64,000 nt of DNA from a virus (Duplodnaviria > Caudoviricetes): positions 22,144 to 86,143 of IMG/VR virus record IMGVR_UViG_2643221939_000004; one strand, written 5' to 3'. The position numbers and the translations under genes were made by a program. Positions 1 to 64,000 of this stretch are shown piece by piece (within the stretch, counting starts at the first letter, position 1; the number at the start of each line of letters is the position of its first letter). The notes beneath the pieces were generated by a model. It worked only from the letters and a program-made list of their open reading frames with translations. It had not been told where the DNA came from and searched no databases.

Positions 1-1383
1 GATCCGCTGTCGCGCACGTTCGGCCAGCCGCGGTTCTACACGATCCAGGGCGCCACAGGCACTCAGGTCAAGGTCCACGCCTCGCGTGTGGTCCGGTTCC
101 TCGGTAACCCGGTTCCTGACGATGCTCATGTCCTGCACCAAGGCTGGGGCGACAGCATCCTCGAGACCGTCAGCCGCGCGCTGAAGGACGCGGAATCGGC
201 AGCCGGCAACATCGCGGAGATGACGCACGAGGCCAAGCTCGACGTGGTCCGCATCCCGAACTTGATGGCCTTCGCGTCTCAGCCCGAATACGAGGCTCGG
301 TTCCTCCGCCGCATGACCCTGGCCGGCATGGCGAAGGGCATCCACAACATGCTCATCCTCGACAAGGAGGAGGAGTGGGAGACCAAGCAGCTGTCTTTCG
401 CGACGCTGCCCGAGGTGCTGGACCGCTTCCTGCAGATCGCTTCAGGCGCGGCCGACATCCCCGCCACGCGCCTTCTGGGCCAGTCGCCGGCCGGCATGAA
501 CGCCACCGGGGAATCGGACCTGATCAACTACTACGATCGGATCAGCGCGGGGCAGAACCTTGAACTCGGCCCGGCCCTGTCGATCCTCGACGAATGCCTG
601 ATCTGGTCCGCGCTCGGCAGCCGGCCGGCGGAGATCCACTACCGCTGGCTCCCGCTCTGGCAGCTGAGCGAGAAGGACAAGGCCGACGTCGGGCTGAAGA
701 AGGCGCAGGCCTTCCAGATCGACGTCAACGGCGGGCTCTTCCCCGACAGCGCCATGTCCAAGGCTCGGCGCAATCAGCTGGTCGAGGACGGCACCTATCC
801 GGGGCTCGAGGCGGCGCTCGACGAGGCTGCGGCGGAAGGCGACGAGATCGACTTCTCCGCCAAGGCTGCAGAGCCCGAGGTCGACCCGGCCGAGACGGCA
901 TCCATCCTGCGCATGCGGGCCGCTGCGAACGATGCGGCGCCCGCCACGCTCTACGTGCACCGCAAGGTGAAGAACGGCGCGGAGATCATCGCCTGGGCCA
1001 AGCGGCAGGGCTTCACCTCCACGCTGGAGGCGTCTGACCTTCACGTCACCATCGCCTTCTCACGCCAACCCGTCGACTGGATGGCCGTTGGCGAGACATG
1101 GGAGAGCGAGATCAAGATCGCTGCTGGCGGACCGCGCCTCATGGAGCAGTTCGGCGAGGCGACCGTGCTTCTCATCTCCTCGCGCTCGCTGAAGTGGCGA
1201 CATGAGGAGATCATCGCGGCGGGCGCGTCGTGGGATCATCCCGAGTACCAGCCGCACATCACGATCAGCTACGGCGGGGCACCGGCGGACCTGACGAAGG
1301 TGCAGGCCTACCAGGGCGAGATCGTGCTCGGGCCGGAGATCTTCGAGCCGCTTGACGAGGACTGGAAGGCGAAGGTGACATGA
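1..1383 (+). CDS. Portal protein (DUF1073-type) with C-terminal Acb1/T4 gp57B-like 2H phosphoesterase; 5'-truncated
   Basis: Frame is open from base 1 (DPLSRTFGQPRFY...HASRVVRF); portal motifs (ADIPATRLLGQSPAGMNATGESD...NYYD); C-terminal LHVTIAFS and PHITISY HxT motifs. Confidence 0.85.
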   Translation, partial: DPLSRTFGQPRFYTIQGATGTQVKVHASRVVRFLGNPVPDDAHVLHQGWGDSILETVSRALKDAESAAGNIAEMTHEAKLDVVRIPNLMAFASQPEYEARFLRRMTLAGMAKGIHNMLILDKEEEWETKQLSFATLPEVLDRFLQIASGAADIPATRLLGQSPAGMNATGESDLINYYDRISAGQNLELGPALSILDECLIWSALGSRPAEIHYRWLPLWQLSEKDKADVGLKKAQAFQIDVNGGLFPDSAMSKARRNQLVEDGTYPGLEAALDEAAAEGDEIDFSAKAAEPEVDPAETASILRMRAAANDAAPATLYVHRKVKNGAEIIAWAKRQGFTSTLEASDLHVTIAFSRQPVDWMAVGETWESEIKIAAGGPRLMEQFGEATVLLISSRSLKWRHEEIIAAGASWDHPEYQPHITISYGGAPADLTKVQAYQGEIVLGPEIFEPLDEDWKAKVT

Positions 1384-1622
1384 CGCTGGTGATCGCTGGA
1401 ATGCGCGTCCCTTCGAACTTCCATGTCTTTCTGAACGGAGAAGCTGTCGCTGACTGTGTGGAGGCAGACGATATTGCCGGTTACGTCATAGTGACCCCTC
1501 GTGATGAGCGCGGGCGCTTGATTATCGAAGGCGAGTGCTACGCTCAACAGCGTAAGACGGGCCGCGTCGAGTTCAGCGTACCGCTCAGCACGCCTGCGCC
1601 CCACTTGGTCGAGCATGGCTGA
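1380..1622 (+). CDS. Hypothetical phage protein
   Basis: ATGA overlap with portal stop. Confidence 0.6.
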   Translation: MTLVIAGMRVPSNFHVFLNGEAVADCVEADDIAGYVIVTPRDERGRLIIEGECYAQQRKTGRVEFSVPLSTPAPHLVEHG

Positions 1623-1848
1623 CGTCGTCGCCTTCACCGGCATCACGAAGCTCGACACGGACCCGGATCGGGTTCTCGCAGAAGCGGCGGATAAGCTCGA
1701 AGGGGTGGTCATTTGCGGCGTCGGCAAGGACGGAGACCTCTACTTCGCATCGTCATTCGCCGATGGCGCTGACGTGCTGTGGTGGATGCGCCGTGCCGAG
1801 CATGCGCTGATGAAGATCACCGACGCTCTGGAGAGCGGCGAAAGCTGA
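1615..1848 (+). CDS. Hypothetical phage protein
   Basis: Coupled ORF with typical codon usage. Confidence 0.7.
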   Translation: MADVVAFTGITKLDTDPDRVLAEAADKLEGVVICGVGKDGDLYFASSFADGADVLWWMRRAEHALMKITDALESGES

Positions 1849-1858
1849 CGGGGCTGGA

Positions 1859-2689
1859 ATGCAGACCTTCAACCTCGCCCGCCTCGCTGCCGCCAAGACC
1901 CGCCGCGCCTCCGTCACGCTCCCGCCGATCGTGGACAGCGGCGGGGCGCAGAAGGAATATCTCCGCGCAGAGCGGGCCATGCTGCGGGCTCTGGCGGCGC
2001 GGACCATGTCCGACGTTGTCCCGCAGGTGGAAGCCGAGATCGCCCGCCAGAGGTCAGCCCTGACGCAGGACGCGCTCTTCTCGGGCATGTTCGAGACGCT
2101 GAAAGATCTGGCCGTCACGCTCGGCATCATCGCGGAGGGCACGGTCAGCCGCATCCTTGGGCTTGAGGCCGGCCGCCACACCGAGAAGTGGAAGGCCTCT
2201 GTCCGGTCCACGCTGGGCATCGACATCGCTGCGGTCGTCTCGCAGGAGGACTTGGGCGACAAGCTGCAGGACGCGGTGGGGCGCAACGCCTCGCTGATCA
2301 AGAGCCTCGCCAGCGACACCGTCGCGAAGGTGGAGCGGGCCGCCTATGACGCGGTGCTGCAGGGCCAGACGGCCAAGCAGTTCCGCGAGCGCCTGACGGA
2401 GGAGTTCGGGGTCGCCGATCGCCGCGCCAAGGTCATCGCGCGGGATCAGGTCGCCAAGCTGACAAGCGATCTCAACCGCTTTCGGCATGTGCAGGCCGGC
2501 GTCACGTCTTACGCCTGGAGCACGTCGCACGACGAGCGGGTGAGGGCGCGGCACAAGGCTCTTGAGGGCAAGGAATACGAATACGGGAAGCCGACGGACG
2601 CTGAGAACGGCTTGCCACCTGGGCAGCCTATCCAGTGCCGGTGCGTTGCGCGCGGGATCGTCTACTTCGACGGTGAGCGCTTCGACTGA
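1859..2689 (+). CDS. Minor head/head morphogenesis protein (SPP1 gp7 / Mu F family)
   Basis: RAKVIARDQVAKL, W.TS.DERVR..H, PG.PIQCRC motifs. Confidence 0.9.
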   Translation: MQTFNLARLAAAKTRRASVTLPPIVDSGGAQKEYLRAERAMLRALAARTMSDVVPQVEAEIARQRSALTQDALFSGMFETLKDLAVTLGIIAEGTVSRILGLEAGRHTEKWKASVRSTLGIDIAAVVSQEDLGDKLQDAVGRNASLIKSLASDTVAKVERAAYDAVLQGQTAKQFRERLTEEFGVADRRAKVIARDQVAKLTSDLNRFRHVQAGVTSYAWSTSHDERVRARHKALEGKEYEYGKPTDAENGLPPGQPIQCRCVARGIVYFDGERFD

Positions 2690-2913
2690 GGCAGGGGCAG
2701 CGTGTGGCTGGGGCGAGGGCCCTTGCCGAGCAGCGACATGAACGTGTCGAGCTCCTTCATCCCGCCGATATGCGCGATGTCGTTGATGCGAAGGCCGGCC
2801 TGCAGATCGTCCATCTGCACCTGCAGCCGTCGCACATGGTTCGCCAGGTCGGACAGCCGGCAGTTCTGATCCAAGAGGATCTGCTTCAGCTCTCGGAATT
2901 GCTCGTCGTTCAT
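2662..2913 (-). CDS. Small antisense moron protein (coiled-coil)
   Basis: Fills the gap between head genes; has its own sigma70-like promoter. Confidence 0.6.
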   Translation of the reverse strand: MNDEQFRELKQILLDQNCRLSDLANHVRRLQVQMDDLQAGLRINDIAHIGGMKELDTFMSLLGKGPRPSHTLPLPQSKRSPSK

Positions 2914-2921
2914 GGGCGGCG

Positions 2922-2950
2922 ACGATAGCCGCGATCAAGGACATCGCCAA
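2922..2950 (-). promoter_or_regulatory. sigma70-like promoter for a leaderless moron transcript
   Basis: Minus strand reads TTGGCG-N17-TATCGT-N8-ATG. Confidence 0.55.
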
Positions 2951-4092
2951 TGAAATTCACCGACGCTGCACCGATCGCGGACACGCGACGGACGGCAGAC
3001 GGCTATCTCGTCGCGGACGCGCGCATCGTGCGCACCGGCATCCAGGCCTACACCGGCGCGGAGGTCGGCAAGCCCGATCTCGCCATCGTCCGGGTCTACC
3101 GGCCCGAGGCGGAGGTCTTCGACGCCAAGAGCCTCGCCTCCTTCAGCCATGTCCCGATCACGAACGACCATCCGACGGTCGCGGTCACGGCCGACAACTG
3201 GAAAGACCTGGCAGTCGGGGAGACCAGCGGCGAGGTTCTTCGCGACGGTCACCGCCTGCGCATTCCCCTGATCGTCAAGGATGCCTCCGCCATCGCGTCG
3301 ATCGAGGGCGGGAAGCGCGAGCTTTCCGCCGGATACACCTGCGACCTCGCTTTCGAGAGCGGCAAGACCGCCGACGGCGAGTCCTACGACGCCATCCAGA
3401 AGAACATCCGGGCCAACCACGTCGCGATCGTCGCGCGAGGGCGGGCGGGTGCCGAATGCCGCATCGGCGATGCTGCCGGCGGACCATGGGGCGCCGCCCC
3501 GATCAACGATGCCAATCACTCACAGGAGGGCCGTATGGCCGATGCTCTGCGCAAGGTGATGGTCGACGGGCTGCAGGTCGAGACGACCGACGCGGGCGCC
3601 GCTGCCATCGAGAAGATCACGAAGGACAAGCAGGCGGTCGAGACCCGTCTCTCGGATGCCGAGAAGGCGCACGTCACCGCGCTCGCGGCCAAGGATGCCG
3701 AACTCGCCAAGAAGGACGCCGCGATCGACGATCTGAAGGGGAAGGTGCTGTCCGACGCCGATCTCGACAAGCGCGTCCAGGACCGCGCGCTGCTCGTCAC
3801 GGTCGCCGGCATGATCGCCAAGGACGTGAAGACCGCGGGCCTCTCGGATGCTGCGATCAAGAAGGCCGTCGTCGTCGCCAAGCTCGGGGATGCCGCAGTG
3901 GCCGGCAAGTCCGACGCCTACTTCGACGCGCGTTTCGACATCCTCGCGGAGGACGCCGCCAAGGCCGACCCGCTGCGCGATGCACTGCTCGGCCAGCCGC
4001 AGCCCGTCACCGACGCTGCCGTTCCCGAAGCTGCCTGGAAGGCGATGGTCGCCGACATGCAGGCCGCGTCCCGTCCCTCCAAGGCCGCCTGA
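2950..4092 (+). CDS. DUF2213 prohead protease/scaffold
   Basis: TADGYL...ARIVRTGIQ.Y, PITNDHP, RELSAGY, NHVAIV.RGRAG motifs. Confidence 0.9.
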   Translation: MKFTDAAPIADTRRTADGYLVADARIVRTGIQAYTGAEVGKPDLAIVRVYRPEAEVFDAKSLASFSHVPITNDHPTVAVTADNWKDLAVGETSGEVLRDGHRLRIPLIVKDASAIASIEGGKRELSAGYTCDLAFESGKTADGESYDAIQKNIRANHVAIVARGRAGAECRIGDAAGGPWGAAPINDANHSQEGRMADALRKVMVDGLQVETTDAGAAAIEKITKDKQAVETRLSDAEKAHVTALAAKDAELAKKDAAIDDLKGKVLSDADLDKRVQDRALLVTVAGMIAKDVKTAGLSDAAIKKAVVVAKLGDAAVAGKSDAYFDARFDILAEDAAKADPLRDALLGQPQPVTDAAVPEAAWKAMVADMQAASRPSKAA

Positions 4093-4106
4093 AGGAGACC
4101 CTGATC

Positions 4107-4586
4107 ATGGCAACGCTTCAGACCACCTATGGCGGCACGCCTCCGAAGGGCCTCAAGGGCCAGATCGCGAACGAGGAGAGCTGCAACAAGATCAGCCGCT
4201 CCGTCGAGAACGCGGCCGGCATCAAGTTCGGCCAGCCCGTCCAGCGTGGCGCCGGCGATCATGGCGTCGTCCCGTTCGCGGCCGGCGGCAAGTTCATGGG
4301 CTTCGCGGTCCTGAACCCGGCGGTCCCGCCCGTTTCGCCCGGCGCCACGCTGGTCGACGGCTACCCGCAGTTCTTCACCGGCGCCTTCATGACCCGCGGT
4401 CAGATGTACCACGTCGCCGGCGGCACCGTCGCGGACGGCGATCCCGTCTACTACGACACGGTCAATGACCGGGTGGTGGCGGCGGCTGGCACGGGCATCG
4501 TCGGCCCGTTCCCCGAGACCTTCTTCGACACCTCCGGCGCGGCCGGTGCCGTCGTCGAGTTCAGCACCAAGAACCGGAGCGCCTGA
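4107..4586 (+). CDS. Head decoration/cement protein
   Basis: AAGGAG RBS, MATLQTTY start, lies between DUF2213 and capsid genes. Confidence 0.8.
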   Translation: MATLQTTYGGTPPKGLKGQIANEESCNKISRSVENAAGIKFGQPVQRGAGDHGVVPFAAGGKFMGFAVLNPAVPPVSPGATLVDGYPQFFTGAFMTRGQMYHVAGGTVADGDPVYYDTVNDRVVAAAGTGIVGPFPETFFDTSGAAGAVVEFSTKNRSA

Positions 4587-4588
4587 TC

Positions 4589-5566
4589 ATGAACATGCAA
4601 CGCCAGGCCTTCGCAGACGCGCAGGCAGCGTACCCCTTCGTCCTCGCGCAGGGGCGCAACATCGAGACGCGGATCTATCAGCGCCGCTACCCGACCTTCA
4701 ACTACGCGGCCCATGTGCCCGTGGTCACGGAAGGCAACGAGTGGGCGATCGGAACCACGTTCTTCACGATCGACACCGCGGGCGAGGCCAAGTTCCTCTC
4801 CGGCGCCGGCACCGACATGCCGTTCAACCAGGCGACCCGCGATCAGGCGAGCCAGGACTTCGCCATGATCGGCTCCGGCTGGGAATGGAACATTGAGGAG
4901 GTCAATCAGGCGGCCCTTTACGGGATCAACCTGAACGACACGAAGGCGATCTCCGCGGCGGACAAGGTCGAGCGCCTGCTCAACTCCGTTGCCATGGTTG
5001 GCGCCGCCGAGAAGGGCTGGACCGGCTTCGCGAACAACCCGCTGGTGACGCGCATCGATGTTCCTGCCAACGGCACGGGCTCGTCTCGGCTCTGGTCTAC
5101 CAAGACGGTCGATCTGATTCTGAACGACATCAACAACCTGCTCGCCAGCATCCGCAGCAACACAGCTGAAACGGAGTGGGCGGACAGCGTGCGTCTGCCG
5201 CCGGATGCCTTCCGGCTGCTCTCGACCATCCGCGTCGGCTCCGGTGACTTCCTCATCAGCGGGCTCGAGTATCTGCAGAAGGGGAACATCTACACGGCCG
5301 AGACCGGACAGGCGCTCGACATCAAGCCGCTTCGTGAACTCGGCGCAGCCGGCGCCGGCGGCACGGGCCGGATGGTCGCTTACCGCAAGGACCCGGAGGT
5401 TCTGCGCTTCCATCTCCCGATGCCGCGGCGGGTTCTGCCGACCCGTCAGAAGTCCATCATGGGCTTCGAGACCGGCATCATCGCGCGCACCGGTGGCACG
5501 GAAGTCCGTCTCCCCGGCGCCATGGCCTACGCGGACGGTATGTCGCCGGCCCCGAGCGTTCAGTAA
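4589..5566 (+). CDS. Major capsid protein (DUF2184 type)
   Basis: 325 aa; RMVAY.KDP...RFHLPMP and GG.EVR.P.A motifs; synteny. Confidence 0.9.
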   Translation: MNMQRQAFADAQAAYPFVLAQGRNIETRIYQRRYPTFNYAAHVPVVTEGNEWAIGTTFFTIDTAGEAKFLSGAGTDMPFNQATRDQASQDFAMIGSGWEWNIEEVNQAALYGINLNDTKAISAADKVERLLNSVAMVGAAEKGWTGFANNPLVTRIDVPANGTGSSRLWSTKTVDLILNDINNLLASIRSNTAETEWADSVRLPPDAFRLLSTIRVGSGDFLISGLEYLQKGNIYTAETGQALDIKPLRELGAAGAGGTGRMVAYRKDPEVLRFHLPMPRRVLPTRQKSIMGFETGIIARTGGTEVRLPGAMAYADGMSPAPSVQ

Positions 5567-5578
5567 GGAGCGGCGGAC

Positions 5579-6106
5579 GTGAAGATCACGAACAACTCCA
5601 AGGCCCTGCAGGGCATTCATACGGCAGACGGTGGTGTTGCGTATCTCGCGCCGGGCGAGACGCGCGAACTCAGCGTCTTCAAGCGCGACAAGAAGGCGAT
5701 CGACGACGCACCGTTCCTTACCGCCGAAGGAGACTACGCGCCGAATCCTGACGAGCCGCCGCAGCCTCCTGAGACAAGCAAGGTGGAGCCAGAAGCGATC
5801 CTCGCGGCAATCGCCAGCCTGCGAGAGGACGTTTTCAGCAGGGTGGACGCTTTGAACGGTGTCGTTGAGAACTTGGGTGCGCGGTTGATCGCATCCCAAG
5901 AGACTTCGGAGAACGGCTCGGCTCCGAACACCGGTGCCCCAGCCACGAGCGTCTATGCGGTCGTCGGCAAGGCTGGCGGCTGGAACGTCGTGACGAAGGA
6001 TGGCGTGCCCGTCACTAAGTCCCTCCGCGACGAGGCGGTGAAGGACTTCGACGCCAAGTCCGAAGACGACAAGGCCTCCTTCGTCGAGGCCAACAAGCCC
6101 GACTGA
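5579..6106 (+). CDS. Hypothetical structural-region protein
   Basis: AAGGAG RBS directly after capsid gene. Confidence 0.75.
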   Translation: MKITNNSKALQGIHTADGGVAYLAPGETRELSVFKRDKKAIDDAPFLTAEGDYAPNPDEPPQPPETSKVEPEAILAAIASLREDVFSRVDALNGVVENLGARLIASQETSENGSAPNTGAPATSVYAVVGKAGGWNVVTKDGVPVTKSLRDEAVKDFDAKSEDDKASFVEANKPD

Positions 6107-6205
6107 CGCGATGGCGGGCAGCCGGTACCATCCCCGCTGCCCGCATCCCTCTGACCTTCCACAACCCGCAACCGGCGGGCGCTTTCGTGCGCATTGGAGA
6201 AGTGA

Positions 6206-7771
6206 ATGGCCCGGTCCTCTCGCATGCGGCTGATGCGTCCGATCAATGGCGGGCCGAATGCGCCTATTCCAGGCTCGTTCTCCCCTGGCGCGGGTGGTGG
6301 GGTTGTTCCCGTCCTGCCGACGCCGGTTCTTTTGGAAGCCTTCGAGAGCCTCACCGGCTTCACCATCGGCGGCAATCCCGTCTCCTCGATCGACGCGACG
6401 ACCAAACTTCGCGGCGCCGGCGCGATCCGGCTGGAAGGGCGCGGCACCGGCACGACGATGACGCTGACGAAGTCGGAGGGCACGATCGACCTCGCAGCCG
6501 ACGACGTTCTGGTCTGGGCGACCCACGTCGAGAAGCCCACGATCGACGCTTATGCAGCCAACATTCAGATCGAGCGCGGCGGTAACGGCACCTATTACGG
6601 GCCTGGCGCGGCGGGCGGGCGGCCCGCCATGCTCTACAACGGCAACCTCGGCACGACGGGCTTTCGGTTCGAGGCTGCAACGGTTCCCGAGTTCGGCTGC
6701 GCTCTCGGCCCCGCAGTCACGAACGTCCGTGCCCGCGACGACTTCGGCGTGACCGGCATTGGCACGGGCCTCAACCCGGTCATTCGTCACGCTGGCCTGT
6801 GGAAGACTAAGGCGTTCCCAGGCACGGTCGTCCTGACCAATGACGATGCCATGGCGAGCTTTCTTGCTAACGTCGCGCCCGCACTGGACGCCGCCGGCAT
6901 CCCAATGTCGCACTATCTGCCGTGGGAACAGGTTGAGGCTGGCGCCGCGGGCAAGGCATCGAAGGCCACATATCAGGCTCGCTACGCCAAGGGCGACGAC
7001 ATCTGCCTCGACGGCCATCCCCTCGACCAGTCGGTCACGACCTATGCCAATCCCGATGCTTGGCTCGCCAAGATGGCGGAAGGCGACCAGTGGCTTGTGA
7101 ACAACGGGTGGACGCGCGGCCGGGGCCACACGACGTTTCCGAACGCCGACAAGGCGATCCTGCCAGCGACGAAGATCGTTGCCGCCGTCACCGCAAACGG
7201 CACGACCACGCTGGCCGTCACGAGCAAAAGCGCCGGCACCATCGCCAACGGTCAGAGCGTTTACGGCTACCTCGTTCCCGCGGGCACGGTCGTCGTAAAT
7301 GCCGCGGATCAGGCCAATCCGATCCTGAACAATCCGATCCCCGCCGGCACGCCGAAGGTGACGTTCATCGACGAGACCGGCGTCTGGGCCGTTGGTCAGG
7401 CGCAGGCCAAGCTCGCCGCGTCCAAGTTCTGGAAGTCCGCGACCACGGGCGTTCGAGGCTCGGGGCAGGACAATGTCATGTTCACCCGCTTCGGGGTTCC
7501 GCAGCCGTTTGACCTCTGGCGCAAGTCGCACACCGACCTGAGCTGGGCTGCGGCACAGCCCGAATACGATCGCGTCGTGGCGACGGGCGGCACGCTGATC
7601 CCGCTGTTCCACGGTTCTTATGCGGGCGCTACGGGTCTCGACACGCCGCCTGAGTTCTTCACGGCCGGCATGATCCCGTGGGCTGCCCCGCTGGTTGCTG
7701 CCGGCAAGCTGCAGTTCCTGACGCTGTCGCAGTGGTGGGCGCGCGACGGCGGCGCGACGGTGCCGGCCTGA
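6206..7771 (+). CDS. Virion-associated protein with polysaccharide deacetylase (NodB)-like domain
   Basis: VVLTNDDA, GIPMSHY, DICLDGH and TLIPLFH resemble CE4 motifs; beta-rich N-terminus. Confidence 0.55.
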   Translation: MARSSRMRLMRPINGGPNAPIPGSFSPGAGGGVVPVLPTPVLLEAFESLTGFTIGGNPVSSIDATTKLRGAGAIRLEGRGTGTTMTLTKSEGTIDLAADDVLVWATHVEKPTIDAYAANIQIERGGNGTYYGPGAAGGRPAMLYNGNLGTTGFRFEAATVPEFGCALGPAVTNVRARDDFGVTGIGTGLNPVIRHAGLWKTKAFPGTVVLTNDDAMASFLANVAPALDAAGIPMSHYLPWEQVEAGAAGKASKATYQARYAKGDDICLDGHPLDQSVTTYANPDAWLAKMAEGDQWLVNNGWTRGRGHTTFPNADKAILPATKIVAAVTANGTTTLAVTSKSAGTIANGQSVYGYLVPAGTVVVNAADQANPILNNPIPAGTPKVTFIDETGVWAVGQAQAKLAASKFWKSATTGVRGSGQDNVMFTRFGVPQPFDLWRKSHTDLSWAAAQPEYDRVVATGGTLIPLFHGSYAGATGLDTPPEFFTAGMIPWAAPLVAAGKLQFLTLSQWWARDGGATVPA

Positions 7772-8538
7772 TGGCCGACATCAAGCCCATCGTCTGGCAC
7801 AGGGACGAAGAGCCGATCGAGGAGAACGGGCACAAAGGCCGCTTCATCCTGCCGCGCCCGCAACGGGATCGATGCTCGACGCGCTTTCCGGCGCCTCCGC
7901 GCGGCCCTATCGTTCGGGACTTCTCCGTGCGCTTCGGCGACTGCTCGGCCAACGAGGCCGCGCAATACGCCGCGAACCTGAACGAGGCGCCGCAACGCGC
8001 CATGGCGGGCTACGACGACGACCAGTACGACCGACGCCGCTTCGACAAGATGCTCCGCGCCGCGACGATGCTCAACCTCCTGCCGGACGCGCCGCAGTTC
8101 CTGCCCGTCCTTCAGCCGGGCTGGCCCTGGTGGGAGATCTTGATCCAGTGGAATGTCAAGCCGCTGCTTCTTGGCGGTCGCTGGCGTTCCCCGTCCGCTG
8201 CTGTCGGCCGCAAGCGCACCGTGGCCGGCGAGTTCCTGATCTTCGACCTCCGCTGCGATCCAGGCGACCCGAAAGAGCAGGGCAAAGAGATCATCCTGCC
8301 GATGATCCCCATCGGCCGCGAACAGTATCATTTGGAGATCATGTTCCTGGACGGTCGCGGCGGCACCGGCTTCTTCCAGGCCAAGCTGAACGGCAAGGTC
8401 GTCTGCGAGTATTGCGGCCCGCTCGGCTATGCCGGCTACGGCCAACCCTACTTGGCGCACGGCATCTACCGTTCGCCGAACTCGCGAGGTCTCACGACTG
8501 TCCGGTACGAAGGTCTAGTCGAGGGCATCGCGGCGTAG
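7771..8538 (+). CDS. Polysaccharide lyase-like / beta-jelly-roll protein
   Basis: TGATG coupling; W.IL.QW, G.FQAKLNGK.V..Y.GP.GY, Y..HGIYR pattern. Confidence 0.55.
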   Translation: MADIKPIVWHRDEEPIEENGHKGRFILPRPQRDRCSTRFPAPPRGPIVRDFSVRFGDCSANEAAQYAANLNEAPQRAMAGYDDDQYDRRRFDKMLRAATMLNLLPDAPQFLPVLQPGWPWWEILIQWNVKPLLLGGRWRSPSAAVGRKRTVAGEFLIFDLRCDPGDPKEQGKEIILPMIPIGREQYHLEIMFLDGRGGTGFFQAKLNGKVVCEYCGPLGYAGYGQPYLAHGIYRSPNSRGLTTVRYEGLVEGIAA

Positions 8539-8753
8539 CTCCCTGGGGCACCGTATCAAGTGCGGTCGCGCCGCGCAGAGTGCTGGTGGGGAACTGCGCG
8601 GCGCTCTTGCGGACCGAGGGTCTCCATCCGCTGATGTTTTCTAGCTGAACGCGATGTCACGTCAACGACTACCAACCGCCACCCCTGCATCATCTGCGGG
8701 CTATCCGCTGCCTCCATTCCGTTCCCGACCTGCCACGCCCGTAAGGAGCCCCC

Positions 8754-8960
8754 ATGGCCTCGACCAACATCACGAACAAGCATGAGGACGCGCTGACCGT
8801 CGGCGGCGTGACAATCCAGCCAGGCCGGACGGCGGCGGTGCCCGACTTCGATATCGCATCCCAGCCCGAACCGATCGCGACATGGGTGAAGCTCGGTCTC
8901 CTCGTGGATGCCGATGCCAAGCCGGCGGCCGAAGAGCCCAAGGGCAAGGCGAAGGACTGA
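8754..8960 (+). CDS. Small structural-region protein
   Basis: AAGGAG RBS; coupled to next gene. Confidence 0.75.
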   Translation: MASTNITNKHEDALTVGGVTIQPGRTAAVPDFDIASQPEPIATWVKLGLLVDADAKPAAEEPKGKAKD

Positions 8961-9358
8961 TGCCCTACGTCGCCCCGACGCTCGCAGAGTTCCGGGCGCG
9001 CTATGCCGAGTTCGCTCCGGTCGGTGACGCGCTCGTGCAGGCGGTGCTCATTGAGGCGCAGGCGTCCGTCTCTACCTCGTGGGTCGAGCGCGACTATGTC
9101 CCGGCCATCTTGCTTCTGACGGCGCACCTCCTCCTGTCTGAGGACGCGATCCAGAAGGCGCAGGGCTCGGTCTCTTACGGCGATTATGCCGGCCCGATCA
9201 CGAAGGAGAAGGTCGGGGAGGTCGAGGTCAGCTATGGCGGGGGCACAGCGGCCTCGTCAGGTGCGTCCGGCGGCTCGGACGACTATTCGTCCACGGAATA
9301 CGGCAAGCGCTTCCTGAGGCTCCTACGGCTGAACTTCGCCGGGCCGATGGTGGCCTGA
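8960..9358 (+). CDS. Head-tail adaptor (DUF4054)
   Basis: FRARY.EF, L.TAHLL, VG.V.VSY, ST.YGKRF motifs. Confidence 0.85.
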   Translation: MPYVAPTLAEFRARYAEFAPVGDALVQAVLIEAQASVSTSWVERDYVPAILLLTAHLLLSEDAIQKAQGSVSYGDYAGPITKEKVGEVEVSYGGGTAASSGASGGSDDYSSTEYGKRFLRLLRLNFAGPMVA

Positions 9359-9837
9359 TGTTCACGGCGCGGGTGGATCGAAACCAGAAGCTGGATGTCG
9401 CTAAGATCGCCGCGCTCCTCAAGGGCCCGACGAAGGTCAAGGTCGGCTTCCCGGCTGGCAAGGTCGAGAGCGATATTGTCCAGCGCGCGGTCTGGAACGA
9501 GTTCGGTACGCGCGGCGGTGCCTCTGGCGGCGGCTGGGGCGGACCGGTGCCGGAGCGGCCCTTCATGCGCAACACGATGCGCGCGAAAAGAGGGAAGTAT
9601 CAGAAGTCGATGGCGGCCGGGGCCAGAGCGATCCTTCGCGGCTCGACGGCGATCGGAGAGGTGCTGCGCGGTCTGGGTGTTTCCGCTCAAGGCGACATGC
9701 AGCATGAGATTTCAACCCTCACCAGTCCTCCAAACAGCCCGGTCACGATCAAGCTGAAGGGCGCCGGCAAGAAGCCTCTGATCGACGAGGGCGACATGAG
9801 GACGAGGCTGACCTTCATGGTGGACGATGGCGCTTGA
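9358..9837 (+). CDS. Neck/tail completion protein
   Basis: A.WNEFGT, P.RPFMR, PPNSP.TI..KG..KPLID motifs. Confidence 0.8.
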   Translation: MFTARVDRNQKLDVAKIAALLKGPTKVKVGFPAGKVESDIVQRAVWNEFGTRGGASGGGWGGPVPERPFMRNTMRAKRGKYQKSMAAGARAILRGSTAIGEVLRGLGVSAQGDMQHEISTLTSPPNSPVTIKLKGAGKKPLIDEGDMRTRLTFMVDDGA

Positions 9838-10162
9838 TGTCTCTGCCGCTTTCAATTCGCGCCTGACCACCGCGGCGACGCACGAGCGCGACGTCGGTGG
9901 TGGATACGATGCCGACGGCTATGCCGTGCCAGGCACGACGCAGACGACTGCGATCCGTGCATCCATTCAGCCGCTCTCGGCCAAGGAATTCGACAACATG
10001 CCGGAGGGCCTTCGCGACGAGGCCCAGGCAAAGGTCTTCACCCGGTTCCCGCTCGAGCCCGCCGATCGCATCATCACAGGGGAGCGCTACAAGGTGCTGT
10101 CCGTGGATGATTGGCAGCCTCTCGGCGGATATAGCCGAGCCATCCTCGGGGCGCTGCGATGA
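9827..10162 (+). CDS. Head closure/neck protein
   Basis: ASIQP...PEG motif; synteny. Confidence 0.75.
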   Translation: MALDVSAAFNSRLTTAATHERDVGGGYDADGYAVPGTTQTTAIRASIQPLSAKEFDNMPEGLRDEAQAKVFTRFPLEPADRIITGERYKVLSVDDWQPLGGYSRAILGALR

Positions 10163-10650
10163 CGGAGAAGGAAGTCCGTGACGCGGTGCGCGCCTGGATC
10201 GCCAGCCTCATGGGCATCACCGTCATCCAGTCCTATCAAGGGCAGAAGGAGCCGGCTGAGCCCTACGGCGTCCTAAACCTGATGCTGGCGGACAGCGTGC
10301 GCGAGCTGCCAGCCGCCATGGAGATTACGTCGGTCGGCGCCGGCGAGAACGAGGTCTTCACCCAGACCACCGCGCACGAATGGTTCTGGCGCTTCTCCGT
10401 CAACGTCTATGGCGGGGAAGGCAAGACACTCCTACGCCAGATCAAAACGGCGCAGTTCTTCGCGAGCACGGCGGAGACGCTGCGCCCGCTGACGCTCTTC
10501 GAAACCAGCGCCATCCGCGACGCGGCCGAGATCCTCAACGAGGAATGGCGGGCCCGCGCGCAGATGGACATCGAGATCCGCGGCATCGTCCGCGACGGCG
10601 TGACAGTCGACGTGGTCGACGTGGCGCCGGTCCAGATCACCAAGGCCTGA
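10159..10650 (+). CDS. Tail terminator/neck protein
   Basis: Position just before sheath; P.EPY motif. Confidence 0.7.
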   Translation: MTEKEVRDAVRAWIASLMGITVIQSYQGQKEPAEPYGVLNLMLADSVRELPAAMEITSVGAGENEVFTQTTAHEWFWRFSVNVYGGEGKTLLRQIKTAQFFASTAETLRPLTLFETSAIRDAAEILNEEWRARAQMDIEIRGIVRDGVTVDVVDVAPVQITKA

Positions 10651-10695
10651 AGCCTATCCATCGCGGCCGGCGTGCGCGCCATACGAGAGGACGCC

Positions 10696-11859
10696 ATGAC
10701 AGTCCCCATTTCAAGATTTGTGAACGTGCAGGTCACGCGCAAGGACCGCTTCGCTGCGATCGAGGGCTTCGGCGTCGCCTTGCTCCTCCAGTCGAAAGCC
10801 GTGACCGGCTCGCTCGACGCCACGCGCCGGACGAAGGTCTATGGCGCGATCGAGGAGGTGGCAGTCGACTTCGTCCCGACCGACGCTTTCTACATCGCCG
10901 CCGAACAGGCGTTCGCGCAGCGCCCGCGTCCGCTCCAGATCAAGGCTGGCTTCGTCAGCCTCACGGCCTACACCGCTGCGGCCACGCCGACGCTGAAGAA
11001 GGCTGCGTTTAAGACCGAGCTCGACGCCATCCAGGACTTCGATGAGCAGTGGTACTGGTCCGATGTCGAGGCCACGCTCCGCGACAGCCCGGCGGCGCAA
11101 GGCCTCATCGAATGGGTGCAGGCGCGCCGCAAGATCGCGTCCATCACGTCGAACGACGCCGGCATCGAGGATCTCGCGAACACCACGAACATCGCCGCGG
11201 TGAACAAGACCAGCGGCTTCGACCGGACGCGCATCTTCTACCACACCGACGCGGCCAAATACCCCGGCTTTGCCAACGCCGCCAAGCTCGGCAGCTACAA
11301 CTTCGACGAGGAGGGCGCCGGCTACACCGCCAAGTTCAAGGCAGTCGAGGGGCTCGCCCCGCTCAACAAGCGATCCTCGGTCGTTCAGGCCATCACCGGA
11401 TTCGTGCCGGCGCTCGGGCGCAATCCGGCCGCCGGACATCTCGCGGATACCTATGTCGACACCAAGGGCATCAGCCTGGTGGTGGAAGGCGGCACGCTGA
11501 ACAAGGACGTCTTCATCGACGAGGTGCACGCCTGCGACTGGCTGGCCGCTCGGATGGAGGAGGAGGTGTTCAACGCGATGCTCGCGAACAAGCGCATCGC
11601 CATGGACAACCCCCGAGGCATGGCGATCCTCGCCGGCGCCTGTGAGGCTGTCATGGTGCGCGCAGATCGCGCCGGCATCGTCGCCCGGTATCTCGACACG
11701 AACGGCGACATTCAGCCGTCCTTCATCGTGACGCCCGGCGACGTCAACGCGATCTCCGCGGCCCAGCGCAAGCAGCGCATCGCGCCGGCCACCGACGTCA
11801 CCTTCCGCTATGCCGGCGCGGTCCATTACGCGACCGTCAACATCTCCGTGGAGTTCTAA
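10696..11859 (+). CDS. Tail sheath protein (DUF3383)
   Basis: PISRFVNV.V, T.KFK..G, FIDE....DWL, YAGAVH motifs. Confidence 0.9.
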   Translation: MTVPISRFVNVQVTRKDRFAAIEGFGVALLLQSKAVTGSLDATRRTKVYGAIEEVAVDFVPTDAFYIAAEQAFAQRPRPLQIKAGFVSLTAYTAAATPTLKKAAFKTELDAIQDFDEQWYWSDVEATLRDSPAAQGLIEWVQARRKIASITSNDAGIEDLANTTNIAAVNKTSGFDRTRIFYHTDAAKYPGFANAAKLGSYNFDEEGAGYTAKFKAVEGLAPLNKRSSVVQAITGFVPALGRNPAAGHLADTYVDTKGISLVVEGGTLNKDVFIDEVHACDWLAARMEEEVFNAMLANKRIAMDNPRGMAILAGACEAVMVRADRAGIVARYLDTNGDIQPSFIVTPGDVNAISAAQRKQRIAPATDVTFRYAGAVHYATVNISVEF

Positions 11860-11862
11860 ACG

Positions 11863-12300
11863 ATGGGCGTGTCCAACCTTCAGACCTCCTACAGCTTCGG
11901 CAATGTCACCGCGACACTGAACGGGCGCGAGGTCATCGGCCTCTGGGATGGTGACGACTGCATCACTGTCGAGGAGGGCGCCGATATCGGGTCCGGCATT
12001 GTCGGCGCCGACGGCTCCACGATCTTCTCTCAGATGGTCGATCGCTCGGCGACGATCACGCTCCGAGTCCAGCACCGCTCGCCCATCCATGCGCAGCTGG
12101 TCCGCCAGCTCGAGGCGCAGCGTGCCGGGGCTCTCGACGGCATCCCGTTCACGGTGCGCGATACCGATTCCAACGAGGGCGGCGCCTGCGATAAGGCGCT
12201 GATCCGCCAGGCGCCCGGCACCGGCATGGGCAAGCAGGCGACGGTTCGGACCTGGGTGCTCTGGACCGGAAACTACATGACCCGCGTGCCGAAGGAGTAA
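11863..12300 (+). CDS. Tail tube protein (DUF3277-like)
   Basis: TSYSF.NV, VGADG, TITL....SP motifs. Confidence 0.85.
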   Translation: MGVSNLQTSYSFGNVTATLNGREVIGLWDGDDCITVEEGADIGSGIVGADGSTIFSQMVDRSATITLRVQHRSPIHAQLVRQLEAQRAGALDGIPFTVRDTDSNEGGACDKALIRQAPGTGMGKQATVRTWVLWTGNYMTRVPKE

Positions 12301-12306
12301 GCCGAC

Positions 12307-12747
12307 ATGGCCGAGAAGAAGATTGCGGGCCGGCTGTTCCGGGTCGACCAGCCGCTTGCGACCGAGGCGCTTCAGCTTCAGTTCCGCGTCATGAACATGC
12401 TCCAGGGATCGACCGACGACCTGCGCAAGGTGTTCGGTGCGATGTCCGGCGCAGAAGATGCGGAGTCGGCAAAGAGCATCGGCGCCGGGGAATCGGCGCT
12501 GGCGACCATCGCCATCCTCAGCCGGCTTAAACCGCGCGAAGGCACACAGTTCGTGGCCGACGTCGTCGCGATGGCGAAAATCAAAGGCGAGAATGGCGCC
12601 TTCGAGCCAGCGGACGTGGATACCGAGTTCTCGACCGATCCGACCGGCCTCTACGAGCTCGTCGGATTCGTGCTGAAGACCGTGCTCGGCCCTTTTATCT
12701 CCGGCCTCGCGGGCAGTATGAGCCTCGCGATCAAGGCCGGTCGCTAA
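12307..12747 (+). CDS. Tail assembly chaperone (gpG-like)
   Basis: Between tube and TMP; slippery site near 3' end. Confidence 0.8.
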   Translation: MAEKKIAGRLFRVDQPLATEALQLQFRVMNMLQGSTDDLRKVFGAMSGAEDAESAKSIGAGESALATIAILSRLKPREGTQFVADVVAMAKIKGENGAFEPADVDTEFSTDPTGLYELVGFVLKTVLGPFISGLAGSMSLAIKAGR

Positions 12748-12938
12748 GCGAGGCGCAGGTCAAGCGGATCGCGCCAACCGTCAGCGGGAAGATGCTGCTC
12801 TACCGGCCCATCATGGCGGAGCCGCCGGCTTACACGCTGGCAGATCTGCGATCATGGGTGACGCTCGATGACGTTCTGGACGCGAACGAGATGCTCGACC
12901 TGAAGGCGGCCATGGCGGAGAAGGCGAGGGAGAAGTAA
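12696..12938 (+). CDS. -1 frameshift extension of tail chaperone (gpGT-like)
   Basis: C CCT TTT heptamer at 12690-12696; -1 frame is open to TAA at 12938 (…YTLADLRSWVTLDDVLDANEMLDLKAAM…). Confidence 0.8.
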   Translation, partial: YLRPRGQYEPRDQGRSLSEAQVKRIAPTVSGKMLLYRPIMAEPPAYTLADLRSWVTLDDVLDANEMLDLKAAMAEKAREK

Positions 12939-12966
12939 GAAGGGCGCCACACCTGAGACGGAGCAT

Positions 12967-13356
12967 GTGATGATCGCTCGGATTGCAGCTACAGTTCTGA
13001 TGCTCGCGGTTGGCGCGGTGACGCCGGTTACCGCAGCGCCTGTGAAGACGATTCCAAGCTTGGACTTCATGGTCGAAGCGCCGAAGTTAATCGGACAACG
13101 GGTCAGGATCGAAAACCAGCGGGTTGACGGCCTCAGCTTTCAGGGCGGGTTCCTTCGGCTTTCTGGTGGATCGGCGCTCTTGCAAGGCCCCTGGTCCGAT
13201 CGCGAGGACTTCCGGCGGCTGATTCCGGCGTGCGAAAAACAGTGGTTCGACAAGCCAGAAGACGAGGCCGCTTGCGTCGTAACCATCGAGGGCACGGTGA
13301 AAGCGCCTAGCGGCGATTACCCGGTCCTGACGGACGTCGACTTCATCTTTCCCTGA
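12967..13356 (+). CDS. Secreted/periplasmic moron protein
   Basis: Signal peptide (MIARIAATVLMLAVGAVTPVTA-A); followed by a terminator. Confidence 0.7.
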   Translation: MMIARIAATVLMLAVGAVTPVTAAPVKTIPSLDFMVEAPKLIGQRVRIENQRVDGLSFQGGFLRLSGGSALLQGPWSDREDFRRLIPACEKQWFDKPEDEAACVVTIEGTVKAPSGDYPVLTDVDFIFP

Positions 13357-13383
13357 GAGCGGCATCAAGGCGCTCGTGACGAA

Positions 13384-13416
13384 GGCCGACGGGGCTCCCC
13401 GCCGGCCCTTTTGTTT
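13384..13416 (+). terminator. Intrinsic terminator
   Basis: GGCCG..CGGGG/CCCCG..CGGCC stem plus T-tract. Confidence 0.6.
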
Positions 13417-13427
13417 GGAGCGTTTGC

Positions 13428-15344
13428 ATGATCGTCGACGAGCTGATTGCCGTCCTCGGCTTCGACCTGAAGGGCGAGGGCGACCTCAAACGCTTTAAGA
13501 ACGAGCTCGACGGCGCGGAGAAGCAGGCGAACAACTTCGCCGCAGCCTTCACGAAGATTGGGCTTGCCGTCTCAGGCGTTTTCGCTGGCCTCGCCGTTGG
13601 CAATCAGATCGGCAACTTCGTCGCTAGCATCACGCGAACCTCTGCGGAGTTCGAGAAGTATCAGGCTACCCTCGAGACGCTTGAGGGCAGCACGGAGAAG
13701 GCAAAGGCCTCCCTAGATTGGGTGACAGAGTTCGGCCGCACAACACCCTACGAGGTCGCAGAGGTCACAGAGGCGTTCGTCCGCCTGAAGTCGTACGGCA
13801 TCGACCCAATGGACGGGTCCTTGAAGAGCGTCGGCAATGCATCGTCGGCCATGGGCAAAAGCCTCATGTCGGGCGTTGAGGCGCTGGCAGACGCTGCGAC
13901 CGGCGAATTCGAGCGTCTGAAGGAGTTCGGCGTTCGGGCGTCCACCGAAAAGGACAAAGTGACCTTCGCGTGGACGGAGGGCGGCAAGACGGTGGAGAAG
14001 ACCGTCGCCAAGCAGGGCGACGCCATCACGAGCTTCCTGCGGCAGAACTTCGCGCGCTTCAACGGCGCGATGGACAAGCAGTCGAAGACTTGGGACGGCA
14101 TGGTCTCGAACCTATCCGATTCATGGACCGGGTTCCTTCGCCAGATCGGCGAGGCCGGCTACTATGACGACATCAAGCGCCGTCTGAGCAGCGTTCTTGA
14201 TACAGTCGATGGCTGGTCGAGCTCTGGGGCTCTGAACCGCGTCGCCGAAGTGATTTCCAACGGCCTTGTCGGCGCGATGAACACGGCCACGCACCTCGCG
14301 ACGCAAGCCTACCGGATCGGTCGCGGCTTCTACTATGCTGCCGACGGCGTCATCAGTCTCTCCAGCCGCATGACCGGACTGTCCAAGACGGCCACCGCTT
14401 TTGGTATGGGCGCCGGCCTGATCGCCTCGACGGCGATGGGGCGGAGCGCCATCATGGCGATTGCGAAGCGCGTCCCGATGGTCGCGGCGTTCCTTGTCCT
14501 CGACGATCTGATGTCCGGCCTCGCTGGTGATGACAGCGTTATCGGCAGCCTGGAGGGCGGGGAGGCCGCGCTTGAGCGCGTCCGCCAGTCGTTTGTTGAT
14601 GCCTATGCCGCGGCCGAGGGGCTGGCGGACGCCATCAATGGCATCTTCAACGTCTCAGCCTTGGCAGGCGAATCGCAGATTGATGCCCTCGTTCGGGGTA
14701 TGAAGGAGTTCGCCTCCACCGAGGCGGTTCGGTTCATCAACGAGATGGCCGACGCTCTTCGCCAAGTCGGCGAGATCCTGACGTTCGTCTCTGGTGTTCT
14801 CAAGAACCCCGAAGGGGCGTTCAAGGCCTTCGCCGATGGGGTGATTGCGCAGATTGATCGCATCATCGCAGCGATCGACGAGAAGCTCGGTGGTGCGCTG
14901 ACGAGGTTCGGTTTCATCGGAGCCCCTTCCGTCGCTCAGCCGAACAAGACGCCGATCACCAGCACTGGGAAGACCACCAGAGCTGCAACGCCCCGCATCG
15001 CTTTCACTCCGATGGCTGAACTTGAGCAAGACGGGCGCGTCAATGCTGAAGGGATCGGACAGCAGTTCGGTGTGGACCCTGACAGGTTAGCAAGTGGGTC
15101 CGAGATAGTGATGAAAGCCGTTCTTGACATCACCAGCTATCTGAACCCAGCGAACATCGCGAAGGCTGCCATGAGCGATTTACAGGCTGGCATCACAGCA
15201 CGAGCCGATCTCGACATCTCCGCCTTCATGGCGAACGTTTCCACGGCCAAACAAGCGCTCGCCGGCCTCTCCTCCGCCGGCGCCACCGTTGGCCGTGCAG
15301 CGGTGCAGGATCGCGCCGCCGTCGTCGCATCTCCGGGGGGCTGA
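13428..15344 (+). CDS. Tape measure protein
   Basis: MIVDELIAVLGF start; tape-measure motif (F...TPYEV.EV..AF..L..YG...EA.ADA.TGEFERLKEFG). Confidence 0.9.
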   Translation: MIVDELIAVLGFDLKGEGDLKRFKNELDGAEKQANNFAAAFTKIGLAVSGVFAGLAVGNQIGNFVASITRTSAEFEKYQATLETLEGSTEKAKASLDWVTEFGRTTPYEVAEVTEAFVRLKSYGIDPMDGSLKSVGNASSAMGKSLMSGVEALADAATGEFERLKEFGVRASTEKDKVTFAWTEGGKTVEKTVAKQGDAITSFLRQNFARFNGAMDKQSKTWDGMVSNLSDSWTGFLRQIGEAGYYDDIKRRLSSVLDTVDGWSSSGALNRVAEVISNGLVGAMNTATHLATQAYRIGRGFYYAADGVISLSSRMTGLSKTATAFGMGAGLIASTAMGRSAIMAIAKRVPMVAAFLVLDDLMSGLAGDDSVIGSLEGGEAALERVRQSFVDAYAAAEGLADAINGIFNVSALAGESQIDALVRGMKEFASTEAVRFINEMADALRQVGEILTFVSGVLKNPEGAFKAFADGVIAQIDRIIAAIDEKLGGALTRFGFIGAPSVAQPNKTPITSTGKTTRAATPRIAFTPMAELEQDGRVNAEGIGQQFGVDPDRLASGSEIVMKAVLDITSYLNPANIAKAAMSDLQAGITARADLDISAFMANVSTAKQALAGLSSAGATVGRAAVQDRAAVVASPGG

Positions 15345-15943
15345 TGACCGCGATTCTTTTCTCACGCGCCATCGGCCCCGTGCCCATTCCCGTCGTCGTC
15401 AGCGAGGCGCCGGAAAGCACGCTCTCCATCACGGAGATCCCTATCGAGGACGGTTCGGTCATCACCGACCATGCCCATTCCGAGCCGTTTCGGATCACGC
15501 TGGAGATCGCGACGCCGACGCTCGCGGCCACCTATGCCGCTCTGGTCGCCTGGCAGAAGGCGCGGGTGCCGTTCACCTACGTCTCCGGGTTCGCCAAGCA
15601 CGACAACCTCCTGATCCGGCGCATCGCGGCCGAGCGCGACGTGCGCGTCTCGGACATCTTCAGCGGTCGGATTGAGTTGCAGGAGGTGAAGATCGTCTCC
15701 TCGGCCACGGCGCCGGGGGACAGTGCGGACGCGGGGCAAAACGGCGGCAACGCCGATGCTCGAGGCGGAAAGAAGCAGCCCGGCGGGAAAGACAGTCGTC
15801 GGGCTGCAACACCCTCCGCTTCGCGCGCTTCGGACGCGGCAACCAAGAACCGGGCGGCTGGCACCGTCACGCGCGGCGATGCTCGGACCAACCCCGTCGA
15901 GCCGGCGCGTGGTCAATCCCTCCTGAAGCAGTTCCTTGGATGA
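15344..15943 (+). CDS. Baseplate Dit-like protein
   Basis: ITE.PIEDGS.ITDH motif. Confidence 0.8.
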   Translation: MTAILFSRAIGPVPIPVVVSEAPESTLSITEIPIEDGSVITDHAHSEPFRITLEIATPTLAATYAALVAWQKARVPFTYVSGFAKHDNLLIRRIAAERDVRVSDIFSGRIELQEVKIVSSATAPGDSADAGQNGGNADARGGKKQPGGKDSRRAATPSASRASDAATKNRAAGTVTRGDARTNPVEPARGQSLLKQFLG

Positions 15944-16251
15944 TCGAGATCCCTGTCATCGACGCGCCGGACCAGGAACTGTCCGTCGTCCTGTCGGATC
16001 GGCGCTGCACCTTCCGGCTTCGCTACAACCAGACATCCGATCGCTGGGCTTTCGATCTGGCGCTGGATGACCAGCCAGTGCTCTGCGGCCGGCGAATCGT
16101 GGTTGGCCGCGACCTTTTCGAGGGGCTTGGCCTCGGACTCGGCATCCTCTTCGCGCTCGGCGGAGACGACCCAGGCCGCGATGCTTTCACGACCGGCAGC
16201 GTCCGGCTCTACCACGCGGGTCTCGCCGATGTCGCAGTTCTATCTCCGTAA
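15940..16251 (+). CDS. Baseplate plug protein
   Basis: F.LRYN..SDRW.FD motif; synteny. Confidence 0.75.
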   Translation: MIEIPVIDAPDQELSVVLSDRRCTFRLRYNQTSDRWAFDLALDDQPVLCGRRIVVGRDLFEGLGLGLGILFALGGDDPGRDAFTTGSVRLYHAGLADVAVLSP

Positions 16252-17116
16252 GGTCCGAGTGATCCTAAAGGGCTCTGCCGGCTCGAAGGTCATCAACCCT
16301 GGCGACAGCACCGACGATCAGCTGCAGATTGAGTTCAGCGTCTCCAAAACGATGTCCTCGACGCAGAACACCGCATCCATCGACATCTGGAACCTCGCAG
16401 AGGCCACCCGCAACGCGATGGGCAAGGAGTTCGACCGGATCGAACTGGAGGCTGGCTACATCTCACCGGACGACGTCTCGACGGTGGGCACGATCTTCAT
16501 CGGTGAGCTGCGGGACGTAGAGCACACGCGAGAGCGCGACGACATCATCACCCATTTCGAGTGCGGCGATGGAGACGCGGCGGTTCGGCGGGCGACGATC
16601 TCAAAGACCTATCGTGCCGGCACTCCGGTCAAGGAGGTGGTCGAAGGCCTACGCGCGGAGTTCGAAAAGCAGGGCGTCACACGCGGCGAACTGAAGGGTC
16701 TGGACGACCTGCCGCCGTTCAAGCGGCCTTATTCAATGTGCGGGTCATGCTCACGCGAGATGGATCGTCTCAGCCGGCAGCATGGGTTCCAGTGGAGCCT
16801 CCAGAACGAGACCTTCGAGACGGTGCCGGCGGACGGGCACGTCGGCGGCATGGTGCTCCTGACGCCGGACACGGGGCTCATCGGCGTCCCGACCATCACC
16901 GACAAGGGCGTTAAGGTCGGTGCACTCCTGAACCCCCAGATCCGCCCCGGCCGGCGCGTTCGGATTGAAAGCCATGTGCTGGAGATGAATAGCGAGGGCG
17001 GCGTCTACCGGGTCGCCTCCGTCACCTTCAGCGGCAACAATCGGAGCGGCGACTTCAAGGCGTCGATCGAGGGCGAGAAGATCGCGTCAGGCAAGGTAGA
17101 CAAGGGCGTGAAATGA
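16229..17116 (+). CDS. Baseplate hub protein
   Basis: I.IWNL, LEAGY, CGDGD, TGLIG.P, LLNP.I.PG motifs. Confidence 0.85.
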   Translation: MSQFYLRKVRVILKGSAGSKVINPGDSTDDQLQIEFSVSKTMSSTQNTASIDIWNLAEATRNAMGKEFDRIELEAGYISPDDVSTVGTIFIGELRDVEHTRERDDIITHFECGDGDAAVRRATISKTYRAGTPVKEVVEGLRAEFEKQGVTRGELKGLDDLPPFKRPYSMCGSCSREMDRLSRQHGFQWSLQNETFETVPADGHVGGMVLLTPDTGLIGVPTITDKGVKVGALLNPQIRPGRRVRIESHVLEMNSEGGVYRVASVTFSGNNRSGDFKASIEGEKIASGKVDKGVK

Positions 17117-17787
17117 GCGGCCACGGCTACATCGGCGGGACCAACCGCCTTGCGGGCGACGCAATCGATACGCGGGTCGGCAACGAGCGCGAGGACCAGT
17201 GGGGCGAGATGCCCGCCCGCATCGTGTCGTTCAATCCGTCCAAGCAGACCGCGACCATCCAGCCGCTCCTCATGAAGCGACTGAACGGTGTGCCAACGTC
17301 TCTGCCAGAACTGCATGACGTGCCTGTGCGCTTCACGCGGGCCGGCGGTGGCTCTGTCACGTATCCGATCGCGGCTGGCGACAAGGTCACCCTGCGCCCG
17401 CAGATGCGGTCCAGTGAGGCCTTCCACTCGGACGGCGGGGATGATGGCTATGCGGCCTCCGACGGCCGGTCCTTCAACCTCTCCGACATGGAAGCCTTCC
17501 TCGACGGCGGGGAGAGCCTGACTGACCCCATCCCGAACTTCGATCCGAGGAATCTGCATATCCGGGCCAACGCCAGCGGCTCCTTCGGCATGAAGATGAG
17601 CCAGGACGGCAAGGTCGCGATCGAGGGTGCCGAGGGCAACGTCTACGACATCCTCGCACAGGTGGTCGAGATCCTCGGGGTGCTCACGACGACGGTCAGC
17701 GGCGGGTCTTCTGCCGGGATCTGGCCCATCACACAGCAACCCGAACTTGCCGCGCTGGCGGCCAAGCTGCGAGCCATGGCGCTATGA
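17113..17787 (+). CDS. Baseplate spike (Gp138-like)
   Basis: PARIVSF, A.IQP, LPEL.DVPV.F...GG, R.F.LSD motifs. Confidence 0.85.
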   Translation: MSGHGYIGGTNRLAGDAIDTRVGNEREDQWGEMPARIVSFNPSKQTATIQPLLMKRLNGVPTSLPELHDVPVRFTRAGGGSVTYPIAAGDKVTLRPQMRSSEAFHSDGGDDGYAASDGRSFNLSDMEAFLDGGESLTDPIPNFDPRNLHIRANASGSFGMKMSQDGKVAIEGAEGNVYDILAQVVEILGVLTTTVSGGSSAGIWPITQQPELAALAAKLRAMAL

Positions 17788-18158
17788 CGATCCGCCGCCT
17801 AGCCCCAGCGCTTCGTTCGAACGGGCAGGGCATCCCCGATCTCGCTCTGGCCGCCGATGGCAACCTTGCCATGGTGGCCGATGCCGAGGCCGTAGGGCAG
17901 CACGCCGCGCAGCGACTTCAGACCTTCGAAAGCGAGTGGTTTCTCGACACGACGGCCGGCGTGCCTTGGCTGGAGCGCATCATGGGGCGGAAGGTCGATC
18001 TGCCGCTCGCTGAGAGCGTGATGAAGGCCGAGATCATGGACACCAACGGCGTGACCGGGATCGAAGCCTTCGACCTGCGCTTCGACCGAAAGCCGCGCCG
18101 GCTGAACCTCGTGCGCGCTGATGTCGGAACCGAGTACGACGAAGAGGTGTCCTTGTGA
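17784..18158 (+). CDS. Baseplate wedge (gp25/W-like)
   Basis: RL.TF..EWFLDT..GVPW motif. Confidence 0.85.
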   Translation: MTIRRLAPALRSNGQGIPDLALAADGNLAMVADAEAVGQHAAQRLQTFESEWFLDTTAGVPWLERIMGRKVDLPLAESVMKAEIMDTNGVTGIEAFDLRFDRKPRRLNLVRADVGTEYDEEVSL

Positions 18159-19051
18159 GCTATGGCGTCACGCCTGCCGGCTTTGTTCGCCCGACCATGG
18201 CCGAGATCCTCGACGCGATCGAGCAGTCCAACGTCGCCATCTTTGGCTCCGGCCTGATCCAAACTGCGGCCTCACCGATGGGGCAGTGGAACGGGCTGCG
18301 TGCCGAGCAGATCATGATGAGCTGGGAGAGGACCGAGGAGGTCTACCAGTCCTACGACCCGCGCCAGGCCGAGGGCGTGCCGCTCGACCGGCTGGCCGCG
18401 CTCCGGCTGCTCGCCCGGCAGCCCGGCGAGACCGACGCATCGCTGTCGCTCGCCATCACGAACGCTGGCGTGGCGAACACGCGCGATGCCGACTTCTATC
18501 GTTCCGTCCTGAATGTCTCTGGCGTGACCTGGGCGCGCATCTACGTCAACGACGCGGACGAGGAGGACGACAATGGCATGTCGCCCCACAGCGTCTCGCT
18601 GGCGGCGATCGGCGGGGATGACGAGGCGTTGGCGCTCGTCGCGCGCCGCTACATCGTGCCGGGCATCACGTCGTTCGGGAATACGCGCGTGGAGACCGAG
18701 ATCGACGGCTACTGCCGATCCATCATGATCCACCGTCCGGTTGAGGTGCCGACCAAGTTAGAGCTCGACATTCGAAAATGGGCCGATGCCGGCGGGTGCC
18801 CGCCCGATCCGACAAGTGCCATCGCCGCGACGCTTGTCGCAAACCTGTCCGATGCGAACCGGCCTCGCAACGGCGTCACCCTGACGAAGCACATTATGAG
18901 CCAAGCGCTCTGCGACAAGCCGAACGTTGAAGTGGTCGCGGGGCGCGGCGCGAAGAACGCGGGCACCGTGGCGGCACTCCCGCTGGCCTTCGGCTTCAAC
19001 GAAATACCGCTTATCACTCTTGCGAACGTGACGCTCCATGTCGTCGACTGA
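18155..19051 (+). CDS. Baseplate J/gp47-like protein
   Basis: YGVT..GF..P, AEG..LD, N.....D.NG..PHS motifs. Confidence 0.85.
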   Translation: MSYGVTPAGFVRPTMAEILDAIEQSNVAIFGSGLIQTAASPMGQWNGLRAEQIMMSWERTEEVYQSYDPRQAEGVPLDRLAALRLLARQPGETDASLSLAITNAGVANTRDADFYRSVLNVSGVTWARIYVNDADEEDDNGMSPHSVSLAAIGGDDEALALVARRYIVPGITSFGNTRVETEIDGYCRSIMIHRPVEVPTKLELDIRKWADAGGCPPDPTSAIAATLVANLSDANRPRNGVTLTKHIMSQALCDKPNVEVVAGRGAKNAGTVAALPLAFGFNEIPLITLANVTLHVVD

Positions 19052-19754
19052 TTGTCCTGATCGCGAGGCGCTCGTTCAGGCGACGATGGATCGCGTCATC
19101 ACGCAATATCGGGAGAGCGACAATCTCCTCGGCGTGATCCGCTACGACGTCGGGGCCATTGCAGATGCGCATCTCGCGGCATGTAAGATCCCGTCTGCCT
19201 TTGATCTCGACACAGCCGCTGGCGAGCAGTTGACCTTCATAGGCGAGCGGCTCGGCTGGCCGCGGTGCCATTGCGTCTGCGTCACTCCACCGGTCTTCGG
19301 TTTCTCCTGCGGTACGGCGAACCCGAACCACATCGTGCTTGGCTTCTGCAAGGATGTCGTCTGGGCTGACTGCCAGGCCGGCGGGACAGGCGATCTCTGC
19401 CTTGCCGATGACGAGGTCTACCGCGGCTATGTCCGCGCCCGCCGCTTTCAGGTTCTCCAGCACTACAGCATCGACGACCTTCAAGCCGCCGCACGGTTCA
19501 TCTGGGGGCCATCGGCCTTCGCTGTCTCAATGGGGCGGGGCAAGGCCTGCGCTGCGCCTGGACGCGCTCTGACGAGCCGCGAGGAGCAGGAGCTGCCGCT
19601 GGCGTTCCGCGTTCTGCCGTTCGCGCCGGGCATCGCTCGCTTTGTCCACCGCGGCGTCGCCAATTCTTTCGGCTTTGGCTCCGGCTGGGGCGGCTTTTGC
19701 GACGGCAGCGAATGGTTCTGCCCGACCTTCATTGATCCGCTGGCCTGCGCCTGA
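19038..19754 (+). CDS. Baseplate protein (DUF2612-like)
   Basis: ITQYRES.NL, FDLDTA.GEQL..IG...G motifs. Confidence 0.8.
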   Translation: MSSTDCPDREALVQATMDRVITQYRESDNLLGVIRYDVGAIADAHLAACKIPSAFDLDTAAGEQLTFIGERLGWPRCHCVCVTPPVFGFSCGTANPNHIVLGFCKDVVWADCQAGGTGDLCLADDEVYRGYVRARRFQVLQHYSIDDLQAAARFIWGPSAFAVSMGRGKACAAPGRALTSREEQELPLAFRVLPFAPGIARFVHRGVANSFGFGSGWGGFCDGSEWFCPTFIDPLACA

Positions 19755-19780
19755 CGGTCTGATCCTGCAGGAGGTACATT

Positions 19781-20728
19781 ATGGCTCTGCCTTTCCCGAC
19801 CGTCTGGGCGGTCAACGGACCCGTGCGCGATCCAACCAGTCCTGAAGTCGATCAGGGATTCCCATGCGGTGAAGCCGATCGAGCGCTTTTCAACCGGCTG
19901 TTCCAAGACGTTCAGCAGGCAATTAATGCGATCGGCCTACGCAACGGTGATGCGGACATCCCGGTGAATGGGTTCCAGGCCTCGCCGCCTTCCTCCCCGG
20001 AGGTCGGGGACCGCTATATCGTGGCGTCCTCCCCAACGGGCGCATGGGCCGGGCAGTCAGCTAATATTGCAGCATGGGCAGGCTCGGCATGGGCCTTCAT
20101 CAGCCCGCCCCGCGGCCTTATCGTCAATCATTGGAACGGCGCGCGCCTTGTCGTCCTTCGCTATGACGGCACAACTTGGGCCGAGTGGATGGCAAGCGAC
20201 ACGGCCTCAGGCCCTGTCGAACTCGCCACGCAGGCCGAAGTCGACGCAGGCATTGACGCCACGCGTGTGATTACGCCCGCGACCCAAGCCAAGGCAAAGT
20301 CGAGCTACATGGCCGCTCGTGCCGCCCCCGGGGTTGGCGGCACCACCGCCACCGTTTCCGCCACTTACACCAACCTCTCGGGCTTCGGTGTGACGTCCAC
20401 GTTCTTTAAGGGCGGGTCAACCTTCGCCGCGGGTGTCCTGACAATTGGCGCCGGCGATGAGGGTCTCTGGCTTTTGACACTCAGCCTCCGCGAGGATGGC
20501 TTGTCTACCTCCGGCCAAGCTGTTCGCATCACACTCAACAACGTGACGCTGGCAAGCGATGGCGGCCAGACGCCCGACAACTCCGCCATCGGGCACAGTG
20601 GTACGGCTGTCGGTGTCGCTCTAAGCGTGGGCGACGTGATCCGGTTTCAGGTTATCCAGAGTCTGGGTACAACTAAAACCTTCGACGAATATTCGCTCTC
20701 AGCCGTCCGGATCGGCGGGGCCTCGTGA
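19781..20728 (+). CDS. Tail fibre protein (DUF2793-like domain)
   Basis: PP.SP..GDRYIV...PTGAWAG; G.VELATQAE fibre motif. Confidence 0.8.
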   Translation: MALPFPTVWAVNGPVRDPTSPEVDQGFPCGEADRALFNRLFQDVQQAINAIGLRNGDADIPVNGFQASPPSSPEVGDRYIVASSPTGAWAGQSANIAAWAGSAWAFISPPRGLIVNHWNGARLVVLRYDGTTWAEWMASDTASGPVELATQAEVDAGIDATRVITPATQAKAKSSYMAARAAPGVGGTTATVSATYTNLSGFGVTSTFFKGGSTFAAGVLTIGAGDEGLWLLTLSLREDGLSTSGQAVRITLNNVTLASDGGQTPDNSAIGHSGTAVGVALSVGDVIRFQVIQSLGTTKTFDEYSLSAVRIGGAS

Positions 20729-21300
20729 TGGAGACGTCGATGCGTATTGATCTGTCCCTTGAGGAGGCGGCCGCTCTCGTTGCGCTGGCTTCACCTCTAG
20801 TCGAGAGTACATTTTTTGACGGCGACGGTCTCGTCTTTGCGGATGAGGCGGAGTTCCAGCGGGTTTCGAACTTGCACGCCAACCCCGTTGAAGCGAGTGA
20901 GAGAGCTTTCGGTTCGGCAAAGCGCGCCAAATCCGCTGCAGTAAATGCCAAGCGCGAGGCGATCATCGCAGCCGGCTATCATCACAACTTTGGAGGCACG
21001 ATTGGCACGCGAATCCTCGACCAACGCGGCCCGGAGGATGTGACTTCCTGGTTGGCGCTCAAGCTCATGGCGCAGGATCTGAATTCGTCGGATCAAGGCG
21101 ACACCCTTCTGCCCATTCGGGACGCGAACAACTCGACCTTCTCAGCAAAGTCGACGGCTGTAGAGGCTTCCATGAGCGATATGGGCTCGTGGCGGGCTCG
21201 CATCCTTGCTCGGTCCTGGGTGCTGAAGGACGAGATCACGGCGGCGGCCGATCAGGCAGCGCTTGATGCCATCGACATCAACGACGGTTGGCCGGAGTGA
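20725..21300 (+). CDS. Tail fibre assembly-like protein (DUF4376-like)
   Basis: IRDA.N...LKD.I.AA.D...LDAID...GWP C-terminus. Confidence 0.7.
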   Translation: MMETSMRIDLSLEEAAALVALASPLVESTFFDGDGLVFADEAEFQRVSNLHANPVEASERAFGSAKRAKSAAVNAKREAIIAAGYHHNFGGTIGTRILDQRGPEDVTSWLALKLMAQDLNSSDQGDTLLPIRDANNSTFSAKSTAVEASMSDMGSWRARILARSWVLKDEITAAADQAALDAIDINDGWPE

Positions 21301-21304
21301 GGCG

Positions 21305-21976
21305 ATGGAGAAGGATCGAACGGGGCCCGTAGTCGGCAAGCTGCGGCAGCGCGTCCAGGCGTTGGAGGAGAAGCCGGCAGATCAGACGAGCATCGCGACT
21401 GAAGCAAGGACCAGGGCGGACGCCGACATAGCGCTTGCCGACAGCATTGGGGCCGAGACCCGAGCCCGCACGGATGCGGATACGTCGGAGGCGGGCGCGC
21501 GATCGGCGGCTGACAAAGCGAACGGCGATGCCATTTCTGCCGAGGTGAAGGCCAGAGGCGACGCCATCACGGCCGAAGCTTCGGCCCGCGTAGCCGGTGA
21601 CAAGACGAATGCTGATGCCCTGACAGCCGAGGCAAAGTCCCGGTCGGACGCGGATGCTTCCGAAGCCAAGGCTCGAGGGGATGCAGACGCGGCGATGCAG
21701 GCTCGCATTGTCACCCTCACCGGAGCGCTCGTTCTTCCTGCCGGCCTCTCGATCGCCGTCGGCAAGACCGAGCGCAAAGTCGTCGTGCCAGGCCTGAAGA
21801 AGGGCGATGTCGTCGCCATCACACCTGACAAAGCACTGCCCGGCGGCATGTCGCTGGGCGACGCCTATTGCCTCGTGGATGGTGAGTTGACGCTGGCAAC
21901 GCTCTTCACCGCGCTTCTCGGCCTTTCCCTGTCGGCCGCGACCACGATCACGCTGAGCATCAAAGCGATCCGTTGA
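21305..21976 (+). CDS. Coiled-coil repeat protein (possible fibre/whisker)
   Basis: Repeated AE...R..AD units. Confidence 0.65.
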   Translation: MEKDRTGPVVGKLRQRVQALEEKPADQTSIATEARTRADADIALADSIGAETRARTDADTSEAGARSAADKANGDAISAEVKARGDAITAEASARVAGDKTNADALTAEAKSRSDADASEAKARGDADAAMQARIVTLTGALVLPAGLSIAVGKTERKVVVPGLKKGDVVAITPDKALPGGMSLGDAYCLVDGELTLATLFTALLGLSLSAATTITLSIKAIR

Positions 21977-22015
21977 TCCCGCGCTAATCCACAGCCTTTT
22001 CCACCGCTCATCCCC

Positions 22016-22046
22016 AGCCCGGCCGCCAGCGCGAGCCGGGCTTTTT
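22016..22046 (+). terminator. Intrinsic terminator before the lysis module
   Basis: AGCCCGGC/GCCGGGCT stem plus TTTT. Confidence 0.7.
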
Positions 22047-22065
22047 CGTGCCCGGAGATCCTCGC

Positions 22066-23142
22066 ATGTTCACTCTCGACCAGCGGCGTGAGGTCGGCGC
22101 CGCCGCGCGCGCATTCAATCTGCCCGAAGCGCACGTCCTCGCCGTCACCGAGGTCGAGAGCGCCGGCGTCATCTTCGCCACGGTGAAGGGCGAGCAGCGC
22201 CCGCTGATCCTCTTCGAGCCGCATATCTTCTATCGCCGACTGAAGGGGGCCGAGCGTGAGGAGGCGGTCGCGCTGAAGCTCGCGTCGGAACGCTGGGACA
22301 AGACGCTCTACCCCGCCGGACAGCCGGCGCGCTGGGCGCAGCTGGAGCGCGCGGCCGAGATCAACCGTCAAGCTGCCTATGAAAGCGCGTCCTACGGCGT
22401 TGGCCAGGTCATGGGCTTCCACTGGAAGGCGCTCGGCTATGCCAGCGTGTTCGAGCTCGTCGATCGCGCGCGATCCGGGCTTGGCGGACAGGTCGAGCTG
22501 ATGCTGCGCTTCGTCCAGCAGAACAACCTGACCGACGAGCTGGCGACCGGGCAGTGGGCGCCCTTCGCCCGCGGCTACAACGGCGCCAGCTACAAGGCCA
22601 ACCGCTACGACGAGAAGATGGCGGCTGCCGCGGCGAAGTTCGGCGGCCTGACCTCGGAGCCAAACGGACTCCTGCGCATGGGCTCGAAGGGGCGCCGCGT
22701 GCGCGAACTGCAGGCGCTCCTCATCCGCGCCGGCTATACTGTGAAGGAGGATGGCGACTTCGGCACGACCACGAAGGCGGCCCTCGTCGCGTTCCAGACA
22801 GCGCGCGGCCTGACACCGGATGGCATCTACGGCCCGCAGACGGAGAGCGCGCTGGGCGAGCTTCGGCAGGCGTCCGACGATCGCCCGGGCAAGCAGGCGC
22901 TGACGAAGCTGGTCGACGTCCAGAAGGGCGTAGGCGGGGGCTTGGGCGCGGGCGTGACGATTGCCGGGGCGAAGGAGGTCCTGCAGGACGCCTCCTATCA
23001 GGTGGCAAGCCTGGGCGTCTCCTTGCGCATCCTCGACTATGTCCAGACCGGCCTGACGATCGCGATCACGGGGTGCGCCATCGCCGGGCTCGGCTATGCC
23101 GCCGCCGGCTGGTGGAAGTCGAAGCAGACGGTGGAGGCATGA
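22066..23142 (+). CDS. Endolysin: N-acetylmuramidase (DUF3380) + PG-binding domain + C-terminal hydrophobic segments
   Basis: EVESAG, ILFEPHIF, S.G.GQVMG, FARGYNG; DGDFG..T..A...FQ...GL..DGI.GP.T. Confidence 0.9.
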   Translation: MFTLDQRREVGAAARAFNLPEAHVLAVTEVESAGVIFATVKGEQRPLILFEPHIFYRRLKGAEREEAVALKLASERWDKTLYPAGQPARWAQLERAAEINRQAAYESASYGVGQVMGFHWKALGYASVFELVDRARSGLGGQVELMLRFVQQNNLTDELATGQWAPFARGYNGASYKANRYDEKMAAAAAKFGGLTSEPNGLLRMGSKGRRVRELQALLIRAGYTVKEDGDFGTTTKAALVAFQTARGLTPDGIYGPQTESALGELRQASDDRPGKQALTKLVDVQKGVGGGLGAGVTIAGAKEVLQDASYQVASLGVSLRILDYVQTGLTIAITGCAIAGLGYAAAGWWKSKQTVEA

Positions 23143-23381
23143 ACGGGCTCGCTCTGCGGATCGCGCTCGTCGCAGCGGGGCTCATCTGCCTCGTGCTTTT
23201 CGCCACCTATATCGTCGGGCTGATCCGCGAGGATGGTTCGCGCGACACTCTCACCACCATCGAAAAGCTCAACACGGAGGCCGGCAATGCTGGTGAGAAT
23301 GCTAGGCTTGGCCGTCGCGAGTGCGTTGCTCGCGGGATGCGCTTCGACTTTGAAGCCGGCAAGTGTCTCGGCCACCCCTGA
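23139..23381 (+). CDS. Inner-membrane spanin (Rz-like)
   Basis: N-terminal TM helix after the endolysin; overlaps a lipoprotein gene. Confidence 0.6.
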   Translation: MNGLALRIALVAAGLICLVLFATYIVGLIREDGSRDTLTTIEKLNTEAGNAGENARLGRRECVARGMRFDFEAGKCLGHP

Positions 23382-23583
23382 CCTGCGACGCGCGCTCGGC
23401 ACGGCGCTGCCCGGCGCTCGCGGTCGCACTGAGGAAGACCAGGAGGCGATCGACGACACCGTCGCGGGAGGCTGCGCAATCGGCCTCTACCTGCCTGCCG
23501 AATGCCGGCGACACAACATGACCTCCATCGCTCGCACAGCAATGGAGGAGCAAGGAAGGAAACGCCTTGATGCCGGGAACTGA
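23287..23583 (+). CDS. Outer-membrane lipoprotein spanin (Rz1-like)
   Basis: Lipobox LLAGC; overlaps the Rz-like gene. Confidence 0.65.
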   Translation: MLVRMLGLAVASALLAGCASTLKPASVSATPDLRRALGTALPGARGRTEEDQEAIDDTVAGGCAIGLYLPAECRRHNMTSIARTAMEEQGRKRLDAGN

Positions 23584-23866
23584 CGACAGCGTGGAGCGCC
23601 TGCGCAAGGACCACACGCAGCTCGCCGCGACGATCTCGGTGCTGACGACGGAGGTCGGTGGCATCAAGACCGAGAAGGCGATCGAGAAGGCCGTCGGCGT
23701 CGAGCGCGAGAAGAACCTCGACGAGCGGCTGGAGCGGATCGAGAAGAGCCTCGAAGGCCTTTACGGGCTCGGAAAATGGATGCTGCTCGCCTTCTTCGGC
23801 ACGCTCATCGCCGCGGTCGTCACCTTCATGGTCAAAGGAGGATTCAATGTCCCCCCGACCCCTTAG
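23570..23866 (+). CDS. Holin-like coiled-coil + TM protein
   Basis: Coiled coil then one TM helix, within the lysis module. Confidence 0.55.
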   Translation: MPGTDDSVERLRKDHTQLAATISVLTTEVGGIKTEKAIEKAVGVEREKNLDERLERIEKSLEGLYGLGKWMLLAFFGTLIAAVVTFMVKGGFNVPPTP

Positions 23867-24296
23867 CTGGATCGGACCGCTGAAAGTGCTGCTTGGCACG
23901 ATCGCCGTCCTCTGTGGTCTCTACGTCTTCTTCCTCGTCGGACCCGCCCTTGAAACGCGGTTCTTCCCAGTGCTTGGCAAGATGCGCTTCACGGAAGTGC
24001 TGGCGCAGACGAAGGACGCTTCGATCGTTCGGACGGAATTCGAGAAGCTGCGGTCCTGCGAGTACATGGGCATTGCCTGGTACTATGGAGCCGAGGCCGG
24101 AGTGTTTGAGCGCGTGTCCATGGTGCCAATCCGCGATCCGAACGACACGTCTAGTCCAAGCCGTCCGGTGGGAATTGCCCGCGCTGGGCCGTGGCGGATC
24201 ACGATCCCGGCGGCGGACGTCCGCACGAAAAGCTTCGTCGAGGCGTTCCACCGATGCCACCCGTTCTGGACGACGGTCTCCAAGTTCTACCCGTGA
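23847..24296 (+). CDS. Membrane-anchored hypothetical protein
   Basis: AGGAGG RBS; N-terminal TM; Cys pair. Confidence 0.7.
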   Translation: MSPRPLSWIGPLKVLLGTIAVLCGLYVFFLVGPALETRFFPVLGKMRFTEVLAQTKDASIVRTEFEKLRSCEYMGIAWYYGAEAGVFERVSMVPIRDPNDTSSPSRPVGIARAGPWRITIPAADVRTKSFVEAFHRCHPFWTTVSKFYP

Positions 24297-24396
24297 TGTT
24301 GCAAGGCTCCCATGCAACCAGTGGAATAGCTCGACGCAAGCCGTCTGAGATATTCCTAGGCTGCATTGTTTCCTCCCAGACTCATGCATCAATTGG

Positions 24397-24429
24397 CCCG
24401 CCCGGTTCGTCCGAGGCGGGTTTCTTTTT
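24397..24429 (+). terminator. Terminator ending the late operon
   Basis: CCCGCC/GGCGGG stem plus TTTCTTTTT. Confidence 0.7.
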
Positions 24430-24433
24430 GCGT

Positions 24434-24619
24434 TCAGCCGCCGGTGTCTTTTGGGGCGCCGGCGGCTTTCGTCGTTTCGGGCTTCGGAATGAACAGCTCG
24501 CGCGGATCGGCCTGGAGCAGCCGCAATAGCTCGGCCTTGCCGGCGAGGGGAATGCGCCGATCGTTCACGGCCCTACCGACCACTGCTGTCTCGTCTGGCT
24601 GTCGTATTGTAAGCCGCAT
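24434..24619 (-). CDS. Small hypothetical protein
   Basis: ORF continuing the leftward block. Confidence 0.4.
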   Translation of the reverse strand: MRLTIRQPDETAVVGRAVNDRRIPLAGKAELLRLLQADPRELFIPKPETTKAAGAPKDTGG

Positions 24620-24837
24620 GGATCACCATATTGGCCGGCGCCGTGTCGTTGACAGCCCTCGGCCGCGGCAAGGCGCTTGATCAGGTGCGGCAAGCACTGA
24701 TGGTCGAAGCTCGTCAGCCTCGCCATGAGTTTCAGCCTGTCGTAGCTGCGGGTCATTCCACATTTGGCGCATTCGACACCAACGCGCGGGATCGTCAGGT
24801 CGCAGAGGTAGCGGGAGGAGTAGGCGCGCTCAGGCAT
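24565..24837 (-). CDS. Small Cys-rich putative Zn-binding protein
   Basis: V.CAKCG..R.Y ... GC ... DPCGL.Y pattern. Confidence 0.65.
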   Translation of the reverse strand: MPERAYSSRYLCDLTIPRVGVECAKCGMTRSYDRLKLMARLTSFDHQCLPHLIKRLAAAEGCQRHGAGQYGDPCGLQYDSQTRQQWSVGP

Positions 24838-25267
24838 TCCGCAGCATGAGCGTCGCCCGCGCGTACTTGTCCAGCCTGCGCTCATCGGCCTCTGAAACAT
24901 GCGTCAGCCGCGTCCGGTCGGAGTTATCCGCGAGGTCCGCCAGCTTCACTTGCCGTGCTATGGTGTTCGCTCGCGCCCGCAGGATCGCCGAGAAGTAGTC
25001 CTCGCCTCGTCGTTTCGTCATGGCGTCCACGGCTTCAATGATGTCCTCGCCAAACCCTTCAGCGCGAAGCCTGTCCAATGTCCAGGCGGAGCAGTCCTCT
25101 ACGACATCGTGAAGCAGGGCGACGATCTTGGCGGGCGCGTCCTCGACGGCCGCCGCCACTCGACGAGGATGGTCGATGTACGGGGCGCCGCCCTTGTCCA
25201 CCTGACCGGCGTGCGCCTCGGCTGCAATTTCGTCGGCTCGGGTCAGCATCTTCGCCCTCTCCATCAT
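24830..25267 (-). CDS. HD-domain protein, small alarmone hydrolase (Mesh1/SpoT-HD)-like
   Basis: AH.GQ.DK.G.PYI.HP, ALLHDVVED, VKLAD..DN motifs; start may be 25249. Confidence 0.85.
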   Translation of the reverse strand: MMERAKMLTRADEIAAEAHAGQVDKGGAPYIDHPRRVAAAVEDAPAKIVALLHDVVEDCSAWTLDRLRAEGFGEDIIEAVDAMTKRRGEDYFSAILRARANTIARQVKLADLADNSDRTRLTHVSEADERRLDKYARATLMLRNA

Positions 25268-25334
25268 CTCCAGCGCGTCTCGTCTCAATCCTTTCCGCTA
25301 TCTTGGCATGAGGGAGGAGGGGCGGGAAGCGGGG

Positions 25335-25880
25335 TCAGGCCGCAATCCGACGATCCGTCGTGACGCGGTCCCGCAGCTGCGCTCTGGCGACTTCGCTACT
25401 AGCCCAGCCCCAAATCTTCATCTTGCGGCTCGGCCGTCCGGTTCTGGCATCGGTTCCACCGCCACCACCTTTGCCTAGGATCTGCCAGCCGTCGAAGCGA
25501 TAGAGGTCGCCAGAGTGCAAGGCTTCGTCCTGATACGAGACTGCTACCGTCCGCCCGTGCATTAAAGCGATCGGTGGGAACACAAACTCCCGCCATAGGC
25601 GGAGCATCGGGCGACAAAGGTCAGGACGCGACGCGCACAGCCTAACAAGCTCTACGGCTTCGTCGCGCCGGATACCAGTTTGGCCCACGACTTCACGCGC
25701 TGTCTCTCCCGCAGCTGTAACCGCTACGGGTTCGCCATGTGAGAACAGGGCGTGGTGGGCTTCAAAGGTGTAGGTCGGCCGCGAGTAGACGCCCATGCGG
25801 TGGCCCCATGCGACCAAAAGCCGGTTGAGTTCGCGTCGGTCAATCGTTTCGAGATGCGCGATTGGCGGTAGGAAGTCCAT
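25335..25880 (-). CDS. Mom-like GNAT-fold DNA modification protein
   Basis: H, VELVRLC, VSYQD..LHSGDLYRFDGW resemble the Mom family EL.R / SYAD...H.G.IY...W motifs. Confidence 0.6.
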   Translation of the reverse strand: MDFLPPIAHLETIDRRELNRLLVAWGHRMGVYSRPTYTFEAHHALFSHGEPVAVTAAGETAREVVGQTGIRRDEAVELVRLCASRPDLCRPMLRLWREFVFPPIALMHGRTVAVSYQDEALHSGDLYRFDGWQILGKGGGGGTDARTGRPSRKMKIWGWASSEVARAQLRDRVTTDRRIAA

Positions 25881-25883
25881 CTC

Positions 25884-26288
25884 TCAGCTCCCCTGCGGAT
25901 GCACGGGAGAGGCGGACAGAATGGCGTCGATGGCAGCAATCGCCTTATCCTGCGGCGTCCTGCCATCGCCGGGGTACGTCGTAACATTGTAGCTCGTGCG
26001 CAAAGCCTCGCGTGCCATCTCCAAAGCGGCCGTCACATTTGGCTCGACCCACCCTGCGGCTTGCTGAAGCAGCGTCGCAGCCTTGAGCATGAGGTCTCCG
26101 TTCGTCGGGTTGTCGTCGGGATGATCCACATGCCGCGCCTGATGGCGAAGATCGCTGATTAGGTTCTCAATCTCGGTCGGCTTGCGAGGGTGGAGGGAGC
26201 ACCGCCACGGCTCGTCATGAGCCGCCGCGAAGCAGACGCCAGCCTCCTCGCATCCCACGCCCATGTCGCAATGCTTGTCCGCGCTCAC
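25884..26288 (-). CDS. Hypothetical phage protein
   Basis: GGGAG RBS, GTG start; coupled to the Mom-like gene. Confidence 0.6.
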   Translation of the reverse strand: MSADKHCDMGVGCEEAGVCFAAAHDEPWRCSLHPRKPTEIENLISDLRHQARHVDHPDDNPTNGDLMLKAATLLQQAAGWVEPNVTAALEMAREALRTSYNVTTYPGDGRTPQDKAIAAIDAILSASPVHPQGS

Positions 26289-26336
26289 TTCGCTTCTCCC
26301 AACGAGAGAGGGGAGGCGGGAAGGGCGAAGAGCGAT

Positions 26337-26378
26337 CGTGGTAAACCCGTGGTAAACCCGGCTCCACGGTCTACCACG
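26337..26378. repeat. CGTGGTA(A/G)ACC repeats, putative integrase arm sites of prophage 1
   Basis: Direct copies at 26337-26347 and 26348-26358; inverted copy at 26368-26378. Confidence 0.55.
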
Positions 26379-26464
26379 GTACGCCGTTCGTTCTCACGCG
26401 CCTCCGAAGCCCTTTCGCCCTGCTTGCGCTCAAACCCCTTGTGCGCTAGGGCTTCGTCGTGAGC

Positions 26465-26539
26465 GCGGGCGTAGTTCAGCGGTAGAACGCCAGCTTCCCA
26501 AGCTGGATGTCGTGGGTTCGATCCCCATCGCCCGCTCCA
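26465..26539 (+). tRNA. tRNA-Gly(CCC)
   Basis: Full cloverleaf: GCGGGCG/CGCCCGC acceptor, CCAGC-TTCCCAA-GCTGG anticodon arm, TTCGA loop, encoded CCA. Confidence 0.97.
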
Positions 26540-26540
26540 A
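26492..26540 (+). repeat. attL core of prophage 2 (49 bp)
   Basis: Identical to 63126-63174. Confidence 0.95.
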
Positions 26541-26586
26541 CGATTTCATAACGTTAGATCTGAATTGATTCCTGCCCCATCATGGT

Positions 26587-26606
26587 TTGGACGGGTATTG
26601 GACGGA
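26587..26606. repeat. TTGGACGG integrase arm-type sites (left)
   Basis: Two copies; the same motif occurs three times at 62982-63010. Confidence 0.75.
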
Positions 26607-26638
26607 TAGGGCAGGACGAGAGCGAACGTCGATGAACA

Positions 26639-26842
26639 TCAGGCCGCTGATTGACGGTCGATGTAGCGCTGAATTTCCGCTTCTCTCCAGCGCTTCATTC
26701 GCATTCCGAACGTGATGGGCTTCGGGAACGCGGTCGTTCTCTCCAGCTTCCAGAGGGTGGTTCGGCCGACCTTCATCAGCTCGCAGACTTCTGTCGTCGA
26801 TAGCAGCGCGCCGGCCTGGACGGGTTTGGACGCCTCGGTCAC
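26639..26842 (-). CDS. Excisionase / AlpA-family HTH
   Basis: LLS..EVC.L..VGRTTLW......FPKP...G....RW...EI motif, adjacent to attL. Confidence 0.85.
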   Translation of the reverse strand: MTEASKPVQAGALLSTTEVCELMKVGRTTLWKLERTTAFPKPITFGMRMKRWREAEIQRYIDRQSAA

Positions 26843-27030
26843 TTCGTCTGTTCCTTCTCATGTCGGAGCAGCGCGAAGCGCAGCTCGTCCGCCTTCCGAA
26901 TCGTTTCTCTGGAAATCAGTCCGCCGTTGCCGCCTCGGCCGGCGATGCCGCTGTCGTCGAAGGTGATGGCGGCGACGAGATCCTGCGCCGCGTCGATCAG
27001 CTCGTGTCTGACGGGGGAGGGGTTTGTCAC
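26839..27030 (-). CDS. Hypothetical early protein
   Basis: GGAGG RBS, GTG start, coupled. Confidence 0.65.
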   Translation of the reverse strand: MTNPSPVRHELIDAAQDLVAAITFDDSGIAGRGGNGGLISRETIRKADELRFALLRHEKEQTK

Positions 27031-27236
27031 GGGTATTCCTCCAAGGCTTCCCGCACCTCGGCGACCGTCATGTCGCCCTCCACCTCGCCGAGAAACCGCA
27101 TGATCCGGTCGCGGTGTTCGTTGTGCTCGCGCTTCGTCGGTCCGCCGATCTGCCGCGCGGCGCTGGGTTTCCTCCCGCTTGGCGTGGTCGCCTCCAGGGC
27201 CTCCCAGACATCGGGCCACTCTCGAACGCCGCTCAC
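27027..27236 (-). CDS. Hypothetical early protein
   Basis: GGAGG RBS, GTG start, coupled. Confidence 0.6.
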   Translation of the reverse strand: MSGVREWPDVWEALEATTPSGRKPSAARQIGGPTKREHNEHRDRIMRFLGEVEGDMTVAEVREALEEYP

Positions 27237-27829
27237 ACCCGATCCTCCGGGTGGCCCGGCACGATGCGCGGAGGTGTCGCGGGGGCCGGGGCGAGGCCGG
27301 CCGGATCGCGAAAGCGGCCCGCCTTGGCCGGGTCGGGGGCGTAGACCTTCCCGTCCATGCCGTGCCACGTCAGGCGGCCGGCGTGATGGTCGAGCAGATC
27401 CGTGTCGATCGCAGACAGGCTGCCATCCATGAACGCCGGCAGCAGCTCGGGCCGATCGGCGAGGAAAGAGACGATCTGGCCGGCGGTCTCCAGCGAGCCG
27501 ACGCCGGCCTGCCATGCGATGTTCTCGGCATAAGCGACAATCTGCGCGATGGTCACTTGTGCGGCCGGCCCGAGCCAACTCCGCAGCATCGCATTCGCCG
27601 CCCGAAGCGCCTCGACCTCCTCGGTTTCCGGCTCGGCCGCCTGCCGTTCGCGGAGGCTCCCGACGATCTCGGTCGCCATTGCGAGGTAGCCGTCAGGCTC
27701 GGGGAAGCTGCCGCCGTCCTCAGCAACCCAATGGGCTCGGATGTGGCGGGTAACGATTTCCTGCACCGTCGATATCGCGCCGACATCAGAGCGTGACGTG
27801 GTTCCGAATGCTGGATCAGACGAGGTCAT
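27233..27829 (-). CDS. Hypothetical early protein
   Basis: ATGA coupling in the leftward operon. Confidence 0.65.
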   Translation of the reverse strand: MTSSDPAFGTTSRSDVGAISTVQEIVTRHIRAHWVAEDGGSFPEPDGYLAMATEIVGSLRERQAAEPETEEVEALRAANAMLRSWLGPAAQVTIAQIVAYAENIAWQAGVGSLETAGQIVSFLADRPELLPAFMDGSLSAIDTDLLDHHAGRLTWHGMDGKVYAPDPAKAGRFRDPAGLAPAPATPPRIVPGHPEDRV

Positions 27830-28335
27830 GGCTTCATGCCCTCCATGTTGCGCGTGGCGGCAAACATCCAGACTTGCGCTTTTCGATCGATGTCGCGATC
27901 GAGCGCCCATTGAAGCGTCACGGCGTTGAGGCGTTCGGCGAGATCGTTCCAGTCGTCGCCCGTGACACTGTCGAAGACCGGTTCTCCGCTGTCCGGGTCG
28001 CCGTTTTCTTCGTTCCACTCTTCGAAGAGGTCGCAGAGCCCGCCGCCGTCGAAGCCTTCCAGCAGGGCCATTCCCTGACGCGCTTCTGTGATGAACGCCG
28101 CCTCGTGATCACGGGCCGCCGTTATCGCCTCCTCGCGCGTTCCAAAGCTCTCGTGGAAGCGCTCGCCGTCGCCGATCCACCACTTCCACGGCGTCGAAGC
28201 GCGAACGGCCGGCATGGCGGCGGCTGTCGTTGCAGGCGGAACGGCCAGTGCGAGTGCTTCCCCGGATGGGAGCGCGCCGACGAAGGCCATGGCCGGCACG
28301 GCGGCGCTGCGCATCAGGAATGATCGGCGGTTCAT
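27826..28335 (-). CDS. Early protein with twin-arginine-like N-terminus
   Basis: MNRRSFL + hydrophobic stretch + ALA. Confidence 0.65.
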   Translation of the reverse strand: MNRRSFLMRSAAVPAMAFVGALPSGEALALAVPPATTAAAMPAVRASTPWKWWIGDGERFHESFGTREEAITAARDHEAAFITEARQGMALLEGFDGGGLCDLFEEWNEENGDPDSGEPVFDSVTGDDWNDLAERLNAVTLQWALDRDIDRKAQVWMFAATRNMEGMKP

Positions 28336-28469
28336 GCGCAGCAACTCCAGAGGACGACGCCGGCCGGCGCCCAGACGAAGACGAGGGACAGGAGCAGGCC
28401 GAAGCCGACGCCTCGGCTCTCGGCGGACGGATCGACCAAGGTGGATGGGGAGGGCAGGCGGGGCGTCAT
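28332..28469 (-). CDS. Small membrane protein
   Basis: One TM helix; coupled. Confidence 0.5.
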   Translation of the reverse strand: MTPRLPSPSTLVDPSAESRGVGFGLLLSLVFVWAPAGVVLWSCCA

Positions 28470-28768
28470 GCCGCCACCATCGCGCGGGCGCAGCTGAGGC
28501 CGCCCTTCGCCGCCCATGCGGCCATGATCTGCGGGGAGCCCCAGCAGTCGTTCGGGCATTCCCAATCGAGGAAACGGACGAGGTCGACCAGGAAGAGCCG
28601 GTGCTCCAGCCGGCCGCGATAGACGGCGGCGGCGAGGTCGTTGGAGAGGACACCCTGCAGAAACTTGCCGGGCAGGGTGCCGCCCTCGATCCAGGCGCGG
28701 ACCTCGCTCTGAAGGTCGGCCGGGAAGGCGGAAAGCTTCGGCTCGAAATCGGGACCGAGCGCCTTCAA
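28466..28768 (-). CDS. Hypothetical early protein
   Basis: PG.FL..VL.NDL..A...P..CWGS pattern, typical of phage proteins. Confidence 0.65.
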   Translation of the reverse strand: MKALGPDFEPKLSAFPADLQSEVRAWIEGGTLPGKFLQGVLSNDLAAAVYRGRLEHRLFLVDLVRFLDWECPNDCWGSPQIMAAWAAKGGLSCARAMVAA

Positions 28769-28927
28769 CGGACGAGCCCCGACATGGCGGCCAAGGCGGC
28801 CGGCGCCGCGGTCAAGCCGATGAATGCGAGGAGCGCGCCCAAAGCAATGTGGTTGCCGATACGGCGGATCATGGAAGTCTCCCGAAATGGGAGCGGGCCG
28901 GCGATCCGAACCCGCGAAAGGGGTGGA

Positions 28928-29140
28928 TCAGGCAGCGCGAAGCTGGTCGACGGCGACGCCACCGGAGCGCCCCGTGATCTTGATGACCACCTGCCCATGA
29001 CCGAGAGCCCAGGGTTCCGACTGGACTTCGGATTCCTCGAAATGCTGCTCGCCGGAGAGCGGATAGAACTGAACCTTCGTGCCGATCGGAAAGCGCCGGA
29101 AGGCTTGGGCGAGGGTCATGCGACGGATTGGGGGTGTCAT
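28928..29140 (-). CDS. Hypothetical protein, first gene of the leftward operon
   Basis: GGAG RBS downstream of the OL region. Confidence 0.6.
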   Translation of the reverse strand: MTPPIRRMTLAQAFRRFPIGTKVQFYPLSGEQHFEESEVQSEPWALGHGQVVIKITGRSGGVAVDQLRAA

Positions 29141-29184
29141 CTAGCTCTCCATCGATCGACATCGGAGACGTGATCTATGGAGTA

Positions 29185-29236
29185 CCGTTAAGTCGGATAT
29201 TTCCGACCGTCAATCATTTGGTAGGAAATATCCGAC
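29185..29236 (-). promoter_or_regulatory. PL/OL: two repressor operators and leftward promoter
   Basis: GTCGGATATTTCCGAC (29192-29207) and GTAGGAAATATCCGAC (29221-29236); minus-strand TTGACG at 29213-29208. Confidence 0.75.
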
Positions 29237-29403
29237 TTTAACGATGCGGAATTGTCGCGCGGAGGCAGGGCCGAGCTAGAGGTTCAAAAGGGTGGATCAG
29301 GTCTTTTTCGATGCCGGCGGGGGCGCCTTGGCTAACTGGATCTTGCAGTTGTCCTGCGGGACCTGTCCTCGATTGCCTGCAACCAATCTTTGATTTGGCG
29401 AAG

Positions 29404-30039
29404 TCACCCCGGCTTGGTCCAGTCGATCTTCGCCACCCATTCGACCGAAACGTTCTCGATCGTAGGATAGGCAGGGTTGATGCTCTCAAGATCCCACTCG
29501 TCTTTGGTCGAGGAAGCCCGCAACGTCTTTACGAACAGGCGACCGTCCATCAGCTTAACGATGCAGCGCTTGTTGATCATGTCAGCTGGTGGAAGCATTT
29601 TTGACCAATAGATCAATGTCCCGTCCTCATAGACGGGCATCATCGAAAGTCCTTTGACCTCTGCCGCAAAAGTCTCGTCGACGGCTCCTGGAGGTGTTTC
29701 AACCAATCCCGCGTCTCCGTCGCCCGTTTCTACGATCTCTCCACCGTCTCCGATGTAGCCCTTTAACCGTGTACCAATCGTGAGCAATTGTGCGTGTCTC
29801 TCAGGATTAGGCAAAATAAGCAGTGGCGTTTCCTCTTCGCCCATCAGCCAGCGTGGAGTAGTTCTAAGCGCGTCAGCAAGTTTTTTAAGTCCGTCTGCTC
29901 TTACGCTCTTCTTTTTACCTACCAAAATATCAAGAATGAAATTGCGTTCCAGTCCGCCCGCAATGGCCGTTTCGACAGGTCCTTTCTCAAGGGCCGCCAA
30001 ACGTTCTTGGACACGGTCTTTCAAATTATCAGATCCCAT
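29404..30039 (-). CDS. CI-like repressor (HTH + S24 peptidase)
   Basis: N-terminal HTH, V.G.SM.P, VK.L; divergent from cro. Confidence 0.9.
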   Translation of the reverse strand: MGSDNLKDRVQERLAALEKGPVETAIAGGLERNFILDILVGKKKSVRADGLKKLADALRTTPRWLMGEEETPLLILPNPERHAQLLTIGTRLKGYIGDGGEIVETGDGDAGLVETPPGAVDETFAAEVKGLSMMPVYEDGTLIYWSKMLPPADMINKRCIVKLMDGRLFVKTLRASSTKDEWDLESINPAYPTIENVSVEWVAKIDWTKPG

Positions 30040-30121
30040 GTCGGATTTATCCGATGCGTCCAACGGGGATGCCAGTCGGAATTAAGTCGGATTCTCTCTT
30101 GTTAAGTCGGAAATATCCGAC
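30040..30121. promoter_or_regulatory. OR operators
   Basis: GTCGGATTTATCCGAT (30040-30055), GTCGGAAATATCCGAC (30106-30121), AGTCGGA half-sites at 30074 and 30085. Confidence 0.8.
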
Positions 30122-30134
30122 TAAATCGGAGATT

Positions 30135-30338
30135 ATGAGCGAGCTAGAAGCCTTCCGACATGAAGTCGAAACCTTCCTTCGGACCTACAACTGGTCGCCG
30201 ACGCGCTTTGGGCGTGCGGCCGCAAAAGATCAGATGTTCGTATTCCAGTTGCGAACGGGGCGGGAGCCGAGGTCCGGCGTCCGCCACCGCGTTCGTTCCT
30301 TCATGGAGCAGGCTGCCTCTGACGAGGTGGCCGCATGA
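30135..30338 (+). CDS. Cro-like protein
   Basis: SPTRFGR.A..D..FV..LR.GREPR; divergent from cI. Confidence 0.8.
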   Translation: MSELEAFRHEVETFLRTYNWSPTRFGRAAAKDQMFVFQLRTGREPRSGVRHRVRSFMEQAASDEVAA

Positions 30339-30538
30339 TCTCCGCGCTCGATCAGGCCGAGGCAGACCGCGCCTATGCAATCTGGATCGCGGGAGATCGC
30401 CGGCCGGAGCCGCAGGCTATGGCGGACGAACTGAACTCATGTCGTCCTCACGGCGTGTCGAAGCTTACGCCCGGCGACGCCGTCCTGATCGGCCTCGCCG
30501 AATGGCGCCGCCGCCGTGCCGAGGCGGGGTGGTCGTGA
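30335..30538 (+). CDS. Hypothetical protein
   Basis: ATGA coupling, GAGG RBS. Confidence 0.55.
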   Translation: MISALDQAEADRAYAIWIAGDRRPEPQAMADELNSCRPHGVSKLTPGDAVLIGLAEWRRRRAEAGWS

Positions 30539-30770
30539 ACCATGGGCCGCCTCGATCCTCATCCTGTTTTGGCGCTGCCCGATGAGGCGCTGCCGAAAGT
30601 AATCCCGATCCCCGCGGTTGGCGCCGCCGGGATCGTCGGCGGGAGCGTTGGCGCGCGTCCCGTCGAATGTGCCCTCCTGCAAAGGGTCTTTGCAGTCGTC
30701 GAAGAGGTCGGCCTGTCGTCGATCACCGTGTCTGGCCCGCGTCTCCATGCCCCTGAAACTGGAGCATGGA

Positions 30771-31199
30771 ATGCGCGAGTTCTCGGCACGATCACCCAAG
30801 ATCTTGGAAAACGGTGAGGCCATGCAAGCGGGAGCGCTCGCCTCGTCCCTCATCCGCCGCGCGGCCGGACCGCGCGGTCACGACGAACCCCTGAAAGCGC
30901 TGTGGCACCGCCTCTACGAGGCCCTGCGACGCCGCAACGACCAATGGACCGAGCGGCGCGTGCGCGCGCTCTGGGCCGGTGAAGCCCGCCGGATCGAATG
31001 GGACGAGATCATGGATCTCGTCGCCGTCGCCGAGCTGCAGGAAGCAAGGAGAAGCCATGCCGAATACGTCGCGGAAACGGCTCGGGTGGCGGCGCTTCGT
31101 GTCGCTGCTGAGACGCTTGCATTGGGCGGAGCGGACCCGGCGTGCGGGCGCTGCGATGGCCCTTTGGCTGGCGCCCGAGCTTCGCCCCGAGACGCCTGA
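30771..31199 (+). CDS. CII-like regulator
   Basis: WT.RRVRALW.GEARRI pattern; position after cro. Confidence 0.55.
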   Translation: MREFSARSPKILENGEAMQAGALASSLIRRAAGPRGHDEPLKALWHRLYEALRRRNDQWTERRVRALWAGEARRIEWDEIMDLVAVAELQEARRSHAEYVAETARVAALRVAAETLALGGADPACGRCDGPLAGARASPRDA

Positions 31200-31239
31200 C
31201 GAACAACGCATCCGCACGGCGGAAGGGGACGACCGATGA
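31057..31239 (+). CDS. Small basic overlapping protein
   Basis: AAGGAG RBS; coupled to the GapR-like gene. Confidence 0.45.
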
Positions 31240-31484
31240 GCGTTGCCGAGACCAATGTCGCCGCCGACGAGCTGCGGGCCTTCATCGAGCGCATCGAGCG
31301 CCTGGAGGAGGAGAAGAAGACGATCGCCGAGGACGTGAAGGACGTCTACGCCGAAGCGAAGGGCCGCGGCTACGACACCCGCGTCCTGCGCAAGATCGTC
31401 GCCATCCGCAAGCAGGACCAGAACGAGCGCGCCGAACTCGACGCCGTTCTCGAACTCTATCTCCAAGCGCTGGGGATGCAGTGA
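31236..31484 (+). CDS. gapR: GapR-like nucleoid protein (DUF2312)
   Basis: [31 protein letters not shown]...LR.IV..RK signature. Confidence 0.92.
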
Positions 31485-31939
31485 TGGGAGCGCTAACGCA
31501 CGGAATGGCCGACGAGCGGGTCGGCGTCTGTCGTGGCGCCTCGCGACACTACGGCGCCTGCGAGGCGGCACAGTCCGTCGAAGCGGACGAACGCCGTCCC
31601 GTCGCCATGACGACGGCGCGTGTACACGCTTGCGCCGAGTGCGGAGAGGCAGCGCCGGCCGCCGCGGAGTTCTGCTCGCCAGCCTGCCGCCACACCTTCA
31701 ACAACCGCCGCCGTCTGCGCGGGGCGGAGCTGTACGACCTCTACATGGCGCACCGGTTCGAACGGCCTCTCGCGAAGGTGCTGGGTCTGTTGCAGGCCAT
31801 GAACCGGCTCGCCTCGAACTATCGGGCGGAAGACGCGCTATGGCGGGCCGGGCGCAAGTCATGGCGGGCGCCGCAGGATGTCCTCGCAACGCGACCGCAT
31901 CTGAAAGCGAAGCGCTGGTTCGTGAGGGCAGGGCGATGA
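31484..31939 (+). CDS. Zn-finger hypothetical protein
   Basis: CAECG...FCSPACR; start may be 31607. Confidence 0.6.
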   Translation: MGALTHGMADERVGVCRGASRHYGACEAAQSVEADERRPVAMTTARVHACAECGEAAPAAAEFCSPACRHTFNNRRRLRGAELYDLYMAHRFERPLAKVLGLLQAMNRLASNYRAEDALWRAGRKSWRAPQDVLATRPHLKAKRWFVRAGR

Positions 31940-32217
31940 CGCCGTGTCCGAACCGGCAGCTTATCGCGCAAGATTCTGGCCGCCTCTCGGCGCGTGCGAA
32001 GCGCGTTGCCGCGAAGTGCAAGGGTGGTCGCGTCTGCAAACAGTATGTGCCGGACGAGCGTACAGGTCGGGGCGCCTTCTTCTTTCTGGAGCATGGCGGC
32101 GCCCCACTCGATGCGGAGGGCTGCGAGGAGTTGATCCGCAAGGGTATGCTGCGGCCGGCCGGCGACGCGCTGTTCCCTGATGCCTCTTCGCAGACGTTCG
32201 AGGTTGCCGGGGCATGA
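31936..32217 (+). CDS. Hypothetical protein
   Basis: Coupled; L.P.GD.LF...SQT. Confidence 0.6.
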   Translation: MTPCPNRQLIAQDSGRLSARAKRVAAKCKGGRVCKQYVPDERTGRGAFFFLEHGGAPLDAEGCEELIRKGMLRPAGDALFPDASSQTFEVAGA

Positions 32218-32576
32218 CGTCGATCGTTCGCATCACCATGCCTTTTCCACCGAGCCTGAACGGCGTCTTCCCGACACGGGGCAACCGGCGCGTGCCTTCG
32301 CCCGCCTATCGTGCATGGCGGGACGAGGCGGGGTGGACAATCAAGGCGCAGCGGCCGGCGAAGTTCACGACGCCAGTCCATGTTCGCATCGACCTGATGC
32401 CGCCGGACGGCCGGCGTCGCGACGTGGACAATCTCGCAAAGGCGCCGCTGGACGCTCTCGTCGCTGCGGGCGTGCTGGCCGACGATAGCCTCGTCCGCCG
32501 CCTTTCCATCGGCTGGGTTGAGATCGGCGAGCCTTGCGTTGTCATCGTGTCGCCCTGGGAGAGCGCCCAAGGATGA
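32214..32576 (+). CDS. rusA: RusA-family Holliday junction resolvase
   Basis: PFPPSLN, PPD.RRRDVDN..K...DAL...GVL.DDS.V. Confidence 0.9.
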   Translation: MTSIVRITMPFPPSLNGVFPTRGNRRVPSPAYRAWRDEAGWTIKAQRPAKFTTPVHVRIDLMPPDGRRRDVDNLAKAPLDALVAAGVLADDSLVRRLSIGWVEIGEPCVVIVSPWESAQG

Positions 32577-33481
32577 GCAAACAGCCCTGGCTCAAGTTCT
32601 ATCCTGCCGACTGGCGGGCCGATCCTGCTTTGCGCATGTGCAGCCTCGCCGCGCGCGGTCTCTGGATCGAAATGCTGGCGATCATGCACGAGGCGGAGCC
32701 GCGCGGGCATCTGCTCATCAACGGCAAGGCCGTGTCCGTCCGTCACCTCTCTTCGCTGGTCGGTGCGAGCGAGGAGCAGGTCGCCGATCTCATGTCCGAG
32801 CTGGCGGAAGCGGGCGTCTATTCGGCCAAGCGGAACGGCGTTCTCTATAGCAGGCGCATGGAAAGAGACGAGAATAAGTCGAGAAAACTTCGAGATAACG
32901 GCAAGTTGGGCGGGAATCCAAGCCTTAGAAAAGAAACGACAATCGAGGGTTTGGATAACCAAGGGGATAAGGCCCAGAAGCCAGAAGCCAGATACCAGAT
33001 ACCAGATAAGGAAAAAGACACCCCCGCCGCCCCTGCGGGGCGTCGCCCCCCAAGGGGGGCGCGCAGCGGGCTGACGATTGGGACGAGGGTCGATGGGTTC
33101 GAGCCGGACCTGTCGGTTGCGACCGGGCTCGGCCTGACGGCGGAGCAGGCTCGCCTTCAGAGCGACCAGTTCCTCGACTTCTGGCGCGGCGTTCCTGCCG
33201 ATCGAGGCCTCAGTGCCGATTGGCCGGCGGCTTGGCGCCGATGGGTTCGCGAGCAGCTTCGGAGGGACAATCTCAAGCCGGGCAGCGGCGGCGTGCGCTC
33301 GGCATCTGGCGCCGCGACCGGCTCGGCGATCCCCTACGCCGAACGGCTGCAACGCAACCGCGATCAGCAGCGCCGCCAGCAGGAGGCGGACGTCAGCCCT
33401 GACGTGCCGCTGACCCCGGAGCAGCAGGAAATTATGGACCGCTTTCGGGCGAAACGGCGGGCGAAGGAGGCACTGCAGTGA
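32573..33481 (+). CDS. Phage replication initiator
   Basis: PWLKFYPADW..D..LR.CSLAARGLW, SRRM.RD; C-terminal F.DFW...DW.AAWR.W. Confidence 0.8.
   Translation: MSKQPWLKFYPADWRADPALRMCSLAARGLWIEMLAIMHEAEPRGHLLINGKAVSVRHLSSLVGASEEQVADLMSELAEAGVYSAKRNGVLYSRRMERDENKSRKLRDNGKLGGNPSLRKETTIEGLDNQGDKAQKPEARYQIPDKEKDTPAAPAGRRPPRGARSGLTIGTRVDGFEPDLSVATGLGLTAEQARLQSDQFLDFWRGVPADRGLSADWPAAWRRWVREQLRRDNLKPGSGGVRSASGAATGSAIPYAERLQRNRDQQRRQQEADVSPDVPLTPEQQEIMDRFRAKRRAKEALQ
32974..33008 (+). repeat. 5x CCAGA(AG/TA) heptamer array, putative origin
   Basis: Tandem heptamers in an AT-richer segment inside the initiator gene. Confidence 0.6.
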
Positions 33482-34071
33482 TGGCAATCGAAGAGACCGC
33501 TCGGCCCGTCATCGCCGAAACTTCAAGTCGAGCGCTGGACTGGTTCGTGGTGCGCACGAACCCGAATTGCGAGGACCGCGCGGTCGCCTCCATCCGCGAG
33601 GCCGGTTTCGAGGCGTACAAGCCGGAGCGCCGGAAGGAATACCAGCACAACCGTTCGAAGCGCTGGATCGAGCGTACCTTTCCGCTCTTCGTCGGCTACG
33701 TGTTCCTTGGGCTGCCGGCCGGCCGGCCTCATCAGTTCGGCCGCATCCGGCTTTGCGACGGCGTGAAGATGATCCTCGGGAGCAACCCGCGCGACCCGCG
33801 CAGCCGGCCGATCGCCGTTCCGTCCCGCCTGATCGCGGAGTTGCTGGAAATGCAAGCGGCCGGCCAGTTCGACGACATGAGGGCGCCCATCGCCGCGCCT
33901 CACGACTTCGTGGAGGGGGAAGTCGTGACGCTTGTGACAGGCGCGCTGGCGAAGCTTCAACTCACTGTGGCGGACCCCGCAGGCAGGGAGCAGATCATTG
34001 TCCTAGGCGAAATGTTCGCTAGCGTAAGGGAACTCGGCGTTGCTGCCAAAAAGCTAAGGCGAGCAGTTTAA
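33478..34071 (+). CDS. NusG-paralog antiterminator (NGN + KOW)
   Basis: WFVVRT.P..E, PLF.GYVF, GV..ILG, P..VP..LI, F..GE.V....G; occupies the Q-gene position. Confidence 0.85.
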   Translation: MMAIEETARPVIAETSSRALDWFVVRTNPNCEDRAVASIREAGFEAYKPERRKEYQHNRSKRWIERTFPLFVGYVFLGLPAGRPHQFGRIRLCDGVKMILGSNPRDPRSRPIAVPSRLIAELLEMQAAGQFDDMRAPIAAPHDFVEGEVVTLVTGALAKLQLTVADPAGREQIIVLGEMFASVRELGVAAKKLRRAV

Positions 34072-34093
34072 TAAGATATCATTCCTGTTGGTG

Positions 34094-34254
34094 TTGACGG
34101 CATAGGGGTGTTCGCCTAATCAGATCATCGTGATTGTCTCCGACCGTGCGGGATTGAGTTCGCCGCCGGGAGACCGGGAAGAGCTTCACGGCTTCCCATC
34201 CGGCTTTCTATGGGGCTATCGCGCTGGCGATCTTGGTAGACGCTGTGGGATAGC
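34094..34254 (+). promoter_or_regulatory. Putative late promoter and structured leader
   Basis: TTGACG-N17-TAATCA followed by three hairpins. Confidence 0.5.
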
Positions 34255-34264
34255 GTGATGTCTT

Positions 34265-34342
34265 TGGCAGGATAGCTCAGATCGGTAGAACGCGCTGGTG
34301 TCATAATCGGGAAATCGGGCCTTCAATTCGTCTTTCCGCAAC
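34265..34342 (+). pseudogene. Degenerate tRNA-Met(CAT)-like sequence
   Basis: TAGCTCAG..GGTAGA D-arm, TCATAA loop, TTCAA T-loop, CCGCAAC end; stems mispaired. Confidence 0.6.
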
Positions 34343-34531
34343 TTACTCTGCCTGAACAACCCATGTTCGTCGCTCGCACGGTAATATGTTTACTACAAGA
34401 ATGCTTGCAGCAGTCTTTGCCAGCGCCTCCGACTTAAAACCTGGAATTGTTGAATTAGACATGCTGAGCATTCGAATTCGATGATTATTTTCGACTTCAA
34501 ACATCGCAGTCGAGATAATGACGGTAAACAT
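34343..34531 (-). CDS. Small AT-rich moron protein
   Basis: GAGGA RBS; low GC; antisense to the late operon. Confidence 0.45.
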   Translation of the reverse strand: MFTVIISTAMFEVENNHRIRMLSMSNSTIPGFKSEALAKTAASILVVNILPCERRTWVVQAE

Positions 34532-34697
34532 ATCGATTCCTCTTCGTTCTTACCTATTAAATACATAGGCGTACACATCAACGTCTTCTCAGGGTGGGGC
34601 GTTCGCTATTGCGGCGGAAGCAGTTCAACAGCTTGCCGCCGCAACTATCGGGAGTTCAGCGCGCCCGCTGAACGTTGCGCTGTAGCGAGATCAGACG

Positions 34698-35117
34698 TCA
34701 GGCTGCGTGAGGTCTGAACCACGGAAACGGCCACGGGAGCGGCATCCCGTCGTCAGGTGTCTGAACGCTGGCCGTGACTACCGAAGCTGACGTCTCCGGT
34801 AGCATCGCAGTTTCGGAGTTGGTCGAACTGTGAACTCGGACGCCTAACACCCAATCCGGAATGGGAAGCTGGAGCGAGGCGGGAATGGACGCGAAAGCTT
34901 CCGTCACCATTGTTCCTGGGCGAGGGGGCTCCGCGGTGAAACTTAGGTCGAGAATTCCGTCCGCCGGGGGCGCGATGTACATCCACGGAGACAATTCACC
35001 GCCGCTCCAACCGCCTGTATTCACCATCCCCTTCGCTTCAATCTTTAGGCTCTTTCCTCCAGTTTCTTGCTCGACGGAAACGCGAACTTCGGAAACGCTG
35101 TAGACCAAGACGCGCAT
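34698..35117 (-). CDS. Antisense moron protein of unknown function
   Basis: GGAGGA RBS; G.V.TGGW...L.P..Y..PP.DGI.D..F pattern. Confidence 0.7.
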   Translation of the reverse strand: MRVLVYSVSEVRVSVEQETGGKSLKIEAKGMVNTGGWSGGELSPWMYIAPPADGILDLSFTAEPPRPGTMVTEAFASIPASLQLPIPDWVLGVRVHSSTNSETAMLPETSASVVTASVQTPDDGMPLPWPFPWFRPHAA

Positions 35118-35310
35118 TTTATCCTCCGGTTGCTGTGACAGGCCAAAGTTTGCATGACTGATCGTTCGCCTCAAGGGGTATCGACTGGAAGTTTACCGAA
35201 AGGAAGTTTGCCTCCTTCAACGTGGCCTTCTGCAAACAAGGCTGAGCTCTGCAAGCGTCATCACGACCGGTAGAAGCAGCGGTAGGAGGCGCGCGTGAAC
35301 GCAAGGTCGA

Positions 35311-35970
35311 ATGTCCATGGCCGTCGTCTCCCTCCCGCTCCTGTGCCGGCCCGCGCCACCTCCCGAGTTCTGCCGCCTTGACGGTACAACGACGGACCGG
35401 CCGTTCGGCCCTGCGCTAGAACTGGAGGAATGGGCAAGGGCGACCTTCATCGCCGGCGATGGCATCCTCGCCAATCCCGACCACCAGCACCTTCAGCATG
35501 CCGAGATCGGGATGCTGTGGTGCGCGGCCCCAAACGCCCGGCAGATGATGGCGGTGGTCGGGCAGGCGGAGACGGGCGTCTTTCGCGGCGCTCGCTGGCA
35601 GAAGGCCCGGCAGGAACAGCAGATGGTGGAATGGTTCGGCCTCGTGCCGGACTTCATCGTCACCTTCCATGCCGACTATGCAGCCGAGTGCGACGACGCC
35701 TCGTTCTGTTCCCTGGTCGAGCATGAGCTTTACCACTGTGGGCAGGAGCGCGACCCTTACGGCAGCCCGAAGTTTCGGAAGGACGGATCGCCGGCCTTCA
35801 CGCTTCGCGGCCACGACGTGGAAGAGTTCGTCGGCGTGGTCGAGCGCTATGGCGTCGGCGCTGCTGCGGGCAAGACGGCCGATCTGGTGCGGGCGGCGAA
35901 CAGGGGGCCGATCGTCTCGGTTTCGCTGATCCATGGCGCTTGCGGAACCTGCGGGAGGCGCGTCGCCTGA
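35311..35970 (+). CDS. Phage putative metallopeptidase
   Basis: LVEHELYH, HDVEEF.GVV.RYG. Confidence 0.85.
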   Translation: MSMAVVSLPLLCRPAPPPEFCRLDGTTTDRPFGPALELEEWARATFIAGDGILANPDHQHLQHAEIGMLWCAAPNARQMMAVVGQAETGVFRGARWQKARQEQQMVEWFGLVPDFIVTFHADYAAECDDASFCSLVEHELYHCGQERDPYGSPKFRKDGSPAFTLRGHDVEEFVGVVERYGVGAAAGKTADLVRAANRGPIVSVSLIHGACGTCGRRVA

Positions 35971-35993
35971 CTTGATGGGTTCTTGATAGACCG

Positions 35994-36494
35994 ATGGCGA
36001 AGGGCAAGCTGACGGACGAGGTCCGAACCCATATCGTTCAGGGACTTGCGTGCTTCGACAGCCCGTCCGTCGTGGCGGCCTCAGTCAAGAAAGAGTTCGA
36101 CGTTACCGTCTCACCACAGGCGGTCGAGGCTTACGATCCGACGAAGCGCGCTGGCCGGAACCTCTCGGAGAAGTGGCGCACGCTCTTCGAGGCCGCGCGG
36201 ACCTCCTTTGTGGAGGACACGGCGCGCATCGGGATCTCCCATCGGGCGGTCCGCCTCCGCGCCCTCCAACGCATGGCGGAGAAGGCGGAGGACATGCGCA
36301 ACCTCGCGCTCGCGGCCCAGCTCCTAGAGCAAGCGGCGAAGGAAATGGGCGAGGCCTATTCCAACCGCCACCGGCTCGAACACACCGGGAAGAACGGCGG
36401 GCCGATCGAGCATGCGGTCAGTGCGAAGGACATGACGGACGATGAACTTGCCCGTATCGCCTTCGGCGGCAGCGGCGGAGCTTCTGCGGCGTAG
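35994..36494 (+). CDS. Terminase small subunit (DUF2280)
   Basis: IVQ.LACFD.PS.V, YDPTK, LEQAAKE.G, EHTGKNGGPI. Confidence 0.88.
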   Translation: MAKGKLTDEVRTHIVQGLACFDSPSVVAASVKKEFDVTVSPQAVEAYDPTKRAGRNLSEKWRTLFEAARTSFVEDTARIGISHRAVRLRALQRMAEKAEDMRNLALAAQLLEQAAKEMGEAYSNRHRLEHTGKNGGPIEHAVSAKDMTDDELARIAFGGSGGASAA

Positions 36495-36518
36495 GTGAGC
36501 GCGGGAAAGCCGGATCGG
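36423..36518 (+). repeat. 96-bp direct repeat, copy 1 (terS end / dead terL start)
   Basis: 94/96 identical to 37329-37424. Confidence 0.95.
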
Positions 36519-36631
36519 GATACTTCCAGATGCGGCGTGGCCAGCTTGATGATGTGTACGCCGCCGGGCTCGGCCAAGAGCGTCCGTGCCGAAGCTGAAA
36601 TACGGCAGTTCAGCGAAGCTTAGACCTCTAA

Positions 36632-37234
36632 TCAGATCGGGTAGTTGGCTTCTGGCGGAGGATTTGTCTCCCATTCAAGCGGCACTATATCCTCTCCATG
36701 ACGGACAAAGAACCACTCCATGAGGATGTAGCAACTAAGTCTGAACCTACGACGAGGGTCTTGTAGAACACTAACAAGATCGGGAACGCCCGCGCGATAC
36801 TGTACGTGAGGTGGATCGATTTGATTTCCTGGCGAAAAAACTTGATCGGTTAGTGAATCAAAGCCTCTCTCCACTATGAAATTAAGATCACGACAATAAG
36901 ATGAGACTGGTTCGTCTGAATATGATCCAATCTCGATGTTGTGCGCAAATCTGTTTCGAATTTTTCCAATTAATATTACGTCACTATGCACCAAATCATT
37001 TATTAAGCCGAGCTTTAATGCAGAGTCGCATAGAGTTCCGTATTTTCCAACCGGTTCCACTATGCCAGATAATACATTGTCGCAATATTTAGGTTCATTT
37101 CGTATCTTTCTCTTCGTAATATTTCGAAGGGCCATCTCGATTGCCGTGGCGCACACGATGGCATCGGCTCGATCGGCTGACCCGATGTACCGCTCGAAAT
37201 TGAATGGGTTCACGGCAGGGCGTTTCTTGGCCAT
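36632..37234 (-). CDS. HEPN-domain protein, MtlR-like
   Basis: DRA.AIV.A..IE..L, A.KLGLI, I.KIRNRFAH (RxxxxH); low GC. Confidence 0.75.
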   Translation of the reverse strand: MAKKRPAVNPFNFERYIGSADRADAIVCATAIEMALRNITKRKIRNEPKYCDNVLSGIVEPVGKYGTLCDSALKLGLINDLVHSDVILIGKIRNRFAHNIEIGSYSDEPVSSYCRDLNFIVERGFDSLTDQVFSPGNQIDPPHVQYRAGVPDLVSVLQDPRRRFRLSCYILMEWFFVRHGEDIVPLEWETNPPPEANYPI

Positions 37235-37328
37235 TGGCTAAAATTTTGCTCCTATATCAACCGCGAAAATCGCCATTCCTTGACGAATATCTGATTGATA
37301 TGGCGGGTCAATATTCCTCGCTGTGTCC

Positions 37329-37424
37329 GCGAAGGACATGACGGACGATGAACTTGCCCGTATCGCCTTCGGCGGCAGCGGCGGAGCTTCTGCGGCGTAG
37401 GCGAGCGCGGGAAAGCCTGATCGG
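37329..37424 (+). repeat. 96-bp direct repeat, copy 2 (functional terL start)
   Basis: Matches 36423-36518. Confidence 0.95.
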
Positions 37425-38895
37425 TTTCAGTCAGGCGATCGAGATCCCCGGCAAGCCGGTGGAAGACGACGAGGACGAGGAGCATTTCGCCAGCCCGGCG
37501 GCGATCGAGACGGGCGTCGCCGATCATCACCGCCTTCTGATGCGGGCCTTTCAGCGCTGCGTCGAGACGCGGCACGGCCGGCTCATGATCTTCATGCCGC
37601 CGGGCAGTGCGAAGAGCACCTATGCCAGCGTCGTCGGCCCGACCTGGGCGATGGGGCGGCGGCCGGCCTTCAAGGTCATCGGCGCCAGCTACGGTTCGGA
37701 CCTCTCGCGCAAGCTCGGCCGGCGCTGCCGCTCGATCGTGAAGCAGAAGGGCTATGCCGGGCTCTACGGCGCGTCCCTGTCGAGCGAAAGCGCGGCGGCC
37801 GACGAATGGGCGCTGACGAACGGCTCGGAATACATGGGCGGCGGCATCCTTTCGGGGATCACCGGCAACCGCGCCCATCTGCTGGTCATCGACGATCCCG
37901 TAAAGGGGCGTGAGCAGGCGGAAAGCCCGACGATCCGCAAGAAGACGATCGAGGCTTATCAGGATGATCTGAAGACGCGCCTCGTGCCGGGCGGCTCCAT
38001 CGTCCTGATCCAGACGCGCTGGCATGAAGAGGACTTGGCGGGCTCGATCCTGCCGGAGGGCTATGACGGGCAGTCCGGCGCGATCATGTGCCGGGACGGG
38101 CAGGTCTGGGAGGTCATCTGCCTCGCCGCGAAGGCGGAGCGGGACGACGATCCGCTAGGCCGCGCGGCCGGCGAATATCTGTGGCCCGACTGGTTCGATC
38201 GTGAGCACTGGCGGCAGTTCGAGACGGTGCCGCGCACCTGGGCTTCGCTCTACCAGCAGCGGCCGGCGCCCGATGCCGGCGACATCTTCAAGCGGGAGTG
38301 GCTGAAGACCTACGAGACGCTTCCCGAGGGCTGCCGCTTCTATGGCGGCTCGGACTACGCGGTGTCGGACGACGGCGACTTCACGGTCCACGTCGTCGCG
38401 GCCTTCGATCGCGACGGCAACCTCTATGTTCACGACCTCTGGCGCGGAAAGGGCGATCCCGAGACCTGGGTCGATCCGCTCCTCGACATGGTGGAACTGC
38501 ACAACCCGCTCGGCTGGGCGGAGGAGACGGGCCAGATCAACAAATCGGTCGGGCCGTTCCTTCGCCTGCGGATGCGCGAGCGCAAGGTGTTCTTCGCCCG
38601 CGAGCAGATCGCCTCGACGACGGACAAGGTCGCGCGGGCGCGCTCGTTCCAAGGCCAGATGGCAAGCGGCAAGGTCTTCTTCCGGGCCGGCATGCCCTGG
38701 CTGCCCGATCTCGTCTCCGAGCTGATGGTGTTCCCGAATGGGCGCCATGACGACCAGGTGGACGCGATCACGAAGCTGACGCAGCTCCTCGACCGCATGC
38801 GCGGCAAGGCGGCCCCGGTCCGCGACGACGCATCTAAGAACCCCTTCCTCGCGAAGAACGCCTTCGCCCTGAAGACCCCGAAAGAGCGCCTGTGA
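37348..38895 (+). CDS. Terminase large subunit
   Basis: MPPGSAKST Walker A, LVIDDP Walker B, QTRWHEEDL, LYQQRP, FPNGRHDDQVDA. Confidence 0.95.
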   Translation: MNLPVSPSAAAAELLRRRRARESLIGFSQAIEIPGKPVEDDEDEEHFASPAAIETGVADHHRLLMRAFQRCVETRHGRLMIFMPPGSAKSTYASVVGPTWAMGRRPAFKVIGASYGSDLSRKLGRRCRSIVKQKGYAGLYGASLSSESAAADEWALTNGSEYMGGGILSGITGNRAHLLVIDDPVKGREQAESPTIRKKTIEAYQDDLKTRLVPGGSIVLIQTRWHEEDLAGSILPEGYDGQSGAIMCRDGQVWEVICLAAKAERDDDPLGRAAGEYLWPDWFDREHWRQFETVPRTWASLYQQRPAPDAGDIFKREWLKTYETLPEGCRFYGGSDYAVSDDGDFTVHVVAAFDRDGNLYVHDLWRGKGDPETWVDPLLDMVELHNPLGWAEETGQINKSVGPFLRLRMRERKVFFAREQIASTTDKVARARSFQGQMASGKVFFRAGMPWLPDLVSELMVFPNGRHDDQVDAITKLTQLLDRMRGKAAPVRDDASKNPFLAKNAFALKTPKERL

Positions 38896-40832
38896 CGACT
38901 GAACCCGAACCGACCGGCCCGGAGGGCGTGAGCCCGACCCGCTGGCAGGAGCGCATTTCCGATGCGACCGGCGTCGAGCGCAAATGGCGCGACGCCGGCC
39001 GCGAGGTCGTGAAGATCTACCGGGCGGAGAAGACGGCCGATGGCAGCGCGGGCCGGGGTCGCTTCAACATGCTCTTCGCCAACACGTCGATCCTGTTCCC
39101 GTCCGTCTACCAGCAGCCGCCGCAGGCCGACGTCCGGCGCCGCTTCCAGACGCCGGACGCCATGGCCGACGCCGCCTCGACGATCGTGCAGGGCGCGCTC
39201 AACTCGGCCTTCGACGCCGGCAACCTCGATGCGGAGATCCGCCGGGCCGTGCAGGAGGTGCTTTTGCCGGGCCGTGGCACGATCCGCGTCCGCTGGGCGC
39301 CGGTCGTTGAGGAACAGCCCGTTCTCGACCAGATGGGGCAGCCGATGGCTGGCGAGGATGGGAAGCCCGTCACCGAGCCCCGGAAGGTCTGGGAGGCCCT
39401 GGAGTTCGACCACGTCTATTGGGAGGACTTCGTCCATGAGCCGGCGCGGCGCTGGCGGGAATGCACCTGGGCGGCCTTCCGGCACTACCTGACGAAGGCA
39501 CAGGTGGAGAAGGAGTTCGGTGAGGATGCCGAGATCCTGGCGAAGCTGAAGGACGAGGCCTGGAGCAAGGGCGCCTTCGTCTATGCGCCGGCCGAAGCCG
39601 GCGAGGCCTCGACCAAGGCGACGAAGTCGGGCGAGCCCCGCGCCCTCATCTGGGAGTGCTGGGACAAGGACCGGCGCGTCGTCGACTGGATCATCCCCGG
39701 CAACGACCCGGTGCTTCTGCGCAGCGACGAGGATACGCTGGAGCTGGCCGGCTTCTTCCCGTGCCCGGAGCCCATGACCTCGATCTCGACGACCGAGAGC
39801 ATGGTGCCGGTGCCGGAATACGAGATCTGGCGCGACCTCGCCGCAGAAGTCGCGCGCATCACCGAGCGCATCGACGCGATCATGAAGCGCATGAAGGTGC
39901 GCGGCATGTACAACGGCTCGATCGAGGAGCTGGCGGAGGTTCTGGACGGCGTGGATGGGAAGATGGTCGCGGTGTCCGGCGTGGACATGGAGGCGGCCAT
40001 GTCGACCAACGTCTGGATGATCCCGCTCGACATGCTGGCGAACGCGGCGATTGCGCTCTACGGCGCGCGAGAGCAGGCGAAACAGGCGCTTTACGAGGTC
40101 TCGGGCATTTCGGACGTCCTGCGGGGTGCCTCGAACCCGAACGAAACCGCGACGGCGCAGCGGATCAAGGGCAATTTCGGCACGCTGCGCATCGACGACC
40201 GGCGCCGGGGCCTCTCCGCCTTCCTGCGCGAGCTGACGCGGATATCGGCCGAGATCATGGCCTCCAAATTCGCCGGAACGACCCTCGGCATGATGTCGGG
40301 CAAACAGGTGACGCCGGAGATCGAGGCCTATCTGCGCAACGAGGCGCAGCTGATGTGCCTCGTCGACATCGAGACGGACTCGACCGTCGCGGCCGACCAG
40401 GCGACGGAGCAGGAGGCCTCGCAGACGCTCGTCGCTGCGATCGGCGGCCTGATCCAGACCTTCGGCCCGCTCGTCGCGGACGGCACCGTGCCGAAGCCCT
40501 TCCTCGTCGAAATGATGAAGATGATCCTGAAGCCCTTCAAGGGCTCGCGGGACCTCCTCGACATGCTGGGGCAGATGGCGGAGCAGGCGGGCCAGCAGCC
40601 GCCCGAGCCGCCGCCGCCGGACCCTCGTGCCGAGGCCGCGAAGGCCAAGATGGAGATCGACGGGGCGAAGGCGCAGCAGGATATGAAGATTCGGCAGGAG
40701 GAGCACGGCGCCGACATGCAGGAGCGTCAGGACAACATGCAGATGCGGCAGATCGAGTTCCGCGCCGACATGGCGGAGCGAAGCGCCGAGATCGAGGCGG
40801 CCCGCGCGCTGCCGTTCGGGGGTGTGATGTGA
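38892..40832 (+). CDS. Portal protein
   Basis: Follows terL; GFFPCP.P, YE.SGISD.LRG...ETATAQ.IK..FG..R. Confidence 0.88.
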   Translation: MTTEPEPTGPEGVSPTRWQERISDATGVERKWRDAGREVVKIYRAEKTADGSAGRGRFNMLFANTSILFPSVYQQPPQADVRRRFQTPDAMADAASTIVQGALNSAFDAGNLDAEIRRAVQEVLLPGRGTIRVRWAPVVEEQPVLDQMGQPMAGEDGKPVTEPRKVWEALEFDHVYWEDFVHEPARRWRECTWAAFRHYLTKAQVEKEFGEDAEILAKLKDEAWSKGAFVYAPAEAGEASTKATKSGEPRALIWECWDKDRRVVDWIIPGNDPVLLRSDEDTLELAGFFPCPEPMTSISTTESMVPVPEYEIWRDLAAEVARITERIDAIMKRMKVRGMYNGSIEELAEVLDGVDGKMVAVSGVDMEAAMSTNVWMIPLDMLANAAIALYGAREQAKQALYEVSGISDVLRGASNPNETATAQRIKGNFGTLRIDDRRRGLSAFLRELTRISAEIMASKFAGTTLGMMSGKQVTPEIEAYLRNEAQLMCLVDIETDSTVAADQATEQEASQTLVAAIGGLIQTFGPLVADGTVPKPFLVEMMKMILKPFKGSRDLLDMLGQMAEQAGQQPPEPPPPDPRAEAAKAKMEIDGAKAQQDMKIRQEEHGADMQERQDNMQMRQIEFRADMAERSAEIEAARALPFGGVM

Positions 40833-41062
40833 GCCGGTCGGTCTACGTTTTGCGCGACGGGAAGCTCGTCGAGAAGTCCAAGGCCCTCCGATCGGACGGG
40901 CCTTTTTTCATGCGCGACATCGATCCCTACGAGAGCCCGATCACGGGCGAGACGATCACGTCGCGTTCCCAGCGCCGCGAGGAAATGAAGCGTCACGACT
41001 GCATCGACGCCCGCGACCTCAAAGGCACGCTCCTCGCCAACGGCAAGAGACATCGAGGCTGA
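40829..41062 (+). CDS. Small conserved head-region protein
   Basis: DI.PY.SP..G..I.SRS.RRE.MK.H. Confidence 0.75.
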   Translation: MSRSVYVLRDGKLVEKSKALRSDGPFFMRDIDPYESPITGETITSRSQRREEMKRHDCIDARDLKGTLLANGKRHRG

Positions 41063-41064
41063 CC

Positions 41065-42225
41065 ATGACCCTGAAGACCACGACCGCGCTCGGCGCGGGT
41101 TCGATCGCGTTCGCTGCCGGCGCACAGGCGCCCTTCGGCTTCGGGCACCGCCCGCGCTTCTTCTTCCAGGCGCCCGGCGAGGGCGGCGGCGATGCGGGCG
41201 GGGATGGTGGTGCGGACACGGGCGGCGACGCGGGCGGCGATAACGACGTCACGGTCGACAGCGCTTTGACCGAAGCCTTCGCCGAGATCGCCGCCGGCCA
41301 GTCAGACACCAATTCCGACACGACGACCGCGCGCCCTGACGCCGCTGCGGCCGAGGTCGCCAAGAACCCCAACGAGACGCCCGCCGCCGCAACTGACCAG
41401 GCCGCCGCGACGCCCGATCGTTGGACCGCAGAGGAACAGGCCGAGTTCGCCAAGCTCCCGCCGGAGGCGAAAGCCCTCGTCGAGAAGAAGGTCGCCGCGA
41501 TCGAGGCCGACTACCAGCAGAAGGCAGAGGGCAGCGCGGAGGCGGTGAAGCTCGCCGAGGAGGTTCGATCCGTCGTCGATGCCGACTTCCAGCGCAAGCT
41601 GGACGAGAGCGGAATGACGGTCGGGCAGGGGGTGAAGTACCTCGCCGACCTCGAACGCTTCGCCAACAGCCGGCCGGCGGAATATCTCGCCTTCGTGGCC
41701 CAGCACGTCCAGAAGATGGGCGTGGACGTCATGAAGGTGCTGGGGCTCTCGGGCGCCCAGCCGGCGGCAGGCGACGACGCCTTCCAGGACCCGCGTGTCG
41801 GGCAGCTCGAAGAGCGGCTCGGCAGCCTCACGACACAGATGCGTGAGGACGCCCAGCGGCGCGCCCTGGACGCGGCGGGACAGACCATCGCCGGGTTCCG
41901 GGACGCCAAGGATGCGTCGGGCAATCCTCTTCGCCCGCACTTCGCGGACGTCGAGAACGACATGGCGGCGCTGATCCGCGCCAATCCGAAGATGGACCTC
42001 GACAAGGCGTACGAGGCCGCCGTCTGGAGCAATCCGGCGGTGCGCACGAGGCTGCAGGAGGCCGATCGGGCGGCGGCGGCTCAGAAGGCTCGGGACGATG
42101 CGGCGGCGGCTCAGAAGGCCATCCGCTCCAACGTGCGTCCCGGCACGCGCTCCATGCGCCCGTCGCAGCAGGTCGACACGGTCGACGACGCCGTGGATCA
42201 GGCTTTCGCCGAAATCAAACGATAA
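41065..42225 (+). CDS. Scaffolding protein
   Basis: Acidic, helical; L..AYE.AVW.NP; upstream of capsid. Confidence 0.75.
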   Translation: MTLKTTTALGAGSIAFAAGAQAPFGFGHRPRFFFQAPGEGGGDAGGDGGADTGGDAGGDNDVTVDSALTEAFAEIAAGQSDTNSDTTTARPDAAAAEVAKNPNETPAAATDQAAATPDRWTAEEQAEFAKLPPEAKALVEKKVAAIEADYQQKAEGSAEAVKLAEEVRSVVDADFQRKLDESGMTVGQGVKYLADLERFANSRPAEYLAFVAQHVQKMGVDVMKVLGLSGAQPAAGDDAFQDPRVGQLEERLGSLTTQMREDAQRRALDAAGQTIAGFRDAKDASGNPLRPHFADVENDMAALIRANPKMDLDKAYEAAVWSNPAVRTRLQEADRAAAAQKARDDAAAAQKAIRSNVRPGTRSMRPSQQVDTVDDAVDQAFAEIKR

Positions 42226-42237
42226 GGAGCCAATACA

Positions 42238-43218
42238 GTGGCAGCACTTTCTTCCGACGTGCGCGCGCAGCTCGTCGCGCTCACGATCTCCAAGTACAAG
42301 CGCAAGTTCTACGACAACATCCTCGGCTCCAACATGCTGTTGGCGACGCTGGACAAGAAGGGCAGGGTCACGTCGGTCGACGGCGGCAACGACATCCGTG
42401 GTCAGATCATCATGGATACCGAGCTGTTCGCCTGGTACGAGGGCACCGACCCCCTGACCCGTGCGCAGAAGAAGACGATCGGCGACGCCGCCTATTCGCC
42501 TGCGCAGGCCGCCGCCTCGATCACCCTGACGGGTGAGGAGACGGCCAAGAACAACGGCGAGGCCGCGATCAAGAAGCTGATGCGCGGCAAGGTCATGAAC
42601 GCCGAGAACACGCTGAAGACGAAGATCAACGACGCGCTCTATCGCGACGGCTCGGTCCCGAAGTCCTTTGTCGGCCTCGACGCGATCGTCGCCGCCGATC
42701 CGACCACGGGCACGGTCGGCGGCGTGAATGCCGCGGCGAACGTCTGGTGGCGCAACAAGACGCTGACCGTGACCCTGACGGGCGCGGCCAATGCCGACGA
42801 GCGCTATCGCCGTCTGAAGCAGGGCATGAACACGCTCTACCGCAAGACGTCGAACGGCACCGAAAAGCCCGACATCATCACCCTCGACGACGAGACCTTC
42901 GGCACGTTCGAGGACGGGCTTCAGGAGAACCAGCGCTACACGGACGCCGGAGCCGCCAAGCTCGGCTTCGAGGCTTATCGCTTCAAGGGCGCCTCGGTCG
43001 TCTCCGAAAGCGACGGCTCGGCGCACCCGACGAACGGCGGCTTCATGCTGAACACGGACTATCTGAACCTCGAATATTACGAGGGTCGCGGGTTCGAGCC
43101 GCTGGACCTGCCCGAAAGCACGCCGGACCTCGACGCGGTGACGAAGCACATCGCCTTCATGGGCGCGCTCACCTGCTACAACCGGAGCCGGCAGGCGCGC
43201 CTCGTCGTCGTCCGCTAA
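42238..43218 (+). CDS. Major capsid protein
   Basis: DN....N.LL..L, Y.G.D.L, GG.N.....WW.N, QRY......LGF, LNT.YL. Confidence 0.9.
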   Translation: MAALSSDVRAQLVALTISKYKRKFYDNILGSNMLLATLDKKGRVTSVDGGNDIRGQIIMDTELFAWYEGTDPLTRAQKKTIGDAAYSPAQAAASITLTGEETAKNNGEAAIKKLMRGKVMNAENTLKTKINDALYRDGSVPKSFVGLDAIVAADPTTGTVGGVNAAANVWWRNKTLTVTLTGAANADERYRRLKQGMNTLYRKTSNGTEKPDIITLDDETFGTFEDGLQENQRYTDAGAAKLGFEAYRFKGASVVSESDGSAHPTNGGFMLNTDYLNLEYYEGRGFEPLDLPESTPDLDAVTKHIAFMGALTCYNRSRQARLVVVR

Positions 43219-43264
43219 GCCGGACCGATCCGACCCTTCTTTGCAGAAAACGCAAAGAACTCTC

Positions 43265-43296
43265 AGCCGCCGCGGGGCCTCTCGCGGCGGCTTTTT
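43265..43296 (+). terminator. Terminator after capsid gene
   Basis: AGCCGCCGCG/CGCGGCGGCT plus TTTT. Confidence 0.75.
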
Positions 43297-43322
43297 CACG
43301 CGCTCCAGCCAAAGGCGAACCC

Positions 43323-43967
43323 ATGAGCAACCCGAAATTCTACGACCGCGCCACCGACACCGGCCAGACCGGCGAGGACGGCAAGGCCGTCTATCGGCTC
43401 GCGACCTACTTCCTCTATCAGGTCGACGCCAACAACACGGTCGATCGCGAGGCCCGGCAGGAGGACTTCGACCGCTTCCCGGTCGAGTACGGCGTCTACG
43501 ACCGCACGCGCCAGCCGGACGCGGACGGCTTCCCGCTCGCCGCCTGGCCCGGCATCAACGCGGCCGACCGGCAGGGCCTTGCCGATCGCGGCATCTTCAC
43601 CGTCGAGAAGCTGGCGGCGACCGACATGGCGCGGGCGCCGAGCGATCTGCGCGAGGCGCAGGAGAAGGCGAAGGCCTTCCTCGCCAAGACCAGCTCGGAC
43701 GGGCCTAAGCTCGCAGCGCGCATCGCCGAGCTGGAAGACGAGAATGCCGGCCTCCTCGACCAGATCGCCGACATGAAGAGCGCGATCGACGACCTGAAGA
43801 GCGATGCGCAGGCGCCCAAGCTCGCAGCGCAGGTCGAAAAGCTGAAGGGCGAGGCCGAAGCCCTCCAGGGTGAAAAGAGCAAGCTGGCCGACGAGATCGC
43901 TGGCCTGCGCACCGCAAACGAGACCCTGACCAAGGACCTCGCCGCGGCCAAGAAGCCGGCGCGCTGA
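43323..43967 (+). CDS. Hypothetical protein (HhH-like motif + coiled coil)
   Basis: G.PL..WP.I.....L...GI.TVE.LA. Confidence 0.75.
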   Translation: MSNPKFYDRATDTGQTGEDGKAVYRLATYFLYQVDANNTVDREARQEDFDRFPVEYGVYDRTRQPDADGFPLAAWPGINAADRQGLADRGIFTVEKLAATDMARAPSDLREAQEKAKAFLAKTSSDGPKLAARIAELEDENAGLLDQIADMKSAIDDLKSDAQAPKLAAQVEKLKGEAEALQGEKSKLADEIAGLRTANETLTKDLAAAKKPAR

Positions 43968-43971
43968 TCCG

Positions 43972-44367
43972 ATGGCGTCGGTCCTGGATCTCGTCAAGGC
44001 GGCGGCGGTCCGCCTTCAGCTGCCGACGCCATCGACCGCGATCGGCAACGCCGATCCCTTCACCGCCCAGATCCTCGGTGCTCTCTTCGCCAGCGCGGAC
44101 GAACTTCTGGACCGCTATCCTGTGAACCGGCTCCTGCCGGATCGTGCTTGGGCGAAGGCGGCGGACGGCACGGTCAAGCCGGCGCCGACGATCGACACCG
44201 ACGTCGTGATGATCGACGAGGGGCTGATCAAATCCGCCATCCTCTGGCGCTGGCGCTCCGACAACGGCTTCGACTACGCCGAGGATTTCCGCACGGTCGA
44301 AGAACGGCTGTCCCGGCTGGGGCTGGCCTATACCAAGACGCAGCGCGGGGATGCGATCCAGCTATGA
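43972..44367 (+). CDS. Head-tail adaptor
   Basis: Synteny; WRW....GFDYAED. Confidence 0.7.
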   Translation: MASVLDLVKAAAVRLQLPTPSTAIGNADPFTAQILGALFASADELLDRYPVNRLLPDRAWAKAADGTVKPAPTIDTDVVMIDEGLIKSAILWRWRSDNGFDYAEDFRTVEERLSRLGLAYTKTQRGDAIQL

Positions 44368-45890
44368 GGCAGCCGCTCGTCCGTCGCAGCAATCCCGGCA
44401 TGGCCCGCGTCACGCCGATCTCTCTGCCGGCACCCTTCGGCGGCATCAATGCCTCCGACAGTCTGGCCGGCGGCATGCAGCCCTTCGAAGCGATCGACCT
44501 CGTGAACTGGTCGCCGGTCGAAGGGGCCGTCGAGACACGGCCGGGCTACCGGATCGCGGTGGATCTCGGGACGGCTGCGCCTGTGCCGTTCCTCCATGCC
44601 TTCGACGAAGGGCAGACGGCGACGATCGCGGCCTCGGGCGGCAAGCTCTTCAAGATCACGGGCGACGTTCCTGCCGCCCTGCAGCTGGGCAGCGGTTTCA
44701 ACTCGGACGTCTGGCGGCCGGCGGTGCTCGGCGGCCGGCTCCATCTGGTGAACGGCACGGACGCGCCGCGCTCGGTCCTCGGCTCCGCACTGGTGACGCC
44801 GGCATGGACCGGCCCGGCCGACATCACGAAACTTTTCCGGGTGCGCGCCCATGCCAACCGGCTCTTCTTCGCCGAGCGCGGCTCGTCCTCGTTCTGGTAT
44901 GGCAATCTTGCCTCGATCCAAGGGGCGCTGACGAGCTTCGATCTCTCCGGTGTTGGCTCGCGCGGCGGCTCGATCGAGGACATCGCCGTCATCACGCCGG
45001 ACGGCGGCCGGTCCGGCGACGACGACGCCATCGTCTTCTTCATGTCCTCGGGCGAGGCGATCATGTATCGCGGCTCGAATCCCGGCGACGCCGCGGCCTG
45101 GGCGCGCGTCGGCGTCTTCACCGCGACGCGGCCGATCGCGTCCGAGACCTTCGGCGGCGACGTGCTCACCGTCTCGGCGGACGGCTATGCCGAACTCTCC
45201 CGCCTCCTGCCGTCCGGCCGCTCGCCGGTCGCCGGCTTCGGGACGAAGATCGGGCGGCTGGCGGCGAGCGCCATCGCCCGCTTCGGCCGGAACCCAGGCT
45301 GGCAGCTCCTCTACGATCCGCGTTCGCGTCTCGTTCTGATCCACATTCCGCAGACCTCGCGCTTTGCCGAGCAGCACGTCATGAGCGTGGCGACGGGAGC
45401 CTGGGGCCGCTGGCGGGATCTTCCGGCCTCGTCCTGGGGCCATATCGGCGACGACCTCGCCTTCGGCACGATGGACGGCAAGATCGCCCGCATGACCGGC
45501 GCCTCCGATCTCGGCCGGCCCATCGTCGCGGTCGGGCAGGGGAGTTGGCAGACGATGGGGCTCGCGGGCCGGCGCAAGCGCGTCACCAGTGTCCGGCCCA
45601 TCGTCACGTCGCAGGTCAGCCCGTTCGTCACGCCGCTTCTCGGCGTCGATTTCAAGGAACCGCGCAGGGGCGTGGCGATCCAGTCGGCCGAAAGCGCCGA
45701 TATCGGCCGCTGGGACCAAAGCGTCTGGGATCGGGCGGTCTGGGGCGGTGCCGATCGCGTCACGACCGAATTGCAGGGGGTCGGCGGCGTCGGCGACTTC
45801 CTGTCGGTCGGGCTGCGGGCGGACACGCGGGCCGGCGCGGTGCGCTGGCTTTCCACGACGCTGACGATCGAGGCGGGCGGGCTGGCATGA
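44364..45890 (+). CDS. Tail nozzle / DNA stabilisation protein
   Basis: LPAP.GG.N, beta-propeller-like body, WD...WD...W motif. Confidence 0.8.
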   Translation: MRQPLVRRSNPGMARVTPISLPAPFGGINASDSLAGGMQPFEAIDLVNWSPVEGAVETRPGYRIAVDLGTAAPVPFLHAFDEGQTATIAASGGKLFKITGDVPAALQLGSGFNSDVWRPAVLGGRLHLVNGTDAPRSVLGSALVTPAWTGPADITKLFRVRAHANRLFFAERGSSSFWYGNLASIQGALTSFDLSGVGSRGGSIEDIAVITPDGGRSGDDDAIVFFMSSGEAIMYRGSNPGDAAAWARVGVFTATRPIASETFGGDVLTVSADGYAELSRLLPSGRSPVAGFGTKIGRLAASAIARFGRNPGWQLLYDPRSRLVLIHIPQTSRFAEQHVMSVATGAWGRWRDLPASSWGHIGDDLAFGTMDGKIARMTGASDLGRPIVAVGQGSWQTMGLAGRRKRVTSVRPIVTSQVSPFVTPLLGVDFKEPRRGVAIQSAESADIGRWDQSVWDRAVWGGADRVTTELQGVGGVGDFLSVGLRADTRAGAVRWLSTTLTIEAGGLA

Positions 45891-46315
45891 CCTATCGCAT
45901 CCTCTTCGGCGAAAACGCCCTCGTGGCGGACTGGATCGCGGCCCAGATCGCGGACCGGCCCGACCTCGAAGACGCCGTCGCCTTCGGCGCCGTGCGCGAT
46001 GACATGCTGATCGGGGGCCTCGCCTTCACCGAGTTCCGGGGGACTGACGTGCGCGTCACCGTTGCCGGCTACGGGCCATGGATGACGCGCCGGCTCCTTC
46101 GGGTCGGCTGCACCTACGCCTTCGTCGATCTCGGCTGCCGGCGCATGACCTCGCTGATCAAGCGGACGAACAAGGCCTCGCGGACGCTCTGCGAGCGCAT
46201 CGGCTTCAAGCTTGAAGGAACGCATCCGCAGACCTTCGAGGATGGTGGAACGGCGCTCTCCTACGGGATGACGCGCGACAAATGCAGATGGTTGGAAGGG
46301 GCAGCCCGTGGGTAA
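45887..46315 (+). CDS. GNAT-fold virion-module protein
   Basis: YAF..LGC.R, N.AS.....R.GF..EG. Confidence 0.8.
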   Translation: MTYRILFGENALVADWIAAQIADRPDLEDAVAFGAVRDDMLIGGLAFTEFRGTDVRVTVAGYGPWMTRRLLRVGCTYAFVDLGCRRMTSLIKRTNKASRTLCERIGFKLEGTHPQTFEDGGTALSYGMTRDKCRWLEGAARG

Positions 46316-47435
46316 GAAGACACCGAAGGCGCCGGACCCGGCCGCGACCATCGCGGCTCAGACGGCCGCCAACAAGGAGGCGATCACCGAGAGCGCACGC
46401 GTCAACGCCGTCGACCAGTATGGCCCGTCCGGCTCCACGACCTATCAGCGGGGCGCCGACGGCGTGCCGATCTCGCAGACCGTGTCCCTGACGCCGACCG
46501 GTCAGGCGACCTACGATCAGCAGGAGAAGATCGCGGCCGGGCTGACGGACAAGGCGGCGACGCTGGCGGACCGCATTCCGACAGGCCCGATGGACCTGTC
46601 CAAATTGCCGACCCGGCAAACCAGCCTTTCCACCTCCGGTCTGCCCGCGATCCAGGGCGTCGGCGACTTCGGGGCGGATGCGCAGCGGACGCAGGACGCC
46701 ACCTTCCAGAAGGCCCAAGCGCTCTTGAAGCCGGGCCAGCAGCTCGACCGATCGCGCCTCGAACAGCAGCTCTCCGATCGCGGCATCCCCCTCGACAGCG
46801 CGGCGGGCCAAGCCGAGCTGACCCGCATGGAGGCCTCGCAGTCGGAGGCGAACAACCGCGCAGCCTACGACGCGGTCGCGGCCGGCGGCGCCGAGCAGTC
46901 GCGTCTCTTCGGCCTGTCGTCCGCCGCGCGCGGGCAGCTTTTCGGCGAGGGGCTGACCGGCGCGAACTTCACCAACGACCAGCGCACGTCCGCGCTTCAG
47001 GAAGCGCTCACGCTGCGCAACCAGGACTTCAACGAGGCGTCCGCCCTTCTCCAGGGTGCTCCGGTCATGGGCACGCCGGGCTTCATGAACACGCCGACCT
47101 ACAACATGCAGCCGACCGACGTCGCCGGCATCACCCAGCAGGGCTTCCAGAACAGGCTTCAGGCGTCGCAGGCGAACAACCCGATGGCGGGTCTCTTCGG
47201 CCTCGGCTCGGCGGCGATCACGAAATGGTCGGACCGGCGTCTGAAGCGCGATCTCGTCCCGCTTGGCACCGGCTGGCGCGGGCTGCCGCTTTACCTGTTC
47301 AAATACGTCTGGGGCGGCGCGCACGAGATCGGCGTCATGGCGCAGGACGTCGCCCGCGTCATGCCGGCGGCGGTCATTCGCTCTGCCAGCGGGCTTCTGG
47401 CGGTCGACTACGGCAAGCTGCGCGAGGCGCCATGA
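46308..47435 (+). CDS. Ejection/pilot protein with C-terminal S74 chaperone-like domain
   Basis: MGKK.P.APDP start; SDRRLK.D...Y.F.Y...GVMAQDV...VDY. Confidence 0.75.
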   Translation: MGKKTPKAPDPAATIAAQTAANKEAITESARVNAVDQYGPSGSTTYQRGADGVPISQTVSLTPTGQATYDQQEKIAAGLTDKAATLADRIPTGPMDLSKLPTRQTSLSTSGLPAIQGVGDFGADAQRTQDATFQKAQALLKPGQQLDRSRLEQQLSDRGIPLDSAAGQAELTRMEASQSEANNRAAYDAVAAGGAEQSRLFGLSSAARGQLFGEGLTGANFTNDQRTSALQEALTLRNQDFNEASALLQGAPVMGTPGFMNTPTYNMQPTDVAGITQQGFQNRLQASQANNPMAGLFGLGSAAITKWSDRRLKRDLVPLGTGWRGLPLYLFKYVWGGAHEIGVMAQDVARVMPAAVIRSASGLLAVDYGKLREAP

Positions 47436-49222
47436 GCAATTGGGATTGGAGCCGGTACGCGGTCGGAGGCGCGACGCGGCCGGACAGCTTCACGGGCATG
47501 CGGCCGGAGTTCAGTTCCTCGCTTCAGGCGCTCTTTGCCGCCGCTCCGCCGGAGCTCGGTCTTCAGGTCGGCTCCGGCTATCGCTCGGTCGAGCGCCAGC
47601 GCCAGCTCTGGGAAGCCTCGGACAAGAGCGGGCGGATGGTCGCTCGTCCCGGCGGTTCCCGACACAATCACGGCGACGCGGCCGACCTCTCCGCCGCCGG
47701 TAAGCGCCTGGACAAGGCCTCGCCCGAAGCCCGGCAGTGGGTCCACGACAATGCCGAGCGCTACGGGCTGACCTTCCCGATGTCCTGGGAGCCCTGGCAC
47801 ATCGAACTCATCGGCGCACGCGGGACGAAGAAGGCGGAAGCCTCGCCCCTCGTCTCAGCCGTCGCCGAACAGGCCGCGCCGCGCGGTGCCGCCGCTGCCG
47901 TCGCCGGCCTGGCATCCGGCGGGCAGCCCGGCCCCGCCGCACCTCAAACGCCGCCGCCTTCAGGAGAGAGCATGGCCGCCCCGACCGTGAACATCGGCAT
48001 CAAGCCGAAGCGCGACACGAAGCTTCTCGACGCCATGCTGGCGAATGCGATGCGGCAGGGATCGCAGGCGCAGAATGGCTGGGACCTCGCCGGAGCGTTG
48101 GCCCAGACTTGGGCGGCATCGAGCGAGAAAAAGGAGGCGGAGGGCGAGGAGGCGGGCGAGCTGCAGAAGCTGGTGGCGTCGCAGAACCTCGATCCCGCCT
48201 TCGCCGCCGTCGCCCAGCTCGGCGGCGATCGCGACAGTGCGGCCCAGGCGATCATGGGGCAGCAGCAGTTCCGCGCGCAGACCGCCCAGCGTGCCGAAGA
48301 GCAGGCCTGGAGGCAGGACGAGCGCGGATATCAGCGAGGCCGCGACGGCGTTGCAGACCAGCGGTGGGAGAGCCAACAGGACTATCAGCGCGGGCAAGAC
48401 ACGATCGCCAACCAAAGGGCAGATCGCACGCTCGACCTTCAGACGGCGAAGGCGAACCAGCCGCCGGAGCCCCCGAGCAGCGTGCGGGAATACCAGTTCG
48501 CCCAGCAGCAAGGCTTCACCGGCTCCTTCCAGGAATGGGAACAGGCGAACCGGAAGGCGGGCGCGACGAACGTCAGTGTCGGCGGGACGTCCACGAAGTT
48601 TCGCGACAAAGCCGATGAACGCATGGTCGAGCGGTTCGGAACGATCGCCGACACAGGGACCGCGGCGGCGAACGTGGCGCAGACGATCCCGGCCATGCGA
48701 GAGCTTCTGACGCAGGCGCCGACAGGACCCGTCGCCGGCCGCTTGGCCGAGCGCTTTCCGGGATTTTCCTCGGCAGGCGACGCCTTTCAGGCGACCGTCA
48801 GTCAGATCGCGCCGACCCTGCGCGTGCCGGGCTCGGGCGCCATGTCCGATCGCGACATGGACATCCTCATGTCGTCCTTCCCGAGGCTACGGAATGGCGA
48901 GGGCGCGAACGACCTGATCATGGGGGCCTTCGAGAAGAAGGCGCAGCTCAACCTCGAACGCTCCCAAGTGGCGACGGCGGCCCTACGCGGCGAGATCGAC
49001 CCGGCGGAGGCGGATAAGCGGCTGCAGGCAATCGACAGCACGCCGCTTCTGGACGACGCGATGCGCGCACGTCTGGGCGGCGGAGGCGATGCGGTGGCCC
49101 CGGCCGCGGCCCCTGCCGGCGGGCCAGCGCCGGCCGCCATCGGCTCGCAAGCCGAATACGATGCCCTTCCGTCCGGTGCGACCTTCACCGCGCCCGATGG
49201 AACCATTCGAAGGAAGCCGTGA
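47432..49222 (+). CDS. Ejection protein with M15 (VanY-like) peptidoglycan peptidase
   Basis: SGYRS...Q, S.HNHG.AAD, A..YGL.F....EPWH.E. Confidence 0.8.
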   Translation: MSNWDWSRYAVGGATRPDSFTGMRPEFSSSLQALFAAAPPELGLQVGSGYRSVERQRQLWEASDKSGRMVARPGGSRHNHGDAADLSAAGKRLDKASPEARQWVHDNAERYGLTFPMSWEPWHIELIGARGTKKAEASPLVSAVAEQAAPRGAAAAVAGLASGGQPGPAAPQTPPPSGESMAAPTVNIGIKPKRDTKLLDAMLANAMRQGSQAQNGWDLAGALAQTWAASSEKKEAEGEEAGELQKLVASQNLDPAFAAVAQLGGDRDSAAQAIMGQQQFRAQTAQRAEEQAWRQDERGYQRGRDGVADQRWESQQDYQRGQDTIANQRADRTLDLQTAKANQPPEPPSSVREYQFAQQQGFTGSFQEWEQANRKAGATNVSVGGTSTKFRDKADERMVERFGTIADTGTAAANVAQTIPAMRELLTQAPTGPVAGRLAERFPGFSSAGDAFQATVSQIAPTLRVPGSGAMSDRDMDILMSSFPRLRNGEGANDLIMGAFEKKAQLNLERSQVATAALRGEIDPAEADKRLQAIDSTPLLDDAMRARLGGGGDAVAPAAAPAGGPAPAAIGSQAEYDALPSGATFTAPDGTIRRKP

Positions 49223-52200
49223 ATGGCGAACTGGTGGGATGCTGCGCCGATCGTCGAGACGGGCGCGAAGCCGAAGAACTGGTGGGATGACGCGCCTGTC
49301 GTCGAAGCGGCGGCGGACCCGAAATTCGGCGGCGTCGCCATGAACGCGACCGCCGGTGTGAACGAAGGGCTCTACGGGGTTCTCGGCGCGCCCGTCGACC
49401 TCATGACCGGCGCAATGAACCTCGGCATTCGCGGCTTCAATGCCGCGACGGGGTCCGACGTCGGCACGATCGACGAGCCCATCGGCGGATCGCGCTCGAT
49501 TGGCAAGGCGATGGGCGCCGTTGCCGCCCCGCTCGATCCGGCCAACACGGAAGCGACGAACTCCAACGAGCGGATCGTGCGCGGCGTCGGACAGGGCGTC
49601 GGCGGCACGGTCCTTCCGGCCGGCCTTGCCGGCGCCGCTTTGCGGACCGGCGTGGCCTCGGCGGGCGCGGCGCCGCTCGTGGAAGCGCTCGCCGGCCGGT
49701 CCGGCAGCGTGGGCGCCGTAGCGGCCGATGCGGCGGCGGGTGGCGTGGCCGGCGGCGGCGCGGCCACGGCGCAGGAGTTCGCACCTGATCCCTACAAGCC
49801 GATCGCGGGGCTGGCCGGCTCGCTCGTCGGCGGCGGTGCGGGCGCGGCGGCGATGAGCGCTCCGGCCTTGACCCGAGCCCTGGCGGAGGCCGGCCGCACT
49901 TTCGCGGCGCCTTTGACGGCGGTCGGCCGCGAACGCTTGGCGGGGCAACGCCTCGTCGAGGCCGCCGACGATCCGCGTGCGGCGATGAAGACGATTGAGG
50001 AGGGCAGGGCGCCGCTCGTGCCAGGTTCCCAGCCGACGACGTTTCAGCAGACCGGCGACATGGGCCTTGGCGCTCTGGAGCGCAATGCGCAGAACCAGTT
50101 CCCCGCGCAGTTCCAGCAGCGTCGCGCCGATCAGAACGCCGCGCGCCGTGATGCGCTCGACGAGATCCAGCCGGACGGTGCGCCGGAAGCCGTCTCGCTC
50201 GCCCTTCGCGGCCGGCTGAAGGCCATCGACGCGGAGACGTCGAAGTCGCTGCGGGATGCAGTCGAATGGGAGCGCACGGCAAATCGTGGCCTTGGGCAGG
50301 GACAGCGGCCGGAAGATGCCGGCGACGCGATGCGTGAGGCGCTGCAACTGCGACGCGACGCGGCCAAGGAGAAGGAGGGCAAGCTTTGGGAGGCTGTCGA
50401 CCCGGACGGCAGCCTTGCGCTTCCGCCGCAGGACGTGCGCCGCGTCGCGCAGGAGCTTGTGGGCGAGCTTCCCAAGTCCGCCAAGCCGCCGGGGCCGGAA
50501 GAGGCCGCGATTTATGCCGTGGTCGGCCAGTACGGCGACGTCATGCCGTTCCGCGAAATCGCCGCGCTTCGTTCGCGCGTCAGCCAGGCGGCGGCCGACG
50601 AGCGCGGCCGGCACGGGCCGTCGCCGTCTTGGGCTCGACTGATCCAGCTTCGCGGTGCTATCGAAAGCGATCTGGAGAACGCCGTCTCGCGCAAGGTCCT
50701 CATGGAGGAACAGGCGGTCGCGGCGGGAACCCTTCGCCAAGAGGACACGCTTTCCGCCAATGTTGAGCGATGGGTCAGCGACTGGAATGCCCGACGCTCA
50801 GAGGCAGCAGTCGGTGACGACAATTCGGGACGCGGTTTCTTCGGTGCCGGAAGCGCAACGACTTCCCCTCCTGGCTTATCTGGAACAGCGCGCTCGACAG
50901 GAGGCCGATCTACAGGCGCTCCGCGCGATCCGGGACTATCGCCGGATGCTGGAGGAGGAGCAGCCCGCCAAAAGCTGACGATGGACGACATCCGCGCCAA
51001 ACCCGCGGACGACCCGTTCTTCTTCCGCTCCCGCGACGGCCAGCCCTTCGTTCCCCGCGAGCCCGGCAATCCCGATCTCGGCATGGCGCCGGTTCCCGGC
51101 CAGCTTCTCGATGCGCCGATCCGTCTGCGCCGGTCGGACATGAAGCATGTCGCCAATCCCGTTCATCAGTCGGATGCCGAGATCCTGGGCTATGACGACG
51201 CCTGGGACATGGTGACAGACGTCTCCGCCAACTGGTCGCAGATGTACAAGGCTCGTGACGGCAGGGTGCTTCTCGTCAAGCCGTCGCCGCAGGAGGCGCA
51301 GGGCGTGGCCGTCGTCGAGCTGACGCCGGTCGATGGCGGCCAGTATTGGCGCATCGTCACGGCAGGTCGGCGGGCGGCGGACAAGCTCGGGGAAAAGATC
51401 GGGTCCAGGGTGCACGGCCCTGACGCGGCTTCCGGTTCAGCCGCTCCCACTGTCGCCAGCTCCCCGCAAGATACCGGTCGGGAGGCCGGATTAGCATGGA
51501 ACCCGATCGGCGCTGAATATACGCCCCCGGCCGGCGGCGGACAAGGGATGAAGCCTTTCGACGATGCGGCCAAGGCTCGGCTCGACATTGCGACGGAAGC
51601 GACGCGCGAGCGCGCCGGAACCTTCGACAACCGGCAGCTGGGGCCGATGCTCGCGCGGCCGGCCGACCATGCGCCCTACAATATGGAGAGCGCGAAGGTC
51701 GCCTCGCGCGTCTTCACGGCCGGCAAGGGCGGCTTCGAGCGCATCCAGACCTTTCGAAATGCGGCCGGCTCGAGGAAAGGGATGGGCGCGATCGAGGCCT
51801 TCGCGATCGACAGCCTGCGCAAGGCCGCCGTCGATCGAGAGACAGGCGTCGTGAACCCGGCCCGGCTGGAGAGCTGGCGGCGGGCGCATGCCGAAGCGCT
51901 GCGGGCCTTTCCCGAGCTGGACGCCCGTATCGCCACCGCATCGGATGCCGCCAAGGCCGTCGAAAGCCATGTGGCCGCCCGCAAGGCGGCCTTGGACGCC
52001 GAGCAGGCCGGCGCGCTCGGCAAGCTGATGGGAACGGAAGATCCGCAGGACGTTGTCCGGCTCGTCGGCGGCCTCTTCTCGCGCCAGGACGCCGCGCGGC
52101 AGATGGGACAGCTCCGCCAAAAGGTTGGGAACGACAAGGATGCGCTTCAGGGCCTTCGCAAGGCGGTTGCGGAGCATGTGACGCTTCGCATGGTCGGCAA

Positions 52201-52819
52201 TACGGAGGCGGCAACGAGCGGCCGGCAGTTGATCAAGGCCGACCAGTTTCAGACCTTCGTGAAGACGAACCGCAACGCGCTGCGCACGGTCTTCGACGAA
52301 CGAGAGATCAGGATCATGGAGGCCGTCGCCGCCGATCTCCAGCAGGCGAACCGTTCGCTGGCGTCGGTGAAGATCCCGAACCAGTCGAACACGGCGCAGG
52401 ATCAGCGCTCGGTGCTTCAGAACCTCATGTCGGCCGGCATGGAGAATTGGATGACGGTGGCCGGCGGCACGGTCGGCGCGGGCGTTGGCGGCCCGGTCGG
52501 AGCCGCGGCCGGCGGTGGCGCGGCGGCTCTCTTCACGGCGCTTCGGCAGAACGGCATCAATTCGGTCGACGAGCTGGTCCGCGACGCGCTGCTGAACCCG
52601 GAGCGGGCTCGTTACCTCATGACGAAGGTCCCGTCTGACCCGGAGCGGGCCGACGCCATGCTTCGGTCGCTCGCCCGGCGGTACGTCAAGGCGGCTGCCG
52701 CCGGCTCGGCCGTGAGCGTCCAGCCGGAGCGTCCGAAGGGTCCGGTTTACCTGACGGTCGGCCGGCCTCGCCTGCCGGAGCCCGGAACCGAACTTCAACG
52801 GGCTCTTGCCCGTCAGTGA
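49223..52819 (+). CDS. Large ejection/internal virion protein with an inserted globular domain
   Basis: 1198 aa, Ala/Gly-rich helical, NWWD repeats; inserted domain at about 50981-51402. Confidence 0.75.
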   Translation: MANWWDAAPIVETGAKPKNWWDDAPVVEAAADPKFGGVAMNATAGVNEGLYGVLGAPVDLMTGAMNLGIRGFNAATGSDVGTIDEPIGGSRSIGKAMGAVAAPLDPANTEATNSNERIVRGVGQGVGGTVLPAGLAGAALRTGVASAGAAPLVEALAGRSGSVGAVAADAAAGGVAGGGAATAQEFAPDPYKPIAGLAGSLVGGGAGAAAMSAPALTRALAEAGRTFAAPLTAVGRERLAGQRLVEAADDPRAAMKTIEEGRAPLVPGSQPTTFQQTGDMGLGALERNAQNQFPAQFQQRRADQNAARRDALDEIQPDGAPEAVSLALRGRLKAIDAETSKSLRDAVEWERTANRGLGQGQRPEDAGDAMREALQLRRDAAKEKEGKLWEAVDPDGSLALPPQDVRRVAQELVGELPKSAKPPGPEEAAIYAVVGQYGDVMPFREIAALRSRVSQAAADERGRHGPSPSWARLIQLRGAIESDLENAVSRKVLMEEQAVAAGTLRQEDTLSANVERWVSDWNARRSEAAVGDDNSGRGFFGAGSATTSPPGLSGTARSTGGRSTGAPRDPGLSPDAGGGAARQKLTMDDIRAKPADDPFFFRSRDGQPFVPREPGNPDLGMAPVPGQLLDAPIRLRRSDMKHVANPVHQSDAEILGYDDAWDMVTDVSANWSQMYKARDGRVLLVKPSPQEAQGVAVVELTPVDGGQYWRIVTAGRRAADKLGEKIGSRVHGPDAASGSAAPTVASSPQDTGREAGLAWNPIGAEYTPPAGGGQGMKPFDDAAKARLDIATEATRERAGTFDNRQLGPMLARPADHAPYNMESAKVASRVFTAGKGGFERIQTFRNAAGSRKGMGAIEAFAIDSLRKAAVDRETGVVNPARLESWRRAHAEALRAFPELDARIATASDAAKAVESHVAARKAALDAEQAGALGKLMGTEDPQDVVRLVGGLFSRQDAARQMGQLRQKVGNDKDALQGLRKAVAEHVTLRMVGNTEAATSGRQLIKADQFQTFVKTNRNALRTVFDEREIRIMEAVAADLQQANRSLASVKIPNQSNTAQDQRSVLQNLMSAGMENWMTVAGGTVGAGVGGPVGAAAGGGAAALFTALRQNGINSVDELVRDALLNPERARYLMTKVPSDPERADAMLRSLARRYVKAAAAGSAVSVQPERPKGPVYLTVGRPRLPEPGTELQRALARQ

Positions 52820-52828
52820 ACCCAACAC

Positions 52829-52852
52829 AGGCCCGCTTCGGCGGGCCTTTTT
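52829..52852 (+). terminator. Terminator with cUUCGg loop
   Basis: AGGCCCGC-TTCG-GCGGGCCT-TTTT. Confidence 0.8.
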
Positions 52853-52864
52853 CATGGAGGCATC

Positions 52865-53371
52865 ATGCCGTTCCAAGGCAACAATTTCGTCCGCAGTCAG
52901 AACTTCGTTCGCGATCGGGATCTCGGCGCGCCGGACAATACGATCAGCGCCGACAAGGTGGACGACGAGTTCGACGGCATGGCAGCCGCCCTGACGACCG
53001 TCAAAACGGCCGCCGAGACCGCCGTCTCGACGGTGCGCGGCGGGATCGACGAGCCACGCAATACCCTCCAGAAGCTCGCCGACTGGATCAAGGCGACGCT
53101 CCTCGGCGGCGTGACGGCCGGGGGCTATCTGCGGGGCAAAGCGGACGCCTCTGGCTGGGAGAGCCGGACACCGGCGGAGGTGCGCAGCGACATCGAGCTC
53201 GGGGCACTGACGAAGACCGCAACGGGCGTTTCCGTCACCGGCACCCTGGCGACGTCGGGGGGCGCGTCGCTTTCTTCCGCGACGATCGCCGGCCTGCGCG
53301 TCGGTGGCGAGACGATCGGCACGGGCTCGCCGGCCGGCGGGCAGCCAGGCGACAAGTATTTCAAGGTCTGA
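52865..53371 (+). CDS. Short tail fibre/anchor protein
   Basis: I.A...D.EF...A.AL anchor motif; NTLQKLA; P.GG..GD. Confidence 0.65.
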   Translation: MPFQGNNFVRSQNFVRDRDLGAPDNTISADKVDDEFDGMAAALTTVKTAAETAVSTVRGGIDEPRNTLQKLADWIKATLLGGVTAGGYLRGKADASGWESRTPAEVRSDIELGALTKTATGVSVTGTLATSGGASLSSATIAGLRVGGETIGTGSPAGGQPGDKYFKV

Positions 53372-53374
53372 CCG

Positions 53375-54384
<1,010 letters not shown>

Positions 54385-54388
<4 letters not shown>

Positions 54389-55035
54389 TGTACTTCACGG
54401 ACTTTCCAGAAGAAGGACCGCGCGTTCGGCCTCATCCCGGCTGGCTGATGGACGAGGAGGGTGGCAGTCGTCTCCTCACCGACGCCGAACTGGCCGAACA
54501 CGGGTTTCGGCTCGTCATTTATCGTCCGCCGGCCTTCGATGCCGATCGCGAGCGCGTCGAGACGCGACCACTGACGCAATGGCTCGTGAGCGCCACGACC
54601 GCGATCGTCGCCTATCAGGTCGCCACGCTGCCGGTGCAGGAGGTCGGCGCCCGAAAGTTGGCTGCGATCGACCAAGAGCGCAACGGCATCCTCTCGGCCG
54701 GCTATCCCGTTCCCGGCACCTCGCTCCACATCGACATGAGCGACGGCACCCGTGCGGATCTCGGCGCCGTTGCCGTGACGGCCCTCGTGGTGAAGGCCGG
54801 CGCGCTGGCGTGGCCCGAAGGCTATGCGCATGGCTGGATCACGATGGAGAACGAGCGCCTGCCCCTGCCGACGCCAGACGACGGTATCGGGCTCGCTTAT
54901 GGCGTCGGCGCCTTCTACTCGGTCGTCGTCCAGCATGGTCGAACCCTGAAGGACAGTGTTCTCGCTCTCATCGCGGCCGACGACATCGAAGGCATTCTAG
55001 CGATCGACGCATCGGCCGGCTGGCCGACGCCCTAA
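54385..55035 (+). CDS. Tail fibre assembly-like protein (DUF4376-like)
   Basis: WIT..N...L, LKD......ID...GWP. Confidence 0.7.
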
Positions 55036-55067
55036 CCGACCCTTCCACCAATCCAGACCGTTCCCAT

Positions 55068-55089
55068 GGCCGCCGCAAGCGGCCTTTTT
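55068..55089 (+). terminator. Intrinsic terminator
   Basis: GGCCGC/GCGGCC plus TTTTT. Confidence 0.65.
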
Positions 55090-55105
55090 CATGCCCGGAG
55101 ATCCT

Positions 55106-57013
55106 ATGGCACTCGAAACCGTCGATATCGTCCTCGATCAGACTTGGCGTCTGATCTCCAACGCGGGAGCCGGGAGCTTCCGCGCCGTCGTCAAGGAAGG
55201 GGTCGACGCCCTCTTCTCGATCGGCACCGTGGCGCCCGAAGCCGAGAGCCTGCTCGGCATGCCCGAACGGTCGATAAGCTTCGACGCGCTCGACGGCAAG
55301 GTCTGGGCACGCGGTGCCGGCATCCGGTCCGTCCTGTCGGTGACGCGCGTCGTCGATGCCGGCAATCCGGCGCCGATCGTTCTGGACGCGCCGACCCTGT
55401 CCGCCTCGACCTTCTCGACGGCCATCCCGGCCAACGGCGAGGTTGCGGTCGCGGGCTCGAACGTCTTGGGCGCTAAGATCGTGATCAAGTTCCCCGACGA
55501 CGGCCGGTTCAAGATTTCGCCGGACGGCACGCGGCTTCGCCGCGGCACGCTTCCGGTCACGCCCGATGTGCCGATCGGCATCGCGGTGGAGGTGAGCCAC
55601 CCGCTCGCGCCCAACAGCCCCCGCAGCAAGACGTTTCAGCTGACGCCCTTCCTCGCGGCCCTCCCGGCGCTGCCGATGGCGGCCGGCGCGAAGATGGTGG
55701 CGCTGGGCGACAGCCTCGTCGCCTACTCGAACAATGCCGGCACGCCCGTCTCGACCAGCGAGAAGATCGTCGGCTCCTTTGCCTATGGTTTCCTCGACCA
55801 CCTTCGATCGATCGACCAGCGCGTAGTCTTCGACACCTGGTTCGACGCTTCCGCGCCGAACGGGCAGAACATGGCCGGCGCCAATCAGGGCATTTTCGGC
55901 GACCACATGGAGTGGACCCATACGAACATCGCCTATGTCGGTGGCGGCATCGCCCCGCGCCTGCCCGCGATCCTCGCGCGCAACCCGCAGATCGTGCTTC
56001 TGGAGGGCGGATCGAACACGATCAACTCGAACGACAACGACAAGGCCGGGACGGCGGCCTACATCACCGGCCATTTCGAACAGATGCTTCGCCGGTGCCG
56101 CGAGGCCGGCGTCTACGCGATCCTGACGGTGATCTTCCCTCGCGCCGACTGGCCGGCGGGCGATGCGCGCTATCAGGTGCTCAGGGACGTCAATGTCTGG
56201 ATACGCGCGCAGGCCGGCCGGCCTGGCCTTCTCGGCATTCTCGACCCCTGGGCCGATCTCGCCCCGGCCGACGTCCTCGATCCCCTCATGTTCATGGGCG
56301 ACAAGGTTCATATCGGGCAGCGCGGCGGCTGGATGGTCGCCAAGAAGCACCTTCTGCCGATCCTTCAGACCGCGGTGGCTCCCGGCAGCTACTTCGACAC
56401 CGACGCGACGGCGAACAACCTCATGGTCCCCGCGCTCGCGAAGCTGCAGGGCACGGCCGGCGGCAAGAGCGGCGGCGCGACCGGCAACGTTGCTTCCAAT
56501 CTCCTCGTCAACAGCGTGCGCAACCTCTCGGCCTGCGTCGCATCCAAGGAGGTCGTCTCCGGTGATATGGAGGCGCAGGTCCTCGACCTCACCCCCGCCG
56601 ATCTCGCCGCTCCCGCCTTCTGGCAAGCCGGGATTGCCTTCACGGTCGTTTCGCTGCCGAACCCCGCCCTCGGCAAATGGTATCGTCTCGCGCTCAAGAT
56701 GGAGACGGTCGGTCCGGCCTCCGTCTCGACGATCCGGGCCAATGTCAGCCTTCGCAGCAATGCCAACGTGGTTCTGGCGAACACGGTGTTTCAGTCCGGC
56801 TTCTCGCCCGACTTCGGCGTGTCGATCGCGGATGGCAACCGTGTCTGGTGGCTCGTTTCGAACCCCATCATGGCGCCGGACGGCGGTCTGTCCGAACGCT
56901 TTCTGGTGGGCCTCGATCTCTACGGCGACAAGCTCTCCGGTCCGATCAAGTTCAAGCTGTCGAGCCCGATCCTCCGCGAGATCCCCGACCCGCGCCCCGC
57001 CTGGGGCTACTGA
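55106..57013 (+). CDS. SGNH/GDSL esterase tail spike
   Basis: ALGDSL, NQGIFG, GGSN, DKVH catalytic blocks. Confidence 0.8.
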   Translation: MALETVDIVLDQTWRLISNAGAGSFRAVVKEGVDALFSIGTVAPEAESLLGMPERSISFDALDGKVWARGAGIRSVLSVTRVVDAGNPAPIVLDAPTLSASTFSTAIPANGEVAVAGSNVLGAKIVIKFPDDGRFKISPDGTRLRRGTLPVTPDVPIGIAVEVSHPLAPNSPRSKTFQLTPFLAALPALPMAAGAKMVALGDSLVAYSNNAGTPVSTSEKIVGSFAYGFLDHLRSIDQRVVFDTWFDASAPNGQNMAGANQGIFGDHMEWTHTNIAYVGGGIAPRLPAILARNPQIVLLEGGSNTINSNDNDKAGTAAYITGHFEQMLRRCREAGVYAILTVIFPRADWPAGDARYQVLRDVNVWIRAQAGRPGLLGILDPWADLAPADVLDPLMFMGDKVHIGQRGGWMVAKKHLLPILQTAVAPGSYFDTDATANNLMVPALAKLQGTAGGKSGGATGNVASNLLVNSVRNLSACVASKEVVSGDMEAQVLDLTPADLAAPAFWQAGIAFTVVSLPNPALGKWYRLALKMETVGPASVSTIRANVSLRSNANVVLANTVFQSGFSPDFGVSIADGNRVWWLVSNPIMAPDGGLSERFLVGLDLYGDKLSGPIKFKLSSPILREIPDPRPAWGY

Positions 57014-57037
57014 CCCCCGCCTTTCCCGTCGTTTCCC

Positions 57038-57063
57038 AGCCCGGCCACCGCGCCGGGCTTTTT
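57038..57063 (+). terminator. Terminator before the lysis module
   Basis: AGCCCGGC/GCCGGGCT plus TTTT. Confidence 0.7.
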
Positions 57064-57088
57064 CATGCCCGAAGACCGGAGCCATACC

Positions 57089-58036
57089 ATGCCCAAGATC
57101 CCCGCATCGTGGATGCCGCGCGCCCGCATGTCCCGCATCATCGTCCACTGGACGGCCGGGGGCTATGCCGTCTCCGCGCTCGACCGAGAGCACTACCATG
57201 TGATCATCGGCGGCGACGGGCAGGCGGTGCGCGGCGATCAGCCGATTTCGGCCAATGCCGATCCGATCCGCGGCGCCTATGCCGCCCATACGCTGAACTG
57301 CAATTCCGGTTCGATCGGCATTTCCGTCGCGTGCATGGCCGGCGCTGTCGAGGAGCCTTTCTTGGCCGGCCATGCGCCCATGAAGGCTGTCCAGTGGGGC
57401 GCCCTCGTCGAGGCTGTCGCCGATCTCTGCCAGGCCTATGCGATCGTCGTCACGCCGCGAACGGTGCTTTCCCATGCCGAAGTGCAGGGGACGCTCGGTA
57501 TCAGACAGCGTGGCAAGTGGGACATTTCCCGCCTCGCGTTCGACCCGACGACGATCGGCGCCAAGGCCTGCGGCGACCGGTTGCGCCGCGAGGTCTCGGC
57601 CGCTCTGACGGCCCGCCGCACTTCTCCCGCCGTCCCTTCGACCCAGCCGCAGCGCTTCGCTGCCTTTCAGGAGCCCGTCGCCATGTCCAGAACCTCCGCC
57701 GCCATCCAGCGCGTCATTCTCGACGCGGTTCACGACACCGTTGCCAGATCCAGCGTGCCGGCCGAAGCCGAGGCCGCCGCGCCGATCGCCCAGGCTGTCA
57801 TCGAGGACGTGGTCCCGCTCGTCCTCAACGCAACGAACTCCGAGCCCTGGTATCAGTCGCGCGTCATTCTCGGTTCGGCGACGACCATCGTTTCCAGCCT
57901 CGCCGCGCTGATCGGCCTGGCGCAGGGCGGCTCGACGCAGGCCGACCTCTATGCGGCGCCGATCGTCGCGCTTCTGGGCGCGGCCTTCGCGCTCTACGGG
58001 CGCCTGGCAGCCTTGAAGCCGATCGGGGCGAGCTGA
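57089..58036 (+). CDS. N-acetylmuramoyl-L-alanine amidase with C-terminal holin-like TM domain
   Basis: IIVHWTAG, HYH..I, AHT...N..SIGI, LSHAEV, KWD; PWYQSRVI.G followed by 2 TM helices. Confidence 0.85.
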   Translation: MPKIPASWMPRARMSRIIVHWTAGGYAVSALDREHYHVIIGGDGQAVRGDQPISANADPIRGAYAAHTLNCNSGSIGISVACMAGAVEEPFLAGHAPMKAVQWGALVEAVADLCQAYAIVVTPRTVLSHAEVQGTLGIRQRGKWDISRLAFDPTTIGAKACGDRLRREVSAALTARRTSPAVPSTQPQRFAAFQEPVAMSRTSAAIQRVILDAVHDTVARSSVPAEAEAAAPIAQAVIEDVVPLVLNATNSEPWYQSRVILGSATTIVSSLAALIGLAQGGSTQADLYAAPIVALLGAAFALYGRLAALKPIGAS

Positions 58037-58539
58037 TGGGCTGCCGGCCCGTTCCCGGCCTGCGGCGCGCTTGGCTCGTTCTGATGCGAGGGGGAGGGCA
58101 CATCGCCCTCTTTCCGCCCGGCAGCGAGCGCTATGCTACCCGCTCGCTCGAAGCCTATCTCGCCGGCCTCGATCTTCTCTTCGGCACGATCGTCGTCATG
58201 CCGACATGGAACACGCTGGAGCCGGCGATCTACGATCCGCTGCTACGGCTCATGCCCTCGGAAGGGTTTTGGGGGCTCCTAATCGCGATGCGCGGCGCGA
58301 TCCACCTCGTCGCGCTTCGGATCAACGGCGCCGCCTGGTGGACGCCCTACATCCGCGCCGTCGTCAGTGGATGGGCCTCCCTCATGTTCGCCGTCTTCGC
58401 GGTGACGCTGTTCTTCGCCGAGCCGTTTCGGCCGGGCCTTGTCTTCTCGTTGGCGGTCCTCAACGCGGTCGCGCACTATCAATGTCTGAGGAGGTCCGCC
58501 CGCGATGCTGGAATGGCTTGCCACGCTGCGCGATCCTGA
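58036..58539 (+). CDS. Multi-pass membrane protein (lysis module)
   Basis: Hydrophobic helices; E..WG, AL.ING....P..R. Confidence 0.7.
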   Translation: MGCRPVPGLRRAWLVLMRGGGHIALFPPGSERYATRSLEAYLAGLDLLFGTIVVMPTWNTLEPAIYDPLLRLMPSEGFWGLLIAMRGAIHLVALRINGAAWWTPYIRAVVSGWASLMFAVFAVTLFFAEPFRPGLVFSLAVLNAVAHYQCLRRSARDAGMACHAARS

Positions 58540-58861
58540 AACGGCAGCGCTCTGGACCGTCGCGGCAGCCGTGGTCGGCCGATGCGCCTGGGCTTTTCTC
58601 AAGGCTTTCCGAGAAGGCCAGGAAGCCGCTCCGTTGAACGCTGCCGTGGCGATGCGCGCGATCGGAGCAGGGCTGAACGGCACGCTCGACGGCGCCAAGC
58701 TGAACGAGACGCTGGAGCGGATCGCGGCGTCCGTCGCCTCCATCGCAGCGAGCGCGGCTACCATCGCGAAGCTCGAGGAGGCGGGCACGGCGGAAGCGAT
58801 TGAGGCTCAAGGCCGGAAGCTGGATGATCTCATGGCGGAGATGCGTCGGCAGGAGCGGTGA
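58505..58861 (+). CDS. TM + coiled-coil protein
   Basis: GAGGAGG upstream; last late gene. Confidence 0.65.
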   Translation: MLEWLATLRDPETAALWTVAAAVVGRCAWAFLKAFREGQEAAPLNAAVAMRAIGAGLNGTLDGAKLNETLERIAASVASIAASAATIAKLEEAGTAEAIEAQGRKLDDLMAEMRRQER

Positions 58862-58916
58862 GGATGCGGGGGCTGTCAGGTTCACTTTTTACCGGCGCCG
58901 GCTATTCGAACGGCCC

Positions 58917-58947
58917 AGACCGCTGATCACTAAAAGGTCAGCGGTCT
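58917..58947. terminator. Hairpin between the convergent late operon and cargo operon
   Basis: AGACCGCTGA/TCAGCGGTCT perfect 10-bp stem. Confidence 0.6.
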
Positions 58948-59014
58948 TGATGCGTTAAGAATGTGCTGGTTCGTCACCCCGACCTCGGGTCAATAGCTCA
59001 ATCAACCCATAATA

Positions 59015-60157
59015 TTACAGATTGGCCGCCTGCAGCAGAGTTTTGTAAAGAGCGCTCGACCCAGAGCTTCCGGGTGCGAAATTTTTTGTAGTAAACGTTG
59101 ATGCAGGCAAGTCTATAGTATTAAAAACGGACGAAAACTCGTCCTGACCAACGATCCGAGGGGTGTCTGTTTTAGAAAGATACGCATCCTGAAGAAATCG
59201 AATCAATGCGTTGTAGCCATTTGTTCGATTTAGAATAAATCCCTGATCTGACGAGTTCCAAGCTGTAGGCCACCTCTCGCGTACCGCTGCGAAGAAGTTG
59301 CTAACAATAGAAAATACCGCAACAGGGTCTTCGTTGCGATAAAAAGGCGTAAAAATATGCTGGCGAAAGGAGTCCTTGGGGGCAGGTCTGCTTGCTAAAC
59401 CCAAGAAGCCCTTGTTCCGCTCCTGGTCGGGGTTCGAAGGAAAATGACGGAGTAGTCCTCGAACGACAGTTGCCTGGGAGAGTGTCTCTTTTTCATCTAT
59501 TCCAGGCGTGGCAATCCCCAATCGCTTTATCCTCTGATAAAATGGACCGTCTTGATCTCGAACAAGTGCAATTACTACTTCATGCGCCATCTTAAATGGG
59601 CTCGGTGATTTGGCATAGGAAAACAGATCGTAGACAAGGCTTCTATTAACCTTCGTTTGAGCTAGATTAACAGTCGAAAAAATTTCAGCCTTGTCAGCCA
59701 TATCTACGCCGACAAAAATTGAAACGTTGACCTCGAAAGGCCTATCTTTCTTATGATAACCAAGGCCAGCAAGCCTATGCTGACCATCAATAATGAAGGC
59801 GGAGCGATCAATCGTTATAGCTTCTTCGTTTTCGCCTCCAGAATATCCATGAATGGTGAGTTGGTATAACCCCTCGCATCCTGCCATAGGTTCAATCGAC
59901 GCAGCGCGCTCATCAACTGCAATAACGATCGAAGTAGGAAACGTTGCGTAGTCGAAATTTACATATTCACCAATTTTTGTCACACGAGCAGTTGAAAGCT
60001 GCCGCTGTATGCCGGCAATATCCTCTGGATGCCCGTTAACAAAGTCTCGAACGTCAACTGTTGCAATCGACTCCAGTACCTCGGCACGAATTGCACCAAT
60101 GTAGAATTGGCCGATAGGCTGGTCTACCCGCAAAACCTTGAGAACTACGTTTTCCAT
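59015..60157 (-). CDS. DGQHR-domain (DndB/ParB-like) protein
   Basis: GIQR.L...R...I..Y, FPTSI, IIDGQHRL.G, F..VN..Q.KV..SL.YDL. Confidence 0.92.
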   Translation of the reverse strand: MENVVLKVLRVDQPIGQFYIGAIRAEVLESIATVDVRDFVNGHPEDIAGIQRQLSTARVTKIGEYVNFDYATFPTSIVIAVDERAASIEPMAGCEGLYQLTIHGYSGGENEEAITIDRSAFIIDGQHRLAGLGYHKKDRPFEVNVSIFVGVDMADKAEIFSTVNLAQTKVNRSLVYDLFSYAKSPSPFKMAHEVVIALVRDQDGPFYQRIKRLGIATPGIDEKETLSQATVVRGLLRHFPSNPDQERNKGFLGLASRPAPKDSFRQHIFTPFYRNEDPVAVFSIVSNFFAAVRERWPTAWNSSDQGFILNRTNGYNALIRFLQDAYLSKTDTPRIVGQDEFSSVFNTIDLPASTFTTKNFAPGSSGSSALYKTLLQAANL

Positions 60158-60693
60158 CAGCGTCCTCCTCGGCTGCGTGACTGTGATATGATGTTATCCG
60201 CGCGATTTACAGTGCTTTCTGCAGATGCTAAGAAATCAACTCTCTTTGATTTAATTGACATAAATAACCAAGCAAGATTTAGGAGGACATAAAGGATTAA
60301 AATAACTTGCAACAGCCAAGTTGGTCGAGCAGCCTCGAACCCTGGATTGTCGCCAACTATCGCGCCGATGACAAAGGCTCCTAGCGTAACTAACAGAGCG
60401 AAGATCGCATTTGTAGAGGTGCTTGCGCTGTTTGGTTTAAAGACGATAATGAATAGTATCGAACCGCAGACGCCAAGCGCTACGAGAGATAGTTCGCCTT
60501 TTGCAAAAAATGATATGAAGGATGCTTCAAATCCGGCGGCATCAAATTCGGGCCGCCTGGAAATAGCCAAGAACGCAGCTACAAATATTGGAGCAAAATT
60601 GAAAAATAGGCTGAAAACAAGTTCAAGAATTGATTCAGCTAACGGATATCTTTCGAGAAACTCGCCAACCTTACGCATTAACATGCCTTCCAA
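60157..60693 (-). CDS. Four-TM membrane protein
   Basis: Four hydrophobic segments; overlaps both neighbours; start probably 60684 or 60678. Confidence 0.8.
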   Translation of the reverse strand: MEGMLMRKVGEFLERYPLAESILELVFSLFFNFAPIFVAAFLAISRRPEFDAAGFEASFISFFAKGELSLVALGVCGSILFIIVFKPNSASTSTNAIFALLVTLGAFVIGAIVGDNPGFEAARPTWLLQVILILYVLLNLAWLFMSIKSKRVDFLASAESTVNRADNIISQSRSRGGR

Positions 60694-61486
60694 TCATGTA
60701 CATCGCCTCCGTCGTCTTTTTGCGCATTGAGCTGTCGCCCGCAATTACAGAATATCTATTCAACGGAACAGGCTCCGCTTCAGATCTGTACAGCTCGCGT
60801 ATTGAGTCGTGATCAGCATTGGTGAGAAATATGCGCGCGCCTCGACGGGCGGCTCTTACTAAGGCATCCTTTAATCTGACTTGATCATCCCAGCTGAACA
60901 TCTTTTGGTTGTACTTAACAAAGCCATTTGTGTTATGGGCCGTGGTGTAGGGTGGGTCCACAAAAAGAGTGTCATTTTCCGATGCGAGATCAACTGTCTC
61001 TTCGAAGTCGCAGCTTACTAGTTTTGCTCTTTTTAGTAATTCTGAGGCGCTGGTAAAGTCGTCGTTTGGGAAGAGAAGCTGCGTTTTAGAGCCGATGGGT
61101 ACGTTGAACTGTCCTCGCGTGTTTTCTCTGTACAGGCCATTCCAGCATGATCTATTCAGATAGAGAAATTGAGCAGCGCGCTCTAGCAAAGTTCCGTATT
61201 CTGTTGTCCTGGTTGTATAGTAATAGTCGCTATTATGTCGTTGAGCATGATCGGAAAGAAGTTTGTAAACAAGATGAGGATCGGATCTAATCGCCTCATA
61301 AGTTTCAATGAGCCTCGTATTTACGTCGCTAAGAATGGCTTGTTCGGGACTTGTATGGAAAAATACTGCTCCGCCCCCTAGAAAGGGTTCGATGTAGCGC
61401 GTGCCTCGCATATCCAGGTTCAGAAGCTTCCGCTCTACAAGCCACCGCTTGCCGCCTGCCCACTTCAGGAATGGTTTTAAAGCCAC
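60671..61486 (-). CDS. Dam-family (D12 class) N6-adenine DNA methyltransferase
   Basis: KPFLKWAGGK, EPFLGGGAV, FLYLNR..WNGLYR.N..G.FNVP, DPPY. Confidence 0.93.
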   Translation of the reverse strand: MALKPFLKWAGGKRWLVERKLLNLDMRGTRYIEPFLGGGAVFFHTSPEQAILSDVNTRLIETYEAIRSDPHLVYKLLSDHAQRHNSDYYYTTRTTEYGTLLERAAQFLYLNRSCWNGLYRENTRGQFNVPIGSKTQLLFPNDDFTSASELLKRAKLVSCDFEETVDLASENDTLFVDPPYTTAHNTNGFVKYNQKMFSWDDQVRLKDALVRAARRGARIFLTNADHDSIRELYRSEAEPVPLNRYSVIAGDSSMRKKTTEAMYMIGRHVNA

Positions 61487-61602
61487 GTCGTACCCTTACA
61501 CAACCAGAGCACGATGCATGGAGCTCCGTTGGTTGACGGTCAAGATACCTTGCCGTTTTGTTGTCACATTGTGGCTCGAAGGCCGACGCTTGGTTTAGGC
61601 GA

Positions 61603-62979
61603 TCAATATGAGGGCTTCGCACCACCCTTGGCTTGTAAGGCAAGGTTCACGACATTGTCCCTTCGGTCCGCGAAGGCTAGGATCTCTTGCAGAAGTGCGG
61701 CCCAGGCGTCCAGCGCTGCGCGCTTCTCCCGCATGTAGGCGTTGCGGTCATAGACAGCCGTCACCGCCGCCGTTCCGCCGCTATCGCTCGTGTGGTTGAG
61801 AACCTGGCTGACGGTGAACCGAGGCATGCCGATGCGCTCGCTGGTGATGGCGGTCGCGCCGGTTCGGCGGAGGTCATGCAGCGTGATGCCGGTCACGGGT
61901 TTCGTCCTCTTCGGATCGAGCCTCGTCGGAGACGGGACCTTCAGTTTCGGTAGAAGGCGCCACCAGGCATGAGACAAGGCCATCGACCCGACGGCTTTGT
62001 CGGGGCTTCGCGGTGACGGGAAGACGAATGCGCTGTCGCGCGCCGATCCGGCGCGAAGAGCGAGAGCCTCCTCGATCAGGGAGAAGGCGAGGTCGGAAAG
62101 CGGCACGACATGAAGCCGGCCGTTCTTGGTCCGCTCGCCCTGCATGGTCCACGTCCTCGCGCGCGCGTCGACCTCGTCTACCATCATTCCGACGATCTCC
62201 CCGCGACGCTGAAGCGTCACGGCGGCCAGCTTGATCGCGAGCGCCATCGGCGGTGAGACGCTGACCCCTTCGATGTCTGCCACGGCATCGAGCCCCTGCC
62301 ATACGGCCCGCAGCTCATTGTCATTCAGGATGCGCTCTCGCTCCTTCCAGCTCGGCGCGGAGACGAAGCGGGTGGGGTCGGTCGTGATGATGTCTTGCCA
62401 CATGGCATAGGCGAAGATCTTCTGCAGGACGTTGCGCGCGTGGCGCGCCGCGCTTGGCGACATCTCCGCCTCCATCTTGTCGACGGCGATCTGGATCTCG
62501 GCGCGGGTCAACTCGACGAGGGGGCGGCTGCCCAGGCGCGGAACCACCACCTTCTCGAAATAGCTGCGCTCCAGAGCTTGCGGGCCGGCGCGCATCGGCT
62601 TGCCGTTGAAGCGGTGCCGGCCGGTCGCCGTCTTCTCGATGTAGATGCGGCCGACAGCCTCGACGGTGTCGATGCGCCTCTGCGCCGCCGCTGCCGCCTG
62701 GGCCTTCCGCTCGGCCCCAGCGTCGATGCCGTCCGCGAGGGAGGCGAGGAGCTTGGACGCCTTGTCGCGGGCGAGGCTGATGGGCAGATCGGGGAAGCGG
62801 CCGATGCCGATCTTCTTCGACCGGCCGCCGCGATCGTCGCGCACGCACCATGACATGGTGCCGGCCGGCGAAACGCGGAGATAGAGGCCCCGCTGTTTCG
62901 TGTCGCGATAATCGACCGCGTTCTTCTCGGGCCTGGGAAGGCCTTCTATGCCTCCCTTGGTGTTCGGCAGCTCGGGCAT
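61603..62979 (-). CDS. int: Tyrosine integrase with arm-binding domain
   Basis: GLYLRV...G, IG.FP...L..AR; T.QRRGE, TKNG..H.VPL, HDLRRT, LNH, Y. Confidence 0.95.
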   Translation of the reverse strand: MPELPNTKGGIEGLPRPEKNAVDYRDTKQRGLYLRVSPAGTMSWCVRDDRGGRSKKIGIGRFPDLPISLARDKASKLLASLADGIDAGAERKAQAAAAAQRRIDTVEAVGRIYIEKTATGRHRFNGKPMRAGPQALERSYFEKVVVPRLGSRPLVELTRAEIQIAVDKMEAEMSPSAARHARNVLQKIFAYAMWQDIITTDPTRFVSAPSWKERERILNDNELRAVWQGLDAVADIEGVSVSPPMALAIKLAAVTLQRRGEIVGMMVDEVDARARTWTMQGERTKNGRLHVVPLSDLAFSLIEEALALRAGSARDSAFVFPSPRSPDKAVGSMALSHAWWRLLPKLKVPSPTRLDPKRTKPVTGITLHDLRRTGATAITSERIGMPRFTVSQVLNHTSDSGGTAAVTAVYDRNAYMREKRAALDAWAALLQEILAFADRRDNVVNLALQAKGGAKPSY

Positions 62980-62981
62980 CG

Positions 62982-63010
62982 TTGGACGGCCTTGGACGGA
63001 TATTGGACGG
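62982..63010. repeat. TTGGACGG x3 integrase arm-type sites (right)
   Basis: Copies at 62982, 62992 and 63003. Confidence 0.75.
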
Positions 63011-63125
63011 ATCGGGCCGGCCGGCCCTGAACCGTAGTGAACAACCGTGAAGGCTGCCGTCAAGAGAATCCAATGAAATCAATGGGTGAAAACCGGAGGA
63101 AACGGCGACGAACAGCTCTAGGTAT

Positions 63126-63174
63126 AGCTTCCCAAGCTGGATGTCGTGGGTTCGATCCCCATCGCCCGCTCCAA
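63126..63174 (+). repeat. attR core (3' part of tRNA-Gly)
   Basis: Identical to 26492-26540; lacks the tRNA 5' half. Confidence 0.95.
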
Positions 63175-63349
63175 AACTGGCAGACGACAGACCCTTTGGG
63201 ACAAAGCGACAGGTTTTGGGACTTGGTCGTGGCTTACGATCGTCAGAGAGGTGCGCGCGGCCCCTCGTTGCGCACTCAACCACAGGCAGACATACTCGAC
63301 GCAGAAGGCCACGGTGGCGCATGCACCCGGGTCACGTTTCGGGTCTGCC

Positions 63350-64000
63350 ATGCCGAATGCTGAGTCCCACTCCGACCATCAGTCGGCCGTCCGCCTGCTG
63401 GCATGCATCTGCGCAGCCGCTGCTCCGGTCAAAGGAGCAGAGTTCGGCCCCGACGTCGTCGGAATCCTCCATGCGCAGACCCGTTTGCAGGCTTTGGACT
63501 TCTGGGTCCGCTATCCCGACTACCTCGCCAACGAGCTCATCAACGAGTTCGCGTTGACGAGCGACCGGGCGGACCTCGACCTTGCGCGGCGAATCCTCGA
63601 CGACCGCGAGCCCGATCTGAGGCGAGTGCCGATGATCCGGTTCCACTTCGGCGCCTACGAGCCTGTCCACAACGCCATCTCGATCCTGAGGTCGCGGGAA
63701 CTCGTTCGGCAGCAAAAGGTAGGCGACCCGAATCACCTGAGGGAGACAGCCTACCTCCTCACGTCCCGCGGACGCGATGCCATGCAAAGGCTCGCCGACC
63801 TCGCGCCGGAACTCGCTTGGTACCGTGATCGGGCGGCGGTAGCGGCCCGCGTCGCGGGCGGCGCGGGAGCTTCGGCCCTCAAGGATCGGCAGTACCTTCA
63901 GAAGGAGTACGCCGCTACCCCGCTCAGGGGCACGATCCCTCCTATCGAGGACCACGTGCGCGAGAGGCTGAGGAAGATCGACGAGGGAGACGCGGGATGA
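63350..64000 (+). CDS. Hypothetical winged-helix-like protein outside prophage 2
   Basis: RLQALDFWVRYP, Y.LT.RG; ends in ATGA, suggesting a coupled downstream gene. Confidence 0.65.
   Translation: MPNAESHSDHQSAVRLLACICAAAAPVKGAEFGPDVVGILHAQTRLQALDFWVRYPDYLANELINEFALTSDRADLDLARRILDDREPDLRRVPMIRFHFGAYEPVHNAISILRSRELVRQQKVGDPNHLRETAYLLTSRGRDAMQRLADLAPELAWYRDRAAVAARVAGGAGASALKDRQYLQKEYAATPLRGTIPPIEDHVRERLRKIDEGDAG

What the first reader, a model, noticed from the sequence alone, without database searches (positions are those of the whole stretch)
59015..61486. Low-GC operon of Dam MTase, 4-TM protein and DGQHR protein: candidate methylation-linked defence system
Seen: three overlapping minus-strand genes, much more AT-rich than the phage, in the cargo slot between lysis genes and integrase. 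There is a TTGAC-G-GTCAA palindrome upstream (61533-61543) and a hairpin downstream. No restriction endonuclease and no dndCDE genes are present. Known: DGQHR/DndB-family proteins are ParB-like nucleotide/DNA-binding proteins of phosphorothioate-associated loci and, as I recall, of the Dazbog system; small TM proteins are common abortive-infection effectors. Inference: the MTase marks self DNA, the DGQHR protein senses the modification state of incoming DNA, and the TM protein is the effector. I do not recognise this trio as a named system.
Basis: partly seen in the sequence, partly recalled or inferred. Interest (0 to 1): 0.85.

Follow-up and report, generated by a model that had tools for sequence, protein, structure and literature searches.

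The report
Methylase, membrane protein, DGQHR prophage cassette
A prophage carries a foreign three-gene operon: a DNA adenine methylase, a small four-helix membrane protein and a ParB-like "DGQHR" protein. It is one copy of a widespread, unnamed and untested gene module that nearly always sits beside DNA-marking enzymes, so it is probably a new kind of immunity keyed to DNA marks.

Summary
Three translationally coupled minus-strand genes (Dam/DpnM-type methylase, 4-TM protein, 380-aa DGQHR protein) form a low-GC island (0.44-0.47 against about 0.67). The island lies inside a tRNA-Gly prophage, between the lysis genes and the integrase.

The conserved unit is the pair, not the trio.
- In 72 of 79 related loci a multi-TM ORF lies directly upstream of the DGQHR gene.
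- In 70 of 79 a DNA-modification gene lies within 5 kb: Dam 46, DpnII R-M 5 (plus 1 cut copy), MT-A70 7, another D12 methylase 1, Dnd phosphorothioation 10.
- Partners swap between near-identical pairs (DGQHR 81% identical, Dam against MT-A70).
- In Dnd loci the pair follows dptH, where Salmonella has DndI, a phosphorothioate-sensing ParB-like nuclease.

The DGQHR N-domain has a ParB/sulfiredoxin fold. Its C-domain and the membrane protein match nothing solved. No nuclease domain was found.

Best reading (about 0.5): a methylation-keyed self/non-self module, with the pair standing where a restriction enzyme would. All function is inferred. Nine of 79 pairs lack a nearby modification gene.

PADLOC (2023) and seven literature searches found no named equivalent. 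This scan has already reported the same module on at least eight other genomes.

The parts
60671..61486 (-). Dam/DpnM-type N6-adenine DNA methyltransferase, 271 aa, GTG start; probably GATC-specific (inferred)
   Evidence: PF02086 7.9e-46. TIGR00571 217.9 bits, above its cut-off. PADLOC MTase_II PDLC03266 313.8 bits. Closest solved chains: DpnM 2dpm 4.9e-44, then E. coli Dam 2g1p 5.4e-31. DPPY motif present. It is the only D12 MTase in the genome.
60157..60693 (-). Small membrane protein (178 aa from TTG 60693; more likely 173 aa from ATG 60678): four TM helices plus a long C-terminal helix; obligate partner of the DGQHR gene
   Evidence: No family in 4 libraries. Model pLDDT 94.2, pTM 0.81; helices 17-45, 67-85, 92-115, 125-176. 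No PDB match at E<=0.001. A profile of 63 partners finds 2,618 cluster representatives at E<=1e-3, and the best 150 are 150-253 aa. A same-strand ORF with >=2 TM segments lies upstream of DGQHR in 72 of 79 loci.
59015..60157 (-). DGQHR-domain protein, 380 aa: N-terminal ParB/sulfiredoxin-fold domain (about 12-166, motif D124-G-Q-H-R128) and a helical C-terminal domain (about 177-380) of unknown fold
   Evidence: TIGR03187 178 bits. 1,985 relatives at E<=1e-3 in the 90% clusters. The motif is invariant in 24 sequences. Model pLDDT 79. Fold matches: PadC Z 7.6 (rmsd 2.9, 96 aligned), sulfiredoxin 6.5, KorB 6.5, pNOB8 ParB-N 6.0. C-domain best Z is 4.3.
61533..61543 (.). 11-bp palindrome TTGAC-G-GTCAA, 47-57 nt upstream of the MTase start; holds a TTGACC -35-like hexamer on the minus strand
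   Evidence: Present and unique in the window. Not conserved in relatives. No promoter was called here by the consensus scan. Function not shown.
58917..58947 (.). Hairpin (10-bp perfect stem, 11-nt loop) 68 nt downstream of the DGQHR stop, at the GC transition
   Evidence: Read. Fold of 58900-59014: -38 kcal/mol, z = -2.1. No T-run, and not listed by the terminator scan.
61603..63063 (-). Context: prophage tyrosine integrase next to the cassette
   Evidence: PF13356, PF22022 and PF00589.
63126..63174 (+). Context: attR, a perfect 49-nt copy of the 3' end of tRNA-Gly (attL at 26492-26540)

Best explanation
The cassette is a horizontally acquired prophage cargo operon. It is one member of a widespread module whose core is an obligate pair: a small four-helix inner-membrane protein and a ParB/sulfiredoxin-fold DGQHR protein. 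In different genomes this pair is plugged into whichever DNA-marking enzyme lies beside it.

Here the marking enzyme is a DpnM/Dam-type adenine methylase, probably acting on GATC. It would methylate the roughly 55,000 GATC sites of the lysogen and the 351 of the prophage.

Most likely mechanism (inferred):
1. The DGQHR protein is a nucleotide-driven ParB-like switch that tests DNA for the mark.
2. On marked (self) DNA it is released or kept off. On unmarked incoming DNA it stays engaged.
3. Through its membrane partner it then blocks the invader, by membrane damage (abortive infection), by exclusion, or by tethering at the entry site.

The pair thus stands where a restriction enzyme stands in an R-M system, and where DndI stands in Dnd systems.

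Shown: the genes, their coupling, their conservation, partner swapping, and the folds. Not shown: the methylated motif, binding between the two proteins, NTPase activity, any toxicity, any phage protection.
For: 1. The pair is conserved. 72 of 79 loci have a >=2-TM ORF directly upstream on the same strand, and 63 of those have >=3 TM. ORFs overlap in 62 of 72, with starts taken as the first ATG/GTG/TTG, which may overstate overlap.
2. Reciprocal test from the membrane-protein profile: hits in 5 of 400 other genomes of the class. 4 of those 5 have a DGQHR gene immediately downstream, and 2 of 5 have Dam upstream.
3. Link to DNA modification: 70 of 79 loci have a modification gene within 5 kb (families).
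4. Partners swap at short distance. L012 (Dam) and L014 (MT-A70) have DGQHR 81% and membrane proteins 66% identical. The quick tree of 76 rows needs 20 label changes.
5. Distance matrices correlate best within the pair: DGQHR-TM r = 0.71, DGQHR-Dam 0.52, TM-Dam 0.31, on the same 46 loci.
6. In the gamma-proteobacterial Dnd loci (L051, L053, L060, L063, L064; domains checked in L053) the order is DptH, membrane protein, DGQHR. This is convergent with dndE-D-C-B, and a true DndB (TIGR03233, 463.8 bits) is present separately. That is the position described for DndI, a DUF262(DGQQR)+HNH protein cotranscribed with dndFGH. DndI's ATPase is stimulated by phosphorothioate DNA, and it restricts unmodified phage (PMC11662687; abstract and first part of Results read).
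7. No REase cluster recurs in the 46 Dam loci. The MTase scores higher on R-M-type PADLOC models (313.8 bits) than on orphan-MTase models (196.5 bits).
8. Mobile and defence-like setting: low-GC cargo next to a prophage integrase here; the full trio near the end of a 58-kb viral contig, L083; integrases beside 5 loci; flanking ORFs hit RmrA, SoFic, PDC-S04, CapP, PsyrT and PDC-S41 models (no control).
9. GATC is plentiful: 54,749 sites, observed/Markov-expected 1.09.
Against: - No nuclease or other effector domain was recognised in either protein.
- 9 of 79 pairs have no modification gene within 5 kb. Some of these are at contig edges. L008 lies between flagellar and transport genes.
- Of 5 such genomes, only 2 have a D12 methylase anywhere. 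That is no better than 6 of 14 control genomes.
- One reader would have to cope with chemically different marks (m6A and phosphorothioate).
- In 5 loci a complete DpnII R-M system is already present, so the pair would be redundant as a restriction arm.
- Characterised DGQHR proteins are not restriction factors. DndB is a transcriptional regulator (PMC4507180, passages read). DpdB is described as an ATPase that helps base insertion (PMC12839542, passage read).
- In L071 and L080 the pair follows dndC-dndD-dndE on the same strand, the side of modification.
- The module is rare in viral collections: 0 close relatives in 50,697 phage records and 2 in IMG/VR.
- A later check of one earlier report of this module in this scan gave its bold reading odds of 4 in 100.
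Confidence: 0.5

Rival explanations
1. The pair is a controller or cofactor of DNA modification, not a weapon. Like DndB (repressor of dnd) or DpdB (ATPase that helps DpdA modify DNA), the DGQHR protein tunes how much, when or where the neighbouring enzyme marks DNA. The membrane protein localises it.
For: The only characterised DGQHR proteins act on the modification side (PMC4507180 passages; PMC12839542 passage). In L071 and L080 the pair ends a dndC-dndD-dndE operon. The pair is linked to modification genes of several chemistries, as a general helper would be. No effector domain was found.
Against: Dam-type methylases need no ATPase helper (general knowledge). The gamma-proteobacterial Dnd loci keep a separate true DndB and place the pair behind dptH, on the restriction side. 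9 of 79 pairs have no modification gene nearby. A fast-evolving membrane partner (median identity 14.5%, against 42.6% for DGQHR) is unusual for a housekeeping regulator.
Confidence: 0.2
2. Metis-like alarm. The ParB/Srx-fold nucleotide pocket of the DGQHR protein, or the membrane protein itself, senses modified mononucleotides (such as m6dAMP) or phosphorothioate-linked fragments released when a phage degrades the marked host genome. It then opens or activates the membrane protein to abort infection.
For: Type II Metis is a 3-TM effector triggered by m6dAMP, and it depends on Dam (bioRxiv 10.1101/2025.11.05.686725; abstract, first part of Results and the type II section read). This reading explains how one pair could serve marks of different chemistry and different sequence context. 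It also explains a membrane effector with no nuclease.
Against: None of the Metis domains is present: no PUA-metallophosphatase, no HAD phosphatase. Metis uses the host's own methylases, whereas here a methylase is tightly linked. That holds even in Alphaproteobacteria-labelled loci, which as I recall already make m6A with CcrM. The linkage to complete DpnII systems points to GATC sites in DNA rather than free nucleotides.
Confidence: 0.1
3. Addiction or stabilisation module. The membrane protein is a toxin held in check by the DGQHR protein and/or by methylation. Loss of the cassette, and with it the prophage or island, kills the cell. Phage defence, if any, is a by-product.
For: The genes are small and translationally coupled, with a fast-evolving membrane partner. 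The cassette sits on mobile elements next to integrases. R-M systems themselves behave as addiction modules (stated in PMC4507180, Discussion passage).
Against: Broken copies keep the other genes (L073 and L079 have split DGQHR genes). The strong, repeated link to modification genes is not needed for a plain toxin-antitoxin pair.
Confidence: 0.1
4. The methylase is simply a prophage anti-restriction or epigenetic gene, and the two downstream genes are unrelated cargo that happen to be adjacent.
For: Orphan Dam methylases are common on phages (general knowledge; stated in PMC10853773, passage read). No interaction has been shown.
Against: Order and strand are conserved in 37 of 80 loci spanning many phyla as labelled in the record titles. 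Both junctions overlap here. The reciprocal search recovers the same neighbours.
Confidence: 0.05

Closest known systems
DGQHR proteins that lie behind dptH in Dnd phosphorothioation loci; NCBIfam TIGR04172 'DNA phosphorothioation-associated DGQHR protein 1' is the nearest curated model
   Same: Full-length homology: 36% identity, E 1e-70 to the L053 protein. TIGR04172 aligns end to end, 2-379 of 381. These loci have the same upstream membrane ORF. A DGQHR protein at this position, between DptH and DptE, was listed in Serratia odorifera (PMC3226654, Table 2 passage read).
   Different: The window protein scores 173 bits against a cut-off of 450. The Dnd-linked proteins tested here also stay below it, at 189-213 bits. 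Here the partner is a Dam methylase and the genome has no DndD. No function is published for this family in the texts I saw, and its membrane partner has no family model.
DndI (Salmonella enterica Cerro 87), with SspE and BrxU/GmrSD: ParB-like DUF262 (DGQQR) NTPase fused to an HNH nuclease
   Same: A ParB/Srx-fold domain with a DGQxR motif. Same operon position after dndFGH. Coupled to a DNA-modification module. DndI senses the mark through its ATPase and spares self DNA (PMC11662687). SspE and BrxU appear among weak fold matches: Z 4.2 (rmsd 4.3, 118 aligned) and Z 3.8 (rmsd 4.4, 105 aligned).
   Different: No HNH/DUF1524 or any other nuclease domain. 380 aa against the 1,971-bp dndI ORF (about 656 aa). 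A separate obligate membrane protein takes the place of the fused nuclease. The mark here is adenine methylation. No sequence-level match to solved DndI or SspE chains.
DndB (TIGR03233 / PF14072) and DpdB (NF041060)
   Same: Same DGQHR domain (TIGR03187), and both are linked to DNA-modification genes.
   Different: DndB: 23% identity over the N-terminal 175 aa only; PF14072 covers 2-160 of 338; TIGR03233 is not hit. DpdB: 78 bits against a cut-off of 300. Neither is described with a membrane partner in the texts I read.
Type II R-M systems of the DpnII/MboI (GATC) kind
   Same: The methylase is closest to DpnM. Five related loci carry DpnM + DpnA-type methylase + R.DpnII beside the pair. The pair occupies the place of the REase in the 46 Dam loci.
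   Different: No REase family here or anywhere in the genome with PF04556. Neither protein of the pair has a recognisable nuclease fold.
Metis type II (MisC 3-TM effector + MisB HAD phosphatase)
   Same: Defence that depends on Dam methylation and ends in a small membrane effector (bioRxiv 10.1101/2025.11.05.686725).
   Different: No HAD phosphatase, and no sign of homology (no sequence was available to compare). The methylase is encoded in the operon here, whereas Metis relies on host methylases.

Membership tests
Dam / D12-class N6-adenine DNA methyltransferase | Scores above the curated cut-offs of PF02086 and TIGR00571 | tested here: met
   157.3 bits against 22; 217.9 bits against 114.85.
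Dam / D12-class N6-adenine DNA methyltransferase | Catalytic DPPY motif | tested here: met
   'FVDPPYTT' in the translation, aligned to 'DPPY' of DpnM and E. coli Dam.
Dam / D12-class N6-adenine DNA methyltransferase | GATC specificity | not testable with these tools
   Inferred only. The best solved relatives are the GATC enzymes DpnM and Dam. The loop 'LYLNRSCWNGLYRENTRGQFNVPIG' aligns with the Dam loop; that this loop reads GATC is recalled, not fetched. Relatives sit in DpnII systems. Needs SMRT or nanopore data.
DGQHR domain family (TIGR03187) | Scores above the cut-off and keeps the DGQHR motif | tested here: met
   178 bits against 58.85. D124-G-Q-H-R128 is invariant in 24 sequences.
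DndB (TIGR03233; PF14072 full length) | Full-length match to the DndB model | tested here: not met
   PF14072 covers 2-160 of 338 at 36 bits. TIGR03233 is not among the hits. A true DndB scores 463.8 bits. BLASTP 23% identity, E 8e-4.
DndB (TIGR03233; PF14072 full length) | Encoded with dndCDE | tested here: not met
   No dnd genes in the window. 0 matches to DndD (TIGR03185) in the 100%-complete genome.
TIGR04172 DNA phosphorothioation-associated DGQHR protein 1 | Score at or above the curated cut-off of 450 bits | tested here: not met
   173.1 bits. Alignment is end to end, so it is a sister group, not a member.
DpdB (NF041060) | Score at or above 300 bits, and dpdA/dpdC neighbours | tested here: not met
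   78.2 bits. PADLOC DpdB 86.7 bits over residues 4-239. No dpd genes among the ORFs of the region.
DndI / SspE / GmrSD (DUF262 + HNH/DUF1524) | C-terminal HNH (DUF1524) nuclease domain | tested here: not met
   Pfam finds only the DndB N-part. The C-domain 177-380 has no match above Z 4.3. 'Not met' rests on the Pfam result. The fold search alone would be inconclusive.
   Only DpdB models hit the DGQHR protein, and nothing hit the membrane protein, at E<=0.01. That PADLOC-DB 2.0.0 holds Dazbog models is recalled, not shown by the output.
Metis (MisA/MisB/MisC) | PF00149 metallophosphatase with a PUA-like domain, or a PF13419 HAD phosphatase partner | tested here: not met
   Neither family appears in any of the three proteins. 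Domain definitions are from the preprint's Results. MisC itself could not be compared because no sequence was held.
Type II restriction-modification system | A cognate restriction endonuclease next to the methylase | tested here: inconclusive
   No REase family in the operon and no DpnII family in the genome. An unrecognised nuclease in the DGQHR C-domain cannot be excluded.

The most novel reading that the evidence does not exclude
The membrane protein + DGQHR pair is a universal, mark-agnostic 'reader-executor' that can be bolted onto any DNA-marking enzyme (m6A by Dam or MT-A70, phosphorothioate by Dnd). It would work by a principle not yet described for R-M-like immunity. One version: a ParB-like nucleotide-gated clamp anchored at the membrane interrogates DNA as it enters the cell and kills or excludes when the mark is missing. 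Another version: it senses marked nucleotides set free by genome degradation. Either way it is a restriction arm without a nuclease.
Probability: 0.12. Interest if true: 0.85.

Novelty: new variant of a known kind. Interest (0 to 1): 0.62.

Why it matters
If the pair is an immunity effector, it is a widespread kind of modification-based self/non-self discrimination that ends at the membrane instead of at a nuclease, and it has no name and no experiment behind it. The DGQHR search found 1,985 relatives at E<=0.001 among 90%-identity clusters, and the membrane-protein profile found 2,618 representatives of 50%-identity clusters.

It would give a function to one branch of the DGQHR family and to a large membrane-protein family that has no model in Pfam or NCBIfam. 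It would also explain why many 'orphan' Dam methylases on mobile elements are not orphans.

For this genome in particular, the prophage supplies the cell's only D12-class methylase. It could therefore change the methylation state of about 55,000 GATC sites upon lysogeny.

It is directly testable with a 2.5-kb clone.

Tried and rejected
I made no other attempt to dock them.
As that tool advised, I used another tool: a genome search profile search plus tblastn.
- Cargo-slot comparison in related prophages: the amidase query found one related element in 60 relatives (G008, 62% identity over residues 11-183). Its surroundings are not syntenic, so no 'empty slot' or alternative cargo could be shown.
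- Expression: no RNA holder listed.
- Promoter and terminator consensus scans of 58700-61800 gave 4 and 4 sites, against 3.2 and 3.3 expected. No signal.
- Conservation of the upstream palindrome: TTGAC occurs in 10 of 45 upstream regions. Only L011 of the 8 related upstream regions printed shows a comparable palindrome. Rejected as a family feature.
- Fused forms: the 'longer' search (666-2000 aa) found none at E<=1e-10 (weak evidence by the tool's own note). The best 150 membrane-protein relatives are all 150-253 aa.
- HEPN in the C-domain (suggested for DndB in PMC3632139): no conserved Rx4-6H among the invariant columns, and no HEPN family hit. Rejected for this protein.
- Do orphan pairs rely on a Dam elsewhere? 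2 of 5 genomes have a D12 MTase, against 6 of 14 controls. Uninformative.
- Defence-island test: I scanned 118 of 128 flanking ORFs with PADLOC. I dropped the 10 ORFs of the near-duplicate loci L003, L045, L047, L056, L057 and L062 to fit the size limit. 171 families matched at E<=1e-10, but the output gives no per-ORF count and I had no control set. This is descriptive only.
- Sequence profile of the DGQHR family against PDB sequences: nothing (best E 0.94).
- The Atlas search for the membrane protein gave only unnamed clusters, and structure rows with TM-score <=0.45.
- The tree is the quick tree. The careful search did not finish and I did not resume it. 4 of 79 loci with DGQHR ORFs under 330 aa were left out.
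- Supplementary tables of the papers were not opened. Those of PMC11662687, PMC10853773 and the Metis preprint could list this gene pair.

Full report
**1. What is in the window**

Three minus-strand ORFs fill 59015-61486.

- The first, 60671-61486, is a D12-class adenine methylase.
  - It matches PF02086 at 7.9e-46 and TIGR00571 at 217.9 bits, above the cut-off. It has a DPPY motif.
  - Its closest solved relatives are the GATC enzymes DpnM (4.9e-44) and E. coli Dam (5.4e-31).
- The second, 60157-60693, more likely starts at ATG 60678, as in the collection's 173-aa copy.
  - It has no family in Pfam, NCBIfam, PADLOC or PHROGs.
  - It folds confidently (pLDDT 94.2) into four membrane helices, the last running on as a long helix to residue 176.
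  - No solved structure resembles it.
- The third, 59015-60157, is a DGQHR-domain protein (TIGR03187, 178 bits).

The methylase stop overlaps the membrane-gene start by 8 nt. The membrane-gene stop and the DGQHR start share TGATG.

GC falls from 0.65-0.70 to 0.44-0.47 exactly over the cassette.

A perfect 49-nt repeat at 26492-26540 (3' end of tRNA-Gly) and 63126-63174 bounds the prophage. The cassette lies inside it, between the lysis region and the integrase at 61603-63063.

The upstream palindrome and a downstream hairpin exist. Neither stands out as functional: the consensus scans are at chance level, and the palindrome is not conserved in relatives.

The genome holds no DndD and no DpnII endonuclease, and this is its only D12 methylase.

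GATC is abundant and not avoided. The genome has 54,749 sites, observed over Markov-expected 1.09. The prophage has 351 sites, ratio 1.25.

**2. What is conserved**

The DGQHR protein has 1,985 relatives at E<=1e-3 among 90%-identity clusters. The best 120 are 45-65% identical and 331-404 aa long.

A pattern scan of one genome per species gave 484 confirmed relatives. The 80 best were fetched with flanks.

- 51 of 80 loci hold a relative of the window's methylase.
- 37 of 80 have it upstream on the same strand, with room for one small gene. That gene has at least 2 hydrophobic segments in 35 of the 37.
- Clustering all ORFs showed that the membrane ORF goes with the DGQHR gene even where there is no Dam. 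Of 79 loci with a DGQHR ORF, 72 have a same-strand upstream ORF with >=2 TM segments, and 63 have >=3.
- The seven exceptions include one gene at a contig edge (L032) and three truncated or split DGQHR genes (L059, L073, L079).
- The two ORFs overlap in 62 of 72 loci. Starts were taken at the first possible codon, so this may be overstated.

The membrane proteins evolve fast. Their median pairwise identity is 14.5%, against 42.6% for DGQHR and 45.3% for Dam. A word-based search therefore found only the protein itself.

A profile of 63 of them finds 2,618 cluster representatives at E<=1e-3 (1,278 at 1e-10). The best 150 are all 150-253 aa.

I ran the reciprocal test with that profile. It hit 5 of 400 other genomes of the same class. 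In 4 of the 5 a DGQHR gene follows at once, and 2 have Dam upstream. The fifth hit is weak and holds a stop codon.

**3. The variable partner**

Within 5 kb of the pair lies one of the following (families):

| Partner | Loci (of 79) |
|---|---|
| Dam-type methylase | 46 |
| Complete DpnII system (Dam-type + N6_N4 methylase + PF04556 endonuclease) | 5 |
| DpnII copy cut by a contig end | 1 |
| MT-A70 methylase | 7 |
| Divergent D12 methylase | 1 |
| Dnd phosphorothioation genes | 10 |
| Nothing recognisable | 9 |

The quick maximum-likelihood tree of 76 DGQHR proteins needs 20 changes of partner label, against a shuffled mean of 29.7. MT-A70 is scattered: 7 changes for 7 rows.

The clearest case is L012 against L014. 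L012 has Dam upstream. L014 has MT-A70 downstream on the other strand. Their DGQHR proteins are 81% identical and their membrane proteins 66% identical.

Distance matrices agree best within the pair: r = 0.71, against 0.52 for DGQHR-Dam and 0.31 for TM-Dam. All three correlations share phylogeny.

In the gamma-proteobacterial Dnd loci the order is DptH, membrane protein, DGQHR. This is convergent with dndE-dndD-dndC-dndB, and a genuine DndB (TIGR03233, 463.8 bits) is present as well.

A DGQHR protein at that spot was already listed in a 2011 phylogenetic-profiling table for Serratia odorifera (PMC3226654, passage read). It is the basis of TIGR04172. The window protein aligns to that model end to end but scores 173 against a cut-off of 450. 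The Dnd-linked proteins of my set also stay below the cut-off.

**4. Structure**

The model of the DGQHR protein (pLDDT 79) has two domains.

- N-terminal domain, about 12-166: a ParB/sulfiredoxin fold. Matches are PadC Z 7.6 (rmsd 2.9, 96 aligned), sulfiredoxin 6.5, KorB 6.5 and pNOB8 ParB-N 6.0. SspE (Z 4.2, rmsd 4.3, 118 aligned) and BrxU (Z 3.8, rmsd 4.4, 105 aligned) come lower. The Foldseek top hit is a ParB-CTP clamp at E 4.5e-3. These Z values are modest by the tool's own note, but they agree with the family assignment.
- C-terminal helical domain, 177-380: no match above Z 4.3.

No nuclease family was found.

**5. Literature**

'DGQHR' occurs in 8 papers of the library, and none describes this module.

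- The closest experimental system is DndI of Salmonella. It is a DUF262(DGQQR)+HNH protein cotranscribed with dndFGH. It defends together with DndBCDE, its ATPase is stimulated by phosphorothioate DNA, and it releases self DNA (PMC11662687; abstract and first part of Results read). The pair studied here sits at the same operon position, but it has a membrane protein where DndI has a nuclease.
- Metis is a Dam-dependent system whose type II form uses a 3-TM effector triggered by m6dAMP. It has different genes (10.1101/2025.11.05.686725; abstract, Results part 1 and the type II section read). It does offer a rival mechanism.
- Passages found by word search mention no such pair in PMC10853773, PMC12839542, PMC3632139 or PMC13092281.
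- Other searches: DndI, 'DndB-like' with 'defense system' (0 papers), DndB/methyltransferase/transmembrane/anti-phage, PF14072, DndB/prophage/island/hotspot, HEPN/ParB/DndB/methylase.
- Supplements were not seen.

This scan's own notes report the same module on at least eight other genomes, with the same general reading. I reached the pair-plus-variable-partner picture, before reading those notes, so they agree with it but are not independent proof.

**6. Reading**

The data show a mobile module whose fixed part is the membrane protein + DGQHR pair and whose exchangeable part is a DNA-marking enzyme.

The simplest account is that the pair is the 'restriction-side' partner of the mark, analogous to DndI or SspE, with the membrane protein as executor or anchor. 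I give this 0.5.

The points against it are real:

- No effector domain was found.
- 9 of 79 pairs have no nearby marking gene, and 3 of 5 such genomes have no D12 methylase at all.
- Two chemically unrelated marks would have to be read.
- The pair would be redundant beside complete DpnII systems.
- DndB and DpdB set a precedent for DGQHR proteins working on the modification side.

Rivals: regulator or cofactor of modification (0.2), Metis-like nucleotide alarm (0.1), addiction module (0.1), unrelated neighbours (0.05).

**7. Verdict**

The module is not in PADLOC-DB 2.0.0, and I found it in no paper. It belongs to the known broad kind of modification-linked immunity with ParB-like sensors, so I class it as a new variant of a known kind. 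It is of clear but not first-time interest for this scan.

Noticed in passing
window 26492-26540 and 63126-63174: A perfect 49-nt direct repeat: the 3' end of tRNA-Gly(CCC) and its copy just beyond the integrase. These are the att sites, and they set the prophage at about 26.5-63.2 kb.
   Followed up: partly
L025:4075-6405, L040:3141-5501, L041:4036-6312, L062:4127-6400, L079:2483-4120: A second, large DGQHR protein (545-786 aa). In L025, the one tested, it carries a DGQHR domain plus a Swt1-like HEPN domain (PF18731). It sits beside the Dam gene and the membrane+DGQHR pair, giving a four-gene variant with a candidate RNase.
   Followed up: partly
L006:2118-3095: A ThyX-like gene (PF02511, 1e-54) lies directly upstream of the membrane+DGQHR pair, where other loci have a methylase. 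This may hint at a different nucleotide or DNA modification partner.
   Followed up: no
L071:4877-6361 and L080:4839-6404: A 494-521-aa protein follows dndC-dndD and immediately precedes the membrane+DGQHR pair on the same strand. The L071 copy, the one scanned, is DndE fused to a HerA/FtsK-like ATPase.
   Followed up: no
own genome, contig C5:115889-116014 (L002): At the very end of a contig, a 42-aa stretch is 64% identical to residues 103-144 (DGQHR motif region) of the window protein, in high-GC DNA. No membrane ORF or methylase was seen upstream. It may be a second, different DGQHR protein cut off by the assembly.
   Followed up: partly
L011, 56 nt upstream of its Dam start: GTCAA-TA-TTGAC palindrome at almost the same distance as the window's TTGAC-C-GTCAA (-57). 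None of the other 7 related upstream regions printed has a comparable palindrome.
   Followed up: partly
L003:242-3538, L004:77-2590, L015:1997-4243, L066:61-1827: A clustered long ORF (the L004 copy is UvrB-like by Pfam) lies directly upstream of the cassette in the two closest relatives (L003, L004), and several kb upstream of the pair in L015 and L066. The cassette may have inserted next to uvrB.
   Followed up: no
L083 (IMG/VR contig of 57,963 bp), 3617-6122 of the locus: The full Dam, 4-TM, DGQHR trio also sits about 1.5 kb from the end of a predicted viral contig, a position like the one in this window.
   Followed up: partly
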